64,000 bases of DNA from Candidatus Marinacidobacterium sp. (lineage in GTDB: Bacteria > Acidobacteriota > Vicinamibacteria > Marinacidobacterales > Marinacidobacteraceae): assembly GCA_965220965.1 (NCBI GenBank), contig OZ244852.1, positions 2,528,001-2,592,000 on the forward strand, given 5' to 3'. Shown piece after piece: positions 1 through 64,000 of this stretch. The stretch's first letter is position 1; each line of letters starts with the position of its first letter. Under the pieces are notes generated by a model. That model worked only from the letters and a program-made list of their open reading frames with translations, was not told the DNA's origin and searched no databases. A program made the translations under genes and the position numbers.

Positions 1-29
1 TCCGGCTGCTCTCGGAGGATCCGGACACC

Positions 30-467
30 GTGAGCGCCGAGCGAGAAGCCGAGTCCGACCGGCGCGCCTCCCGCACCGACACCCACCTCCGCACCGGAGT
101 CGCCTTCGATGACGCCGGCGAGGTGCGCCGCGCCATCGAGTCCTACCGCCTCGCCCTCGAACAGGATCCGGCCCACCCGGAGGTCCGCTACCGCTTGGGA
201 CGGGCCCTCCACCGCTTCGGCGAGCGCGAGGCGCTTCTCCATTTCCTCGAGGCGGTGCGCGGCTGGGCCGCGATGGTCGAGGAAGGCGAGGACCTCCCGA
301 ACTTCGCCCGCCCCGCGCTGGAGGATGCTTGCACGGTCCTCACCGAGGAGAACCCACCCGACGCGGCGACCCTCTGCGACAGGGCGCTGCACCGATCCCC
401 TGAGCTTCGCCGCGGCCCAAGGAGGATCCTCGAACCTGACCACACCACCCTAGTCGAGTTCACCTAG
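30..467 (+). CDS. tetratricopeptide repeat protein
   Basis: TPR-like segment 'AIESYRLALEQDPAHPEVRYRLGRAL'; GGAGG upstream of GTG start. Confidence 0.7.
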   Translation: MSAEREAESDRRASRTDTHLRTGVAFDDAGEVRRAIESYRLALEQDPAHPEVRYRLGRALHRFGEREALLHFLEAVRGWAAMVEEGEDLPNFARPALEDACTVLTEENPPDAATLCDRALHRSPELRRGPRRILEPDHTTLVEFT

Positions 468-610
468 TTGGATGTCTGGGTGGCAGCGCGACCCCAGCAA
501 GCCCACGGTGATTCTCTGCGGTCTTCCCGCTCCCCGTCGCGATTCCACTTCTCCCCGCGTCTGCGGCTTTCAGTTCAGCGGGGTCAAGTGCAGTTCCCAG
601 TTTTGAGACT

Positions 611-3265
611 ATGTCCGCGCCTTTGAAATTCCTACCACTGGCTCGCATGTCGGAGCGAGTGAATCGCGACCGTCACGATTCCGACGTTGCGCTCTTCTTC
701 TCCCTCCTCCTTTACGGTGAGTGTCTTCTGAAGCTCGTAGTGGCAGGTATGGTGGCCATGATTCAGAACGATACGGATCTCACGCGCTACTCCTCTCTCT
801 ATCGTCTGGTCCGAGCTGATGGCCTCGGAGAGTGGATCGAAGAGCTCGCACATGCCCTAGTTGGCCCTCCTGCTCAGGTGCTCCATCCAGCCGCTCGCGA
901 CGCACAGAGGCAGCTGACACAGAAAGCTGCGGATGGATGGCGGCGAGAGGTCTATGACGGACTCTGTGAATGCATGTCAGCGCACAGCATCTCTGCCAGA
1001 GGCGTGTCTAGGCCATCTGCTCTGGATTGCCTCCGCCTTCTCCCGGAGATAAGGAACAAGACCCGCGGCCACGGCGCTTCGCGGTCGTCGCAGTGCGCGG
1101 ACGCGGCTCAGCCTCTCGAACGCTCTCTGACGCGTCTAGCGGAGGAGCTTGTGCTCTTTCGGATGACGTGGGTCTTTCTCCACCGGAATCTTTCTGGCAA
1201 GTACCGGGTCACGCCGCTGGCGGGTGCTCAGGATGTCGTGCAGCCTCTAGCCAGGGATCCGAATGCTGGAGATCACCGGAATGGTGTCTACCTCGCCCCC
1301 GGCGATCTGCGGAGTCTCAGGCGTGTTGAATTGGTCGAGTCCGACGCGGATGCTACGGACTTCTGGATCGCGAATGGCCAATTCGTGAACAACGAGTACG
1401 AGCTTCTGTCATATGTAACGAACGACAAGAAACGGCACTCAGCGACAGCCTACAGCACGCGACCAGCCGAGCTCGCGACAAGTCAGACACAAGGCTTCCC
1501 GGAGTTAGATGCGATTTCGGGGTGCTTTACCAACTTGCCTCAACCTCCAGCAGAGTATGTCGACCGTCACGACCTCCAAGCCACGCTGCGTGACATGCTC
1601 CGCATGGAGCGACACGAAGTCGTGACTCTCAAGGGGTCTGGCGGAGTCGGCAAGACAACGCTCGCTCTGCGTGTCCTGCACGCTCTGGTCCGTGAAGACG
1701 ATTGCCGATTTACTACGGTCTTGTGGTTTAGCGCACGCGATGTTGACCTGTTGCCATCCGGCCCGCGACCTGTCCGACCGGAAGTGGTCACGCTTGACGA
1801 CGTGTCCTCTCGGTACGCGTCTCTCGTGGGCCCACCACGTGAGGACTCGCGCAGGGCGGGAGAGACGAGACGACAACGAGCACAAAGGGCCCGCGATGCG
1901 TTGCAGGCCGGTCTAGCGCAGGGAGAAATCGGGCCCACCCTCTTTGTCTTCGACAATTTCGAGACAGTGGACACACCTGCTGAATTCTATCAGTGGCTCG
2001 ACCGGCACATTAGGTCGCCGAACAAGGTTCTGATAACTACACGAATCAGGGACTTCAAGGGAGATTACCCTGTTCATGTTGGCGGACTGCACGATTCTGA
2101 GGCAATCGAACTTGTAGATACGGTTGCCAAGTCTCTGAGAATCACTCACCTCATCGGCCCTAGCTATCGTAGCGAGCTCTTGAAGGCATCGTACGCACAC
2201 CCGTATGTCATCAAGATTCTCTTGGGCGAGGTCCAAGCGGCACAAAGGGCAGTGAAGCCAAGGAGGATAATCGCTAGTCAGGATGAAGTACTGACGGCAC
2301 TGTTCGAGCGCACGTACAACAAACTGTCGCCAGCGGCGCGAAAGGTGTTCCTTACCCTCGCTAACTGGCGATCGGCCGTTCCTGAACTTGCGCTAGAGGC
2401 TGTGCTCTTGAGGTCCGCCAAAGAAGGCTTTGACGTCGAGGACGCTCTGGAGGAACTGTATCGGTACTCGCTGGCCGAGGCTGAGGCGTCGACATCAGAC
2501 GATCAGGGTTTTGTCGTAATGCCGCTCGCGGCAGCTGAGTTTGGCCGCAGGAAGCTCCGCGTGAGCCCTCTCAAGTCGGCGGTTGAAGTGGACACAGAGT
2601 GGTTGCGACTCTTCGGTCCGACGCAGCGAGAAGATGTTCGTCACGGCGTGACTCGAAGTCTGCGGAGATTGATGAAGCATATTGCTGAGGAGGTGTCAGT
2701 CGGTCGACGCAGCGTGGAGGAATATGTGCCGACACTGGAGTTCATGGCGCGACGAGTGCCAGACCTGTGGCTTGACATGGAACGCATGTACTCGGAACTA
2801 GAGCCCGGCGCGATTTCCAAGAGGCGGAGATGTCTGCGCCAATACTTGGAGGTTGCATATGAGAAGAAGCAAGCTCTCTTGGTATGGCAACGGTTGAGGA
2901 AGCTCTGTGCGGAGGATAGTGACCAGAAAGGTGAGGTGCACGCGCTGGTGGAGATTTGCGAGGCTCCGGGAGTGGCGGCGCATGAGATTAGTGCAGCCGC
3001 AAACCGATTGAACTCAATACTCAAAAGGCGGCAGGGCGTGGTTCCAGATCTCGACAGTGAAGAGAGGAATGGCATGCTTCGACGCGTGGCCAAGAGGATG
3101 GAGAGGGTTGCGGCAAGTCTCGATGCCGATGATTTCTCAAGATTGGGATGGCTGTACGTCCAGCTCGACATGAAGCAGGAGGCGGTCGATAGCGCCCGGA
3201 GGGGGCTTGAACGAGATGCCGACAATGTGCATTGCGTGGGGTTGCTCGAGAAATTCTCACCCTGA
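611..3265 (+). CDS. NB-ARC/STAND NTPase (NLR-like) with N-terminal putative HEPN domain and C-terminal helical/TPR repeats
   Basis: Walker A GSGGVGKT, Walker B LFVFDNFE, sensor KVLITTR, wHTH-like 'YNKLSPAARKVF', TPR-like C-terminus; N-terminal RNKTRGH; visibly lower GC than host genes. Confidence 0.85.
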   Translation: MSAPLKFLPLARMSERVNRDRHDSDVALFFSLLLYGECLLKLVVAGMVAMIQNDTDLTRYSSLYRLVRADGLGEWIEELAHALVGPPAQVLHPAARDAQRQLTQKAADGWRREVYDGLCECMSAHSISARGVSRPSALDCLRLLPEIRNKTRGHGASRSSQCADAAQPLERSLTRLAEELVLFRMTWVFLHRNLSGKYRVTPLAGAQDVVQPLARDPNAGDHRNGVYLAPGDLRSLRRVELVESDADATDFWIANGQFVNNEYELLSYVTNDKKRHSATAYSTRPAELATSQTQGFPELDAISGCFTNLPQPPAEYVDRHDLQATLRDMLRMERHEVVTLKGSGGVGKTTLALRVLHALVREDDCRFTTVLWFSARDVDLLPSGPRPVRPEVVTLDDVSSRYASLVGPPREDSRRAGETRRQRAQRARDALQAGLAQGEIGPTLFVFDNFETVDTPAEFYQWLDRHIRSPNKVLITTRIRDFKGDYPVHVGGLHDSEAIELVDTVAKSLRITHLIGPSYRSELLKASYAHPYVIKILLGEVQAAQRAVKPRRIIASQDEVLTALFERTYNKLSPAARKVFLTLANWRSAVPELALEAVLLRSAKEGFDVEDALEELYRYSLAEAEASTSDDQGFVVMPLAAAEFGRRKLRVSPLKSAVEVDTEWLRLFGPTQREDVRHGVTRSLRRLMKHIAEEVSVGRRSVEEYVPTLEFMARRVPDLWLDMERMYSELEPGAISKRRRCLRQYLEVAYEKKQALLVWQRLRKLCAEDSDQKGEVHALVEICEAPGVAAHEISAAANRLNSILKRRQGVVPDLDSEERNGMLRRVAKRMERVAASLDADDFSRLGWLYVQLDMKQEAVDSARRGLERDADNVHCVGLLEKFSP

Positions 3266-3646
3266 TGGCCGTTGCCGAGACAATTGTCTTCTTTCCGTGA
3301 ACCCAACTTGGGTCGGTCCCGCGCGACGGGCGGGATCTGGCAACTGCCGGAGGGCCGATCTGTCCCGGGATCCTTGCTGAGCCACTCATCCCAGAGTCGA
3401 CGGCCACTTACTTCGGAGTGGCTCCTCGCCTGCGGAGGTGCCGGTGGTGCTTCCCCAATGGGTTCCGAGCCGGCCGATACAATCCGGTCATCGGATGGAC
3501 AGGATCGCCGATGCCAGCCTTCTGGCTCGCTTCGAGTCAGCTTGGCTACGGCTTCGGTGAGCCTGTGACACGCCGTGGCACACCTTGACGATGGAATTCA
3601 GGTCAGGACCGGCTCCGAAGCTTCGGGGAGCCGGGGGAGGGATCCC

Positions 3647-4792
3647 GTGCCGCGCCGCTCGCTTTTTCAGTCCACCCCGGAAGTGCTCCGGACGGATGTT
3701 CCGGCTGCCGCCGTGAGGCCGTTCGGGCTCCCGGCCCCGACCGCCTTCCGCTTCATCGACCTGTTCGCCGGGATCGGTGGGATGCGCCTCGGGTTCGAGA
3801 GCATCGGAGGCCGCTGCGTCTTCACCAGCGAGTGGAACCGGTTCTCGCAGGAGACCTACCGGGCGAATCACGGTTCCGATCACCCGGTCGTCGGCGACAT
3901 CCGGGGCGTCCCGGTTGGGGAGATCCCGGAGCACGACGTCCTTCTCGCGGGCTTCCCCTGCCAGCCGTTCTCCATCGCCGGGGTGTCGAAGAAGAACGCC
4001 CTGAAGCACCCTCACGGCTTCCGCTGCGAGTCCCAGGGCACGCTGTTCTTCGACATCGCCAGGATCATCGATCACCACCGCCCGCAGGCCTTCCTGCTGG
4101 AGAACGTGCGGAACCTTCTGAGCCACGACCGGGGCCGGACCTTCGGGATCATCCGCGCGACCCTCGAGGAGGATCTCGGCTACCAGATCTCCTGCCGGGT
4201 GATCGACGCCCGCTCCTTCGTTCCGCAGCACCGGGAGCGCATCTTCATCGCCGGCTTCCGCGAGGAGAACCCGTTCTCGCTGGAGGACCTCCACATCCCG
4301 CCCGGATCCGACGGTCCGCGGCTGCGGACCATCCTTCACCCCGAGGACGGGTCCGAGGTCGCCGAGCCCCCCTACACCGTGGAGCCGCAGGCGAAGGTCT
4401 CGCCGCGCTACACGCTGACCGAACACCTCTGGGGCTACCTTCAGGCCTACGCCGAGAAGCACCGGAGCCGCGGGAACGGCTTCGGCTTCGGGCTGGTCGG
4501 GCGCGGCGATGTCAGCCGGACCCTGTCCGCCCGCTACTACAAGGACGGGTCGGAGGTCCTGATCCGTCGCGCTGGCGGAGGGCGGCCGCGTCGCCTGACC
4601 CCCCGTGAGTGCGCCCGGCTCATGGGGTTCGACCGGCCCGGTCACCCGCCGTTCGAGATTCCGGTCTCGGACACCCAGGCGTACCGCCAGTTCGGCAACG
4701 CCGTCGTGGTTCCGGTCGTGGAAGCGGTCGCCGCGCACATGAAGCCCTGGTTACGGGCGGAGGAGAAGACAGCCAGACAGAGTGCCGCCTGA
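3647..4792 (+). CDS. dcm: DNA (cytosine-5)-methyltransferase, Dcm/M.EcoRII-like
   Basis: Motifs [45 protein letters not shown]; GTG 3647 after GGAGG chosen over 3575. Confidence 0.93.
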
Positions 4793-5240
4793 CATCGTTT
4801 CGCCTGCGACGAGGAGCCGCATGATGGCCGGGATCCGGGGCAGAAACACGAAGGTCGAGGTGCGCCTCCGGAAGGCGCTGTTTGCACGCGGGCTCCGCTA
4901 CCGCATCCACGTGCGGGATCTGCCCGGGCGGCCGGATGTCGTGCTTCCCCGCTACCGCGCCGTGGTCATGATCCACGGCTGCTTCTGGCACGGCCACGAC
5001 TGCGAGCTCTTCCGTCTTCCGGGGACGCGCACCGCCTGGTGGAAGAGCAAGATCGACCGGAACCGCGAGCGTGACCGCGAGGTCGAGCGGGCGCTGCGGG
5101 AGACGGGCTGGCGGATCGCGCACGTGTTCGAGTGCGCCATCCGGGGCAAGGTGCGGCGTCCCGTCGAGATCGTGGCTGCGGAAGTGGCCCGCTGGATCCG
5201 AAGGGAGTCCCCGGCACAGGAGATCCTGGTGCTGCCATGA
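4782..5240 (+). CDS. vsr: very short patch repair endonuclease
   Basis: '[23 protein letters not shown]', 'LPGRPD', 'HGCFWHGH'; overlaps dcm stop. Confidence 0.95.
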
Positions 5241-6475
5241 GCATGTCGATCGCGGTCATGGACCGCTGGCTGGCGCGGCTCACCGAGCGCGATGTCGTCG
5301 TCTACGTCAAGCGGCTCTCCGCCAACGACACGAGCAGAACCGGAGGCCACCAGGCGGGCACGTATCTGCCGAAGGCCTTGACCTTCCGCGTGGTTCCGGG
5401 CCTGGACCGCCGGGCCGAGCTCAATCCGCGCGAGCCGGTCGCCGTTCGCGTGGTCGCTCCCGGCAATGGCCGGACCGATGGCAACCTCATCTACTACAAC
5501 AACAAACGACGCACACCCGAGGGCACCAGGGACGAGACCCGCATCACGGGCTTCGGCGGCGAGGGCTCCCCGCTGCTGGATCCCGAGAACACCGGAGCGC
5601 TCGTCATCTTCGCGTTCGTCCGAGGGTCGGACGGTCTCACCTGCGAAATCTGGGTGTGCCGCAACTCGACCGAGGAGGACCGGCTCGAGTGCTACATCGG
5701 TGAGGTGGAGCCCGGGGCGGCCGCGATCTGGGAGCCCCGCGCCAACGTGCTCGAGGTCCTGCGGAAGTCGGCTGGAACTTCCTGCGTTCTCAGTCCCGAC
5801 CAGATCCCGGAAACATGGATGACCGAGTTTCCGACGGGCGCCGAGATCATCGCCAAGACGCTGGAACTGCTTCCGGGGAAGGGGCTGGGGCCGGATGACC
5901 GCCTCGTCCGGCGGCGCGCCTGCGAATACGAGGTCTTCCGCAGTCTGGAGCAGGTCCGCGAGATGCCGGCGATCCGGGAGGGCTTCCGGACGCTCGACGC
6001 GTTCGTCGATCTGGCCCAGACCGTCCTGCAGCGAAGGAAGGCGCGTTCAGGACGCTCCTTCGAGCTCCACGTGAAGGCCGTTCTGGAGGAGGAAGGCTTC
6101 GTCGAGGGTCGCGACTTCGGCTACAACATCGAGTCCGAACCGCGTCGCCGTCCGGACTTCCTCTTCCCCTCGACCGAGGCCTACCGGGACCCCTCGTTCC
6201 CCGCTGATGGGCTCGCGATGCTCGGAGTGAAGACGACCTGCAAGGACCGCTGGCGGCAGATCCTCAACGAGGCGAAGTCGGACCGCATCCCTACGAAGCA
6301 CCTGATCACCCTACAGGAGGGGGTCACGGAGAAGCAGCACGAGGAGATGGCGCGCTCCGGCGTCCGGCTCGTCGTGCCGAGCTCGCTCCATCACGCCTAT
6401 CCGGAGGTCGTCCGGCCTCGTCTGATGACACTGCGGGATTTGCTCAGCCATCTTCGCACCGTTCGTTGCCGCTGA
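5237..6475 (+). CDS. type IIE restriction endonuclease, EcoRII-like (N-terminal B3-like effector domain + catalytic domain)
   Basis: 'KRLSANDTSRTGGHQAG', 'RRKARSGRSFELH', 'PDFLFP', 'KTTCKDRWRQILNE'; ATGA overlap with vsr stop. Confidence 0.9.
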   Translation: MSMSIAVMDRWLARLTERDVVVYVKRLSANDTSRTGGHQAGTYLPKALTFRVVPGLDRRAELNPREPVAVRVVAPGNGRTDGNLIYYNNKRRTPEGTRDETRITGFGGEGSPLLDPENTGALVIFAFVRGSDGLTCEIWVCRNSTEEDRLECYIGEVEPGAAAIWEPRANVLEVLRKSAGTSCVLSPDQIPETWMTEFPTGAEIIAKTLELLPGKGLGPDDRLVRRRACEYEVFRSLEQVREMPAIREGFRTLDAFVDLAQTVLQRRKARSGRSFELHVKAVLEEEGFVEGRDFGYNIESEPRRRPDFLFPSTEAYRDPSFPADGLAMLGVKTTCKDRWRQILNEAKSDRIPTKHLITLQEGVTEKQHEEMARSGVRLVVPSSLHHAYPEVVRPRLMTLRDLLSHLRTVRCR

Positions 6476-6509
6476 GATTCGACAACTGAAGTCTGGAGCG
6501 GTCTCCCCT

Positions 6510-7487
6510 TTGGACATGCAGCTACCTGCTCACCCCTTTACCAAGGAGGTTATCGATACTCGGTACTCTGAAATCTCCGAATACATGGACGCCCTCGGCT
6601 ACACAGGACCCGTACACTCACGGCGAGCCCTCCTGTTTGCCGTGTCTCAATCGGAAGAGATATGTGAACCCATCGGCGCCTCGCTCTCCAGAAACCTGCC
6701 GATGACGGAGTGTTTCAACGATCTGAGTGATTCCTGTGAAGTAATGCAGTGTGGCTTCCATAAGCTGTCCGTCGCAGCACTGCGGCTTGGTCTTGAGGAT
6801 GGTCTCATGGCGGCGTATTGGCGCTCCCTCGGTCACAACCACCCCGACTTCACGCGCTGGTTGCACTCAAGGGCGAGGACACCCCAGCACAATCAGCGTC
6901 TCTGGCAACACCTCCTCAGTCACGAAGGTGTTCGTCAAGTCGAGCAGGCCGTCGGCTTAAGGGAAGAGGCAGAGCAGGTCTGGGACACTCTCAACGCGTA
7001 TGTGCATACCCGCGGATGGAAACATTCAACGATGTCCGACGGACGGAGGGCTTGGGCCGCGCAGAACACGAATGCCAACGTTGAGGAATGGTATGGCCTG
7101 TTCGATCGTGTTACGAGGCTCGTTGTCCTGCTTCAGTTGCTGGTGCGACCCGCTCTCTGTCTCCAACCCATATATTCGACTCTGGTTCGAAAATTCGGCG
7201 CGTCGGATCACTTTCCTTTCTGCGGCGTCCTGTTTTCTGATTGTGCGGACAGCATCATCGAGTGTGTTGGCGCTTCCGAATACGAGTTGGCGAGCGATAT
7301 CGCGAAGCGAAGCCCTGAGTACAAGCGAGTGCGCGAATCCATTACACAGATGCCGGACTTGACGTGGGAGATCGTTGAGCAGCGACAGCGCAATATGTGG
7401 CGGTCAATGGATCTCGACGACACACGCATTCGGGCTTACATTGACGAAGCGAAGAAGATCTTGCAGAGTGCGCATCGTGAGAGTTGA
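6510..7487 (+). CDS. hypothetical protein, HEPN-like helical fold suspected
   Basis: 325-aa lower-GC ORF; 'ALRLGLE..AAYW' and 'WDTLNAYVH' resemble the R..LE / Y..LS..VH pattern of divergent HEPN families. Confidence 0.6.
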   Translation: MDMQLPAHPFTKEVIDTRYSEISEYMDALGYTGPVHSRRALLFAVSQSEEICEPIGASLSRNLPMTECFNDLSDSCEVMQCGFHKLSVAALRLGLEDGLMAAYWRSLGHNHPDFTRWLHSRARTPQHNQRLWQHLLSHEGVRQVEQAVGLREEAEQVWDTLNAYVHTRGWKHSTMSDGRRAWAAQNTNANVEEWYGLFDRVTRLVVLLQLLVRPALCLQPIYSTLVRKFGASDHFPFCGVLFSDCADSIIECVGASEYELASDIAKRSPEYKRVRESITQMPDLTWEIVEQRQRNMWRSMDLDDTRIRAYIDEAKKILQSAHRES

Positions 7488-7520
7488 CACAGGGCGCCGG
7501 CAGCGCGAGGAAAGGAACAG

Positions 7521-7591
7521 ACACGCGCATGGGCGCGGTCGCGTCCACGTTCGTAGCGGGTCGTGTGGACGTGCTACCGCGGTGTGCGTGT
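7521..7591 (+). terminator. long imperfect hairpin between convergent genes
   Basis: ACACGCGCAT..CGCGGT.GCGTCCAC pairs with GTGGACGT..ACCGCG.GTGTGCGTGT, with G-U pairs on the + strand. Confidence 0.4.
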
Positions 7592-7636
7592 ATGTTGCCG
7601 CCGGCGCGGCATGGGCGTGAGTCGTTAAGACCGTTG

Positions 7637-8887
7637 TCATTGGTTCGTCCTGTAGAGCGCTGAGGCGATGTGCTCAACGTCTTTTCGAGCAACTCCGGCG
7701 ACGCGCATCGTTTCCGTCCAGGACGACTCTACCCGGGCGAACACGCGGTCCAGGATGGTCTCGGCGTCAGGGCGGGAGAGCTGGAACCTCCCGGCGCCGC
7801 TCAGCAGGTTCTCCCGGGTCGCCGCTCTTCCTCGCAGACCGCACTCCATGGCGAGGAACGGCGGCTCCCGCGAGATGGACGGTGTCGGCGTCAGGTCGTA
7901 GACCGGGCTGAGCCGCCATCCGGCGCCGTCGCCGAGGAGCGCGTGGTTCCTCGGGTGGTCGTCGGTGTTGCTCACCGCGGCGTTGAAGCACATCCGGGCG
8001 AAGAGTTCGCGCAGATCGTCTCCCGGCGTGCGGCTCGCCCGCCGGACTTCGTCCGCCAGCAGCAGGTAGGACCACCGGGCGCGCGCCGTGGCGCTCTCCT
8101 CGGCACGCAGGAGCGTCAGGCCGCTGACGAAGCGCGAACGGAGGAAGCCGCCGTCGGTCCCGGATCGGTCGAAGCGGCGGACGAGAAGCACCGAGCGCCC
8201 GCCGGCCGTCTCGAGCCGGCTCTCCGGGGCCTGCAGCCCGCACTGCGCTGCGAGCCGCAGGAGGGCGTACTCGACCCGGGGCTCGTCCCAGCGGTCCTCC
8301 GGGCGTCCGAACTTGGCGAGCCAGAGTTCCCCCTGGTCCTGCACCGTGATCTTGGGCCGGGCGCCACCGAGCGAGCTCCCGGGGAGAAGCACGTCGCGCA
8401 GCGGGTCCTCCCGGGCGTGGCGCTCGTCCCGGGCGACCCGTTCCACGGCGTGAACCAGCTCTTCCAGCGCCGGGATATCCGGAAACTCCGGCGCTGTGGA
8501 CGAGAGCGACGCGCCCGGTCCGAACCCGAGCGCTCCCACCCGGTCCGCGTCCCCCCGCTGCAGGTAGTCGAACTCCTCCAGCGGTGACCGGCCGAGCCTC
8601 CGTTCGATCAGCCTTCGGCCCCACGCGTCGGGCATCGCATCGCGGATCGCCCCGAAGAACCCCTCGAGACGCACCGTCTCACGCATCCGGGGTTCGAGGA
8701 TGATCTCCACCGGGTCGAGCTCCACCGCGTCCGGGCGGTCGAGATACGAGCGTCCGTAGACGAACTCCCCGCGCCAGATCCCATCAGGCGTCCGAGCCAC
8801 CCGGAACCTTCCGGCGACCGTGAACTCCGTCTCGCCGGGCAGGACGATGTGGACGAACGCCTCGCGCCGCTTGCGCTCAGAAGTCAT
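7637..8887 (-). CDS. hipA: HipA-family Ser/Thr kinase toxin
   Basis: 'PDAWGR', 'SLGGARPK', 'WLAKF', 'RRFDR', 'NTDDHPRNH', 'LSPVYD'. Confidence 0.92.
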   Translation of the reverse strand: MTSERKRREAFVHIVLPGETEFTVAGRFRVARTPDGIWRGEFVYGRSYLDRPDAVELDPVEIILEPRMRETVRLEGFFGAIRDAMPDAWGRRLIERRLGRSPLEEFDYLQRGDADRVGALGFGPGASLSSTAPEFPDIPALEELVHAVERVARDERHAREDPLRDVLLPGSSLGGARPKITVQDQGELWLAKFGRPEDRWDEPRVEYALLRLAAQCGLQAPESRLETAGGRSVLLVRRFDRSGTDGGFLRSRFVSGLTLLRAEESATARARWSYLLLADEVRRASRTPGDDLRELFARMCFNAAVSNTDDHPRNHALLGDGAGWRLSPVYDLTPTPSISREPPFLAMECGLRGRAATRENLLSGAGRFQLSRPDAETILDRVFARVESSWTETMRVAGVARKDVEHIASALYRTNQ

Positions 8888-9218
8888 TGTCGAGCTCAGT
8901 GCGTCGCCGGGCGCGGCGCGGCGCGCGGGCCCGCTCCAGCGCCTTGCCCTCTTCGTCCCGGTCGGGGTCGGCCAGCGTCCGCGCGTCCTCCAGAAGGCCG
9001 AGCGCCCACAGGGCCCCGAGGACGGCGGCAGTCGAGACGCCAGGCCGGCCCCGCTCGATAGCCGCGACCGTGAATCGGGACACCCCGATCCGCTCGGCCA
9101 GATCGGCCATGCGCAGGTTGCGGCGCAGGCGCGCTATCCGGATGTTGCGGCCGAGGCGGAGGAGGGCCGCCTCGACTGCGGCGGGGGGCGCCTCCACGAT
9201 GGCGGATCGGTTCGGCAT
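8877..9218 (-). CDS. XRE/HTH antitoxin (HipB-like)
   Basis: 'RIARLRRNLRMADLAERIGVSRFTVAAIERG' HTH; overlaps hipA start. Confidence 0.88.
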   Translation of the reverse strand: MPNRSAIVEAPPAAVEAALLRLGRNIRIARLRRNLRMADLAERIGVSRFTVAAIERGRPGVSTAAVLGALWALGLLEDARTLADPDRDEEGKALERARAPRRARRRTELDNDF

Positions 9219-9224
9219 GATCGA

Positions 9225-9259
9225 TTCAGCATGATTCTATGGCTCTTGTGCATGCTGAA
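9225..9259. promoter_or_regulatory. hipBA promoter/operator inverted repeat
   Basis: TTCAGCATG-N17-CATGCTGAA flanking a minus-strand -10 TAGAAT (9234-9239). Confidence 0.65.
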
Positions 9260-9326
9260 ATCATCATGGGAGTCGCTCGGCGACGTCCGATGACGGCGCG
9301 CCGGCCGGTCCGCCCTTAGGGCGCGC

Positions 9327-11336
9327 CTACCGCTCTGGCTCGGCCGAGTCCACGTTGTCGCCCCCGCCGGGCTCGATCTCCTCGAACAGTGTGATCGCCT
9401 GCTGGAGGCTCTCGGCGTCGCCCACGAGGACGATCGTGTCGCCGGGGCGATACCGATAGTCCGGATCCCGGCGGTAGATCGGCTGTCCGTGGCGGACCAC
9501 CGCCACCTGGACCGCGCCGGTGCGCCGGCGCAGGTCGATGGTCGTCGCGTTCTCGCCGGTGACCCGGGCGCCCTCCGGGATCTCGACCAGCTCCAGCGCG
9601 TCGTGGATCCCGAGGTGTTTCAGCGCATCCAGACGCAGGTTCGGGGATGCCGTGCCCCGCAGCAGCCCGTAGTGCTCGGCGCGGACCGCCTCGGTCTCGC
9701 GCCAGATCCGGTTCACCGGGATCCGGTAGCTCTCGAGCGCCTTGGCGAACAGCTCGATGGACGCCTCGAACTCCTCGACGATCACATCGGTCGCGCCGAG
9801 CGATTCGAGTTCCTGCGCGGCGTTCGAGTTCTGGGTGCTCACGATGACGCGCACCTCGGGGTTCAGGTCCCGGACGATGGCGACGCCCCGGCGTTCGTCC
9901 GTCGGGGACTCCAGCGCGAAGACGACGATGCGCGCCCGGGAGACGCCCACATGCCCGAGCATTCCCGGCTGGGTTCCGTCGCCGTAGGCGGCGTTGATGC
10001 CGTCCTCCCGCGCCCGGAGCACCCTTCCGGCGTCCTGATCCACCACGATCGTGGCGATCCCGGCGGCGTCGAGGACGCGAGCCAGGTAGCGCCCGGCGAG
10101 GCCGTAGCCGATGACGACCGTGTGGTCGGAGAGTTCCCGCGTCGGTTCGTCCTCCGGCATGCGCTCGCCGCGGGCTCGAAGAAGGCGGCTGGCGAAGGGC
10201 CGGGCGGCGCGGATCAGGAACGGCGTCGCCATCATCGAGAGCACCGCCACGCTGAGGAACAACTGGTAGTCGCCCTCCCGGAACAGCCCGAGCGGCAGTC
10301 CGGCGGCTGCGAGCACCATGGAGAACTCGCCGACCTGCGCGAGACTCAGGCCACAGGCGAGCGCGGCTACGGCGGTTCCGCCAACCGCGAGGACCGAGGC
10401 GCCGACGAGCGCCGTCTTGAGCGCGAGCACGCCGATGAGCAGGGCCAGGATCAGGAACGGGCGCTGCGCCAACGCCGGGATGTCGAGCAGCATCCCGATC
10501 GAGAGAAAGAAGATCCCGCTGAACATCGCCCGGAACGGCAGGATGTCGGAGAGCGCCTGAAGGCCGTATTCGGACTCCGAGATCATCAGTCCGGCGATGA
10601 ACGCGCCGATTGCGAGCGAGAACCCGGCGGTTCCGGTCAGGAAGGTGGCCGCGATGCCGACGAAGCCGATGCAGAGGGTGAACAGCTCGCGGTCGCGCAG
10701 CAGCACGATCCGGTCGAGGAGCCGCTTGACCAGGAACTGGCCTCCGACCACGAGGAGCGCCACGATCGCGAGACCGCGCCCCAGTTCGCGTCCCACCTCG
10801 CCGAGGTCGGCGCCGCCCAGGTCCGCGAGCACCGGCGTCAGCAGAATGAGCGGCAGGATGCACAGGTCCTGGAACACCAGGATGGCGAGCGCCGAGCGCC
10901 CTGGCGGGGTCTCGAGTTCTCCCCGGTCCGCATAGCCGCGGATCACGATGGCGGTCGAGGACATCGCCGCGAGCGCGCCGTAGAAGATGGCGGTCCCGGT
11001 CGGGACGCCCGCCACCCGGGTGACCACCGCGACGATCGCCAGTGTGCCGGCGACCTGGAGTCCTCCGCCCAGCAGCACCGGGCGCGCCCAGCGGCGCAGA
11101 TGCGAGAGCGAGAGTTCGAGCCCGACCGAGAACAGCAGCAGCGCCACACCCAGCTCGGCGAGGGCGCTGACCGCTTCGCTCTCGCCGATGAGCGCGAACC
11201 CGCTCGGACCGATGAGGACCCCGGCCGCGAGGAAGCCGACGACCGGCGGGGCCGAGAGCCGGTGCGCCAGCGCCACGATCGGAATCGCGACGCCCACGAG
11301 CACCGCGAGGTCGGAGAGCAGGTGGAGGTGTGTCAA
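9327..11336 (-). CDS. CPA2 cation:proton antiporter (KefC/Kef-type) with TrkA-N and TrkA-C domains
   Basis: Many TM helices, 'GLELS', 'ILVFQDL', 'QVGEFS', RCK 'VVIGYG', 'YGDGT'. Confidence 0.92.
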   Translation of the reverse strand: MTHLHLLSDLAVLVGVAIPIVALAHRLSAPPVVGFLAAGVLIGPSGFALIGESEAVSALAELGVALLLFSVGLELSLSHLRRWARPVLLGGGLQVAGTLAIVAVVTRVAGVPTGTAIFYGALAAMSSTAIVIRGYADRGELETPPGRSALAILVFQDLCILPLILLTPVLADLGGADLGEVGRELGRGLAIVALLVVGGQFLVKRLLDRIVLLRDRELFTLCIGFVGIAATFLTGTAGFSLAIGAFIAGLMISESEYGLQALSDILPFRAMFSGIFFLSIGMLLDIPALAQRPFLILALLIGVLALKTALVGASVLAVGGTAVAALACGLSLAQVGEFSMVLAAAGLPLGLFREGDYQLFLSVAVLSMMATPFLIRAARPFASRLLRARGERMPEDEPTRELSDHTVVIGYGLAGRYLARVLDAAGIATIVVDQDAGRVLRAREDGINAAYGDGTQPGMLGHVGVSRARIVVFALESPTDERRGVAIVRDLNPEVRVIVSTQNSNAAQELESLGATDVIVEEFEASIELFAKALESYRIPVNRIWRETEAVRAEHYGLLRGTASPNLRLDALKHLGIHDALELVEIPEGARVTGENATTIDLRRRTGAVQVAVVRHGQPIYRRDPDYRYRPGDTIVLVGDAESLQQAITLFEEIEPGGGDNVDSAEPER

Positions 11337-11363
11337 GGTCCGTTCGGAACCGGCTCGGAAGCC

Positions 11364-11732
11364 TCAGGAACCCGGCGCGACCGGGCGCCGGGGAGCCTCC
11401 GCCCCGACGCCCGCGGTCCCGAGCTGGTCCCCGGTGAGGAGCCGACGCCCAACCGCGTTGATGTGCGCCTGGAGGGAACTTCCGGCGATGTCCGCGTGGC
11501 GCACCAGATCCACCCGCACCGGCAGCCGGCTCTCGATGAAGAGCGTCCGGATGCGGTCCACGGCGGCCCTGCTGATGTCGCCGAACACCGCGAGATCGAT
11601 GTCGGAGTTCTTCCGGTGGCGACCGGTCGCCCGGGAGCCGAAGACGTCGACCCGCGTGATCCCGTCCGCGTAGGGGGCCAGGACTCCGCGGATCGTCTCC
11701 AGATCCCGCTCCTCGATGCCGTGGTCAGGCAT
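11364..11732 (-). CDS. minimal nucleotidyltransferase (MNT) antitoxin-like protein
   Basis: 'VFGSRATG..RKNSDIDLAV', 'LPVRVDLV'. Confidence 0.85.
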   Translation of the reverse strand: MPDHGIEERDLETIRGVLAPYADGITRVDVFGSRATGRHRKNSDIDLAVFGDISRAAVDRIRTLFIESRLPVRVDLVRHADIAGSSLQAHINAVGRRLLTGDQLGTAGVGAEAPRRPVAPGS

Positions 11733-11862
11733 CGGCAGTCCCGGACCCCGCGCACAAACGGGCAGCGGTCACCGCGGGAACCGGGTCCGCCTCGCGCGGT
11801 CCCGACCGGAAGTCGCCGCACCGCGCGAAGCGGTAGCGCCACCGCGGCGTCAGGTCGGTCAC
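11725..11862 (-). pseudogene. truncated HI0074-type HEPN (nucleotidyltransferase substrate-binding) remnant
   Basis: 45-codon ORF MTDLTPRWRYRFA...; N-terminus resembles the RWxxRF start of the HI0074 family; stop overlaps MNT start; -10 TAGAAT at 11881-11886. Confidence 0.5.
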
Positions 11863-11918
11863 GGAGCGGGCCCTTCCGGGATTCTATGGAGCGGGCCCGC
11901 CCCGCGCCGACGCCTCCG

Positions 11919-14900
11919 CTACCGGTTCCCCGGCTCGCGCGGCGGCACCCGCACCAGTCCCGGGGCGCCCTCTTCCTCGAGCGCGCGATTCGCCTCGGGA
12001 AGCTGGCTGTCGGTGATCTCGGTGAAGTCCGACGTGATGGCGGCGAGGCGCTCCCGAAGGATCGCGTGGACCTCGCGCATCTGGTCGGTCGGCGGGAAAT
12101 CGTAGGAAGCCACCGCCCCGGCGAGATAGGCGATCCGGCTCCCGAGCATCGACGGCCAGCGGATCACGTCCTGCCCGGTTCCGGTGTTCCTCAACTGGAC
12201 CAGCCGCTCTTCCACCGCGATCAGCGAACCCTCCATCCCGTCGACCACCGAAGCGATGGCTTCCGCCTGCCCGGTCTCCTCCGCGAGCGCGGTCAGGTCC
12301 GCGAGCTGCCTCCGGAGCCACTCCACTTCGTTCACGATCCCGGCGACCGATTCGAGGTCCTCGCGGAGTTCCCGCAGCATCGCGGTCTGTTCCGCGATGT
12401 CTTCGAGCGAGCCCTCGCTCTTCGGGTCCTTGAGGACCGTGAGGGACCGGGTCTGCTCCATGTCGCCGACCCGGAGCGCGACCGTGTACTCGCCCGGGGG
12501 CGCAAGGATCGAGATCCGTCCGATGGGGCTGTCGCGGGTCCGGTCCTCATTGAGCTGGAACCACTCGGCGAAGGCGGGCGGGGTCCGCATGCGGATCTCG
12601 GTGCTCGCCTCCTCGCGGAGGTTCCACCACACGCGGTTCAGCCCGGCGTCCCCGCTCGCCTCCAGTGTGCGGATCGTCTCGCCGGCGGCGTTCCGGATCT
12701 CGAGTTCGACGCCCTCGGTCTCCTCCGCCAGCCAGTAGCTCAGCGGAGCGCCATAGGGCGGGTTCTCGCCGGCGGACCAGTCGTCGAACTGCGAGAACGG
12801 CGCGGTCATCTGGTGGAAGCGGTACTCGTCGCGCGGCTCGAACAGGTGCGCCGCCTTGTCGCCAACGTCGTCCCACTGCTGCAGCGGGCCGATGTCGTCC
12901 ATGATCCAGAAGCCGCGTCCGTAGGTCCCCACGACGAGGTCGCGGAAGGTCTCCTGGAGCGCGATCCAGTACATCGGGCTCGGGGGCAGCCCGTTCGCGA
13001 GCCGCTGCCAGTTGTCGCCGTCGTCGAAGCTGACGTAGAGGAAGTTCTCGGTGCCGAGATAGAGGAGGCCCGGCCGGACCGGGTCCTCGCGGACGTTCCG
13101 GGTGTAGCTCAGCGGGCTGTCCTCGACGCCGTTCACGATCCGGGTCCAGCTCTCGCCGAAGTCCTCGGTCCGGTAGACGTACGCCCCGAAGTTGCCGACC
13201 TGGTGCGCCTCGACGGTGAAGTAGGCCTTCCCGGCGTCCCACTTCGAGGCGTCGATGTTCCGGACGACGCCGTCTTCGGGCATCCCCGGGACGTTCGCGG
13301 TGAGGTCGGTCCAGGTGGCGCCGCCGTCGCGCGTCACGTGGAGCAGGCCGTCGTTCGTGCCCGCCCAGATCACCCCGGGCTCGACCGGGCTCTCGTCGAT
13401 CGCGTAGACCACGCAGCAGTACTCGACGCCGATGTTGTCCGGGGTCAGGCCGCCCGAAATCCCCATCCGGTCGCGGTTGTTGGTCGACAGGTCGGGGCTG
13501 ATCTCCTCCCAGCTCTGGCCGCCGTTCGTGGTGCGGTGGACATGCTGGCTTCCCACATAGACGGTGTTCCGGTCGTGCGGCGAAAGGAGCAGCGGGAACA
13601 CCCACTGGAACCGGTAGCGGAGGCCATCGGCCGGCCAGCCGGTCGTGCCCTCGGGCCACACCTCGACCTGCCGGAACTGGCGCGCCCTCTCGTCATACCG
13701 GACCACGATGCCGCCGGCCGATCCGAACCCGGAGGCGCTCGACCAGACGATGTTCGGATCCTCCGGATCGGGCGTGGCGAAACCGCTCTCGCCGCCGCCG
13801 ACGCCGTGCCATTCCCCCCGGGGGATACCGGAGGAGAAGAAGCCACCCATGAAGGACCGGCTGGGTCCTCGGGTTGAAGGGCCGTCCTGCCGGTTCCCGA
13901 GCACGTTGTAGGGAACGTCGTTGTCCACCGTCACGTGGTACATCTGGGCGAGCGGCAACTGGACCTTGAACCAGGAGGCGCCCCGGTTCTCCGAGATGGA
14001 GACCCCGCCGTCGTGCGCCACGGCCATCCGGTCAGCGTCGGTGTGGTCGATCCACATGTCGTGGTGGTCCCAGCCGGGAACGTCGTCGCCCTGGTGGACC
14101 CGGTGGCTGATGCCGGCGTCGAGCGTCGAGGCGAAGGCCGCGGTCAGGAAGTACGCCTCGTCCCGGTCGTCCGGAGCGGCGGCGCAGCGGGAGTAGTAGG
14201 CGCCCCGGCCGGCGAGGTTGCGGTTGTGGGTCTGGAGCGACCAGCTCTCGCCGCCGTCGCTCGAGGCCCACAGTTCGCCGCTTTCGGCTTCGCCGCCCTC
14301 CCAGGGAGCGCCGTCACTCGTCTCGATGAGCGCGTACACCCTCCGGGAGTCCGACTTGCTCATGCAGACCGCGACCTTGCCGACGTCGTGCTGCGGGAGC
14401 CCGTTGCCCTCGAGCCGGGTCCAGGTGTCGCCCCCGTCCTTCGTCATGAAGATGCCGCTGCCCGGACCGCCGCTCACCCGGCCCCACGTCTTGATCTCGA
14501 GCTGCCACATCCCGGCGAACAGGATGCGGGGGTTGTTCGGGTCCATGACGAGATCCGAGGCGCCGGTGTTCTCGTCCACGAACAGGACCTGCTCCCAGGT
14601 CTCGCCGCCGTCCATGGTGCGGTAGACCCCGCGCTCCGGCTGCGGCGTGTAGGCGTGCCCGAGCGACGCGGCGTAGACGATGTCGGGGTTCGTGGGGTGG
14701 ATCACGATCCGGCCGATCCGGGCGCTCTCCTCGAGCCCCATCGCAGTCCAGGACTCTCCGGCGTCGGTCGACCGGAACACCCCCGTGCCGATCGAGACGT
14801 TCGCCCGGATGAAGGTTTCGCCGGTCCCCGCCCAGACGACGTTCGGGTCCGACTCGGACACCGCCAGCGCGCCGATCGCGTGAACCGCCTGGTCGTCGAA

Positions 14901-15146
14901 CACCGGGCGCCAGCGGATGCCGGCGTCCTCGGTCTTCCAGATGCCTCCGGTGGCGGCGCCGGCGAAGTACACGTCGCGGTCGCCGGGGACGCCCGCGACC
15001 GCGAGCGTCCGGTTGCCCACCGGGCCGATGTGGCGGAACTTCAGTCCGCCGAGCTCGTCCGGCGCGGGCTGCGCGAGAGCGCCGCCGGCGGCGAGCGGGA
15101 GGGTGAGCGCGAGGGCCCACCGCGACGTCAGGGATCGAAGGGACAT
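11919..15146 (-). CDS. secreted VPS10/sortilin-like BNR-repeat glycosyl hydrolase
   Basis: Signal peptide, 'FRHIGP', repeated SxDxGxxW/TxDGGxxW Asp-boxes, 'DHHDMWID'; real start ATG 15146 rather than the 16712 ORF start. Confidence 0.88.
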   Translation of the reverse strand: MSLRSLTSRWALALTLPLAAGGALAQPAPDELGGLKFRHIGPVGNRTLAVAGVPGDRDVYFAGAATGGIWKTEDAGIRWRPVFDDQAVHAIGALAVSESDPNVVWAGTGETFIRANVSIGTGVFRSTDAGESWTAMGLEESARIGRIVIHPTNPDIVYAASLGHAYTPQPERGVYRTMDGGETWEQVLFVDENTGASDLVMDPNNPRILFAGMWQLEIKTWGRVSGGPGSGIFMTKDGGDTWTRLEGNGLPQHDVGKVAVCMSKSDSRRVYALIETSDGAPWEGGEAESGELWASSDGGESWSLQTHNRNLAGRGAYYSRCAAAPDDRDEAYFLTAAFASTLDAGISHRVHQGDDVPGWDHHDMWIDHTDADRMAVAHDGGVSISENRGASWFKVQLPLAQMYHVTVDNDVPYNVLGNRQDGPSTRGPSRSFMGGFFSSGIPRGEWHGVGGGESGFATPDPEDPNIVWSSASGFGSAGGIVVRYDERARQFRQVEVWPEGTTGWPADGLRYRFQWVFPLLLSPHDRNTVYVGSQHVHRTTNGGQSWEEISPDLSTNNRDRMGISGGLTPDNIGVEYCCVVYAIDESPVEPGVIWAGTNDGLLHVTRDGGATWTDLTANVPGMPEDGVVRNIDASKWDAGKAYFTVEAHQVGNFGAYVYRTEDFGESWTRIVNGVEDSPLSYTRNVREDPVRPGLLYLGTENFLYVSFDDGDNWQRLANGLPPSPMYWIALQETFRDLVVGTYGRGFWIMDDIGPLQQWDDVGDKAAHLFEPRDEYRFHQMTAPFSQFDDWSAGENPPYGAPLSYWLAEETEGVELEIRNAAGETIRTLEASGDAGLNRVWWNLREEASTEIRMRTPPAFAEWFQLNEDRTRDSPIGRISILAPPGEYTVALRVGDMEQTRSLTVLKDPKSEGSLEDIAEQTAMLRELREDLESVAGIVNEVEWLRRQLADLTALAEETGQAEAIASVVDGMEGSLIAVEERLVQLRNTGTGQDVIRWPSMLGSRIAYLAGAVASYDFPPTDQMREVHAILRERLAAITSDFTEITDSQLPEANRALEEEGAPGLVRVPPREPGNR

Positions 15147-15163
15147 GGGGAGATTCTCCGGAC

Positions 15164-16498
15164 TCAGGTGGGGGAAGCCGCCCCGCTCTCCGGGGCGACC
15201 TGTTTGCGAAAGTAGAGGTAGAGAGGGATCCCGGCCGCGGTGATGCCCAGTCCGATGAGGGCGTCGCGCGGGTTCGTGATCAGGGTGTTGCCGAGGAGCA
15301 CGGCGGTGAAGACCGTGAACAGGCCCGGCAGCCACGGGTAGCCGAAGGCCCGGTAGGGCCGCTCGAGGTCGGGCTTCCGGAAGCGCAGCACGAAGACTGC
15401 GGCGCTCCCCAGCCCGTAGAACAGCCACGAGACCACGACCACGTAGGTGAACAACTGGTCGTAGGTCCCGGTGAGCGCGATCCCCGAGGCCCAGAGCCCC
15501 TGCCACAGCGTGGCGTTCTTCGGCGCCCTCCCGTGGCTGAGCTTTCCGAAGCCCCGGAAGAACGCCCCGGCGCGCGACATGGCGTAGTAGACGCGCGCGC
15601 TCGTGAAGATGAACCCGTTGGCGGCGGCGAAGCACGAGACCATGACGGCGAGGGCCACGAGCTGGCCCCCCAGCGGTCCGCCGGCGCGCTGCGCGGCGTC
15701 CGCCGCCACGGTGTCGGTCCCGGCGAAGGCCTCCAGGGGCAGCGCGCGGAGGTAGGCCAGGTTCAGCAGCAGGTAGATGCCGATCAGCAGGATCAGGCTG
15801 AGCGAGATGGCCCGCGGGAGGAACCGCCGCGGGTTCTTCACTTCGCCGCCGACGAAGGTGATGCTGATCCAGCCGTCGTAGGCCCAGAGCGCCGCGACCA
15901 CCGCGGCGCCCCAACGGGCGGCGGTCGAGCCCTCGAGCGGAAGCCGGGCCGAGGAGATCGTCTCGGCCGGCTGGTCCCCCCAGAACACGCACAGGACCAC
16001 GATCGCCCCCGCCATGACCAGCTTGGCGATCGTGGTGAGGTTCTGGGTGCTCGCCGAGGTGCGGACGCTGCGGCAGTTCCACAGCGACAGGCCGAGGATC
16101 AGCGCGATGACGAAGGCCTTGGCGGCCACCGGGCCGAGCGGCTGGAAGTGGGTGAAGTACTCGACGAAGACCACCGCGACCGCAGCGATCGATGCGGTCT
16201 GGATCACCGAGAACAGGCTCCAGCCGTAGAGGAACCCGACCAGCGGGTGGTAGGCCCGCTCCAGATAGACGTACTCGCCGCCCGCATCCGGGTAGAGCGC
16301 CGCAAGCTCCGCGATCGCGAAGGCGCCGCAGAGCGAGATCAGGCCCGCGCCGATCCACACCAGCGACGACGCCCCCGCCGACCCGGTGGCGGCGATCACG
16401 CCCGCGGGGACCACGAAGGCCGCCGAGGCGAGGATCGTCCCGATGTTGATGTAGAGCGCGTCGCCGAGACGCAGCTCCCGTTTCAGCCCCTGGTCCAA
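15164..16498 (-). CDS. APC family amino acid permease
   Basis: 'LKRELRL', 'AELAALYPDAGGEYVYL', 'WAYDGW', 'EVKNPRR', 'RPYRAFGYP'; TTG start. Confidence 0.9.
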   Translation of the reverse strand: MDQGLKRELRLGDALYINIGTILASAAFVVPAGVIAATGSAGASSLVWIGAGLISLCGAFAIAELAALYPDAGGEYVYLERAYHPLVGFLYGWSLFSVIQTASIAAVAVVFVEYFTHFQPLGPVAAKAFVIALILGLSLWNCRSVRTSASTQNLTTIAKLVMAGAIVVLCVFWGDQPAETISSARLPLEGSTAARWGAAVVAALWAYDGWISITFVGGEVKNPRRFLPRAISLSLILLIGIYLLLNLAYLRALPLEAFAGTDTVAADAAQRAGGPLGGQLVALAVMVSCFAAANGFIFTSARVYYAMSRAGAFFRGFGKLSHGRAPKNATLWQGLWASGIALTGTYDQLFTYVVVVSWLFYGLGSAAVFVLRFRKPDLERPYRAFGYPWLPGLFTVFTAVLLGNTLITNPRDALIGLGITAAGIPLYLYFRKQVAPESGAASPT

Positions 16499-16584
16499 AC
16501 CGCAAGTATCCCAGAGCGCCCGGGCGTCCCGCCGGATCGGGAACCCGGGCCGGACGGCTCGCCTCCCCGGCGTACGATGGCGGA

Positions 16585-17067
16585 ATGGCCACCCGGGCGG
16601 AGCGCGACCGGGAGTTCCTGGAGGCCGCGCTCCTCGAGGCGCGGCGCGCCGGGGAGGCGGGAGAGGTGCCGGTGGGGGCGGTGCTGGTGCGGGAAGGGGA
16701 GGTCCTCGCCACCGGGCGGAACCGGGTCCGCGAGTCCGGAGACCCGACCGCCCACGCCGAGATCGAGGCGATCCGCCTGGCGGCGTCCCGACTGGGGAAC
16801 TACCGGCTGACCGGCTGCGATCTGTTCGTGACCGTCGAGCCCTGTCTGATGTGCGCGGGGGCGATCGTGCACGCCCGCATCCGCCGTCTGCTCTACGGCG
16901 CGCCGGAGCCCAAATTCGGTGCGGTAGAGTCTCGCGTCTCCCTCGTGGAACTCGGTCTGCCGCACCGGATCGGGATCGCGTCGGGGAAGACGGACCCGGA
17001 GGCCGCCGAAGTCGCCCGCGCCGCGCGCGAACTGCTTCAGTCGTTCTTCCGGGAACGCAGGTCCTGA
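16585..17067 (+). CDS. tadA: tRNA-specific adenosine deaminase
   Basis: 'GEVPVGAV', 'AHAE', 'TVEPCLMC', 'LQSFFRERR'. Confidence 0.93.
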   Translation: MATRAERDREFLEAALLEARRAGEAGEVPVGAVLVREGEVLATGRNRVRESGDPTAHAEIEAIRLAASRLGNYRLTGCDLFVTVEPCLMCAGAIVHARIRRLLYGAPEPKFGAVESRVSLVELGLPHRIGIASGKTDPEAAEVARAARELLQSFFRERRS

Positions 17068-17137
17068 CCGGAGCCAGGCCCTGACTCCGCGGGACCGGTC
17101 GAATCTGTCGGACCGTCCATCGGTCCGGACCCGACCC

Positions 17138-17230
17138 GGAGAGGTACCGAAGTGGCCGTAACGGGGGCGCCTCGAAAGCGCTTTGTCCGGTGAAGAGCCG
17201 GGCACGTGGGTTCGAATCCCACCCTCTCCG
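17138..17230 (+). tRNA. tRNA-Ser(CGA), CCA not encoded
   Basis: GGAGAGG/CCTCTCC acceptor stem, CTCGAAA anticodon loop, long variable arm, GGTTCGAATCC T-arm. Confidence 0.95.
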
Positions 17231-18128
17231 CCGAGGTCTCGCCGCGCTCGTCCTCGCCATCCCGCTCATCGGGGCATCGGCCCCGGCGAAACAGGCAGGC
17301 GATTCGCCCACGGTCACGGTCGCCGCGTGGAACATCGCGTGGTTCGGCGACGGCGTGGACGACGAAGTCCTCACCGGGAACCGGGACGGCGGACGGTTTG
17401 TGCGGCGGGAGGCGGACCTCGAGCGGCTTCGCCGGATCGTCGCCCGGTTGACCGAACTCGGGACCGACGCCGTAGCGCTCCAGGAGATCGAGAACGAGGC
17501 CGCCGCCCGGCGGCTGTTCCCCGAGGCCGACTGGGACCTCTTCGTGTCCCGCCGCGACACCGACCGGGCGTGGGCCCAGCGGACCGTGCTCGCCGTCCGC
17601 CGGGCCGCCGGCTGGAGCGTCGAACGCCACCGGGACGTGGTCGAGTGGTCTCCCCAGGGGCGGGATCGCCACGGGGTCGACCTGACGCTGTCCCGAGGAG
17701 AGGACCGGGTTCGCGTCCTGGGCATCCACTTCGAGTCGGGATGCGCCGGGCGTTCGCTGGACTCCGGCGTGCGGGACTGCGGCTTCCTGCGCATGCAGTT
17801 CGCGGTGCTCAAGGGCTGGCTCTACGACCGGCTGGAGGAAGGGATCCCGGCGATCGTCGCCGGGGACTGGAACTTCTTTCTTTCGCGCGCCGGCGAACCG
17901 CTGCCCGACCTGCCCGGTAGCCCGGTGATCCTCCCCTCCACCGGAAGCTCCCCCGGGTGCTGGCGCGGGCGGTTCCCCAACTTCGTCGACCACATCGTGG
18001 CGTTCCCGGCGCCCGGAGGAAGCGCCGCGCCGACGCGGTTCGAGGAGGTCCTGTTTGACGCTCCGCTCGAGCTGCGGGACCGGCTCTCGGATCACTGCGC
18101 GCTCGTCGGCGGGTTCGCGTTCCGGTAG
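17190..18128 (+). CDS. secreted endonuclease/exonuclease/phosphatase (EEP) family protein
   Basis: Signal-like 'RRGLAALVLAIPLIGASAPA', 'WNI', 'ALQEIEN', 'AGDWN', 'VDHI', 'SDHC'; start uncertain (inside tRNA). Confidence 0.82.
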   Translation: MKSRARGFESHPLRRGLAALVLAIPLIGASAPAKQAGDSPTVTVAAWNIAWFGDGVDDEVLTGNRDGGRFVRREADLERLRRIVARLTELGTDAVALQEIENEAAARRLFPEADWDLFVSRRDTDRAWAQRTVLAVRRAAGWSVERHRDVVEWSPQGRDRHGVDLTLSRGEDRVRVLGIHFESGCAGRSLDSGVRDCGFLRMQFAVLKGWLYDRLEEGIPAIVAGDWNFFLSRAGEPLPDLPGSPVILPSTGSSPGCWRGRFPNFVDHIVAFPAPGGSAAPTRFEEVLFDAPLELRDRLSDHCALVGGFAFR

Positions 18129-18247
18129 GAAGCGAGGGGCCCGGGGCCGCCTCGGCGGGCCCCGGAAAGCGCGCGGTCGGCGGCGACTGCGACCGGTCGA
18201 CTTTTCGCCCTTCAACGGCGTGGCGGGCTCGCTTACACTGGCCGGTT

Positions 18248-21200
18248 CTGCCCGCCACCGTCCCCCTTCCGCCCATCGAAGCCACCCTGACCCCGTCGGG
18301 CCGGCTGCATGTCTGGTCGGCGTCCGCCCCGGTCACCGACATCGAGCGCTGGGTCGGCGACCGGATCGGAGACCGCTGGTCGACGAATGGACACGAGGTC
18401 GCCGACAGGATCCGGTTTGGCGGGGGCGTCACCGCGGGGCTTGCGCTGACGCCCTTCGAGGCGGCGCGCGTCCTCGCCGCGGCGCCGGTTCCTGGCGCCG
18501 GGGGGACTGACTGCGCGCCGTCGCTCCGCTTCTGGGCGCTCGCGACGGTCTTCCTGCTCGAGCTCCTCAAGCGCGGGCGCTTCCGTCCGGTGCTGAGCCG
18601 GCGGGGGCCGCGCACCGCGACCCGCTGGCAAGTCGACCTGGAGTCTCATCGCACCGAGCTCGACGCGCTCTGCCTCGCCGCGCCGCCGCAAGCTCTCGCC
18701 GCAGGCGCGAGGCTCGGCCTGGAGCCGGCCATCCGCCGGTTCCTCTCCGCCGTCGGAGACGGCGTGATCCGCGACGCCGGCCGCCGGCTTGGCTGGCCGA
18801 CGACGCCCGCATCCGACGCAGCCCCGGGGGCTGTCATCGAGCGGGTTCTGGACGACCTGTTCGCCGGGGCGTCCCGGGGGTTCCCGAGCCCCGGCCCGAA
18901 CGCGCACCGCCGAGTTCAGGCGGCGATTTCATCGAGGGGTTCCGACCCGGTGGCGTTCGCTTTCGGCTCGAAGCGACTGGCGCTGACGTTGACGCCCCCG
19001 GAAGCCGCCGATGACGGCGATGCTCCGGCCGACGAGGCCTGGACGATCCGTTTCGGGCTGGTGGAGTCGGCGGGAGAGCGCGGCGCGGAGTCTGGACCGG
19101 TCGAGCCCGCGCCCGACGCCCGCCCCGCCCCGCTCACCGAGGTGTGGCGCGCCTCGGAAGCCGGAGAGAACATCCAGCGCTTCGGAGTGGCTCATCCCGC
19201 CATCCCGGTCCTTGCGTGCCTGGGACGGGCGGCGCGGATCGCCCCGATCCTGGAACGCGGGCTCGCGTGTCCGGCTCCGGAGGAAGTGAGCATCTCGATC
19301 GCCGAGGCGTTCGAGTTCCTCCACGAGAGCCGGCCGGCGCTCCTGCGGGAGGGGTTCGACGTCCGGGTTCCGAAGGCGCTGGCGAAGCGGAATCGGCGAC
19401 GCCCGACCCTCCAGCTCACCATCCGGCCGGCCCGACCCGCCGACGCCGCCCGCGAGCCGGACCGGGACGCTCCGGGCGAGGCGCCGCGCCCCGCCCCGGA
19501 ATCGGGTGGAGGGGACCGGCTCGGGCTCGATGCGCTCGTGGACTACAGCTGGCGGGTCGCGATCGGAGACCAGACCTGGAGCCTCGACGATTTCCGGCGG
19601 CTGACCAGGGGCAAGCGCAGGCTGATCCGGTCCGGCGCGGACTGGGTCGAGGTGGATCGGGACGCGGTGCACCGCCTGTTCAACGAAGCGGCCCGTCGAC
19701 GCGCCCACGTCGGAAAGACCCCGGTCCTGCGGGATGCGCTGCGGGAGCGGCTGCGCCTCGCCGGACGCCCCGCCGATCTCTTCGAGGAGGACGAGGGCGC
19801 GGTGCTCTCCCGGATCGAAGGCAAGGACTGGATCGGCAGCCTGTTCCGCGCGCTCGAGACCGGAGCGGAGCGCCTCGGGCCCCTCGATCCACCGAGGGGC
19901 CTGAGGACCGAGCTGCGCCCCTACCAGCGGGTCGGTTACGCCTGGCTGCGGTTGCTGGCGGACCACGGTCTCGGCGGCTGCCTCGCCGATGACATGGGCC
20001 TCGGCAAGACCTGCCAGGCGCTGACGTTCCTGCTGGGGGAACAGGAGGCCGGTCGGCTCAACCGGCCCTGGCTGCTCGTCTGTCCCAACTCCATCATCGC
20101 GAATTGGCGGAAGGAAACCGAGCGCTTCGCTCCTTCGCTGCGTCTGCATGTCCGGCAGGGCTCGGGCCGGGTCCGGTCCGCCGGGTTCCGGGAGTCGGTC
20201 GCGCGCAGCGACCTGGTGGTCTGTTCCTTCGGCATCGTCCACCGGGACCTCGAGGAGCTGCAGGCGGTGGAATGGGGCGGGATCGTGGTCGACGAGGCCC
20301 AGAACCTGAAGAACCCGGGCGCGAAGCAGACCCGGGCGGTGCGGCGGCTGGACGCCCCGGTCCGCTTCGCCCTGACCGGGACGCCGCTGGAGAACCGGCT
20401 GACCGATCTGTGGTCCATCATGGAGGTTCTGAACCCGGGTCTGCTCGGGCCCCAGCGGACGTTCCGTCGCGCGTTCGCCTCGGCGGTCGAGGGGAACGGA
20501 GACCCGGAGGCCACCGCGCAGCTCCGTCGGCTCATCCGCCCGTTCCTGCTGCGACGACTCAAGACGGATCCGCGAGTGCTTCGGGATCTCCCCGAGAAGC
20601 ACCAGACCCGGGTCTACTGCAACCTGACCCCCGAACAGGCGTCGCTCTACCAGGCGGCCGTCGACCAGTGCCTCGAGCGCATCGGCAGGAGCAGCGACTT
20701 CGTCCGTCGGGGGGAGATCCTGCGCACGCTGACCCGCCTCAAGCAGATCTGCAACCATCCGGAGAACTTCCTCCGGAGCGGCGGTCCGCTTCAGGGCCGG
20801 TCCGGCAAGCTGACGCGGCTCGAGGAGATCCTCTCCGAGGTGCGGCAGCAGGGGGAGCGGGCGCTGGTGTTCACCCAGTTCGCCGAGATGGCGAGGCTCC
20901 TCGCCCCCTACCTGAGCGCGGTCCTCGGCGTCGAGGTCCCGGTGCTCCACGGCGCGATCCCGGTCGGGGACCGCGACGCGATCGTGACGCGCTTCCAGGA
21001 GGGGAAGGACGCCCCCCCGCTTCTCGTGCTTTCGCTGCGGACCGGCGGCTACGGCCTCAACCTGACGCGGGCCAGCCACGTCATCCACTACGACCGCTGG
21101 TGGAATCCGGCGGTCGAGAACCAGGCGACCGACCGGGCCTTCCGCATCGGCCAGCAGCGCCGGGTGCTGGTCCACAAGTTCCTCTGCACCGGGACCCTCG

Positions 21201-21343
21201 AGGAGCGGATCGCGGACCTCCTCCGGCGCAAGTCCGCCCTTGCCGAGTCCGTGATCGGGACCGGCGAGGGATGGCTCGCCTCGCTGTCGGTGGACGCGCT
21301 CCGGGATGTTCTCGTGCTCGGGTCGGACGCGGTGACGCCGTGA
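18248..21343 (+). CDS. SNF2-family DEAD/DEAH helicase with DUF3670-type N-terminal region
   Basis: 'LADDMGLGKT', 'DEAQ', 'TGTPLEN', 'RWWNPAVENQATDRAFRIGQ'; frame open upstream of GTG 18590 with 'SLRFW...LLKRGR'; start at CTG 18248 is inferred. Confidence 0.88.
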   Translation: MPATVPLPPIEATLTPSGRLHVWSASAPVTDIERWVGDRIGDRWSTNGHEVADRIRFGGGVTAGLALTPFEAARVLAAAPVPGAGGTDCAPSLRFWALATVFLLELLKRGRFRPVLSRRGPRTATRWQVDLESHRTELDALCLAAPPQALAAGARLGLEPAIRRFLSAVGDGVIRDAGRRLGWPTTPASDAAPGAVIERVLDDLFAGASRGFPSPGPNAHRRVQAAISSRGSDPVAFAFGSKRLALTLTPPEAADDGDAPADEAWTIRFGLVESAGERGAESGPVEPAPDARPAPLTEVWRASEAGENIQRFGVAHPAIPVLACLGRAARIAPILERGLACPAPEEVSISIAEAFEFLHESRPALLREGFDVRVPKALAKRNRRRPTLQLTIRPARPADAAREPDRDAPGEAPRPAPESGGGDRLGLDALVDYSWRVAIGDQTWSLDDFRRLTRGKRRLIRSGADWVEVDRDAVHRLFNEAARRRAHVGKTPVLRDALRERLRLAGRPADLFEEDEGAVLSRIEGKDWIGSLFRALETGAERLGPLDPPRGLRTELRPYQRVGYAWLRLLADHGLGGCLADDMGLGKTCQALTFLLGEQEAGRLNRPWLLVCPNSIIANWRKETERFAPSLRLHVRQGSGRVRSAGFRESVARSDLVVCSFGIVHRDLEELQAVEWGGIVVDEAQNLKNPGAKQTRAVRRLDAPVRFALTGTPLENRLTDLWSIMEVLNPGLLGPQRTFRRAFASAVEGNGDPEATAQLRRLIRPFLLRRLKTDPRVLRDLPEKHQTRVYCNLTPEQASLYQAAVDQCLERIGRSSDFVRRGEILRTLTRLKQICNHPENFLRSGGPLQGRSGKLTRLEEILSEVRQQGERALVFTQFAEMARLLAPYLSAVLGVEVPVLHGAIPVGDRDAIVTRFQEGKDAPPLLVLSLRTGGYGLNLTRASHVIHYDRWWNPAVENQATDRAFRIGQQRRVLVHKFLCTGTLEERIADLLRRKSALAESVIGTGEGWLASLSVDALRDVLVLGSDAVTP

Positions 21344-22215
21344 GGGGAAGCCTCGCGGCCGACCCGCGGACCGCCTGGTGGGCCGCCGACTTCCTGCGGC
21401 TGGCGCCGGGCGCCGCCGAGGCGGCGCCGCGAGGGTCGGTCGCCGTGGCGCCGGGGGAGGCGACCGCTCTGGTGGACGGACGGGGATTTCGTCCGAGAGA
21501 GGTGAGCTTTCGGACTCCGCCGCTGAGCGATCGCCACTGGGCGTCGTTCTGCCGGGTGTTCCGGAGGAAGGCGCTCTACCCGGCGGCGCTCCGCGCGGGA
21601 TACCTGCCGCGCTCCGCGCGGGCGGAGCTGGCGCGCGCCGGCGTCCGGCTGGTCCCCGCGCCCTCGAGGGTCCGGGCCGAGCCCGGCGACGCTCCGCCGG
21701 ATCTGCTCGCCGCCGCCTGCCGGCTGGTCGCGGGGCGCTTCGCCGAGGACCCCCTCGAGCTGCTTGTCTTTCGGGGCGCCGATCCCGCAGCGCTCCTCGA
21801 CGAGACCTCCCGGCCGTGGCGCGCCGCCGGCTCCCGGAACGGTCCGGCCCTCCCGCTGGGCGAGCTGCGGCGGATCCTCGACCAGAGCGCCGGGCCGGAG
21901 GATCTGGCCGGCTCCCTGCTGGGTTCCGTCCGGGCCTCCGAGGCCTTCCGGGCGGATCCGGTGCTCCGCGGCAGCCTCACCCGGCTCTACACCAAGGTCG
22001 CCGAACGCGCCGCCGCGGTCGGCCAGCGGGCCGGCGGCTCAGTAGCCGGGCGGGGCGCGGCGCTCGGCGGCGCGGATCGTGTCGCGGCGGGCGAGGTAGT
22101 AGGCCAGGGCGAGGCCGATGCCGAAGAGCAGCCCCATCGCGTGAGCCCGGTAGCTGACCTGCGGCTCGATCGAGGTCGGGACCAGCACGATCAGAAAGAC
22201 CCCGGTGGCGCGTAG
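21340..22215 (+). CDS. SWIM-domain-like partner of SNF2 helicase lacking zinc ligands
   Basis: GTGA overlap with helicase stop; 'WW', 'W...AAL.AG.LP', 'DPLELLVFRG' match the SNF2-linked SWIM family; 3' end overlaps the convergent rhomboid gene. Confidence 0.7.
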   Translation: MRGSLAADPRTAWWAADFLRLAPGAAEAAPRGSVAVAPGEATALVDGRGFRPREVSFRTPPLSDRHWASFCRVFRRKALYPAALRAGYLPRSARAELARAGVRLVPAPSRVRAEPGDAPPDLLAAACRLVAGRFAEDPLELLVFRGADPAALLDETSRPWRAAGSRNGPALPLGELRRILDQSAGPEDLAGSLLGSVRASEAFRADPVLRGSLTRLYTKVAERAAAVGQRAGGSVAGRGAALGGADRVAAGEVVGQGEADAEEQPHRVSPVADLRLDRGRDQHDQKDPGGA

Positions 22216-23058
22216 CAGGCGCTTCGGGATCGAAAGCCGCCGCTCGACCAGCACGTAGAGCGTCAGCCACGTCCCGGCGAGCAGGTAGAGGAGTCCCGAG
22301 GCTCCGACCACCCGGATGTTCGGCGGATAGCCCTCGAGCGTGGCCGCCAGCGAGAGCGCGGCCGCCGGGACGGTGGCCCACGGGAAGAGGCTCGGTCCGA
22401 ACGCTCCGTAGCTGAAGTAGATGAGCCAGGTCAGGAAGAGGGCGTTCGACAGGAAGTGGATGGCGTCGGCGTGCGCCGCCATCGCGGTGAAGAGGCGCCA
22501 CACCTCCCCCCGGCCGAAGACCGTCTCGCCGCTCGCCGGCAGGCTCTCCGCGATCTCGCGCGGCCCCCACCAGTAGAGCGCGCTTCCGAAGGCCAGGACC
22601 ACAAGCGTCCCGACGACGGCCGTCACCGATCCCGGTCGGGGCTTCTTCGACAGCAGCGTCTCCACGACCGGCAGGTCGTTCCATCCCCCCGGCGCGTCCG
22701 CGTAGGCGCCCGCCTCGAAACCCGGCTCATCCCACCGCGCGTCCCTGTCGGCGCCCTCCCGCTCGAAGTCCGAACCGCCCGTCTGGGTGAATTCGTCCTC
22801 GTCGAACTCTTCCTCGTCGGCCGTCAGCCACTCGCCTTCCTCCTCGTCGGCGTACTCGTACTCGGGCTCCTCGCCGAAGAGCGCCCCGCGGTCGTCCCAC
22901 TCGCCCGGGAGCTCGACGACCGGCCCGTCGTCGTCGACGGGTCCCCGCGTGTCCTCGCGCCTCCCGGGCCATTCGTCCGCCGGCCGGGCGCCGTCCGTCC
23001 CGGCGGGCCCGGAGGACGGGGCGCCGAGCCGCCGGCGGAGTCTTCGGATCCAGCTCAT
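22039..23058 (-). CDS. rhomboid intramembrane serine protease with acidic N-terminal extension
   Basis: 'WRLFTAM..H....HFLSN', catalytic 'GASG', 'SYRAHAMG'. Confidence 0.87.
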   Translation of the reverse strand: MSWIRRLRRRLGAPSSGPAGTDGARPADEWPGRREDTRGPVDDDGPVVELPGEWDDRGALFGEEPEYEYADEEEGEWLTADEEEFDEDEFTQTGGSDFEREGADRDARWDEPGFEAGAYADAPGGWNDLPVVETLLSKKPRPGSVTAVVGTLVVLAFGSALYWWGPREIAESLPASGETVFGRGEVWRLFTAMAAHADAIHFLSNALFLTWLIYFSYGAFGPSLFPWATVPAAALSLAATLEGYPPNIRVVGASGLLYLLAGTWLTLYVLVERRLSIPKRLLRATGVFLIVLVPTSIEPQVSYRAHAMGLLFGIGLALAYYLARRDTIRAAERRAPPGY

Positions 23059-23130
23059 CGGGAGAGGGGTATTCTGCGCGCCGCCCGTCCGCGACCCACC
23101 GAAAAGAACCGACCCGAAGGAAAGGACCGC

Positions 23131-24342
23131 ATGCCCCATCGCATCGCCCTCGCGTATTCCGGAGGCCTGGACACGTCCTGCGCCATTCCCTGGCTCCGGG
23201 AGCAATACGAGGCCGAAGTCCTCGCCGTGATCGCCGATGTGGGCCAGGACGAGGACCTCGAAGCGGCCTCGGCGAAGGCGTTGGCCTCGGGCGCCTCGGA
23301 GGTGTTCGTGGAGGACCTTCGGGACGAGTTCGTCCGCGACTACGTGTTCCCGGCGGTCCGCGCCGCGGCGGTCTACGAGGGGCGCTATCTGCTCGGGACC
23401 TCGCTCGCCCGGCCGGTCATCGCGAAGCGTCAGGTGGAGATCGCGCTTCGGGAGGGCGCCGACGCGGTGGCGCACGGCTGCACCGGCAAGGGGAACGATC
23501 AGGTCCGCTTCGAGCTCGCCTTCCACGCTCTCGCGCCCGAACTCGAGGTCATCGCTCCCTGGCGGATGTGGGACATCCGGTCCCGCGAGGACGCCCTCGC
23601 CTATGCCGCCCGCCACGGCGTTCCGGTGGAGCAGACCCGGAGCGACCTCTACAGCCGCGACCGGAATCTGTTTCACCTGAGCCACGAAGGAGAGGACCTC
23701 GAAGACCCCTGGAACGCCCCTCCGAAGGACCTGTTCCGGATCAGCGAGGACCCGGAGGACATCGGGCGCTCCGCCGAGACGGTCGACGTGTCCTTCGAAT
23801 CCGGCATCCCGGTCGCGGTGGACGGCCAGGCGCTCGGCCCGGCCGCGCTGCTGTCCGAACTGAACCGGCGCGGCGGCGCCCACGGCGTCGGCCGGGTGGA
23901 CATCGTCGAGAACCGCCTCGTCGGGATGAAGTCCCGGGGCGTCTACGAGACCCCCGGCGGCGCGATCCTCCACGAGGCCCGGGAAGCGCTCGCCAGCATC
24001 TGCCTCGACCGCGCCACCGCGCACTTCGCCGCCGGCGTCTCGCTTCGCTACGCCGAGCTGGTCTACGACGGGAAGTGGTTCTCCGCGCTCCGCGAGGCGC
24101 TCGACGCCTTTTTCGCCGAAGTCCACCGGAACACCACCGGGGACGCGCGGGTCCGGCTCCACCGGGGGACCGCGCAGGCGGTCGGCCGGCGCAGCCCGAA
24201 GAGCCTCTACCGCGAGGACTTCGCCACCTTCGGGGAGGACGAGGTCTACCGGCAGGCTGACGCCGAGGGCTTCATCCGCCTCTTCGGGCTGCCGGAGCGG
24301 ATCCGCCGCATGACCCGCGGGAAGCCGGACGGCGGATCGTGA
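23131..24342 (+). CDS. argG: argininosuccinate synthase
   Basis: 'LAYSGGLDTS', 'HGCTGKGNDQVRFE', 'ENRLVGMKSRGVYETP'. Confidence 0.97.
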   Translation: MPHRIALAYSGGLDTSCAIPWLREQYEAEVLAVIADVGQDEDLEAASAKALASGASEVFVEDLRDEFVRDYVFPAVRAAAVYEGRYLLGTSLARPVIAKRQVEIALREGADAVAHGCTGKGNDQVRFELAFHALAPELEVIAPWRMWDIRSREDALAYAARHGVPVEQTRSDLYSRDRNLFHLSHEGEDLEDPWNAPPKDLFRISEDPEDIGRSAETVDVSFESGIPVAVDGQALGPAALLSELNRRGGAHGVGRVDIVENRLVGMKSRGVYETPGGAILHEAREALASICLDRATAHFAAGVSLRYAELVYDGKWFSALREALDAFFAEVHRNTTGDARVRLHRGTAQAVGRRSPKSLYREDFATFGEDEVYRQADAEGFIRLFGLPERIRRMTRGKPDGGS

Positions 24343-25703
24343 AGCTCTGGGGCGGGCGCTTCGCGGCGCCTCCCGCCGACGCTCTCGACCGTCTCGGCAA
24401 GTCGATCCATTTCGACCGGAGGCTCCACGCCGAGGAGGTGCGGGTCAACCGCGCCTACGCCCGGGCGCTCGCCGCCGCCGGCGTCCTCACCGAGGCCGAG
24501 CGCGACCGGATCGTGGGCGGCCTCGAGCGCGTCGGCGCCGCCCTCGCCGCCGATCCGCCGCCGCCCCTCGATGACGAGGACATCCACACCGCGGTGGAGC
24601 GGATGCTCGCCAACGAAATCGGCGAGCTGGCCAGGAAGCTCCCGACCGGGCGAAGCCGCAACGACCTCTCGCAGTCCGGGTTCCGGCTCTACCTCGCCGA
24701 GGGGATCCCCGGGGTCGTCGAAGCGGTGGACGGGCTCCGGGCCGCCTTGCTGGATCGCGCCGGCGAGACGGTCGAGACGCTGGTTCCGGGCTACACCCAT
24801 CTGCAGCGCGCCCAACCGGTGGTCTTTGCGCAGTTGCTGCTGTCGCACTTCTGGCCGCTGACGCGCGACCGGGACCGCCTGCTCGCCGCCGCCGGGCGCG
24901 CCGCGGCGTCCCCGATGGGCGCGGGCGCCCTCGCCGGCAATCCCTACCCGGTGGATCGCCGCGCGATCGCGGCCGACCTCGGGCTTCCGGGCGTTCTCGA
25001 GAACAGCGTGGACGCGGTGGGAACCCGGGACTACGCGCTCGAGTTCCTCGCCGCCGGCGCGATCCTCGGCGTCCATCTCTCGCGGCTGGCCGAGGACATC
25101 GTCCTGTGGTCCTCCGCCGAGTTCGGGTTCGTCCGGCTCGACGACGCCTGGTCGACCGGCTCCAGCCTCATGCCGCAGAAGCGGAACCCCGACGGCTTCG
25201 AACTCATCCGGGGAAAGACCGGCCGCCTGGTGGGGAACCTGGTGGCGCTGCTGACGGTCGGCAAGGGCCTGTCGTCCGGCTACCAGCGGGATCTCCAGGA
25301 GGACAAGGAGCCCTGCTTCGACACGCTGGACACCCTGAACCAGGCGCTCCCGGTCGCCGCCGGCGCGGTCGCCACCATGCGGATCCGGGAGGACCGGATG
25401 CGCGCGGCGCTCTCGTGGGACCTGCTCGCGACGGACCTCGCCGAATACCTGGTGGCCCGCGGCCTGGCGTTCCGCGACGCCCACGAGGTCGCCGGCCGGG
25501 TCTTCGCCCATTGTGAGCGGGAGCAACTGGATCCGCCGGACCTGTCGCTCGCCGACCTGCGGGCGTTCTCCCCCGCCTTTGACGGGGAAGTCGCCGGCGT
25601 CTGGGACTACCGGGCCTCGGCCGCCCGGCGCGCCGTCACCGGCGGAACGGCCCCCGACGCGGTGCGCGAGCAGATCCGGACGGCCCGCCAGACGCTGACC
25701 TGA
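24339..25703 (+). CDS. argH: argininosuccinate lyase
   Basis: 'LWGGRF', 'GRSRND', 'GYTHLQRAQP', 'GSSLMPQKRNPD'; GTGA overlap with argG. Confidence 0.96.
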   Translation: MKLWGGRFAAPPADALDRLGKSIHFDRRLHAEEVRVNRAYARALAAAGVLTEAERDRIVGGLERVGAALAADPPPPLDDEDIHTAVERMLANEIGELARKLPTGRSRNDLSQSGFRLYLAEGIPGVVEAVDGLRAALLDRAGETVETLVPGYTHLQRAQPVVFAQLLLSHFWPLTRDRDRLLAAAGRAAASPMGAGALAGNPYPVDRRAIAADLGLPGVLENSVDAVGTRDYALEFLAAGAILGVHLSRLAEDIVLWSSAEFGFVRLDDAWSTGSSLMPQKRNPDGFELIRGKTGRLVGNLVALLTVGKGLSSGYQRDLQEDKEPCFDTLDTLNQALPVAAGAVATMRIREDRMRAALSWDLLATDLAEYLVARGLAFRDAHEVAGRVFAHCEREQLDPPDLSLADLRAFSPAFDGEVAGVWDYRASAARRAVTGGTAPDAVREQIRTARQTLT

Positions 25704-25707
25704 GTCT

Positions 25708-27009
25708 TCAGCGGCGCGCCAGCGCGGCGAGCGCCGCCTCCAGCCGGCGCTCCGCCGCCCCGTCTCCGCGGAAACGCTCCAGAGCGCGCCGCAGCACCCG
25801 CTCGGCGTCCGGGCGACTCCCGCCCTCGGCGAACACCCGGGCGAGCAGGATGTGCCGCTCGAAGTCGTCCGGGAACTCGACGAGGAACCGCTGGGCCCCC
25901 CGCAGCGCGAGCGGCAGGTCCCCGTGGCGCAGCGCGTGGAGCACGAAGGCGGAGGCCGGACGGAATACCTCGGGCCGATGCTCCGCCTCACCAAGGAGCC
26001 GCGCCGATTCGTCGGCGAACGCGCTCCGCCGTTCGAACTCGGCGAAGAGCGGCGCCGCCCCCTCCTGATCTCCCCGGCGGGCGAGCAGCCGGGCCAGCGC
26101 GATCCGGGCCTCGTTGAGCGCCGGATCCGCCGCCAGGGCGCGGCGGAGCGCCGTTTCGGCCTCGTCGCCGCGCCCCGCGTCGCGCAGCGCCCGGCCGAGG
26201 CCCAGCCACGCCTCGGCATTCGTCGGCGCCTCCGCCACCACCGCCTCGAAGATCGGGAGCGCCTCCGCGCCGCTCCCCTGTCGCACCAGGATGCCGGCCA
26301 GCCGGAACGCCGCCGGTCCCGCCGGGCCGGTCTCCTCCATGAGCCGCCGCAGGTCGCTCTCCGCTTCGCCGCCGCGCCCCACGCTGTCGAGCAGTTCGGC
26401 GCGCAGCAGCCTGCCCCCCCGGTGCCCCGGGTCCACACTCAGGAGCGACTCGGTCAGGACGAAGGCTTCCTCGGTGCGCAACATGCGGGCGAGCGTGACC
26501 GCCCGTCCGTGGATCGCCGCCGGGTGCTCCCGGTGGCGTCCGAAGCGCTCGAGCGCCCGCTGATGGGATCGGAACTCCGCGAAGAGTCGGCCCGCTTCGA
26601 TATCGGCTTCGGGTCGCGGCGCTTCGCCGGCGTCCGGCGGGGCGCGGTCGAAGGCCTCGAGGGCGTCGAGCGGCCTCAGCGCCCGCCGGAGAAGGACGCC
26701 GGTCGCGATCCAGCCGTCGGACCCCAGGCGCGGCGCCGCCACCTCGATGGCCTCGGCCAGTTCGGGAGCGGGACCCGCTTCCCGGGCCAGCCGCCAGAGA
26801 ACGCGCCGGCCTTCCTCGGAGCCGGGATCCTCCTCGAAGGCTTCCGCGAGCGGAGCGAGCGCCGCGACCGCCCGACCCTCCGACAGCAACCGCTCCGCCC
26901 GCGCCGCCGGCGTCTCCGCCGAGGCGGCGAGAGCGCCCATCAGCAGGCTGGCCAGGACCAGCGCCCCGGCGCGCCGGCTACAACGGTTTGGATCGCGCGT
27001 CCGGTCCAT
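25708..27009 (-). CDS. secreted tetratricopeptide repeat protein
   Basis: Signal peptide followed by multiple TPR-like motifs ('AEAWLGLGRALRDAGRGDEAETALRRALAADP'). Confidence 0.78.
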   Translation of the reverse strand: MDRTRDPNRCSRRAGALVLASLLMGALAASAETPAARAERLLSEGRAVAALAPLAEAFEEDPGSEEGRRVLWRLAREAGPAPELAEAIEVAAPRLGSDGWIATGVLLRRALRPLDALEAFDRAPPDAGEAPRPEADIEAGRLFAEFRSHQRALERFGRHREHPAAIHGRAVTLARMLRTEEAFVLTESLLSVDPGHRGGRLLRAELLDSVGRGGEAESDLRRLMEETGPAGPAAFRLAGILVRQGSGAEALPIFEAVVAEAPTNAEAWLGLGRALRDAGRGDEAETALRRALAADPALNEARIALARLLARRGDQEGAAPLFAEFERRSAFADESARLLGEAEHRPEVFRPASAFVLHALRHGDLPLALRGAQRFLVEFPDDFERHILLARVFAEGGSRPDAERVLRRALERFRGDGAAERRLEAALAALARR

Positions 27010-27289
27010 CGGAGCCCCGGATCGGGAGACTCCGAAGACTCGTGCTGTCCCCCAACTAAACTGTTGACACAAGGCGCGATATCGCCGACCAGCGAAAGCG
27101 CCCATTGCGGGGAATGGTCCTTGCGTGGTACACATCCGGCGTTTCATGCCCAATTTCCAGACCGATCGCGTGGAACCGAGGCGTCCTCACGGGGCGACGC
27201 TCTTCGGTGACGCACATTCTCTCCGGGAGCCGTCAACGGCCGTTCCGGATGTTCGGTGTCCTGATTCTCGTCTCGTGAGGAGGTTCTTC

Positions 27290-41759: not shown

Positions 41760-43760
41760 GTGCCAACCCGCCCCGCTGCGCGGCGTCCAGGGGACTTGTG
41801 CGCGCCGGGGCGCGGAGCGGACCGGCCTCAGCAGGCTGCGTGGCGCGGCGTCGCGCTGCTCGTCGGCGCGCTGGCCCTCGGCGCACCGGACGCGGCTCGG
41901 GGCCAGGAGACAGCGCCGTCGTTCGCGGTGGAGGCGCCGGAGATCGTTCTCTCCGGGGTTCCCTTCACCCTGACGGCGCGTCCCGAGGGGGGGGCGGCCG
42001 GAGCGACCGCACCAACGCCGCGCCTCGAGGGCGCGGAGCACGAGGCGGTCGCCGCCGGGGACGACGGGACCCTCGTCTTCTCCGGCGTCACCGTGGCGCG
42101 AAGCGGCGCAGCCGAGCTGCGGGTGGTTGCGGGCGCGGCGTCGGGGTCCGCCACGGTCCGGGCGATTCCGGGGTGGCTCTCGCTCGCTCCCCCGCTTCTC
42201 GCGATTCTCCTGGCGATCCTGCTGCGTCAGGTCATCGTGGCGCTGGTCGCGGGGATCTGGGTGGGCGCGACGATCCTGAGCGGATTCAATCCGCTGACCG
42301 GCTTCTTCGAAGTCGGGAGCCGCTTCGTGATCGGCGCGATGACCGACACCGACCGAGGCCACATCATCGCCTTCAGCATGATGTTCGGCGGCCTCGCCGG
42401 CATCCTCGCCAGAAGCGGCGGCGCCCGGGGGTTCGCCGAGCTCATCACCCGCTACGCGAAGACCGCGCGGCAGGGACAGATCAGCACGATGCTGACCGCG
42501 CTCGTGGTGTTCTTCGATGACTACGCCAACGTGATCATCCGCGGCAACCTGATGCGGCCGATCACCGACGGCCTGCGGGTGTCGCGCGAGAAGCTGGCCT
42601 TCCTCACCGACACCGGAGCGGCCTCGGTGGCGAGCACGGTGATCGTCTCCACCTGGGTGGGCTACGAGGTGGGGCTCATCGACCAGGGACTCGACCTGAT
42701 CGACTATCCGGAGGACGGCTACTCGGTCTTCCTTCGCACGATCCCCTACCGCTTCTATCCGATCTTCTCCTTCATCCTCGCGCTCGCCGTCGGGTTCTGG
42801 GGACGGGACTTTGGCCCGATGCGCGCGGCGGAGGCGCGGGCCCGCAAGCTGAACCAGCCGCTGCGGCCGGGCTCCGAGCCCGCCACCGAGTCGCTCGACG
42901 AGCACCCCGGCGTGGCCGGCGTTTCTTCCTGGCTCTGGCTCCACGGCGTCGTCCCGATCGCCTTCGTGCTCGGGGTCGCCGGCATCGTCATCTGGATGAC
43001 CGGCGTCGAATCGCTCGCCGCCGCCGGGACGACGGACTACGGGGTCCGCGAGGTCGTCACGAACTCCGACTCCTACACCGCGCTGCTGTGGGCCTCGATC
43101 GCCGGGTGCGCCTCCGGGATCCTGCTCGCCGTGGGCCGCGGGGTCCTGAAGCTGGCGGACGCGATGGACGCCTGGCTCGCCGGACTCCGCTCCATGGTGC
43201 TGGCGATCCTGATCCTGATCCTCGCCTGGTGCATCGGCGATGTCACCGGCGACCTCCACGCCGCCGCCTACCTGGTCCAGGTTCTCCAGAACGTGCTGAG
43301 CCCGGCGCTGCTGCCCACGCTCACGTTCGTGGTCGCCGGGATCATGGCGTTCGCCACCGGCACGAGCTGGGCGACGATGGCGGTGCTGATGCCGCTGGTG
43401 ATCCCGCTCGCCAGCGCGCTCTCCCAGGCCGCCGGTTTGGCCCCGGCGGCCGCCGACCCGATCCTGATGGGGGTGGTCGGCGCCGTTCTGGCCGGGGCCG
43501 TCTTCGGGGACCACTGCTCCCCCATTTCCGACACCACGGTCCTGAGCTCGATGGCCGCGGCCTGCGACCACATCGACCACGTCAAGACGCAGTTGCCCTA
43601 CGCGCTCAGCGCCGCCGGGATCGCGATCCTGCTCGGCATCCTGCCGACGAGCTTCGGCGTTCCGGCCTGGCTCGCCCTCCTGATCGGCGGGGCGGCGAGC
43701 GTCCTCGTTGTCCGGATCGTCGGATCCCGCATCGAGGATCCCCAGGAGCGACAAGCCTGA
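41760..43760 (+). CDS. Na+/H+ antiporter NhaC-family protein with N-terminal exported domain
   Basis: 'FFDDYAN', 'SREKLAF', 'FATGTSW', 'GAVFGDHCSPISDTT', 'DHVKTQLPYA'; GTG 41760 follows TACAAT. Confidence 0.9.
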   Translation: MPTRPAARRPGDLCAPGRGADRPQQAAWRGVALLVGALALGAPDAARGQETAPSFAVEAPEIVLSGVPFTLTARPEGGAAGATAPTPRLEGAEHEAVAAGDDGTLVFSGVTVARSGAAELRVVAGAASGSATVRAIPGWLSLAPPLLAILLAILLRQVIVALVAGIWVGATILSGFNPLTGFFEVGSRFVIGAMTDTDRGHIIAFSMMFGGLAGILARSGGARGFAELITRYAKTARQGQISTMLTALVVFFDDYANVIIRGNLMRPITDGLRVSREKLAFLTDTGAASVASTVIVSTWVGYEVGLIDQGLDLIDYPEDGYSVFLRTIPYRFYPIFSFILALAVGFWGRDFGPMRAAEARARKLNQPLRPGSEPATESLDEHPGVAGVSSWLWLHGVVPIAFVLGVAGIVIWMTGVESLAAAGTTDYGVREVVTNSDSYTALLWASIAGCASGILLAVGRGVLKLADAMDAWLAGLRSMVLAILILILAWCIGDVTGDLHAAAYLVQVLQNVLSPALLPTLTFVVAGIMAFATGTSWATMAVLMPLVIPLASALSQAAGLAPAAADPILMGVVGAVLAGAVFGDHCSPISDTTVLSSMAAACDHIDHVKTQLPYALSAAGIAILLGILPTSFGVPAWLALLIGGAASVLVVRIVGSRIEDPQERQA

Positions 43761-43762
43761 GA

Positions 43763-44761
43763 ATGGAAACCACCCGGCTCGGGGCCACCGGCCTCGAGGT
43801 CAGCCGCCTCGCGCTCGGCTGCATGACCTACGGGGACACCGCCTGGAGGTCCTGGCTCCTCGACGAGAACGACGCCCGCGAGCACTTCGCGAAGGCCCTC
43901 GACCTCGGCATCAACTTCTTCGACACCGCGAACATGTACTCGCTCGGGGTGAGCGAGGAGATCACCGGCCGGATCCTCCGCGACCTCGCCCACCGCGAGG
44001 ACTACGTGCTCGCCAGCAAGGTCTTCTACCCGATGGCCGACGGGCCGAACCGCGGCGGGCTGTCCCGGAAGCACATCCTCGCCTCCTGCGACGCCTCGCT
44101 TCGCCGCCTCGGCCTCGACTACATCGACCTCTACCAGATCCACCGCTTCGACCCGGAGACGCCCATCGAAGAGACGATCGAGGCGCTCGATTCGCTGGTG
44201 CGCGCCGGGAAGGTGCGCTACCTCGGCGCGAGCAGCATGGCCGCGTGGCAATTCGCCGGGATGCTCCACGCGGCGGATCAGCTCGGCTGCGAGCGGTTCG
44301 TCTCGATGCAGAACCTGCTCAACCTCGCCTACCGGGAAGAGGAGCGGGAGATGATTCCGCTGTGCCTCGACGAGGGGGTCGGCCTCATTCCCTGGAGCCC
44401 GCTGGCGGCGGGGTTCCTCACCGGGAGCCGGAGCCGCGAGGACCGCGCCTCGACCGACCGGGCGAAGGACGACCCGCTGAACGCGAACCGCTACTACCAG
44501 GACGCCGACTTCCGGGTGCTCGACGCCCTGCTCGAAGTGGCGAGCGATCTCGGCGAACCTCCGGCGAAGGTGGCGCTCGCCTGGGTTCTCTCGGTTCCCG
44601 GCGTCACCGCGCCGATCATCGGCGCGACGAAGGTCTGGCAACTGGAGCAGCTCGCCGCGGCGGTGGACCTCACGCTCGACGACGCCACGATCGCCCGGCT
44701 CGAAGCCCCCTACGTGGCGCACCCGGTCATCGGCCACGACCAGCCGGCGCCCCGCGACTGA
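43763..44761 (+). CDS. aldo/keto reductase
   Basis: 'LGCMTYG', 'FFDTANMYS', 'DYIDLYQIHRFD', 'WSPLAAG'. Confidence 0.94.
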   Translation: METTRLGATGLEVSRLALGCMTYGDTAWRSWLLDENDAREHFAKALDLGINFFDTANMYSLGVSEEITGRILRDLAHREDYVLASKVFYPMADGPNRGGLSRKHILASCDASLRRLGLDYIDLYQIHRFDPETPIEETIEALDSLVRAGKVRYLGASSMAAWQFAGMLHAADQLGCERFVSMQNLLNLAYREEEREMIPLCLDEGVGLIPWSPLAAGFLTGSRSREDRASTDRAKDDPLNANRYYQDADFRVLDALLEVASDLGEPPAKVALAWVLSVPGVTAPIIGATKVWQLEQLAAAVDLTLDDATIARLEAPYVAHPVIGHDQPAPRD

Positions 44762-46431
44762 ATCTGCTTCCCGGCGCGGCCGCCCTCGGCGCCGCGCTTC
44801 TCGCGCCGGCGCTGGTCGCCGGCCAGCACTATGAGGATGTAGCGGCGGATCTGGGCCTCACGGTGGTCACCGGGACCGGGGGGCCGGCGAAGGACCACAT
44901 CGCCGAGTCCACGGGGACCGGCGTCGCCGTCCTCGACTACGACCAGGACGGCCTGCCCGACATCTACTTCCCGAACGCTCCGGCGTGGGACGACCTCCGG
45001 GGTCCGTGGCGGCCCCGCTCCGGAGCGCTTTACCGCAACGAGGGCGGCCGGCGGTTCACCGATGTCACCGCCGCCGCCGGACTCGACACGACCGCCTGGG
45101 GTCAGGGCGCGCTGAGCGCCGACATCGATGCCGACGGCTTCCCCGATCTCTACGTGACGGCGCTCGGCCCGAACCTGCTGTTCCGCAACAACGGCGACGG
45201 AACCTTCACGGAAGTCGGCGAGGCGGCCGGGGTCGCGGACCCGGGCTGGGGCATCGGCGCGGCTTTCCTCGACGCCGAGGGAGACGGCTTCGCCGACCTC
45301 TTCGTCGCGAACTACATCGAGGTCACGGAACCGGACATCCGGGCGGGCGAGCGCACCCGGCGCTGGCGCGGCCGGGTCGAGGTCCTCGACGGCCCCCGGG
45401 GGCTCCCGGCGCAGGCGAACCGCTACTACCGGGGGGACGGTCGCGGCGGCTTCACGGAAGCCACCGGGGACGCCGGCTTCGCCGCCGGTCCCGGTCGCTA
45501 CTCGATGGGAGTCGCCGCTCTGGACGTCGATGCTGACGGCGACCCCGACCTCTTCGTCGCGAACGACTCGGGGACGAACGCGCTCTGGCGCAACGAGGGC
45601 GGGCGGTTCACCGACATCGGCCTGCTGGCGGGAGTCGCGCTCAGCGCCGACGGCGCCACCCAGGGCAGCATGGGGGTCGCCACGGCGGACGCCGACGGCG
45701 ACGGTCTCCCGGACCTCGCGGTCACGAACTTCGCCCACGACCACTACGCGTTCTATCGGGGACTCGCCCCGGACCTCTTCCTCGACGATGCGGTCGGGGC
45801 GGGCGTCGCGACCGCCACCTTCGCCCCGCTGGGCTGGGGGACGCTGTTCTTCGATGCCGACAACGATGGCGACCTCGATCTGGGGTTCGCGAACGGCCAC
45901 CTCTACCCCCAGGTCGGGGACGACCCCGGCCTCGGCGAGGCCTACGCCCAGCCGGACCAGTTGTTCCTCCGCGAGGGCGAACGCTATGTCCCCGGGGTCT
46001 TCGGGCGGGTCGAGCGTTCCTCCCGGGGGATGGCGCTCCTCGACATCGAAGGGGACGGCGCCCTCGAGGTCGTTGTCTCGAACCAGGACGACCCTCCGGT
46101 CCTCTGGCGCCGGAGCGAACCGGAGGCGGGAGCCTGGATCCGGTTCCGCCTCCTCGATCCGGTGGGCGAACGCGACGGGCTGGGCGCGCGGGTCACGGTC
46201 GGGACCGGGGGAACTCGACAATCGGTGGATCAGGTCTCGGGCGGAAGCTACGCCTCCGACAGCGAGCGGATCCTCCACTTCGGGCTCGGCGAGACTGGCG
46301 CCGTATCCGTCGAGGTCCGCTGGCGGGATGGCGCCCGCGAGGCCTGGTCCGATCTCGCGGCTCGCCGGAGCTGGCTGATCCGGCGCGGGGGGCCTCCGCT
46401 CGCCCTGCCTGTCCGGCCGGAGGCGCGCTGA
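44758..46431 (+). CDS. CRTAC1/ASPIC-UnbV family FG-GAP repeat secreted protein
   Basis: Repeated DxDxDGxxD Ca-binding motifs, 'GSMGV', C-terminal 'GGSYAS..LHFGLG'; CTG start inferred from CTGA overlap and signal peptide. Confidence 0.88.
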   Translation: MNLLPGAAALGAALLAPALVAGQHYEDVAADLGLTVVTGTGGPAKDHIAESTGTGVAVLDYDQDGLPDIYFPNAPAWDDLRGPWRPRSGALYRNEGGRRFTDVTAAAGLDTTAWGQGALSADIDADGFPDLYVTALGPNLLFRNNGDGTFTEVGEAAGVADPGWGIGAAFLDAEGDGFADLFVANYIEVTEPDIRAGERTRRWRGRVEVLDGPRGLPAQANRYYRGDGRGGFTEATGDAGFAAGPGRYSMGVAALDVDADGDPDLFVANDSGTNALWRNEGGRFTDIGLLAGVALSADGATQGSMGVATADADGDGLPDLAVTNFAHDHYAFYRGLAPDLFLDDAVGAGVATATFAPLGWGTLFFDADNDGDLDLGFANGHLYPQVGDDPGLGEAYAQPDQLFLREGERYVPGVFGRVERSSRGMALLDIEGDGALEVVVSNQDDPPVLWRRSEPEAGAWIRFRLLDPVGERDGLGARVTVGTGGTRQSVDQVSGGSYASDSERILHFGLGETGAVSVEVRWRDGAREAWSDLAARRSWLIRRGGPPLALPVRPEAR

Positions 46432-47984
46432 TGCGGTGCGCGCTCGGGTCCGCGGTCGGCGCGGCGGTTCTGCTCGGCTGGCTGGGTTCGGTCGCTTCGG
46501 GCGTCCAGCAGCCGCCCGACACGACCGTCCGCGCCCGGATGGAGGCGGCGCTCGCGCACCTGGCAGGCGGCGAGGCCGAGGCTGCGATCCCCCTGCTGCT
46601 CTCGGTCGTCGACGAGGTTCCGGACCACGGTCCGGCGCGGCTGCAACTGGGAGCCCTCGCCATCGGGCGACGGGAATGGGGCGTGGCCGAAGACCACCTC
46701 CGCATCGCGCTGGCGGCGACCGGACCCGACGCGCCTCCGGGCGCCGTTCCGGCGCAGCGCCCCGGCCTGGCGTGGGCGCTCCTGGCCGAGGCGCTCGACG
46801 GGCGCGGGGAGCTCGCGGAAGCTCTCAGGGCGACCGAAGAGGCCGTGCGTCTGGCGCCAACGTTCGTTCCCGCGCTCCTCCGGCGCTCGGACCTCGCCCG
46901 CCGGCTGGCGAGCGATCCGGACGCTTCGGCGGCCTGGACGCCGCTCCGCGTTGGATGGGCGGAGACCGCGCTCGAGACCGCGCGCGCGGCGGTCGACCTG
47001 CTGCCGGAGCGCCCCGGACCGTGGACCGCGCTGGCGCTCGCCGCGCTGGGATCGCAGGCCGATGACCTCGCGCAGTGCGCGGCGCGCCGGGCCGCCGGGC
47101 TGGCGACGCAGGACCCGGCGGCCTGGTTGCTCCTCGCGCGGGCGACGGCGCGCTCCGACGAATCGGCCGCGCTCGAGTTCGCGGAGCGGGCGCTCGAAGC
47201 CGGTGGTGAGGATGACCCGGGGGCCTGGATGCTCCTCGGAGAGCTCCGCGCCTTCCGGATGGATCTGGAGGGCTCGCTTGCGGCGTACGCAGAGGCGCTC
47301 CGCCGCGACCCGGCCGCGGCGGGAGAGATCGCGAGCCCGGCCCTCGATGCGCTCGCGGCCCGGCAAGACGCGGAACTCCTGGCCCTGCTCGCCGAGCGCG
47401 CCGACCGGGTCCCGGGGGCGCTGAACACCCGCTTCACGCTCGCGAAGCATGCGTTGCGGGAGGGACGGGCCACCGAGGCGCTGGAGTTGCTTCGCCGTCT
47501 GGCCGCGCTTCGCCCCGACCACGCGGCGATCCTCGCCGCGCTCCACACCGCGCTCCGCCAGGCGGGCGACCCCGCTGCGGACGAGGCGCTCCGTCGTCTG
47601 GACGCGGTCAAGGCGGCCGAGGCCGCCGCCTGGGAGAGGGCGAACGCCCAGGCGCGCCTTCGCCGCCGCGCACGCGAGGCCCTCGAGCGAGGGGAGTTCC
47701 AGGTCGCGGCCGACGCCTGGGAGGAGCTGCTCGACGGGACCGAGCTCGCGGAAGACGACCAGGGCGCTTCGGACCACGCCGGGCTGGGCCGGGCGCTCAC
47801 GGGGCTTGGCCAGGGCCGCGAGGCGCTCGCGGCGTTCGAGGCCTCGCTCGCCCTCCGGCCGTTCGACCCCGCCGCGCTCGAAGCTGCGACTTCCGCCGCC
47901 GGGGCCGCCGGAGCGTCCGACGCGCCGGACCGTTACGCCGCCCGCGCCGCGCTCGCTGCGGCGGATTGCGACGTAGCCCGCTGA
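46431..47984 (+). CDS. secreted tetratricopeptide repeat protein
   Basis: Signal peptide plus Ala-rich TPR motifs; TGATG coupling to upstream gene. Confidence 0.78.
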   Translation: MRCALGSAVGAAVLLGWLGSVASGVQQPPDTTVRARMEAALAHLAGGEAEAAIPLLLSVVDEVPDHGPARLQLGALAIGRREWGVAEDHLRIALAATGPDAPPGAVPAQRPGLAWALLAEALDGRGELAEALRATEEAVRLAPTFVPALLRRSDLARRLASDPDASAAWTPLRVGWAETALETARAAVDLLPERPGPWTALALAALGSQADDLAQCAARRAAGLATQDPAAWLLLARATARSDESAALEFAERALEAGGEDDPGAWMLLGELRAFRMDLEGSLAAYAEALRRDPAAAGEIASPALDALAARQDAELLALLAERADRVPGALNTRFTLAKHALREGRATEALELLRRLAALRPDHAAILAALHTALRQAGDPAADEALRRLDAVKAAEAAAWERANAQARLRRRAREALERGEFQVAADAWEELLDGTELAEDDQGASDHAGLGRALTGLGQGREALAAFEASLALRPFDPAALEAATSAAGAAGASDAPDRYAARAALAAADCDVAR

Positions 47985-48290
47985 GCTGACGCAGGGCCTG
48001 ACCGGGCCGGCCTCCTCACCGTGATCTCAACGAGAGTTACATCTGCGGCTCAGGACGGCGTACATCGACCGTCTCCGGCGCGGTCCAATAGTTGCTGTTT
48101 GAGGGGTGGAAGCGATGCGCGCCCGGGTCTGTCACAACCGCCAAATGGTTGAAATCCCCGGAAGAATCGGCCCACAATCTCCGATTCGGATGCGCTGGCT
48201 CGCGTTCCATCCAACCCGCCGGATCCAACCCCGCGGTCCATGGATGCCGGCGGCTTCCGATCATCCGTTCCCGACCGAAGGAGTCAATTC

Positions 48291-51140
48291 ATGAAGCGAA
48301 GCGTCCCCCTGGCGCGTCCGGCGCGGTTCGCCGTCGCCCTCGCGCTCATGCTGGCGCCGATTGCCGCCAGCGCGCAGGACAACGCTCTGATCCGGGGCAC
48401 CGTCACCGACAACACCGGCGCGGTGGTGCCCGGCGCCACCGCGACGCTCCTCAGCGACGCGATCATCGGCGGAACCCGTACAGCGGTCACGAACGAGTCC
48501 GGGGTTTTCCGCTTCCCGACGCTGCCCGCCGGGGAATACGCCGTCGAGATCTCGCTCTCGGGGTTCGACACGCTGCGCTACGAGGGGATCCGCGTCAGCC
48601 AGAACTCCACCGCGACGCTCGACGCCACGCTGAGGCTCGCGAGCGTCACCGAGACGGTCCAGGTGGTCGCCGAGGCGCCGCTGCTCGACGTGGCCTCGAA
48701 CGCCTCGATCACGACCTTCAACTCGGAGCTCGTGGAAGAGCTGCCCACCGAGCGGAACTTCTACGACTACATCCACATCGCTCCCGGCATGACCCAGATG
48801 AACAGCGGCGGCGGCGGGGACCGCACGATCGCCTTCGGGTCGAACCAGCAGTCGAACTCGTGGAACATCGACGGCATCGAGTCGAGCGCCCCCGAGACCG
48901 GCTCTTCCTGGTGGGATCCCAATGTTGACGCCATCGAAGAGGTCGAGATCATCGGGATCGGGGCCCCGGCGGAGTTCGGGAACTCCACCGGCGGCGTCTT
49001 CAACATCGTCACCAAGAAGGGCGGCGACACCTTCAGCGGAACCGGGAACTACTTCTACCAGAGCAACGCGTTGACCTTCCCCGAGGTGTACGCCGACACC
49101 GGCACCGGAGAGCGGGTCGAGGCCGGGAGCGCGAACGCCTTCGCTTACGAGCGCGAGAACTACCAGGACATCACCCTGACGCTCGGCGGCCCGGTCGTGC
49201 GCGAGCGCGTCTGGTTCATGGCCAGCGGCCAGTACTCCCGCGACAGTTCCTGGGAAGCCGGGAACGACCCGGCGAGCGCCACCGCCGACCTGGACCGGAA
49301 CGACAAGATCGGGCTCAAGCTGACCGCCAAGATCAACGACCGCAACGAGGTGTTCGTGAACACCCAGCTCGAGGACTGGGCCTTCATCGGCGGAAGCTCG
49401 CCGAACGTGGCCGCGTCAGCAGCCTTCGTCGAGCGAGGCGGCAACGCCGCCTACACCGTAGGCCTGAACACCGTGCTCTCTGACAACACGATCTTCGAGG
49501 CGCGCTACGCCGGCTGGCGGGCGAGCGACATTCATGATTCGCCCACCGGCAGCTTCGAGATGCCTTTCCGGAACGACGACGCCGTGCCGACGACGACCTT
49601 TTCCGGGGGCATCATCTATCCGTGGGACTACCGGACCTGGAGCAACCAGTTCGCCGCCAAGGTGACCCACTACGCCGACGACTTCCTCGGCGCGCAGCAT
49701 GAGTTCCGCTTCGGCGTCCAGATCGCGCAGGGGGTTGCGGTGACCGGCGTCGCCGCCGGGCCGAACAGCGCCTACCAGTACCAGTCGGGCGGCGTTCTCT
49801 ACCAGGTCATCCAGGAGCCCTACCGCTACGGCGGCATCTCCCGTGACAACGGCTTCTATGTGGACGACACCGTGACCGTGAACGACCGGCTCACGCTGAA
49901 CCTCGGGCTGCGGGTCGACCTGAACCGGGGCGAGATCCCGGCCTACGAACTCCTCGCTTCTGTCGAGGGCGGCGAGAGCGAGTTCGAGGCGATCAACGCC
50001 GTCGCCGTCGAGGGAACCGCCCCCGGCGATCCGGACATCGTGGAGTGGAACCTGGTGAGCCCGCGCATCGGCTTCACCTTCCGCCCCGATGAGGCGGGCC
50101 GCTCGGCCATCAAGGGGTTCTTCGGGATCCACTACGACCAGAACGTGATCGGAAACTGGGACGCTCCGGCGCCCGGGACGACGCCGTATCAGCTCTATTA
50201 CGTCAACGACGACGGGTCGCTCGGAGACCAGATCTTCTCCGTCGAGGCGGGTGATGTGACCCAGCCCGACAACCTGCTGGCGCCGCGCTCCTACCACTAC
50301 ACCGCGGCTTACGAGCGCGAGATCGGCAACAGCATGTCGGTCGGGGTCCAGTACGTCCACAAGTACACCGATCGGATGGTGGGCTGGTCCGTCCTCGGCG
50401 GCGCTTACGAGACGGTCCAATGGGCCGACCCCTACAACGGGAACCCGATCACGCTGCTGAGTCAGACGGAGCAGCCGACGCTCGTCAAGGGGAACTTCCC
50501 CGGCGATTTCCCCGGGGCCCCCGAGAAATACGAGCAGACCTACGACGGCGTCATCTTCAGCTTCGCCGCCCGGGAAGCCAGCCTCTGGAACCTCCAGGGG
50601 TCCTACACCTGGTCGAGGTCCGAAGGCCTGATTCCCCGCCCATGGCCGGAGTCGCAGAACAACCCCTTCTACGGCAACCGGCATGGGCAGGATCCCAACG
50701 CCTATCTGAACCTGAACAACGGGCAGCGGCTCCAGGGCGACCGACCGCACATGTTCCGGCTGCAGGGGGTGCTGTTCCTGCCTTGGGACTTCCTGCTCGG
50801 GGTGAACGCCAACTTCGAAAGCGGCAAGCCGTATTCCCGGCAGATCCGGGCGCCCGGCAGTCTGGTCGGGCAGCAGTCTCAGAACTTCATCGTGGAGCTC
50901 GCCGGCTCCCGGGACGGCCTCAGCCATCCGACGATATGGATGGCCGATGTCCGTCTCGGGAAGCGCGTCAACATCGGCGATGTCCAGTTGAAGCTGGACG
51001 CCTACCTCTACAACGCGCTGAACAGCACCGCGAGCATCTGGAACAGCAGCCTGCGGCTCGAGACCCCGGGCGAGGACTTCATCCCCTCGAGCTGGGTTGA
51101 ACCCCGCCGTCTGATGCTGCTCGCCGGGTTCGTGTTCTAG
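48291..51140 (+). CDS. TonB-dependent receptor (Oar-like)
   Basis: Signal peptide, 'DNTGAVVPGAT', 'APAEFG...GGVFNIVTK.G', 'LTLNLGLR', C-terminal Phe; AAGGAG RBS. Confidence 0.92.
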   Translation: MKRSVPLARPARFAVALALMLAPIAASAQDNALIRGTVTDNTGAVVPGATATLLSDAIIGGTRTAVTNESGVFRFPTLPAGEYAVEISLSGFDTLRYEGIRVSQNSTATLDATLRLASVTETVQVVAEAPLLDVASNASITTFNSELVEELPTERNFYDYIHIAPGMTQMNSGGGGDRTIAFGSNQQSNSWNIDGIESSAPETGSSWWDPNVDAIEEVEIIGIGAPAEFGNSTGGVFNIVTKKGGDTFSGTGNYFYQSNALTFPEVYADTGTGERVEAGSANAFAYERENYQDITLTLGGPVVRERVWFMASGQYSRDSSWEAGNDPASATADLDRNDKIGLKLTAKINDRNEVFVNTQLEDWAFIGGSSPNVAASAAFVERGGNAAYTVGLNTVLSDNTIFEARYAGWRASDIHDSPTGSFEMPFRNDDAVPTTTFSGGIIYPWDYRTWSNQFAAKVTHYADDFLGAQHEFRFGVQIAQGVAVTGVAAGPNSAYQYQSGGVLYQVIQEPYRYGGISRDNGFYVDDTVTVNDRLTLNLGLRVDLNRGEIPAYELLASVEGGESEFEAINAVAVEGTAPGDPDIVEWNLVSPRIGFTFRPDEAGRSAIKGFFGIHYDQNVIGNWDAPAPGTTPYQLYYVNDDGSLGDQIFSVEAGDVTQPDNLLAPRSYHYTAAYEREIGNSMSVGVQYVHKYTDRMVGWSVLGGAYETVQWADPYNGNPITLLSQTEQPTLVKGNFPGDFPGAPEKYEQTYDGVIFSFAAREASLWNLQGSYTWSRSEGLIPRPWPESQNNPFYGNRHGQDPNAYLNLNNGQRLQGDRPHMFRLQGVLFLPWDFLLGVNANFESGKPYSRQIRAPGSLVGQQSQNFIVELAGSRDGLSHPTIWMADVRLGKRVNIGDVQLKLDAYLYNALNSTASIWNSSLRLETPGEDFIPSSWVEPRRLMLLAGFVF

Positions 51141-51160
51141 GCTTTCCCGACCCTTTTCCG

Positions 51161-51189
51161 AGGGGAGCCGCCCGCCGGGCGGCTCCCCT
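51161..51189 (+). terminator. GC-rich stem-loop after TBDR (terminator or mRNA-stabilising)
   Basis: AGGGGAGCCGCCC-GCC-GGGCGGCTCCCCT; weak U tract. Confidence 0.65.
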
Positions 51190-51212
51190 TCCTTGTACCC
51201 GGAGGTAGACCC

Positions 51213-52742
51213 ATGCCACGGATCGTCGCCCTGATCCCCGTCCTGCTCCTTCTCGCGGTCGGCGTTCCGGCCCAGGAAGCCGCGGAGGCCGAGGCCCCCG
51301 GCAAGGAGCGCTGGGAGTCGAGCCACTCCATCGAAGTGGGCGGCGAGACCGTCGAATACGACGCGGTCGTCGCGAGTACGACGCTCACGAACGACGACGG
51401 AGAGCCGGCCGCCGAGCTCTTCTACACCGCCTACTTCCGGACCAACGGAGCCCCCTCCTCCGATCGGCCGCTGATCTTCTCCTACAACGGCGGTCCCGGG
51501 TCCGCCTCCTTCTGGCTGCACATGGGGATCATGGGTCCGCGCCGGGTCGTCACCCCCGAGGTCGGACCGCAGGGCGCCCCGCCCTACCCGCTCGAGGACA
51601 ACCAGTACACCCTCCTCGACATCGCCGACATCGTCATGGTGGATCCGATCGGCACCGGATTCAGCCACACCCTCGGCGACACCCCCGGCTCCGACTACTG
51701 GGGGATCGATGAGGACGCCCGCTCGCTCGCGCAGTTCGTGCGGCGCTTCCTGAGCGAGTACGACCGCTGGAACTCGCCCCGCTTCCTCCTCGGCGAAAGC
51801 TACGGGACGACCCGCTCCGCGGTGCTCGCCGGGCATCTCCAGCGCGCCAACATCGACCTGAACGGCATCGTCCTCGTCTCGGTCGTGCTCCAGTTCAACA
51901 CCATCCAGTTCGCGCCGGGCGACGACCTGCCCTACATCGTGAACCTTCCGGGCTACGCCGTCACCGCCCGCTATCTCGACGCGCTTCCCGGAGGATCGCC
52001 CGACAACCTCGAGGCCTTCATGGCCGAGGTCGAGACCTGGTCGCTCACCGACTACGCCACCGCGCTGCTCGCGGGCGGGACCCTCGACCCGGCGACCCGG
52101 ACCGAGGTCATCGAGCAGATGCACCGCTACACCGGCCTCAGCCGGGACTTCATCGACAAGTCGGACCTGCGGGTGACCGCGCCGGCCTTCGAAGCGGAGC
52201 TGCTCCGGGATGAGGGACGGATCGTGGGCCGTCTCGACTCCCGCTTCACCGGCCCCGCCGGCGATGTGCTCGGGACCCGCCCATCGCACGACCCCCAGTC
52301 GACCGCGATCAGCTCGGCCTACACCTCGGCGTTCAACGCCTACCTGCGGGGCGAGCTCGGCTACAACGGCGACCGGGAATACACCCCGAGCGGGGGAACC
52401 CGGAACTGGAACTGGGGCCGCCTCGGCGGCGGGGGCTTCTTCGTGCGCGGCGGCGGCACGCCGAACGTGGCGCCCGATCTGGCCCGCGCGATGCAGCGGA
52501 ACCCCGAGCTCAAGGTGCTGCTGGTGAACGGGATCTACGACCTGGCGACGCCCTACTTCGCCGCGGTCTGGACCGTGGACCGGATGGGCCTGACGCCGGA
52601 GCTCCGGGCGAACGTCGAGCGCTCCGACTTCGAGGCCGGGCACATGATGTACGTCGAGCAGGCGCTCCTTTCCCAGTGGAAGGAGGTCCTCGACGACTTC
52701 GTGCTCCGCGCCTCCGGCGCATCCAGCCCCGCGTCGCCGTAG
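51213..52742 (+). CDS. secreted S10 family serine carboxypeptidase
   Basis: 'NGGPGSAS', 'DPIGTGFS', nucleophile 'GESYG', 'YDLATP', 'AGHMMY'. Confidence 0.92.
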   Translation: MPRIVALIPVLLLLAVGVPAQEAAEAEAPGKERWESSHSIEVGGETVEYDAVVASTTLTNDDGEPAAELFYTAYFRTNGAPSSDRPLIFSYNGGPGSASFWLHMGIMGPRRVVTPEVGPQGAPPYPLEDNQYTLLDIADIVMVDPIGTGFSHTLGDTPGSDYWGIDEDARSLAQFVRRFLSEYDRWNSPRFLLGESYGTTRSAVLAGHLQRANIDLNGIVLVSVVLQFNTIQFAPGDDLPYIVNLPGYAVTARYLDALPGGSPDNLEAFMAEVETWSLTDYATALLAGGTLDPATRTEVIEQMHRYTGLSRDFIDKSDLRVTAPAFEAELLRDEGRIVGRLDSRFTGPAGDVLGTRPSHDPQSTAISSAYTSAFNAYLRGELGYNGDREYTPSGGTRNWNWGRLGGGGFFVRGGGTPNVAPDLARAMQRNPELKVLLVNGIYDLATPYFAAVWTVDRMGLTPELRANVERSDFEAGHMMYVEQALLSQWKEVLDDFVLRASGASSPASP

Positions 52743-52775
52743 CCGCTCCGGCTGGACCACAGAGCCAGACGGACC

Positions 52776-53195
52776 ATGCCCTCCCGGCACGATGACTGGT
52801 TTCGGCAGGCGGCGGCCGATCTGCGCCATGCCCGCAGCGCTCGCGCGGAGGCCGCGCACGACTGGGCCTGTTTTGCAGCCCATCAGGCGGCGGCGAAGGC
52901 GCTGAAGGCCGCCCTGATGCGTTGCGGCGCCGACGCCTGGGGACACACCGTGACCGGGTTGCTCGGGGCTGTGTCCGGCGACGAGGAGCCTCCCGCTGAT
53001 CTCGTCGACTGCGCCAAGGCGCTCGACAAGCATGCGATTCCCGCCCGTTATCCCAGCGCCTTCCCGGAGGGCGCCCCCATCGACTTCTACACGGGCCGGG
53101 ACTCCGACGAGGCCATCACGTTTGCTGAACGGCTCATGGCCGTTACTCGCGGTGTGGACATGCTCTCCCGCGAAGCTGAACCGGCGGATCGCTGA
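52776..53195 (+). CDS. HEPN domain protein (orphan)
   Basis: 'DWFRQA..DL', 'WACFAAHQAA.KALKA', 'GH', 'LDKH.IP.RYP'. Confidence 0.85.
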   Translation: MPSRHDDWFRQAAADLRHARSARAEAAHDWACFAAHQAAAKALKAALMRCGADAWGHTVTGLLGAVSGDEEPPADLVDCAKALDKHAIPARYPSAFPEGAPIDFYTGRDSDEAITFAERLMAVTRGVDMLSREAEPADR

Positions 53196-53218
53196 CGCCG
53201 ACGGAAGCCGACCCCTCC

Positions 53219-54226
53219 ATGTCCGGCGCGCCGCTGGCTGGCCGGGTCGCCGTCGTCGCCGGGGCGACGCGCGGCGCCGGGCGGGGGATTGCCCGGATGC
53301 TGGGGGCGGCGGGCGCCACCGTCTACTGCACCGGACGCAGCGTGTCCGGCGGCCCCGCCACCCCCGGACGCTCGGAGACGATCCAGGAGACCGCGGAGCT
53401 GGTCACCGCCGAGGGGGGCCGGGGCATCGCGGTCCGGGTCGACCACACCGTCGAGTCCGAGGTAGAGGCGCTGTTCGCCCGGATCCGGGAGGAGGCGGGA
53501 CAGCTCGATGTGCTCGTCAACGACATCTGGGGCGGGGATGCGCTGACCGAGTGGGGATCGCCCTTCTGGAAGCTCACGACAAGCCAGGGGATGGCGCTGC
53601 TGGAGCGCGCCGTCCACACCCACATCATCACCAGCCGCCACGGCGTCCCGCTCATGGTGGAGCGAAACGCCGGGCTCATCGTGGAAGTCACCGACGGGGA
53701 CACGCTCGGCTACCGGGGCAACCTGTTCTACGACCTCGCCAAGAACGCGGTCATCCGGCTCGCCTACGCCATGGCCGCCGACCTCGAGGCTCATGAGGTG
53801 ACGGCGCTGGCGCTCACCCCCGGATTCCTCCGCTCGGAGGCGGTGCTGGATCACTTCGGCGTCACCGAGGCGAACTGGCGGGACGCGATCGCGAAGGATG
53901 CCTATTTCTCGGAGTCGGAGACCCCCTGCTTCGTGGGCCGGGCGGTGGCGGCGCTCGCCGGTGATCCCGACGTCGGGAAGAAGAGCGGCGGGCTGTTCTC
54001 GAGTTGGGGGCTCGCCCGGGAGTACGGGTTCGACGATCTCGATGGACGGCGACCCGACTGGGGGACGTTCTTCCACGGCAAGGTGGGGGAGATCCTCGAG
54101 CGCGAGAGCCCGCCGGACGAGATGGACCGCTTCGTCATCCGGACCCGGCTCTTCCAGGCGGAGCTCGATCCGTCGCTGAAGGACGAAGCCGCCCGGCTGC
54201 GGGAGTGGCTCGACCGCCACGGCTGA
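53219..54226 (+). CDS. short-chain dehydrogenase/reductase
   Basis: 'VAGATRGAGRG', 'DVLVN', catalytic 'YDLAK'. Confidence 0.9.
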   Translation: MSGAPLAGRVAVVAGATRGAGRGIARMLGAAGATVYCTGRSVSGGPATPGRSETIQETAELVTAEGGRGIAVRVDHTVESEVEALFARIREEAGQLDVLVNDIWGGDALTEWGSPFWKLTTSQGMALLERAVHTHIITSRHGVPLMVERNAGLIVEVTDGDTLGYRGNLFYDLAKNAVIRLAYAMAADLEAHEVTALALTPGFLRSEAVLDHFGVTEANWRDAIAKDAYFSESETPCFVGRAVAALAGDPDVGKKSGGLFSSWGLAREYGFDDLDGRRPDWGTFFHGKVGEILERESPPDEMDRFVIRTRLFQAELDPSLKDEAARLREWLDRHG

Positions 54227-54259
54227 AGAAGTCCTGGCCGCCCCGCGGAGGGGCGCCGG

Positions 54260-55405
54260 TCACGGCCAGAGCCGGTCCGTCTCGAGGGCCTCGAGGAAGC
54301 GCCGGAGCGGCCAGACCTCGATCCCGCCTTCGGTCACGAACCGCTGGTCTCCCAGGTACACCAGGATGCGCCTCGCCAGGCCAGGCAGTTCCTCGACCGC
54401 CTGGAGCCCGCGAAGCTGCGCCGAGTGGAACCGCTTCGACGCCTTGATCTCGATGGCCAGCCGTTCGTCGCCCCGGACGAGGAGCGCGTCCACCTCGGTT
54501 GCGGCCTCCGCCGGGGACCAGAAGCAAAGCTCTTCGTAGAGCGGCCCTGGTTCGCGGTAGGCGCGCAGCAGGCCCAGGACCCAGCCCTCGAACATCGCGC
54601 CGCGCTCCTCGGCGCCGACCGGGCCGAGATGGCGCTTCATGGCGCGCGCCAGGCCCGGGTCCGCCCAGTAGAGCTTGGGTCGCTTCCGCTCCCGCACTCG
54701 CAGCTTCGCCTCGAAGGCTGGCAGTCGCCACGCCAGCAGCGTGTCTTCGAGGACCTCCAGATAGCCCGCGACCGTGGTGCGCGCGACCCCGGCGTCGCGC
54801 GCGATCCCGGCGACATTGAGTTGCTGCCCGTGGAGTAGGGCCGCCACCCGGAGGAACCGCACGAAGCCCGGCAGGTTGCGGAGGCTGGCTTCGGCGCGGA
54901 TCTCCTCCCGCAGGTAGAGCTGCGCGTAGCTTTCGAGAGCCAGCCGGCGATCCTCCGAGGCCCGGACCAGCGGCATGGCGCCATGTCGCAACACTTCGTC
55001 CAGATCGAAATCCGCGCCCATCTCCTCCGGCAGGAGCGGGAACATCTCCATACGCAGCGCGCGGCCGGCGAGCAGGTTGACGCCGCCGGCGCGGAGCTTC
55101 CGGGCGCTCGACCCGACGAGAGCGACCCGGCGACCCTCCTCGATCAGGCGGTGGACCTCGTTCAGCAGCTCCGGCATGCGCTGGACCTGGTTCACCACGA
55201 TCCAGGCGTCCCCGGGCGCCGCTTCGGTCAGCGCCCGGAATCGCCCCGGTTCGCCCTGAAGATCGAAGAGCAGCGCCTCGTCCAGCAGGTCCAGATGGAG
55301 CGCCCCCGGGAGGGCGTTCCGGACCCAGGTGCTCTTGCCAACGCCGCGAAGCCCGAGGAGAAAGAAGCTCCGCTCGGGGAGTGTCAGCCGTCTTCTGTAG
55401 AGCAC
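54260..55405 (-). CDS. AAA+ ATPase with DUF4143 and C-terminal PD-(D/E)xK-like domain
   Basis: Walker A 'GLRGVGKS', 'GSSARKL', 'LAGRA', 'PKLYWADPG', 'EVD..LAIEIK'. Confidence 0.88.
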   Translation of the reverse strand: MLYRRRLTLPERSFFLLGLRGVGKSTWVRNALPGALHLDLLDEALLFDLQGEPGRFRALTEAAPGDAWIVVNQVQRMPELLNEVHRLIEEGRRVALVGSSARKLRAGGVNLLAGRALRMEMFPLLPEEMGADFDLDEVLRHGAMPLVRASEDRRLALESYAQLYLREEIRAEASLRNLPGFVRFLRVAALLHGQQLNVAGIARDAGVARTTVAGYLEVLEDTLLAWRLPAFEAKLRVRERKRPKLYWADPGLARAMKRHLGPVGAEERGAMFEGWVLGLLRAYREPGPLYEELCFWSPAEAATEVDALLVRGDERLAIEIKASKRFHSAQLRGLQAVEELPGLARRILVYLGDQRFVTEGGIEVWPLRRFLEALETDRLWP

Positions 55406-55502
55406 GCCGTCATGTTACGGCGTAAAGCGACGGAAAGATGTGCAGTTTCCCGAGTCCGAGCCCACCCGCGCCCGACTGCCTCCCCCGGGCCGCCCGACCC
55501 GC

Positions 55503-56699
55503 TCAGGCGAAGAGCGATCGCACCCGGTCCGCGACCAGGGCGTCTTCCCCCGGCCGGAGCATCCACATCGAGATGCGCAGTTGTCCTTCGCCGGTGCGCG
55601 ACACCGCGACCGGAGGATCCCCCGCGAGCAGCCTCGCGGCGGCGTCCTCCGAGGTCAGACCGAGCTGCTCCTCGCTCCAGCGGACGACCACATGGGGGAC
55701 GTGGTTCGCGATCCCGGGGACGACGGTCTCGCAGGAGAGCCCGGTCACCGGCGCCAGGACCCCGGTGACCCGCTCGGCGCGGGCGTCGAGCTCCGCTCGC
55801 TCGGCCTCGTGGTCCAGGGTGAGGTACCGCTCGACCGCGGCGACCAGCCCGATGATCTCCTCCTTGCCGACCTTCATGCCCCGGCCGATGCCCGCGAACG
55901 GGCTGATCGCCTTCCGCGAGGCCTCGACCAGGTCCGGGCGGCCGAGCAGGAGCCCGGACGCCTGCGGCCCGCGAAGGCCCTTGCCGCCCGAGAAGATCAC
56001 CATGTCGAAGCCTTCTTCGACGTAGGTTCTGAGCCGCTCCGGAGGGGGAACATCGGCGGCGGCGTCGTTCATCGTCGGGATGTCGTGGGCTTTCGCCACC
56101 TCGATCCACTCGGCGCGGCCGATCTGGCCGTTCGGGTCGGCGAAGTTCAGGAAGAACATCATGGCCGTCCGCTCGCTGATCGCCGCCTCGAGCTCCTCCC
56201 GGGTGTCCACCCAGACGATCTTCGCGCCCACCAGCTCCATCTGGGCCTGGTAGCCGGTGCGGTGCGCGCGCTGCTGGATCACCTCGTTCTTCATCCCGGT
56301 CGTGTCGGGAAGGCGCCGCAGCATGTCGTCATCGCCGCCGGTGATCGCCGCCGCCGTACCGCTCGTCATCGCCGAGGCGGCGCCACACGAGATCATCGCG
56401 GCGGGCACGCCGATCAGGCCGGCCAGGTGGTCGCCGGCGCGCGCCTGGAGCTCGGGGAGGGGGACGAACGAACGCGAGGCGGCCACCATTGCGCCCGTGA
56501 CTTCCGGCGGCATGAGCGAGCCGCCCAGCACGGTCACCGTGCCCACGCCGTTGATCACCGGCCGGATGCCGAGCCGGAGGTAGACATCCTCGGGCGGCGC
56601 GGCCGCTTCGCCCCCCGACTCGGCGCAACCGGTCATTCCCAGCACCGTCGCGGTGGCCCCTCCCTGAAGGACCCGCCGCCGCGTCATCTTCTCCGGCAT
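55503..56699 (-). CDS. SelA/DgaE-like PLP-dependent enzyme with Tat (lipo)protein signal
   Basis: 'TRRRVL...MTGC', 'PVIN..GT.T.LGGS', 'DAAA', 'FSGGKGLRGPQ', 'GRGMKVGKE'. Confidence 0.85.
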   Translation of the reverse strand: MPEKMTRRRVLQGGATATVLGMTGCAESGGEAAAPPEDVYLRLGIRPVINGVGTVTVLGGSLMPPEVTGAMVAASRSFVPLPELQARAGDHLAGLIGVPAAMISCGAASAMTSGTAAAITGGDDDMLRRLPDTTGMKNEVIQQRAHRTGYQAQMELVGAKIVWVDTREELEAAISERTAMMFFLNFADPNGQIGRAEWIEVAKAHDIPTMNDAAADVPPPERLRTYVEEGFDMVIFSGGKGLRGPQASGLLLGRPDLVEASRKAISPFAGIGRGMKVGKEEIIGLVAAVERYLTLDHEAERAELDARAERVTGVLAPVTGLSCETVVPGIANHVPHVVVRWSEEQLGLTSEDAAARLLAGDPPVAVSRTGEGQLRISMWMLRPGEDALVADRVRSLFA

Positions 56700-56789
56700 G
56701 TTGCTTCTCCCGCGCTTAACGGTCCGTTGATAAAGTCGCGTGCAGCGCCGAGAGCGGTGAGGCGCCCGGCCGACAAGGCGCGTGAGCGA

Positions 56790-56808
56790 GGAATATCGCG
56801 AATATTCC
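56790..56808. promoter_or_regulatory. AT-rich palindromic operator candidate
   Basis: GGAATAT-CGCGA-ATATTCC upstream of the SelA-like gene. Confidence 0.45.
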
Positions 56809-56917
56809 GAGTGAAACGCAACGATGAGCGCCCCAAAGGGGCGCGGTTCGGGCGGGATGCATCGCCGCTCGAGCCCCTGCCGGGAGAACCGGGCCGCGGG
56901 ACTTTGTCAACGGGCTG

Positions 56918-58243
56918 TTAACCACGGAGCCGGTCGAGGATCCCGTCCCAGCGCCCGTCTCCCTGCGCTCCGTAGTCGAACGGGAGTGCGCGCCAGTCCT
57001 GGCGCGTGCGCCCGTTCAGGTCCCACGCGAGCCGCCCGTCCTTGAACGTCATCTCGCAGACCAGCTTCTCGCGCCCATCGTGGCGCGCGCCGAAGCTGTC
57101 CACGAACCCGAACTCACCGGTCTCCAGCTTCAGCACCGCGACATCGGCGACCGCGCCGACCGAAAGGTGGCCCAGCTCGTCGCGGTGGATCATCCGCGCC
57201 GCACGCCAGGTCGACTGGTCGATCACATCCTCGAGGGACACCCCCAGCGCCAGCAACTTGCTCATCGTGGTGATCTGGTCGTGCATCCCGCCGTTCATGG
57301 AGCCGATGTGGAGGTCCGTCGAGATCGTGTCGGGGGGGAACCCGGCTTCCAGACAGCGGGCCGCCACGCTCCACTTGAAGCTGCCCCCGCCGTGCCCGAC
57401 ATCGAAGAGAACGCCCCGCTCCCTGCCGGCGAAGAGGCCGGGGTTCGGCGTTCCGTCGTCCAGCAGTTCGCGCCGGTTGCCTGCGTAGCAGTGCGTGTAG
57501 ATGTCTCCGGGGCGCAGCTTCTCGCCGAGGAGCGTCTCGATGGGACGCTCCGGCAGGTTCGACCCGAAGTCCACCATGACCGGGATCCCGGCGGTCTCCC
57601 CGGCGCGGACCGACTCCTCGATCGGGAACCAGTCCGCTCCGGCGTAGTGGGCGGTCTTGACCCCCACCACGAGGTCGGCGTGCTCGCGCGCGAACGCGGC
57701 GGTCGGGGCCGCTTCCATGTCCGCGAGGTTTTGCTCCACCTCGCCGCCGCGCATCCCGTGGCCGACGATGTTCAGGAACGCCAGGATCCGCGTCTGGCTG
57801 CGGCCGATGACCGTTTCCCGGAACGTCTCGAAGTTGCGCCACCCGGCGCAGCCGGCGTCCACCGCGGTCGTGACGCCGGAGTGGAGCGTGTGGCCGTCGG
57901 GATAGAGGCTGTTGTCGCCGACGAACGATCCCGGCTCGTTCTGTCCCGCGAAGACGTGGACATGGACATCGATCAGCCCGGGAGTGACGAGGAGTCCCCG
58001 GCAGTCGACGACCTTGAAGGCCCGTTCGGGCGCGATCGCGGCTTCGACCGCCGCCACCCTGCCGTCCCGGACGGCGAGGTCGCGGATCGCGCTCACCGAG
58101 TTGCGCGGGTCGATCAGGCGCCCTCCCGCCAGCAGGAAATCGAACTCCGGCGCCTGGGCGGAGCGGGCCGAACCGGCCAGCGGCAGCGCGGCGGCCCCCG
58201 CCAGCAGCTCCCGGCGCGAGAGGCCGGGCTTTCCTCGGGTCAT
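56918..58243 (-). CDS. dihydroorotase-like amidohydrolase/deacetylase with Tat signal
   Basis: 'SRRELL', 'PGLIDVHVH', 'GVTT.VDAG', 'GDIYTH', 'DVGHG', 'ISTDLH'. Confidence 0.87.
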   Translation of the reverse strand: MTRGKPGLSRRELLAGAAALPLAGSARSAQAPEFDFLLAGGRLIDPRNSVSAIRDLAVRDGRVAAVEAAIAPERAFKVVDCRGLLVTPGLIDVHVHVFAGQNEPGSFVGDNSLYPDGHTLHSGVTTAVDAGCAGWRNFETFRETVIGRSQTRILAFLNIVGHGMRGGEVEQNLADMEAAPTAAFAREHADLVVGVKTAHYAGADWFPIEESVRAGETAGIPVMVDFGSNLPERPIETLLGEKLRPGDIYTHCYAGNRRELLDDGTPNPGLFAGRERGVLFDVGHGGGSFKWSVAARCLEAGFPPDTISTDLHIGSMNGGMHDQITTMSKLLALGVSLEDVIDQSTWRAARMIHRDELGHLSVGAVADVAVLKLETGEFGFVDSFGARHDGREKLVCEMTFKDGRLAWDLNGRTRQDWRALPFDYGAQGDGRWDGILDRLRG

Positions 58244-58296
58244 GCGCATCCCTCCCGGGGAGAGTGTCTCAGGGACTGATTGCCGCTGCCGTTCGC

Positions 58297-59769
58297 TCAG
58301 GCCCGCCACGGGTAGGGCGGCCGGCGGCGATGCCAGTCGGTCTCCCGCTGGAACGCCATCCCGAAGTCCATGACCGCCTGGTCGTCCATGGCCGAGCCCA
58401 CGATCTGGAGCGACAGCGGGAGCCCGTCCTCGTCGAACCCGCACGGAATCGCGAGACCCGGGTGCCCCACCAGATTCGCAATGTAGTTGAGCCTCGGCGT
58501 CCCGTCGCTGACGTCCCCGGGGGGCTCCCACTCGGGGCGCGCCGGGATCGGCCAGCCGTCTTCCACCTCCCGCCGCGCGGCGCCGTTCGGCCAGGTGGGG
58601 GCGACGACCGCATCGAAGCGCGACAGCACCTCGTCCGCCTCGCGGACGAGCTGGTTCCGGATCCGCTGGGCGGTGACGTAGTCGGCCGCGGGCAGCATCC
58701 GGCCCGCCATCCAGCCGGCGCGGCGATCCTCGTTGAACGAGAACATGTCTCGGGCCCGTCCATCGTCGAAAAGCTCCCGGAAGTTCGTCCCGCTCTCCAC
58801 CGTCACGATCGTGGTGAACAGCGCTCCGGTGGGCCGCAGCGGCAGCTCCACCTCCTCGACCTCCACCCCGATCTGCCGGAAGACATCGAGGGCTTCCTCG
58901 AAGACGCGGCGGGTGGTTTCCGACTGCGACAGCTCGAACTCGGGGCGGTGGACTCCGAGCCGCCGCCCGCGCATCGAACCCGGATCGGACCGGAAGACGA
59001 AGGGCTCCGCCACCGTGCTCGGGTCGCCGGCGTCGGGCCCGGCGATCTGCTCCAGCACGAACCCGCAGTCTTCGACGCATCGCCCGACCGGGCCGATCTT
59101 GTCGAGGCTCCACGACAGCGCCATGCAGCCGACTCGGCTGACCCGCCCGAAGGTCGGGCGGAGTCCGGTGGCGCCCACTGCGGACGCCGGGAACACGATG
59201 GATCCGCCGGTCTCGGTTCCGATCCCGAAGCCGATGAGCCCGGCGACCGCCGCCGCCACCGTTCCGCTCGAGGAGCCGAAGCTCGTCCGGTCCAGCTTCC
59301 AGGGGTTCAGCGCCGAACTGGTGTTCCCGCCGGCGAACTCCCCGAGCGACATCTTGGCGAACATCACCGCGCCCGCTTCCTCGAGAAGCCGGATCACCGC
59401 GGCGTCCCGGTCCGGGATCCGGTCGGCGAAGATCCCGGAGCCCCAGGTCGTCCGCACGCCGCGGGTGTCGAGGAGATCCTTGACGCCATACGGGATGCCG
59501 TGAAGGAGGCTCCGGCGGGTTCCTTCCGCCCGCTCGCGGTCGGCGCGCCGGGCGTCCTCGAGCGCCCGGTCACGGGCGATCGTGACCATGGTGGCGAGCT
59601 TTCCCTCGTGGTCGAGGCGGGGCTCGCTGGGCAGCGGGAACGGCGGGACGTCGAGTTCCTCCGCCCGTTCGAGATACGCCTCGGTCAGTTCGACCGATGT
59701 GAAGTCGCCGGCATCGAGGCCGGCGGCCAGCTCGGGGACCGACCCGAACAGGGTGTCCTCGTTGACCAT
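58297..59769 (-). CDS. amidase-signature family enzyme (GatA-like, no signal peptide)
   Basis: 'LHGIPYGVKDL', 'GSSSG', 'IGTETGGSI', 'GLRPTFGRVS'. Confidence 0.9.
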   Translation of the reverse strand: MVNEDTLFGSVPELAAGLDAGDFTSVELTEAYLERAEELDVPPFPLPSEPRLDHEGKLATMVTIARDRALEDARRADRERAEGTRRSLLHGIPYGVKDLLDTRGVRTTWGSGIFADRIPDRDAAVIRLLEEAGAVMFAKMSLGEFAGGNTSSALNPWKLDRTSFGSSSGTVAAAVAGLIGFGIGTETGGSIVFPASAVGATGLRPTFGRVSRVGCMALSWSLDKIGPVGRCVEDCGFVLEQIAGPDAGDPSTVAEPFVFRSDPGSMRGRRLGVHRPEFELSQSETTRRVFEEALDVFRQIGVEVEEVELPLRPTGALFTTIVTVESGTNFRELFDDGRARDMFSFNEDRRAGWMAGRMLPAADYVTAQRIRNQLVREADEVLSRFDAVVAPTWPNGAARREVEDGWPIPARPEWEPPGDVSDGTPRLNYIANLVGHPGLAIPCGFDEDGLPLSLQIVGSAMDDQAVMDFGMAFQRETDWHRRRPPYPWRA

Positions 59770-59780
59770 CCGCCCCGTTC

Positions 59781-60053
59781 TCAGGCCCGCCGGAAGATCA
59801 GCAGCGGCGGCTCATCGGGGTCGAGCGGGAAGTCGCGCAGCTCGCGCTGCACCCCGACCATGCCCGACAGCGCCCGGCGCAGCCGGTCGAGCTCCTCCGG
59901 ATCCTCGTAGATGCCGCGCGGCCCCTGGTGGTCCAGCAGCGCCTGCGCGGTCGTCACCGAGACCTCACCGGTCTCCTCGACTTCGGCGCAGGCCGCCGAC
60001 CACAGGAGCCCGGAGGCCGCGCCGCCGGCGGCGAGGAAACGGCGCCGATCCAC
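59781..60053 (-). CDS. small Tat-signal protein, putative amidase partner subunit
   Basis: GTG start 'MDRRRFLAAGG...SAAC'; ends 'RELRDFPLDPDEPPLLIFRRA' 11 nt before the amidase. Confidence 0.7.
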   Translation of the reverse strand: MDRRRFLAAGGAASGLLWSAACAEVEETGEVSVTTAQALLDHQGPRGIYEDPEELDRLRRALSGMVGVQRELRDFPLDPDEPPLLIFRRA

Positions 60054-60091
60054 CGGTCGCCCGGCTCCGATGGGTCCCGGGGAGGGACGGC

Positions 60092-61456
60092 TCAGAGCTC
60101 GCTCACCGCCTCGGCGATGTTGTCGAGCGCGAGCTGGATCAGCCGCCGCGAGGTCCCGAGGTTCATCCGGAGATGGTTCTCGCCGCCCGGGCCGTAGCTG
60201 GACCCGGCGTTCGTGTAGACGCCGGCGTTCTCGACGAGCCAGCGGACGACGATGGTCTCGGGACTCACCGTCGCCCCCTCGGCCTCGGTCGCCGCGGCCG
60301 CCTTCTCGACGGCGCCGATCGCGTCGGCGATCTGGCCGACTTCCAGCCAGGCGAGGTAGGTGCCCTGCGCCTTGGTGTAGCGGATCTGCGGGATCCTCTC
60401 GCGGAGATACTGCTCCACGAAGTCGTGGTTCCCGTCGAGGTAGACGAGCAGCTCGTCCAGCCAGTCCTGCCCGCCGCGCAGCGCGGCGTGGCTGGCGACG
60501 ACCCCCAGCGTGTTCGTCTGGGCGTCGTGGTGGAGCTGGATCTTCTCGAAGAGTTCGGGATTCGTGGTGTGGAACCACGCCACCTTCATCGCCGCCAGGC
60601 TGAAGGTCTTGCTGACCGACTGGAAGGTGACGCTGTTGTCGACGACCGCCTTGTCAGGCAGCGTGGCGAACGCCGTGTACTTGTTCCCCCGCGTCACGAA
60701 ATCGCAGTGGATCTCGTCCGCGAGAACCAGAACCCGGCGCTCGAGACAGATCTGCCCGAGCCGCATGAGGTCCTCCTGCGACCAGCAGTTCCCCGTGGGG
60801 TTTTGGGGATTGCACAGGATGAGCACGTCGGTGTCGCGCGAAATCCGGGACTCCAGATCATCGAAGTCGAACCGGTGGACGCCGTTCTCGACGATGAACG
60901 GGCTCTCTTCGGCGACCGTCTGCGACCGCCGCAGGTCGAAGTAGAAGCCGTTGTAGGTCGAAGTCGTCAGCAGCACCTTGCTGCCGGGCCGCGCCACCGC
61001 CTTGAGCGTGGCGATGAGCGCCGGGTGGACGCCGTCGGAGAGCGCCATGAGGTCGGGGTTGATCTCGAGGCCGTGCCGCTCCCGGTTCCAGTCCACGATC
61101 GCCGGGAAGAAGTCCTCCGGCATGTGGAGGTAGCCCCAGTTCTCGTGCCGGACCCGCTCCATGAGGGCCTCGGTGACGACCGGGGCGCATTTGAAGTCCA
61201 TGTCGGCGACGCCCATCGCCACCTGGATGTTCTCGGCGCCGTACTGCTCGATGATGCGGTCCCACTTGTTGGAGTCGGTCCCGATCCGCTCGTAGGGCTC
61301 GTCGAAGTCGAAGCCGCCCGAGCCGCCCTGCCACGGGGCCGCCAGCGCCGCCGCGGGATTCCAGAGCGAGCCAGCCGAGGTCGCCGCGCCGGCGGCGGCC
61401 GCCGCGCCCGCGCTCTTCAGGAAGGTTCTCCGGTTCAGCATGGTTCGTCCGGGCAT
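60092..61456 (-). CDS. MalY/PatB-like PLP C-S lyase/aminotransferase with Tat signal
   Basis: 'NRRTFLK', 'VADMDF', 'LCNPQNPTG', 'ADEIH', 'SVSKTF', 'TYLAW', 'RMNLG'. Confidence 0.88.
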   Translation of the reverse strand: MPGRTMLNRRTFLKSAGAAAAAGAATSAGSLWNPAAALAAPWQGGSGGFDFDEPYERIGTDSNKWDRIIEQYGAENIQVAMGVADMDFKCAPVVTEALMERVRHENWGYLHMPEDFFPAIVDWNRERHGLEINPDLMALSDGVHPALIATLKAVARPGSKVLLTTSTYNGFYFDLRRSQTVAEESPFIVENGVHRFDFDDLESRISRDTDVLILCNPQNPTGNCWSQEDLMRLGQICLERRVLVLADEIHCDFVTRGNKYTAFATLPDKAVVDNSVTFQSVSKTFSLAAMKVAWFHTTNPELFEKIQLHHDAQTNTLGVVASHAALRGGQDWLDELLVYLDGNHDFVEQYLRERIPQIRYTKAQGTYLAWLEVGQIADAIGAVEKAAAATEAEGATVSPETIVVRWLVENAGVYTNAGSSYGPGGENHLRMNLGTSRRLIQLALDNIAEAVSEL

Positions 61457-61601
61457 GGCGTCGACTCCTCGTTCGCTATCGTCCCCGCCGTCAGTGCGGT
61501 CGGCTGCGCGGATCCGGGGACCGCGCGGCGACCATCGGCGCGGGCAGATCGGCCACTATATGCGGGTTGCTGACATTGGCGAAACGGCGAAGGCTCGCTC
61601 C

Positions 61602-64000
61602 GTGAACTCGCGCTCCCCCTGCGCCCGCCGGAGGTCCGGCGCGCTTCCGACCACGCTGCTCCTCGTGCTGGTGGCGGGCGCCCCGGCCGCTGCGCAACCC
61701 CCCTCCCCCGAAGAGGTGCTTGGCTACCCGATGGGCGCGGCGCTCACCGACTACGGCGGCCTCTACCGGTACCTCGCGGCGGTGGAGGACTCCGAACGGC
61801 TCCGGGTCTCCGTCTTCGGCGAGACCTTCGAACATCGGGAGCTGCTTCTCCTCACGATCAGCTCGCCGGAGAACCTGGAGCGGCTCGACCGGATCCAGGC
61901 CGACACCCGCCGCCTCGCCGATCCGCGCGGGCTCGATGCGGAAGAGGCGGAGGAGATCCTCGCCCGCACGCCCGCCGGGGTGTTCCTGAACTACGGGAAC
62001 GACGGCAACGAGTCGGCCGCCTTCGAGGCGGCGCTCTGGATGGCGTGGGAACTCCTCACCGGACGCCACGACGCGCTCCTGGAGGATCTCGTCGTCTACA
62101 TCGTTCCCGCCTCGAACCCCGACAGTCACGAGCGCTTCGTCGCCTGGTTCAACTCGGTGGCGGCGTGGCCCGACGGGGACCCCGACCCGAACGCGGTCGA
62201 GCACCGCGCGCCGTGGGGCCTCTCCACGAACAACAACCACTACCAGATCAACCTGAACCGGGACTCGATCTGGAGCACCCAGCCGGAGAACCGGGCCCTT
62301 CTCCGGCTCTATCTCGAGACCCGCCCCATGGTGTTCGTGGACCACCACGGGGAGACCGACTCCTACATCGGGCCCTGGATGGTCGAACCGCTCCACAGCG
62401 TCCTCACCGGGAACCAGCGCGACTGGCTCGTCGAATACGGCCGCCGCATGGCGGCCGACTTCGCGGGGGCCGGCTACCCCTACAGCCCATGGGAGTTCGG
62501 TCAGTTCGACCCCGGCTACTGGGACACGCTGCCCAACTTCACCGGGTCGATCGGGTTCACCCTCGAGACGACCGGCGGCGGCTGGCGCGGACTCCGCATC
62601 GAACGGCCAGGCGGCGGCGAATACACCCTGCGGGACGGGATCGAGCAGCACCTCGTCGCCGACCGGAGCCTCCTCGCGTTCACCGCCGGGAACCGGGAGC
62701 GGAGGCTCCGGGACTACCTCGCCTACCGGCGGGACGCGCGCGACGGGGATGGCGGGCCGGCGGGCTGGTTCCTTTCCGGCGACGGGGATCCGGCGCGTCT
62801 CGACGAGGTGCGCGCCATGCTGCTCCGCGCCGGCGTCGAGGTGCGGCGGACGACGCGGGAGACCGTCGTCCCCGGGGCCGCTCCGATGTTCCCCCTCACC
62901 GGAGCGGCCGGCGAAGTCCGGCTGCCCCCGGGAAGCCTGATCGTCGCCCGCGACCAACCCGAGGGCCGGCTGGCGCAGGTGTTCGTCGAGCAGGACGCCC
63001 GCTTCAGCGAGGAGTTCCTGGGCCAGGTGGACGAGCACCGCGAGCGGCGCGGCGACCCCGGCTTCCAGCACCCGGACATCTGGACGACCGCCGACGCGTT
63101 CTACGACATCACCGCCTGGTCCGTCCCGCTGACCTACCGCCTCCCGGCGGGGGTCGTTGCGGACGCCGCCAACCTGCCTCTGGACGAGGCGACCGAACTC
63201 CTGGCCTTCCCGGACGACCCGCTGGCCGATCCCCGGCCGACTCCGGGCCGCTTCGACCGGCCGGACGCCGCCTACGGCTTCCTGGTTGCGGGAGACACGG
63301 ATCACGTCTCGATGGCGGCCGTCTGGCTCCGGAACCACGCGGTTCCCTTCCGGGTGGCGACCGCGGAGTTCGAAAGGGACGGCGTCAACTACGGCCGGGG
63401 ATCGCTTCTCGTGTTCCTCGGCGAGGCGCCGGATCCCGCTCTCCTCCGTTCGGGTCTTCGCGAACTCGCCGGGGCCGGGGCCCGGATCGCCGGGGTGAGC
63501 GATCCGCTGAGCGAGGCTGGCCCGCATCTCGGCTCCGACCGGTTTCTCCCGGTGCGCACTGGCCGGGTGGCGATGGTCTACGGGGGGCCGGTCCGGCCCT
63601 CGGCCTACGGCAGTCCCTGGTATCTGTTCGAGCGGCGCTACCGCCTCCCGTTCACCGCGCTCTGGTGGGACCGCCTCGCCGACACCGACCTGCGCGGCTA
63701 TCAGGTTCTGATCCTCCCGGACGGGAGCTATCCGCCGGCGGACACGCCAGAGGGCGCCCGGGTCCTCGACCACCTCGGGGAGTGGACCGCCGAGGGTGGA
63801 ACGATCGTCGCGATGCGCGGCGCCTCGGCGTGGCTCGCGGAGGAAGGAGTGGACTGGACGCGCTCCCGCTTCCAGCCCGGCTTCACCTCGAAGTCCGCGT
63901 TCATGACGGATGGCGGGCGCCCCGACGACCCTCCGGCGCCGGGCGAGACCGGGGTCGCCCCCGCCGAAGTCGTCCCCGGCGCGATCCTTCGCGCGCTCCC
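61602..64000 (+). CDS. secreted M14-like zinc carboxypeptidase (3' truncated by window)
   Basis: Signal peptide, 'PSPEEVLGY', 'GETFEHREL', 'DGNE', 'NPD', 'NLNRD', 'DHHGE'; alternative ATG 61560; absent from the ORF track because it has no stop in the window. Confidence 0.82.
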   Translation, partial: MNSRSPCARRRSGALPTTLLLVLVAGAPAAAQPPSPEEVLGYPMGAALTDYGGLYRYLAAVEDSERLRVSVFGETFEHRELLLLTISSPENLERLDRIQADTRRLADPRGLDAEEAEEILARTPAGVFLNYGNDGNESAAFEAALWMAWELLTGRHDALLEDLVVYIVPASNPDSHERFVAWFNSVAAWPDGDPDPNAVEHRAPWGLSTNNNHYQINLNRDSIWSTQPENRALLRLYLETRPMVFVDHHGETDSYIGPWMVEPLHSVLTGNQRDWLVEYGRRMAADFAGAGYPYSPWEFGQFDPGYWDTLPNFTGSIGFTLETTGGGWRGLRIERPGGGEYTLRDGIEQHLVADRSLLAFTAGNRERRLRDYLAYRRDARDGDGGPAGWFLSGDGDPARLDEVRAMLLRAGVEVRRTTRETVVPGAAPMFPLTGAAGEVRLPPGSLIVARDQPEGRLAQVFVEQDARFSEEFLGQVDEHRERRGDPGFQHPDIWTTADAFYDITAWSVPLTYRLPAGVVADAANLPLDEATELLAFPDDPLADPRPTPGRFDRPDAAYGFLVAGDTDHVSMAAVWLRNHAVPFRVATAEFERDGVNYGRGSLLVFLGEAPDPALLRSGLRELAGAGARIAGVSDPLSEAGPHLGSDRFLPVRTGRVAMVYGGPVRPSAYGSPWYLFERRYRLPFTALWWDRLADTDLRGYQVLILPDGSYPPADTPEGARVLDHLGEWTAEGGTIVAMRGASAWLAEEGVDWTRSRFQPGFTSKSAFMTDGGRPDDPPAPGETGVAPAEVVPGAILRAL

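What the first reader, a model, noticed from the sequence alone, without database searches (positions are those of the whole stretch)
611..3265. Candidate NLR-like antiphage protein with an N-terminal HEPN RNase effector
Seen: an 884-aa lower-GC protein with a ~300-aa N-terminal domain carrying R148-N-K-T-R-G-H154 (R-x5-H), then a STAND NTPase (GSGGVGKT at ~342, LFVFDNFE, KVLITTR), a winged-helix region and TPR-like helical repeats. Known: R-x4-6-H is the HEPN RNase motif, and Avs/NACHT STAND proteins are effector-NTPase-sensor antiphage receptors. Inference: a single-gene sensor whose TPR domain detects a phage protein and oligomerises to assemble a HEPN active site, causing abortive infection. 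I do not recognise it as one of the characterised Avs1-4 architectures. It is the best candidate for a new system in this window.
Basis: partly seen in the sequence, partly recalled or inferred. Interest (0 to 1): 0.8.

Follow-up and report, generated by a model that had tools for sequence, protein, structure and literature searches.

The report
Candidate STAND sensor with HEPN-like domain
One 884-residue bacterial protein joins a probable RNA-cutting domain to an ATP-driven switch and a small sensor, built like known anti-phage receptors, but it belongs to a widespread family for which I found no experimental test.

Summary
ORF 611-3265 (+) encodes 884 aa at lower GC than its flanks. RNKTRGH sits at residues 148-154, Walker A at 342, LFVFDNFE at 444 and KVLITTR at 472.

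Three HEPN hallmarks are met. R-N-x4-H lies at the end of one helix and the start of the next loop. An asparagine follows the arginine. An E-x3-K motif sits in an early helix. All three are nearly invariant in homologues that were not chosen by motif.

No sequence profile links the domain to a named HEPN family. A 115-residue beta domain of no recognised fold follows it.

The gene stands alone, is patchy across many phyla, was not found in 40 relatives, and its neighbours are enriched in defence genes.

Most likely it is an untested Avs-like abortive-infection RNase. N-terminal HEPN plus STAND fusions were catalogued computationally in 2013, so this is a new member of a known kind. Trigger, oligomerisation and RNase activity are inferred.

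The parts
611..3265 (+). Whole gene, 884 aa plus stop. It is a single-gene unit.
   Evidence: ORF list and translation. The full length is matched by homologues of about 870 aa. It is a single copy in its own genome. The source's own gene call, P0002, has only 704 aa and matches 80% of the query, so it omits about 180 residues; the rest of that reading is given under Noticed in passing.
611..1168 (+). HEPN-like helical domain, aa 1-186.
719..733 (+). E37-x3-K41, the second HEPN motif (E-x3-[KR]), in helix 25-49.
   Evidence: E37 and K41 are invariant in 48 homologues not chosen by motif. The motif is present in 245 of 249 testable homologues. It is described for HEPN domains in PMC3710099.
1052..1078 (+). 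R148-N-K-T-R-G-H154-G-A156, the putative catalytic R-x5-H loop.
   Evidence: R148, N149, H154 and A156 are invariant, and T151, R152 and G153 are at least 90% conserved, in alignment A1. R and H are kept in 257 of 267 homologues. R148 lies at the end of helix 137-152 and H154 in the loop before helix 159-179.
1169..1510 (+). Beta-rich domain, aa 187-300, with no recognised fold.
1565..2140 (+). STAND nucleotide-binding domain of NB-ARC type, aa 319-510.
   Evidence: Pfam NB-ARC covers aa 327-508 at 26.5 bits against a cut-off of 23.5, and AAA_16 covers 319-455. NB-ARC matches 47 of 48 homologues.
1634..1657 (+). Walker A motif GSGGVGKT, aa 342-349.
   Evidence: Position. G342, G344, G345, G347, K348 and T349 are invariant. 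The pattern GxGGxGK[TS] occurs in 206 of 206 homologues of at least 800 aa.
1940..1963 (+). Walker B region LFVFDNFE, aa 444-451.
   Evidence: Position. D448, N449, F450 and E451 are invariant. The pattern occurs in 183 of 206 long homologues.
2024..2044 (+). KVLITTR, aa 472-478, a sensor-1-like 'TTR' motif.
   Evidence: Position. T476 is invariant, and T477 and R478 are at least 90% conserved. The pattern occurs in 187 of 206 long homologues. Equating it with the NB-ARC RNBS-B motif is recalled, not tested.
2141..2560 (+). Most conserved stretch, aa 511-650. Presumed helical and winged-helix part of the STAND module.
   Evidence: Mean pairwise identity is 0.58, the highest of the five regions compared. 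The fold was not predicted here, so the winged-helix assignment is inference.
2561..3262 (+). C-terminal region, aa 651-884. Presumed helical-repeat sensor.
   Evidence: TPR_14 matches 16 of 48 homologues and TPR_2 13 of 48, but no TPR matches the window's protein. Mean pairwise identity is 0.43, similar to the HEPN-like domain at 0.46.

Best explanation
The gene encodes a one-protein, NLR-like (Avs-like) conflict receptor.

An NB-ARC-type STAND NTPase (aa ~319-650) sits between two other parts. On the C-terminal side is a small helical, partly TPR-like domain (aa ~651-884). On the N-terminal side is an effector module made of a HEPN-fold domain (aa 1-186) and a beta domain of unknown fold (aa 187-300).

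Proposed course of events:
1. At rest the NTPase holds the protein as an inactive monomer.
2. An infection cue bound by the C-terminal domain allows nucleotide-dependent oligomerisation.
3. Oligomerisation brings HEPN-like domains together.
4. The R148/N149/H154 loop, helped by E37/K41, then cleaves RNA without metal.
5. Translation stops and the infected cell arrests or dies before phage is released.

Shown here: the architecture, the conserved motifs and their place in a confident model, the single-gene organisation, horizontal spread and the defence-rich neighbourhoods.

Inferred: RNase activity, oligomerisation, the nature of the cue and phage protection.

For: Motifs. [quoted passage not shown] Here R148 ends helix 137-152 and H154 is in the following loop. 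N149 follows R148. E37-x3-K41 lies in helix 25-49. Helices 58-124 lie between.

Conservation. In 48 homologues not chosen by motif, E37, K41, R148, N149 and H154 are invariant. In 267 homologues, 257 keep R and H.

STAND module. NB-ARC is above its cut-off and matches 47 of 48 homologues. Walker A is kept in 206 of 206 long homologues.

Single gene. No neighbour family is shared by more than 5 of 73 loci.

Accessory and mobile. GC is lower than the flanks. The gene is a single copy. The N-terminal domain was found in 0 of 40 relatives. The scan of 185,579 species' genomes confirmed 287 loci, and the 80 kept span many phyla by their record titles.

Defence setting. In the window the gene lies next to Dcm-Vsr-EcoRII and near HipA-HTH. 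Across relatives, 37 of 256 ORFs within two genes of the homologue match PADLOC models at E<=1e-10, in 29 of 70 loci. The baseline is 3 of 124 ORFs in ten evenly spaced 20-kb stretches of the window's genome; Fisher p = 1.3e-4.
Against: - No sequence method ties the N-terminal domain to HEPN. Pfam gives nothing for 69 members at E<=10. PDB sequences give nothing.
- hhalign against alignments of DUF4145, HepT-like and Pfam HEPN gives probabilities of 0.1, 0.3 and 0.2.
- I could not see residue-level structural alignments or the model's coordinates. So the claim that R148 and H154 superpose on catalytic residues, or lie near E37, is not shown.
- The C-terminal region is short (about 230 aa) and as conserved as the rest. 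That fits a fast-evolving phage-protein sensor less well.
- The defence baseline comes from one genome only. ORFs at least 6.5 kb away in the same loci hit PADLOC nearly as often as near neighbours, 11 of 102 (p = 0.40 against near neighbours). Some PADLOC hits are to generic helicase, methylase or P-loop models.
- No experiment of any kind was found for this family.
Confidence: 0.6

Rival explanations
1. The protein is a STAND conflict receptor, but the N-terminal helical domain is not an RNase. The conserved RN[KR]TRGHGA loop would bind a ligand, nucleotide or partner, as non-catalytic HEPN-type domains do beside nucleotidyltransferases. The output would then be something else, for example recruitment of another protein or an activity of the beta domain.
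Against: [quoted passage not shown] Here R, N and H are kept in 257 of 267 homologues, together with E-x3-K. No conserved partner gene exists that could serve as a separate effector.
Confidence: 0.13
2. The protein is a HEPN-STAND suicide or dormancy switch that does not respond to phages. It would respond to another cue, such as plasmids or other mobile elements, or a stress or kin-conflict signal, or it would serve to keep the island in which it travels.
For: The C-terminal domain is conserved across phyla, with mean pairwise identity 0.43, like the effector. That suits a conserved or host-derived cue. Papers on STAND systems in multicellular bacteria propose broader conflict roles (PMC7159879 and PMC8195603, passages). 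Many carriers are Actinomycetota, Myxococcota and Chloroflexota.
Against: Neighbours are mainly restriction-modification and named anti-phage families: Dsr2, Old/Gabija-like, AbiEi, type IV restriction. STAND proteins of this layout that have been tested respond to phage proteins (Nature 2026, PMC13581612 / bioRxiv 10.64898/2026.01.04.697583, abstract and sections 4 and 10 read).
Confidence: 0.15
3. The protein is an ordinary signal-transduction STAND protein, such as a transcription or pathway regulator in the manner of MalT or AfsR, with no role in conflict.
For: The weak PDB sequence matches include AfsR (E 0.023, P-loop region only). Many bacterial STAND-TPR proteins are regulators; that point is recalled and also stated in PMC7159879.
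Against: Pfam finds no DNA-binding domain. The gene is accessory and of foreign GC. It has no conserved neighbours to regulate. It lies in defence-rich surroundings.
Confidence: 0.05

Closest known systems
Antiviral STAND (Avs) proteins. Avs7-24 as described in Lee et al., Nature 2026 (PMC13581612 / bioRxiv 10.64898/2026.01.04.697583; abstract and sections 4 and 10 read). Avs1-5 are recalled from earlier work that is not held here.
   Same: One polypeptide with an N-terminal effector, a STAND NTPase and a C-terminal, mostly helical sensor. Found in defence islands, patchy and horizontally spread. The proposed activation by ligand-driven oligomerisation is the same.
   Different: No PADLOC model matches beyond the P-loop (E about 0.009). 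The NTPase is of NB-ARC type. The effector is HEPN-like plus an unknown beta domain. The C-terminal part is only about 230 aa. That paper clustered only sensors of at least 400 aa, so this family may lie outside its sensor analysis. Whether it falls in one of the paper's 589 STAND clades could not be checked, because the large tables are not readable here. 'HEPN' does not occur in the 7 supplementary files that are held. There is no experimental evidence for this family.
HEPN fused to STAND ATPase with TPR, S1 or cold-shock domains, listed by Anantharaman et al. 2013 (PMC3710099). Table 1 lists them among 'Other fusions' (Npun_F6454, MED222_16016, Desac_1927). The text cites Bacillus cereus gi 229028907. 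Passages read.
   Same: An N-terminal HEPN with the Rx4-6H motif, followed by a STAND NTPase and in some cases TPRs. Predicted defence or suicide RNases.
   Different: Those fusions stand in or just after the DUF4145-like part of the table, as I read the extracted text. Here Pfam DUF4145 does not match. hhalign against an alignment of 16 DUF4145 proteins gives probability 0.1. This family carries a beta domain rather than a recognised S1 or cold-shock domain. I could not fetch the named proteins, so identity with one of them is not excluded.
Small HEPN toxins and HEPN effectors with solved structures: HepT/MNT-associated HEPN (5yep_B, 7ae2, 8xdj), Pfam HEPN (1wwp, 2hsb), RnlA/LsoA and Csm6.
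   Same: The best structural neighbours of aa 1-186. R-[ND]-x(3-4)-H lies at the same place in the fold. The single best local hhalign match to HepT-like proteins lines up LRNKTRGH with G-RN-L-VH, but it is not significant (E 0.22).
   Different: No significant sequence or profile similarity. The domain is about 50-70 residues larger, through helices between the E-x3-K helix and the motif helix. By recall, control in those proteins comes from an antitoxin, AMPylation or cyclic oligoadenylate. Here it is presumed to come from a fused STAND switch.
Bacterial NACHT (bNACHT) proteins with HEPN effectors (Kibby et al., bioRxiv 10.1101/2022.07.19.500537; passages read).
   Same: NLR-related proteins for which HEPN RNases are listed among enzymatic effectors.
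   Different: A different STAND clade. Pfam NACHT stays below its cut-off here, at 24.5 against 26.7 bits, while NB-ARC passes. I did not see whether any HEPN-bearing bNACHT was tested.

Membership tests
HEPN superfamily | [quoted passage not shown] | tested here: met
   R148 ends helix 137-152 and H154 lies in loop 153-158, before helix 159-179. The motif is invariant in alignment A1 and kept in 257 of 267 homologues. The criterion comes from PMC3710099.
HEPN superfamily | A polar residue (N, D or H) directly after the arginine | tested here: met
   N149 is invariant in 48 of 48 sequences. Every motif variant that one search printed begins with RN; the 10 exceptions it lists do not keep R and H at the site.
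HEPN superfamily | A second motif E-x3-[KR] in an N-terminal helix | tested here: met
   E37 and K41 are invariant in A1. The motif is present in 245 of 249 testable homologues. It lies in helix 25-49. Its nearness to the R/H loop in space could not be checked.
HEPN superfamily | A four-helix up-down bundle with an insert between helices 2 and 3, similar to solved HEPN domains | tested here: inconclusive
HEPN superfamily | Sequence or profile match to a described HEPN family | tested here: not met
   Pfam: 0 HEPN families for 69 members at E<=10. hhalign against DUF4145, HepT-like and HEPN gives probabilities 0.1, 0.3 and 0.2. HEPN families are known to be mutually very divergent.
HEPN superfamily | Metal-independent RNase activity | not testable with these tools
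   This needs a biochemical assay.
STAND NTPases, NB-ARC / AP-ATPase type | Match to the NB-ARC profile above the curated cut-off | tested here: met
   26.5 bits against 23.5, over aa 327-508. NB-ARC matches 47 of 48 homologues, best E 6.4e-12.
STAND NTPases, NB-ARC / AP-ATPase type | Conserved Walker A lysine, Walker B aspartate and sensor-1-like arginine | tested here: met
   K348, D448 and T476 are invariant, and R478 is at least 90% conserved. The patterns occur in 206, 183 and 187 of 206 long homologues.
STAND NTPases, NB-ARC / AP-ATPase type | Helical and winged-helix domains after the P-loop domain | not tested
Only high conservation was seen.
Avs / AVAST systems as modelled in PADLOC-DB 2.0.0 | Match to a defence-system HMM | tested here: not met
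   The only matches are P-loop-length ones at E about 0.009, to PDC-S59, PDC-S73 and GajB. That PADLOC holds AVAST models is recalled.
Avs / AVAST systems | Effector, STAND and C-terminal sensor in one protein, located in defence islands | tested here: met
   Domain order. Neighbourhoods.
Avs / AVAST systems | Protection against phage, and activation by a phage protein | not testable with these tools
   This needs plaque assays and trigger screens.
TPR repeat proteins (C-terminal region) | Match to TPR profiles | tested here: inconclusive
   None in the window's protein at E<=0.1. TPR_14 matches 16 of 48 homologues and TPR_2 13 of 48 at E<=0.01.

The most novel reading that the evidence does not exclude
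The N-terminal module is a new HEPN clade, with a rigid RN[KR]TRGHGA catalytic loop welded to a beta domain of new fold.

The short C-terminal domain is conserved across many phyla. It may therefore sense a conserved small cue of infection, such as a host-derived or RNA/nucleotide-type signal, rather than a variable phage structural protein. That would make this an NLR-like 'guard' RNase, and not a pattern-recognition receptor of the Avs type.
Probability: 0.2. Interest if true: 0.7.

Novelty: new member of a known kind. Interest (0 to 1): 0.5.

Why it matters
If it protects against phage, it adds a large and phylogenetically broad family to the bacterial NLR-like receptors. A homologue search gave 2032 proteins at E<=1e-3 among the 8000 candidates scored, and 287 loci were confirmed in one-genome-per-species collections.

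Its output would be RNA cleavage. The Avs proteins in the papers I read were assayed by DNA cleavage, or are described as SIR2- or protease-bearing, and I saw no RNase output among them.

The effector domain is invisible to Pfam and PADLOC. The source's own gene call omits about 180 residues, which I take to be the N-terminal, HEPN-like part. Automatic annotation therefore misses what makes the protein interesting.

A small, conserved sensor joined to a compact effector would also be a convenient model for how STAND oligomerisation switches on a HEPN site.

Tried and rejected
- Complex prediction. Two copies of aa 1-310 gave 'no answer' (score 0.09 against a mark of 0.42). This is neither for nor against dimerisation.
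- Foldseek with the aa 1-310 model found nothing at E<=0.001 against PDB or BFVD viral proteins.
- Sequence routes to HEPN all failed. Pfam on 69 members. PDB sequences with a single protein and with profiles (only P-loop-level matches such as ArsA and AfsR). NCBIfam.
- The protein atlas gave only unnamed clusters and a faint RnlA-toxin_DBD lead (score 0.77, 11% of members). The atlas holds no structure for this protein.
- Conserved partner gene: none found.
- ORFs at least 6.5 kb away were meant as a control. They proved nearly as defence-rich as near neighbours (11 of 102), so I took an own-genome baseline instead.
- I considered that the hydrophobic stretch at aa 26-50 is a membrane helix. 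I set this aside because the confident model buries it as a bundle helix carrying the invariant E37 and K41. No transmembrane predictor was run.
I therefore had no accession numbers to look up homologues in published tables.
- Gao et al. 2022 (PMC10028730) is not held.
- Literature searches for a tested HEPN-STAND protein of this kind found none among the papers listed. The listings were read, not every paper.
Full report
**Observation**

The window holds an open frame at 611-3265 (+) of 884 aa. Its GC is 0.55-0.61 over 501-3500. The left flank is at 0.70, and ten other 20-kb stretches of the same genome are at 0.70-0.73.

A script placed RNKTRGH at residues 148-154, GSGGVGKT at 342, LFVFDNFE at 444 and KVLITTR at 472.

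The frame is a real gene. A homologue search returned 2032 proteins at E<=1e-3 among the 8000 candidates scored. The 119 listed besides the window's own call are 708-962 aa, 116 of them 840-930 aa, and most of the rows cover 95-100% of the query at 41-56% identity.

The source's own gene call (P0002) has 704 aa and matches 80% of the query. It therefore omits about 180 residues, which I take to be the N-terminal ones. Homologues conserve sequence from about residue 5.

**NTPase**

Pfam NB-ARC matches aa 327-508 at 26.5 bits against a curated cut-off of 23.5. NACHT and several nSTAND models match below their cut-offs. Across 48 aligned homologues NB-ARC matches 47.

The Walker A glycines, K348 and T349, D448-N449-F450-E451 and T476 are invariant. 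In 206 homologues of at least 800 aa, the Walker A pattern is present in 206, the Walker B pattern in 183 and the TTR pattern in 187.

A profile of the whole family finds only P-loop-level matches among PDB sequences: ArsA 4e-5, AfsR 0.023, ZAR1-like 0.15 and Apaf-1 0.37. No close relative has been solved.

**N-terminal module**

Pfam, NCBIfam, PADLOC and PDB sequences give nothing for aa 1-310.

An AlphaFold2 model built on 69 homologous N-termini is very confident, with pLDDT 94.4 and pTM 0.91. It shows an all-helical domain to residue 184 and then a beta-rich domain to about residue 290.

Foldseek finds nothing significant in PDB or among viral models. The exhaustive VIA-align search over 48,161 representative chains puts HEPN proteins in 10 of its 12 best rows:
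- 1wwp, 8xdj, 1jog, LsoA 5hy3, 2hsb, 7ae2 and Csm6 6tug. Their HEPN status comes from the entry titles or from the table in PMC3710099.
- Roquin 4txa and 4qik, and SO_3166 5yep_B. Their HEPN status is my recall.

**Motifs**

The motif evidence is stronger. Passages of Anantharaman et al. 2013 (PMC3710099) state four things about HEPN domains:
- The residue after R is mostly N, D or H.
- Many families have a second acidic residue within E-x3-[KR].
- Inserts occur between helices 2 and 3.

In the model, R148 closes helix 137-152 and H154 lies in loop 153-158, before the long helix 159-179. N149 follows R148. E37-x3-K41 lies in helix 25-49. Helices 58-124 lie between.

In alignment A1, made of 48 homologues taken from the similarity ranking and not by motif, E37, K41, R148, N149, H154 and A156 are invariant. 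T151, R152 and G153 are at least 90% conserved.

In 267 homologues keep R and H at the site. The 10 exceptions include clear fragments, two proteins with N-S in place of R-N, one with H changed to R, and one with a one-residue-shorter RNRVAH, which is Rx4H. E-x3-[KR] is present in 245 of 249 testable proteins.

One caution applies. Alignment A2 was built from loci that the scan and my script had picked by this very motif. Its invariance there is circular, and I do not use it as evidence.

**Profile comparisons**

Profile-profile tests did not confirm the HEPN assignment.
- 16 DUF4145 proteins: probability 0.1.
- 25 HepT-like proteins: probability 0.3.
- 24 Pfam-HEPN proteins: probability 0.2.

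The single local match to HepT-like proteins does line up L-R-N-K-T-R-G-H with G-R-N-L-V-H. At E 0.22 over 14 columns that is an anecdote.

I conclude that the domain is HEPN-like by fold ranking and by three positional motifs. It belongs to no described sequence family. I put about 0.8 on it being a true, catalytic HEPN.

**Beta domain and C-terminal region**

The 2013 paper notes S1 or cold-shock domains in other HEPN-STAND proteins. I could not show that this domain is one of those.

The C-terminal 234 residues match TPR profiles in a third of homologues (TPR_14 in 16 of 48) but not in the window's protein. Their mean pairwise identity is 0.43. That compares with 0.46 for the HEPN-like domain and 0.54-0.58 for the NTPase parts, so the region is not hypervariable in this sample.

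Two relatives with the same N-terminal module are longer, at 1266 and 1139 aa. Pfam shows one TPR match in each beyond the NB-ARC domain. The nature of the extra length is not known.

**Distribution and context**

The N-terminal 300 residues, searched against 1.84 billion representatives, found 561 proteins at E<=1e-3. Of the 150 listed, 89 are 820-940 aa, 59 are shorter and 2 are longer. Whether the short ones are fragments or free-standing modules could not be checked.

The one-genome-per-species scan confirmed 287 loci and kept 80. By their record titles these come from Acidobacteriota, Myxococcota, Actinomycetota, Chloroflexota, Bacteroidota, Pseudomonadota, Planctomycetota, Verrucomicrobiota and others.

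In 4 loci the gene appears split into two frames. It is a single copy in its own genome. It was found in 0 of 40 relatives: 2 of the same genus, 22 of the same family and 16 of the same order.

No neighbouring gene family is shared by more than 5 of 73 loci, so the gene works alone or with unlinked partners.

In the window it is followed by a Dcm methylase (3575-4792), Vsr (4782-5240), an EcoRII-type endonuclease (5132-6475), an unassigned low-GC ORF (6510-7487) and a HipA kinase with an HTH protein on the other strand (7637-9218). Ordinary genes and an rRNA operon follow.

Around the relatives I called up to two ORFs on each side and scanned them against PADLOC at E<=1e-10:
- Near neighbours: 37 of 256 ORFs matched, in 29 of 70 loci. 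Matches included type I, II and IV restriction, Dsr2, Old/Gabija-like, AbiEi, HEC-05 and DpdJ/BrxH-like models, and also some generic helicase, methylase and P-loop models.
- ORFs at least 6.5 kb away: 11 of 102 matched.
- Baseline of ORFs called the same way in ten evenly spaced 20-kb stretches of the window's genome: 3 of 124 matched.

Near neighbours against baseline gives Fisher p = 1.3e-4. Near against distal gives p = 0.40. The baseline is one genome only, and three Micromonospora loci share the same neighbour, so the test overstates independence. The direction is nonetheless clear.

**Mechanism**

Putting this together, the best reading is an Avs-like single-protein receptor. A cue bound at the C-terminal domain releases the NB-ARC switch. 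Nucleotide-dependent oligomerisation brings HEPN-like domains together. The R/N/H loop with E37/K41 then cuts RNA and stops the infected cell.

HEPN RNases usually act as dimers (stated in PMC13092281, passage read). STAND receptors of this layout oligomerise on binding phage proteins (Lee et al. 2026; abstract and sections 4 and 10 read). Every step after the architecture is inference. My one attempt to test self-association gave no verdict.

**Comparison and novelty**

The kind is known. The 2013 HEPN survey lists HEPN fused to STAND ATPase, TPR and S1, and describes bacterial proteins with an N-terminal HEPN and a STAND module. The bNACHT paper lists HEPN among effectors. The 2026 Nature paper counts at least 90 defence-associated STAND families.

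I found no experimental work on a protein of this family in three full-text searches. The Nature paper's large supplementary tables could not be read. The 7 supplementary files that are held do not contain 'HEPN'.

The family is not covered by Pfam for its effector, nor by PADLOC 2.0.0. I therefore file it as a new member of a known kind, of moderate interest. The more novel possibility is that the small conserved sensor reads a conserved, non-phage-protein cue.

Noticed in passing
window 3575-6475 (+): A complete EcoRII-type restriction-modification set lies directly downstream. It comprises a C-5 cytosine methylase (3575-4792), a Vsr mismatch endonuclease (4782-5240) and an EcoRII N+C endonuclease (5132-6475). 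Its GC is near that of the genome.
   Followed up: partly
window 6510-7487 (+): A 325-aa ORF with low GC (0.55-0.57) lies between the restriction enzyme and HipA. It has no match in Pfam, PADLOC or NCBIfam. It is a second unassigned, probably imported gene in the same island.
   Followed up: partly
window 7637-9218 (-): A HipA-like kinase (HipA_C, Couple_hipA) is followed by an HTH_31/HTH_3 protein. This looks like a HipBA-type toxin-antitoxin pair at the right edge of the island.
   Followed up: no
window 611-1150 (+): The gene call on record for this genome (P0002) has 704 aa and matches 80% of the query. It omits about 180 residues, which I take to be the N-terminal ones, so most of the HEPN-like domain is left out. 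Homologues show the longer frame is the conserved one.
   Followed up: yes
window about 52794-53147 (+): A small canonical HEPN protein (Pfam PF05168, E 4e-26, open frame 150 aa) is encoded elsewhere in the window. The position is G000:C1:2580794-2581147, converted to window coordinates. A DUF4143/AAA_14 ATPase lies nearby at 54260-55402 (-).
   Followed up: no
window 36252-41687 (+): A complete rRNA operon (16S, two tRNAs, 23S, 5S). Another tRNA lies at 17138-17230.
   Followed up: no
proteins P0198, P0260, P0239, P0253: There are rare motif variants among full-length relatives. N-S replaces R-N in two proteins (P0198 of 854 aa, P0260 of 674 aa). H is changed to R in one of 873 aa (P0239). 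A one-residue-shorter RNRVAH (Rx4H) occurs in a 1139-aa form that is about 270 aa longer than usual (P0253). These may be inactive or divergent sub-branches.
   Followed up: partly
protein P0147 (652 aa): One metagenomic relative has the N-terminal module, the start of NB-ARC and then a response-regulator receiver domain at its C-terminus. It may be a real sensor swap or an assembly chimera.
   Followed up: no
loci L020, L049, L050, L058: In 4 of the related loci the gene is split into two frames. This is a frameshift, a stop or a sequencing error, so some copies may be decaying.
   Followed up: no
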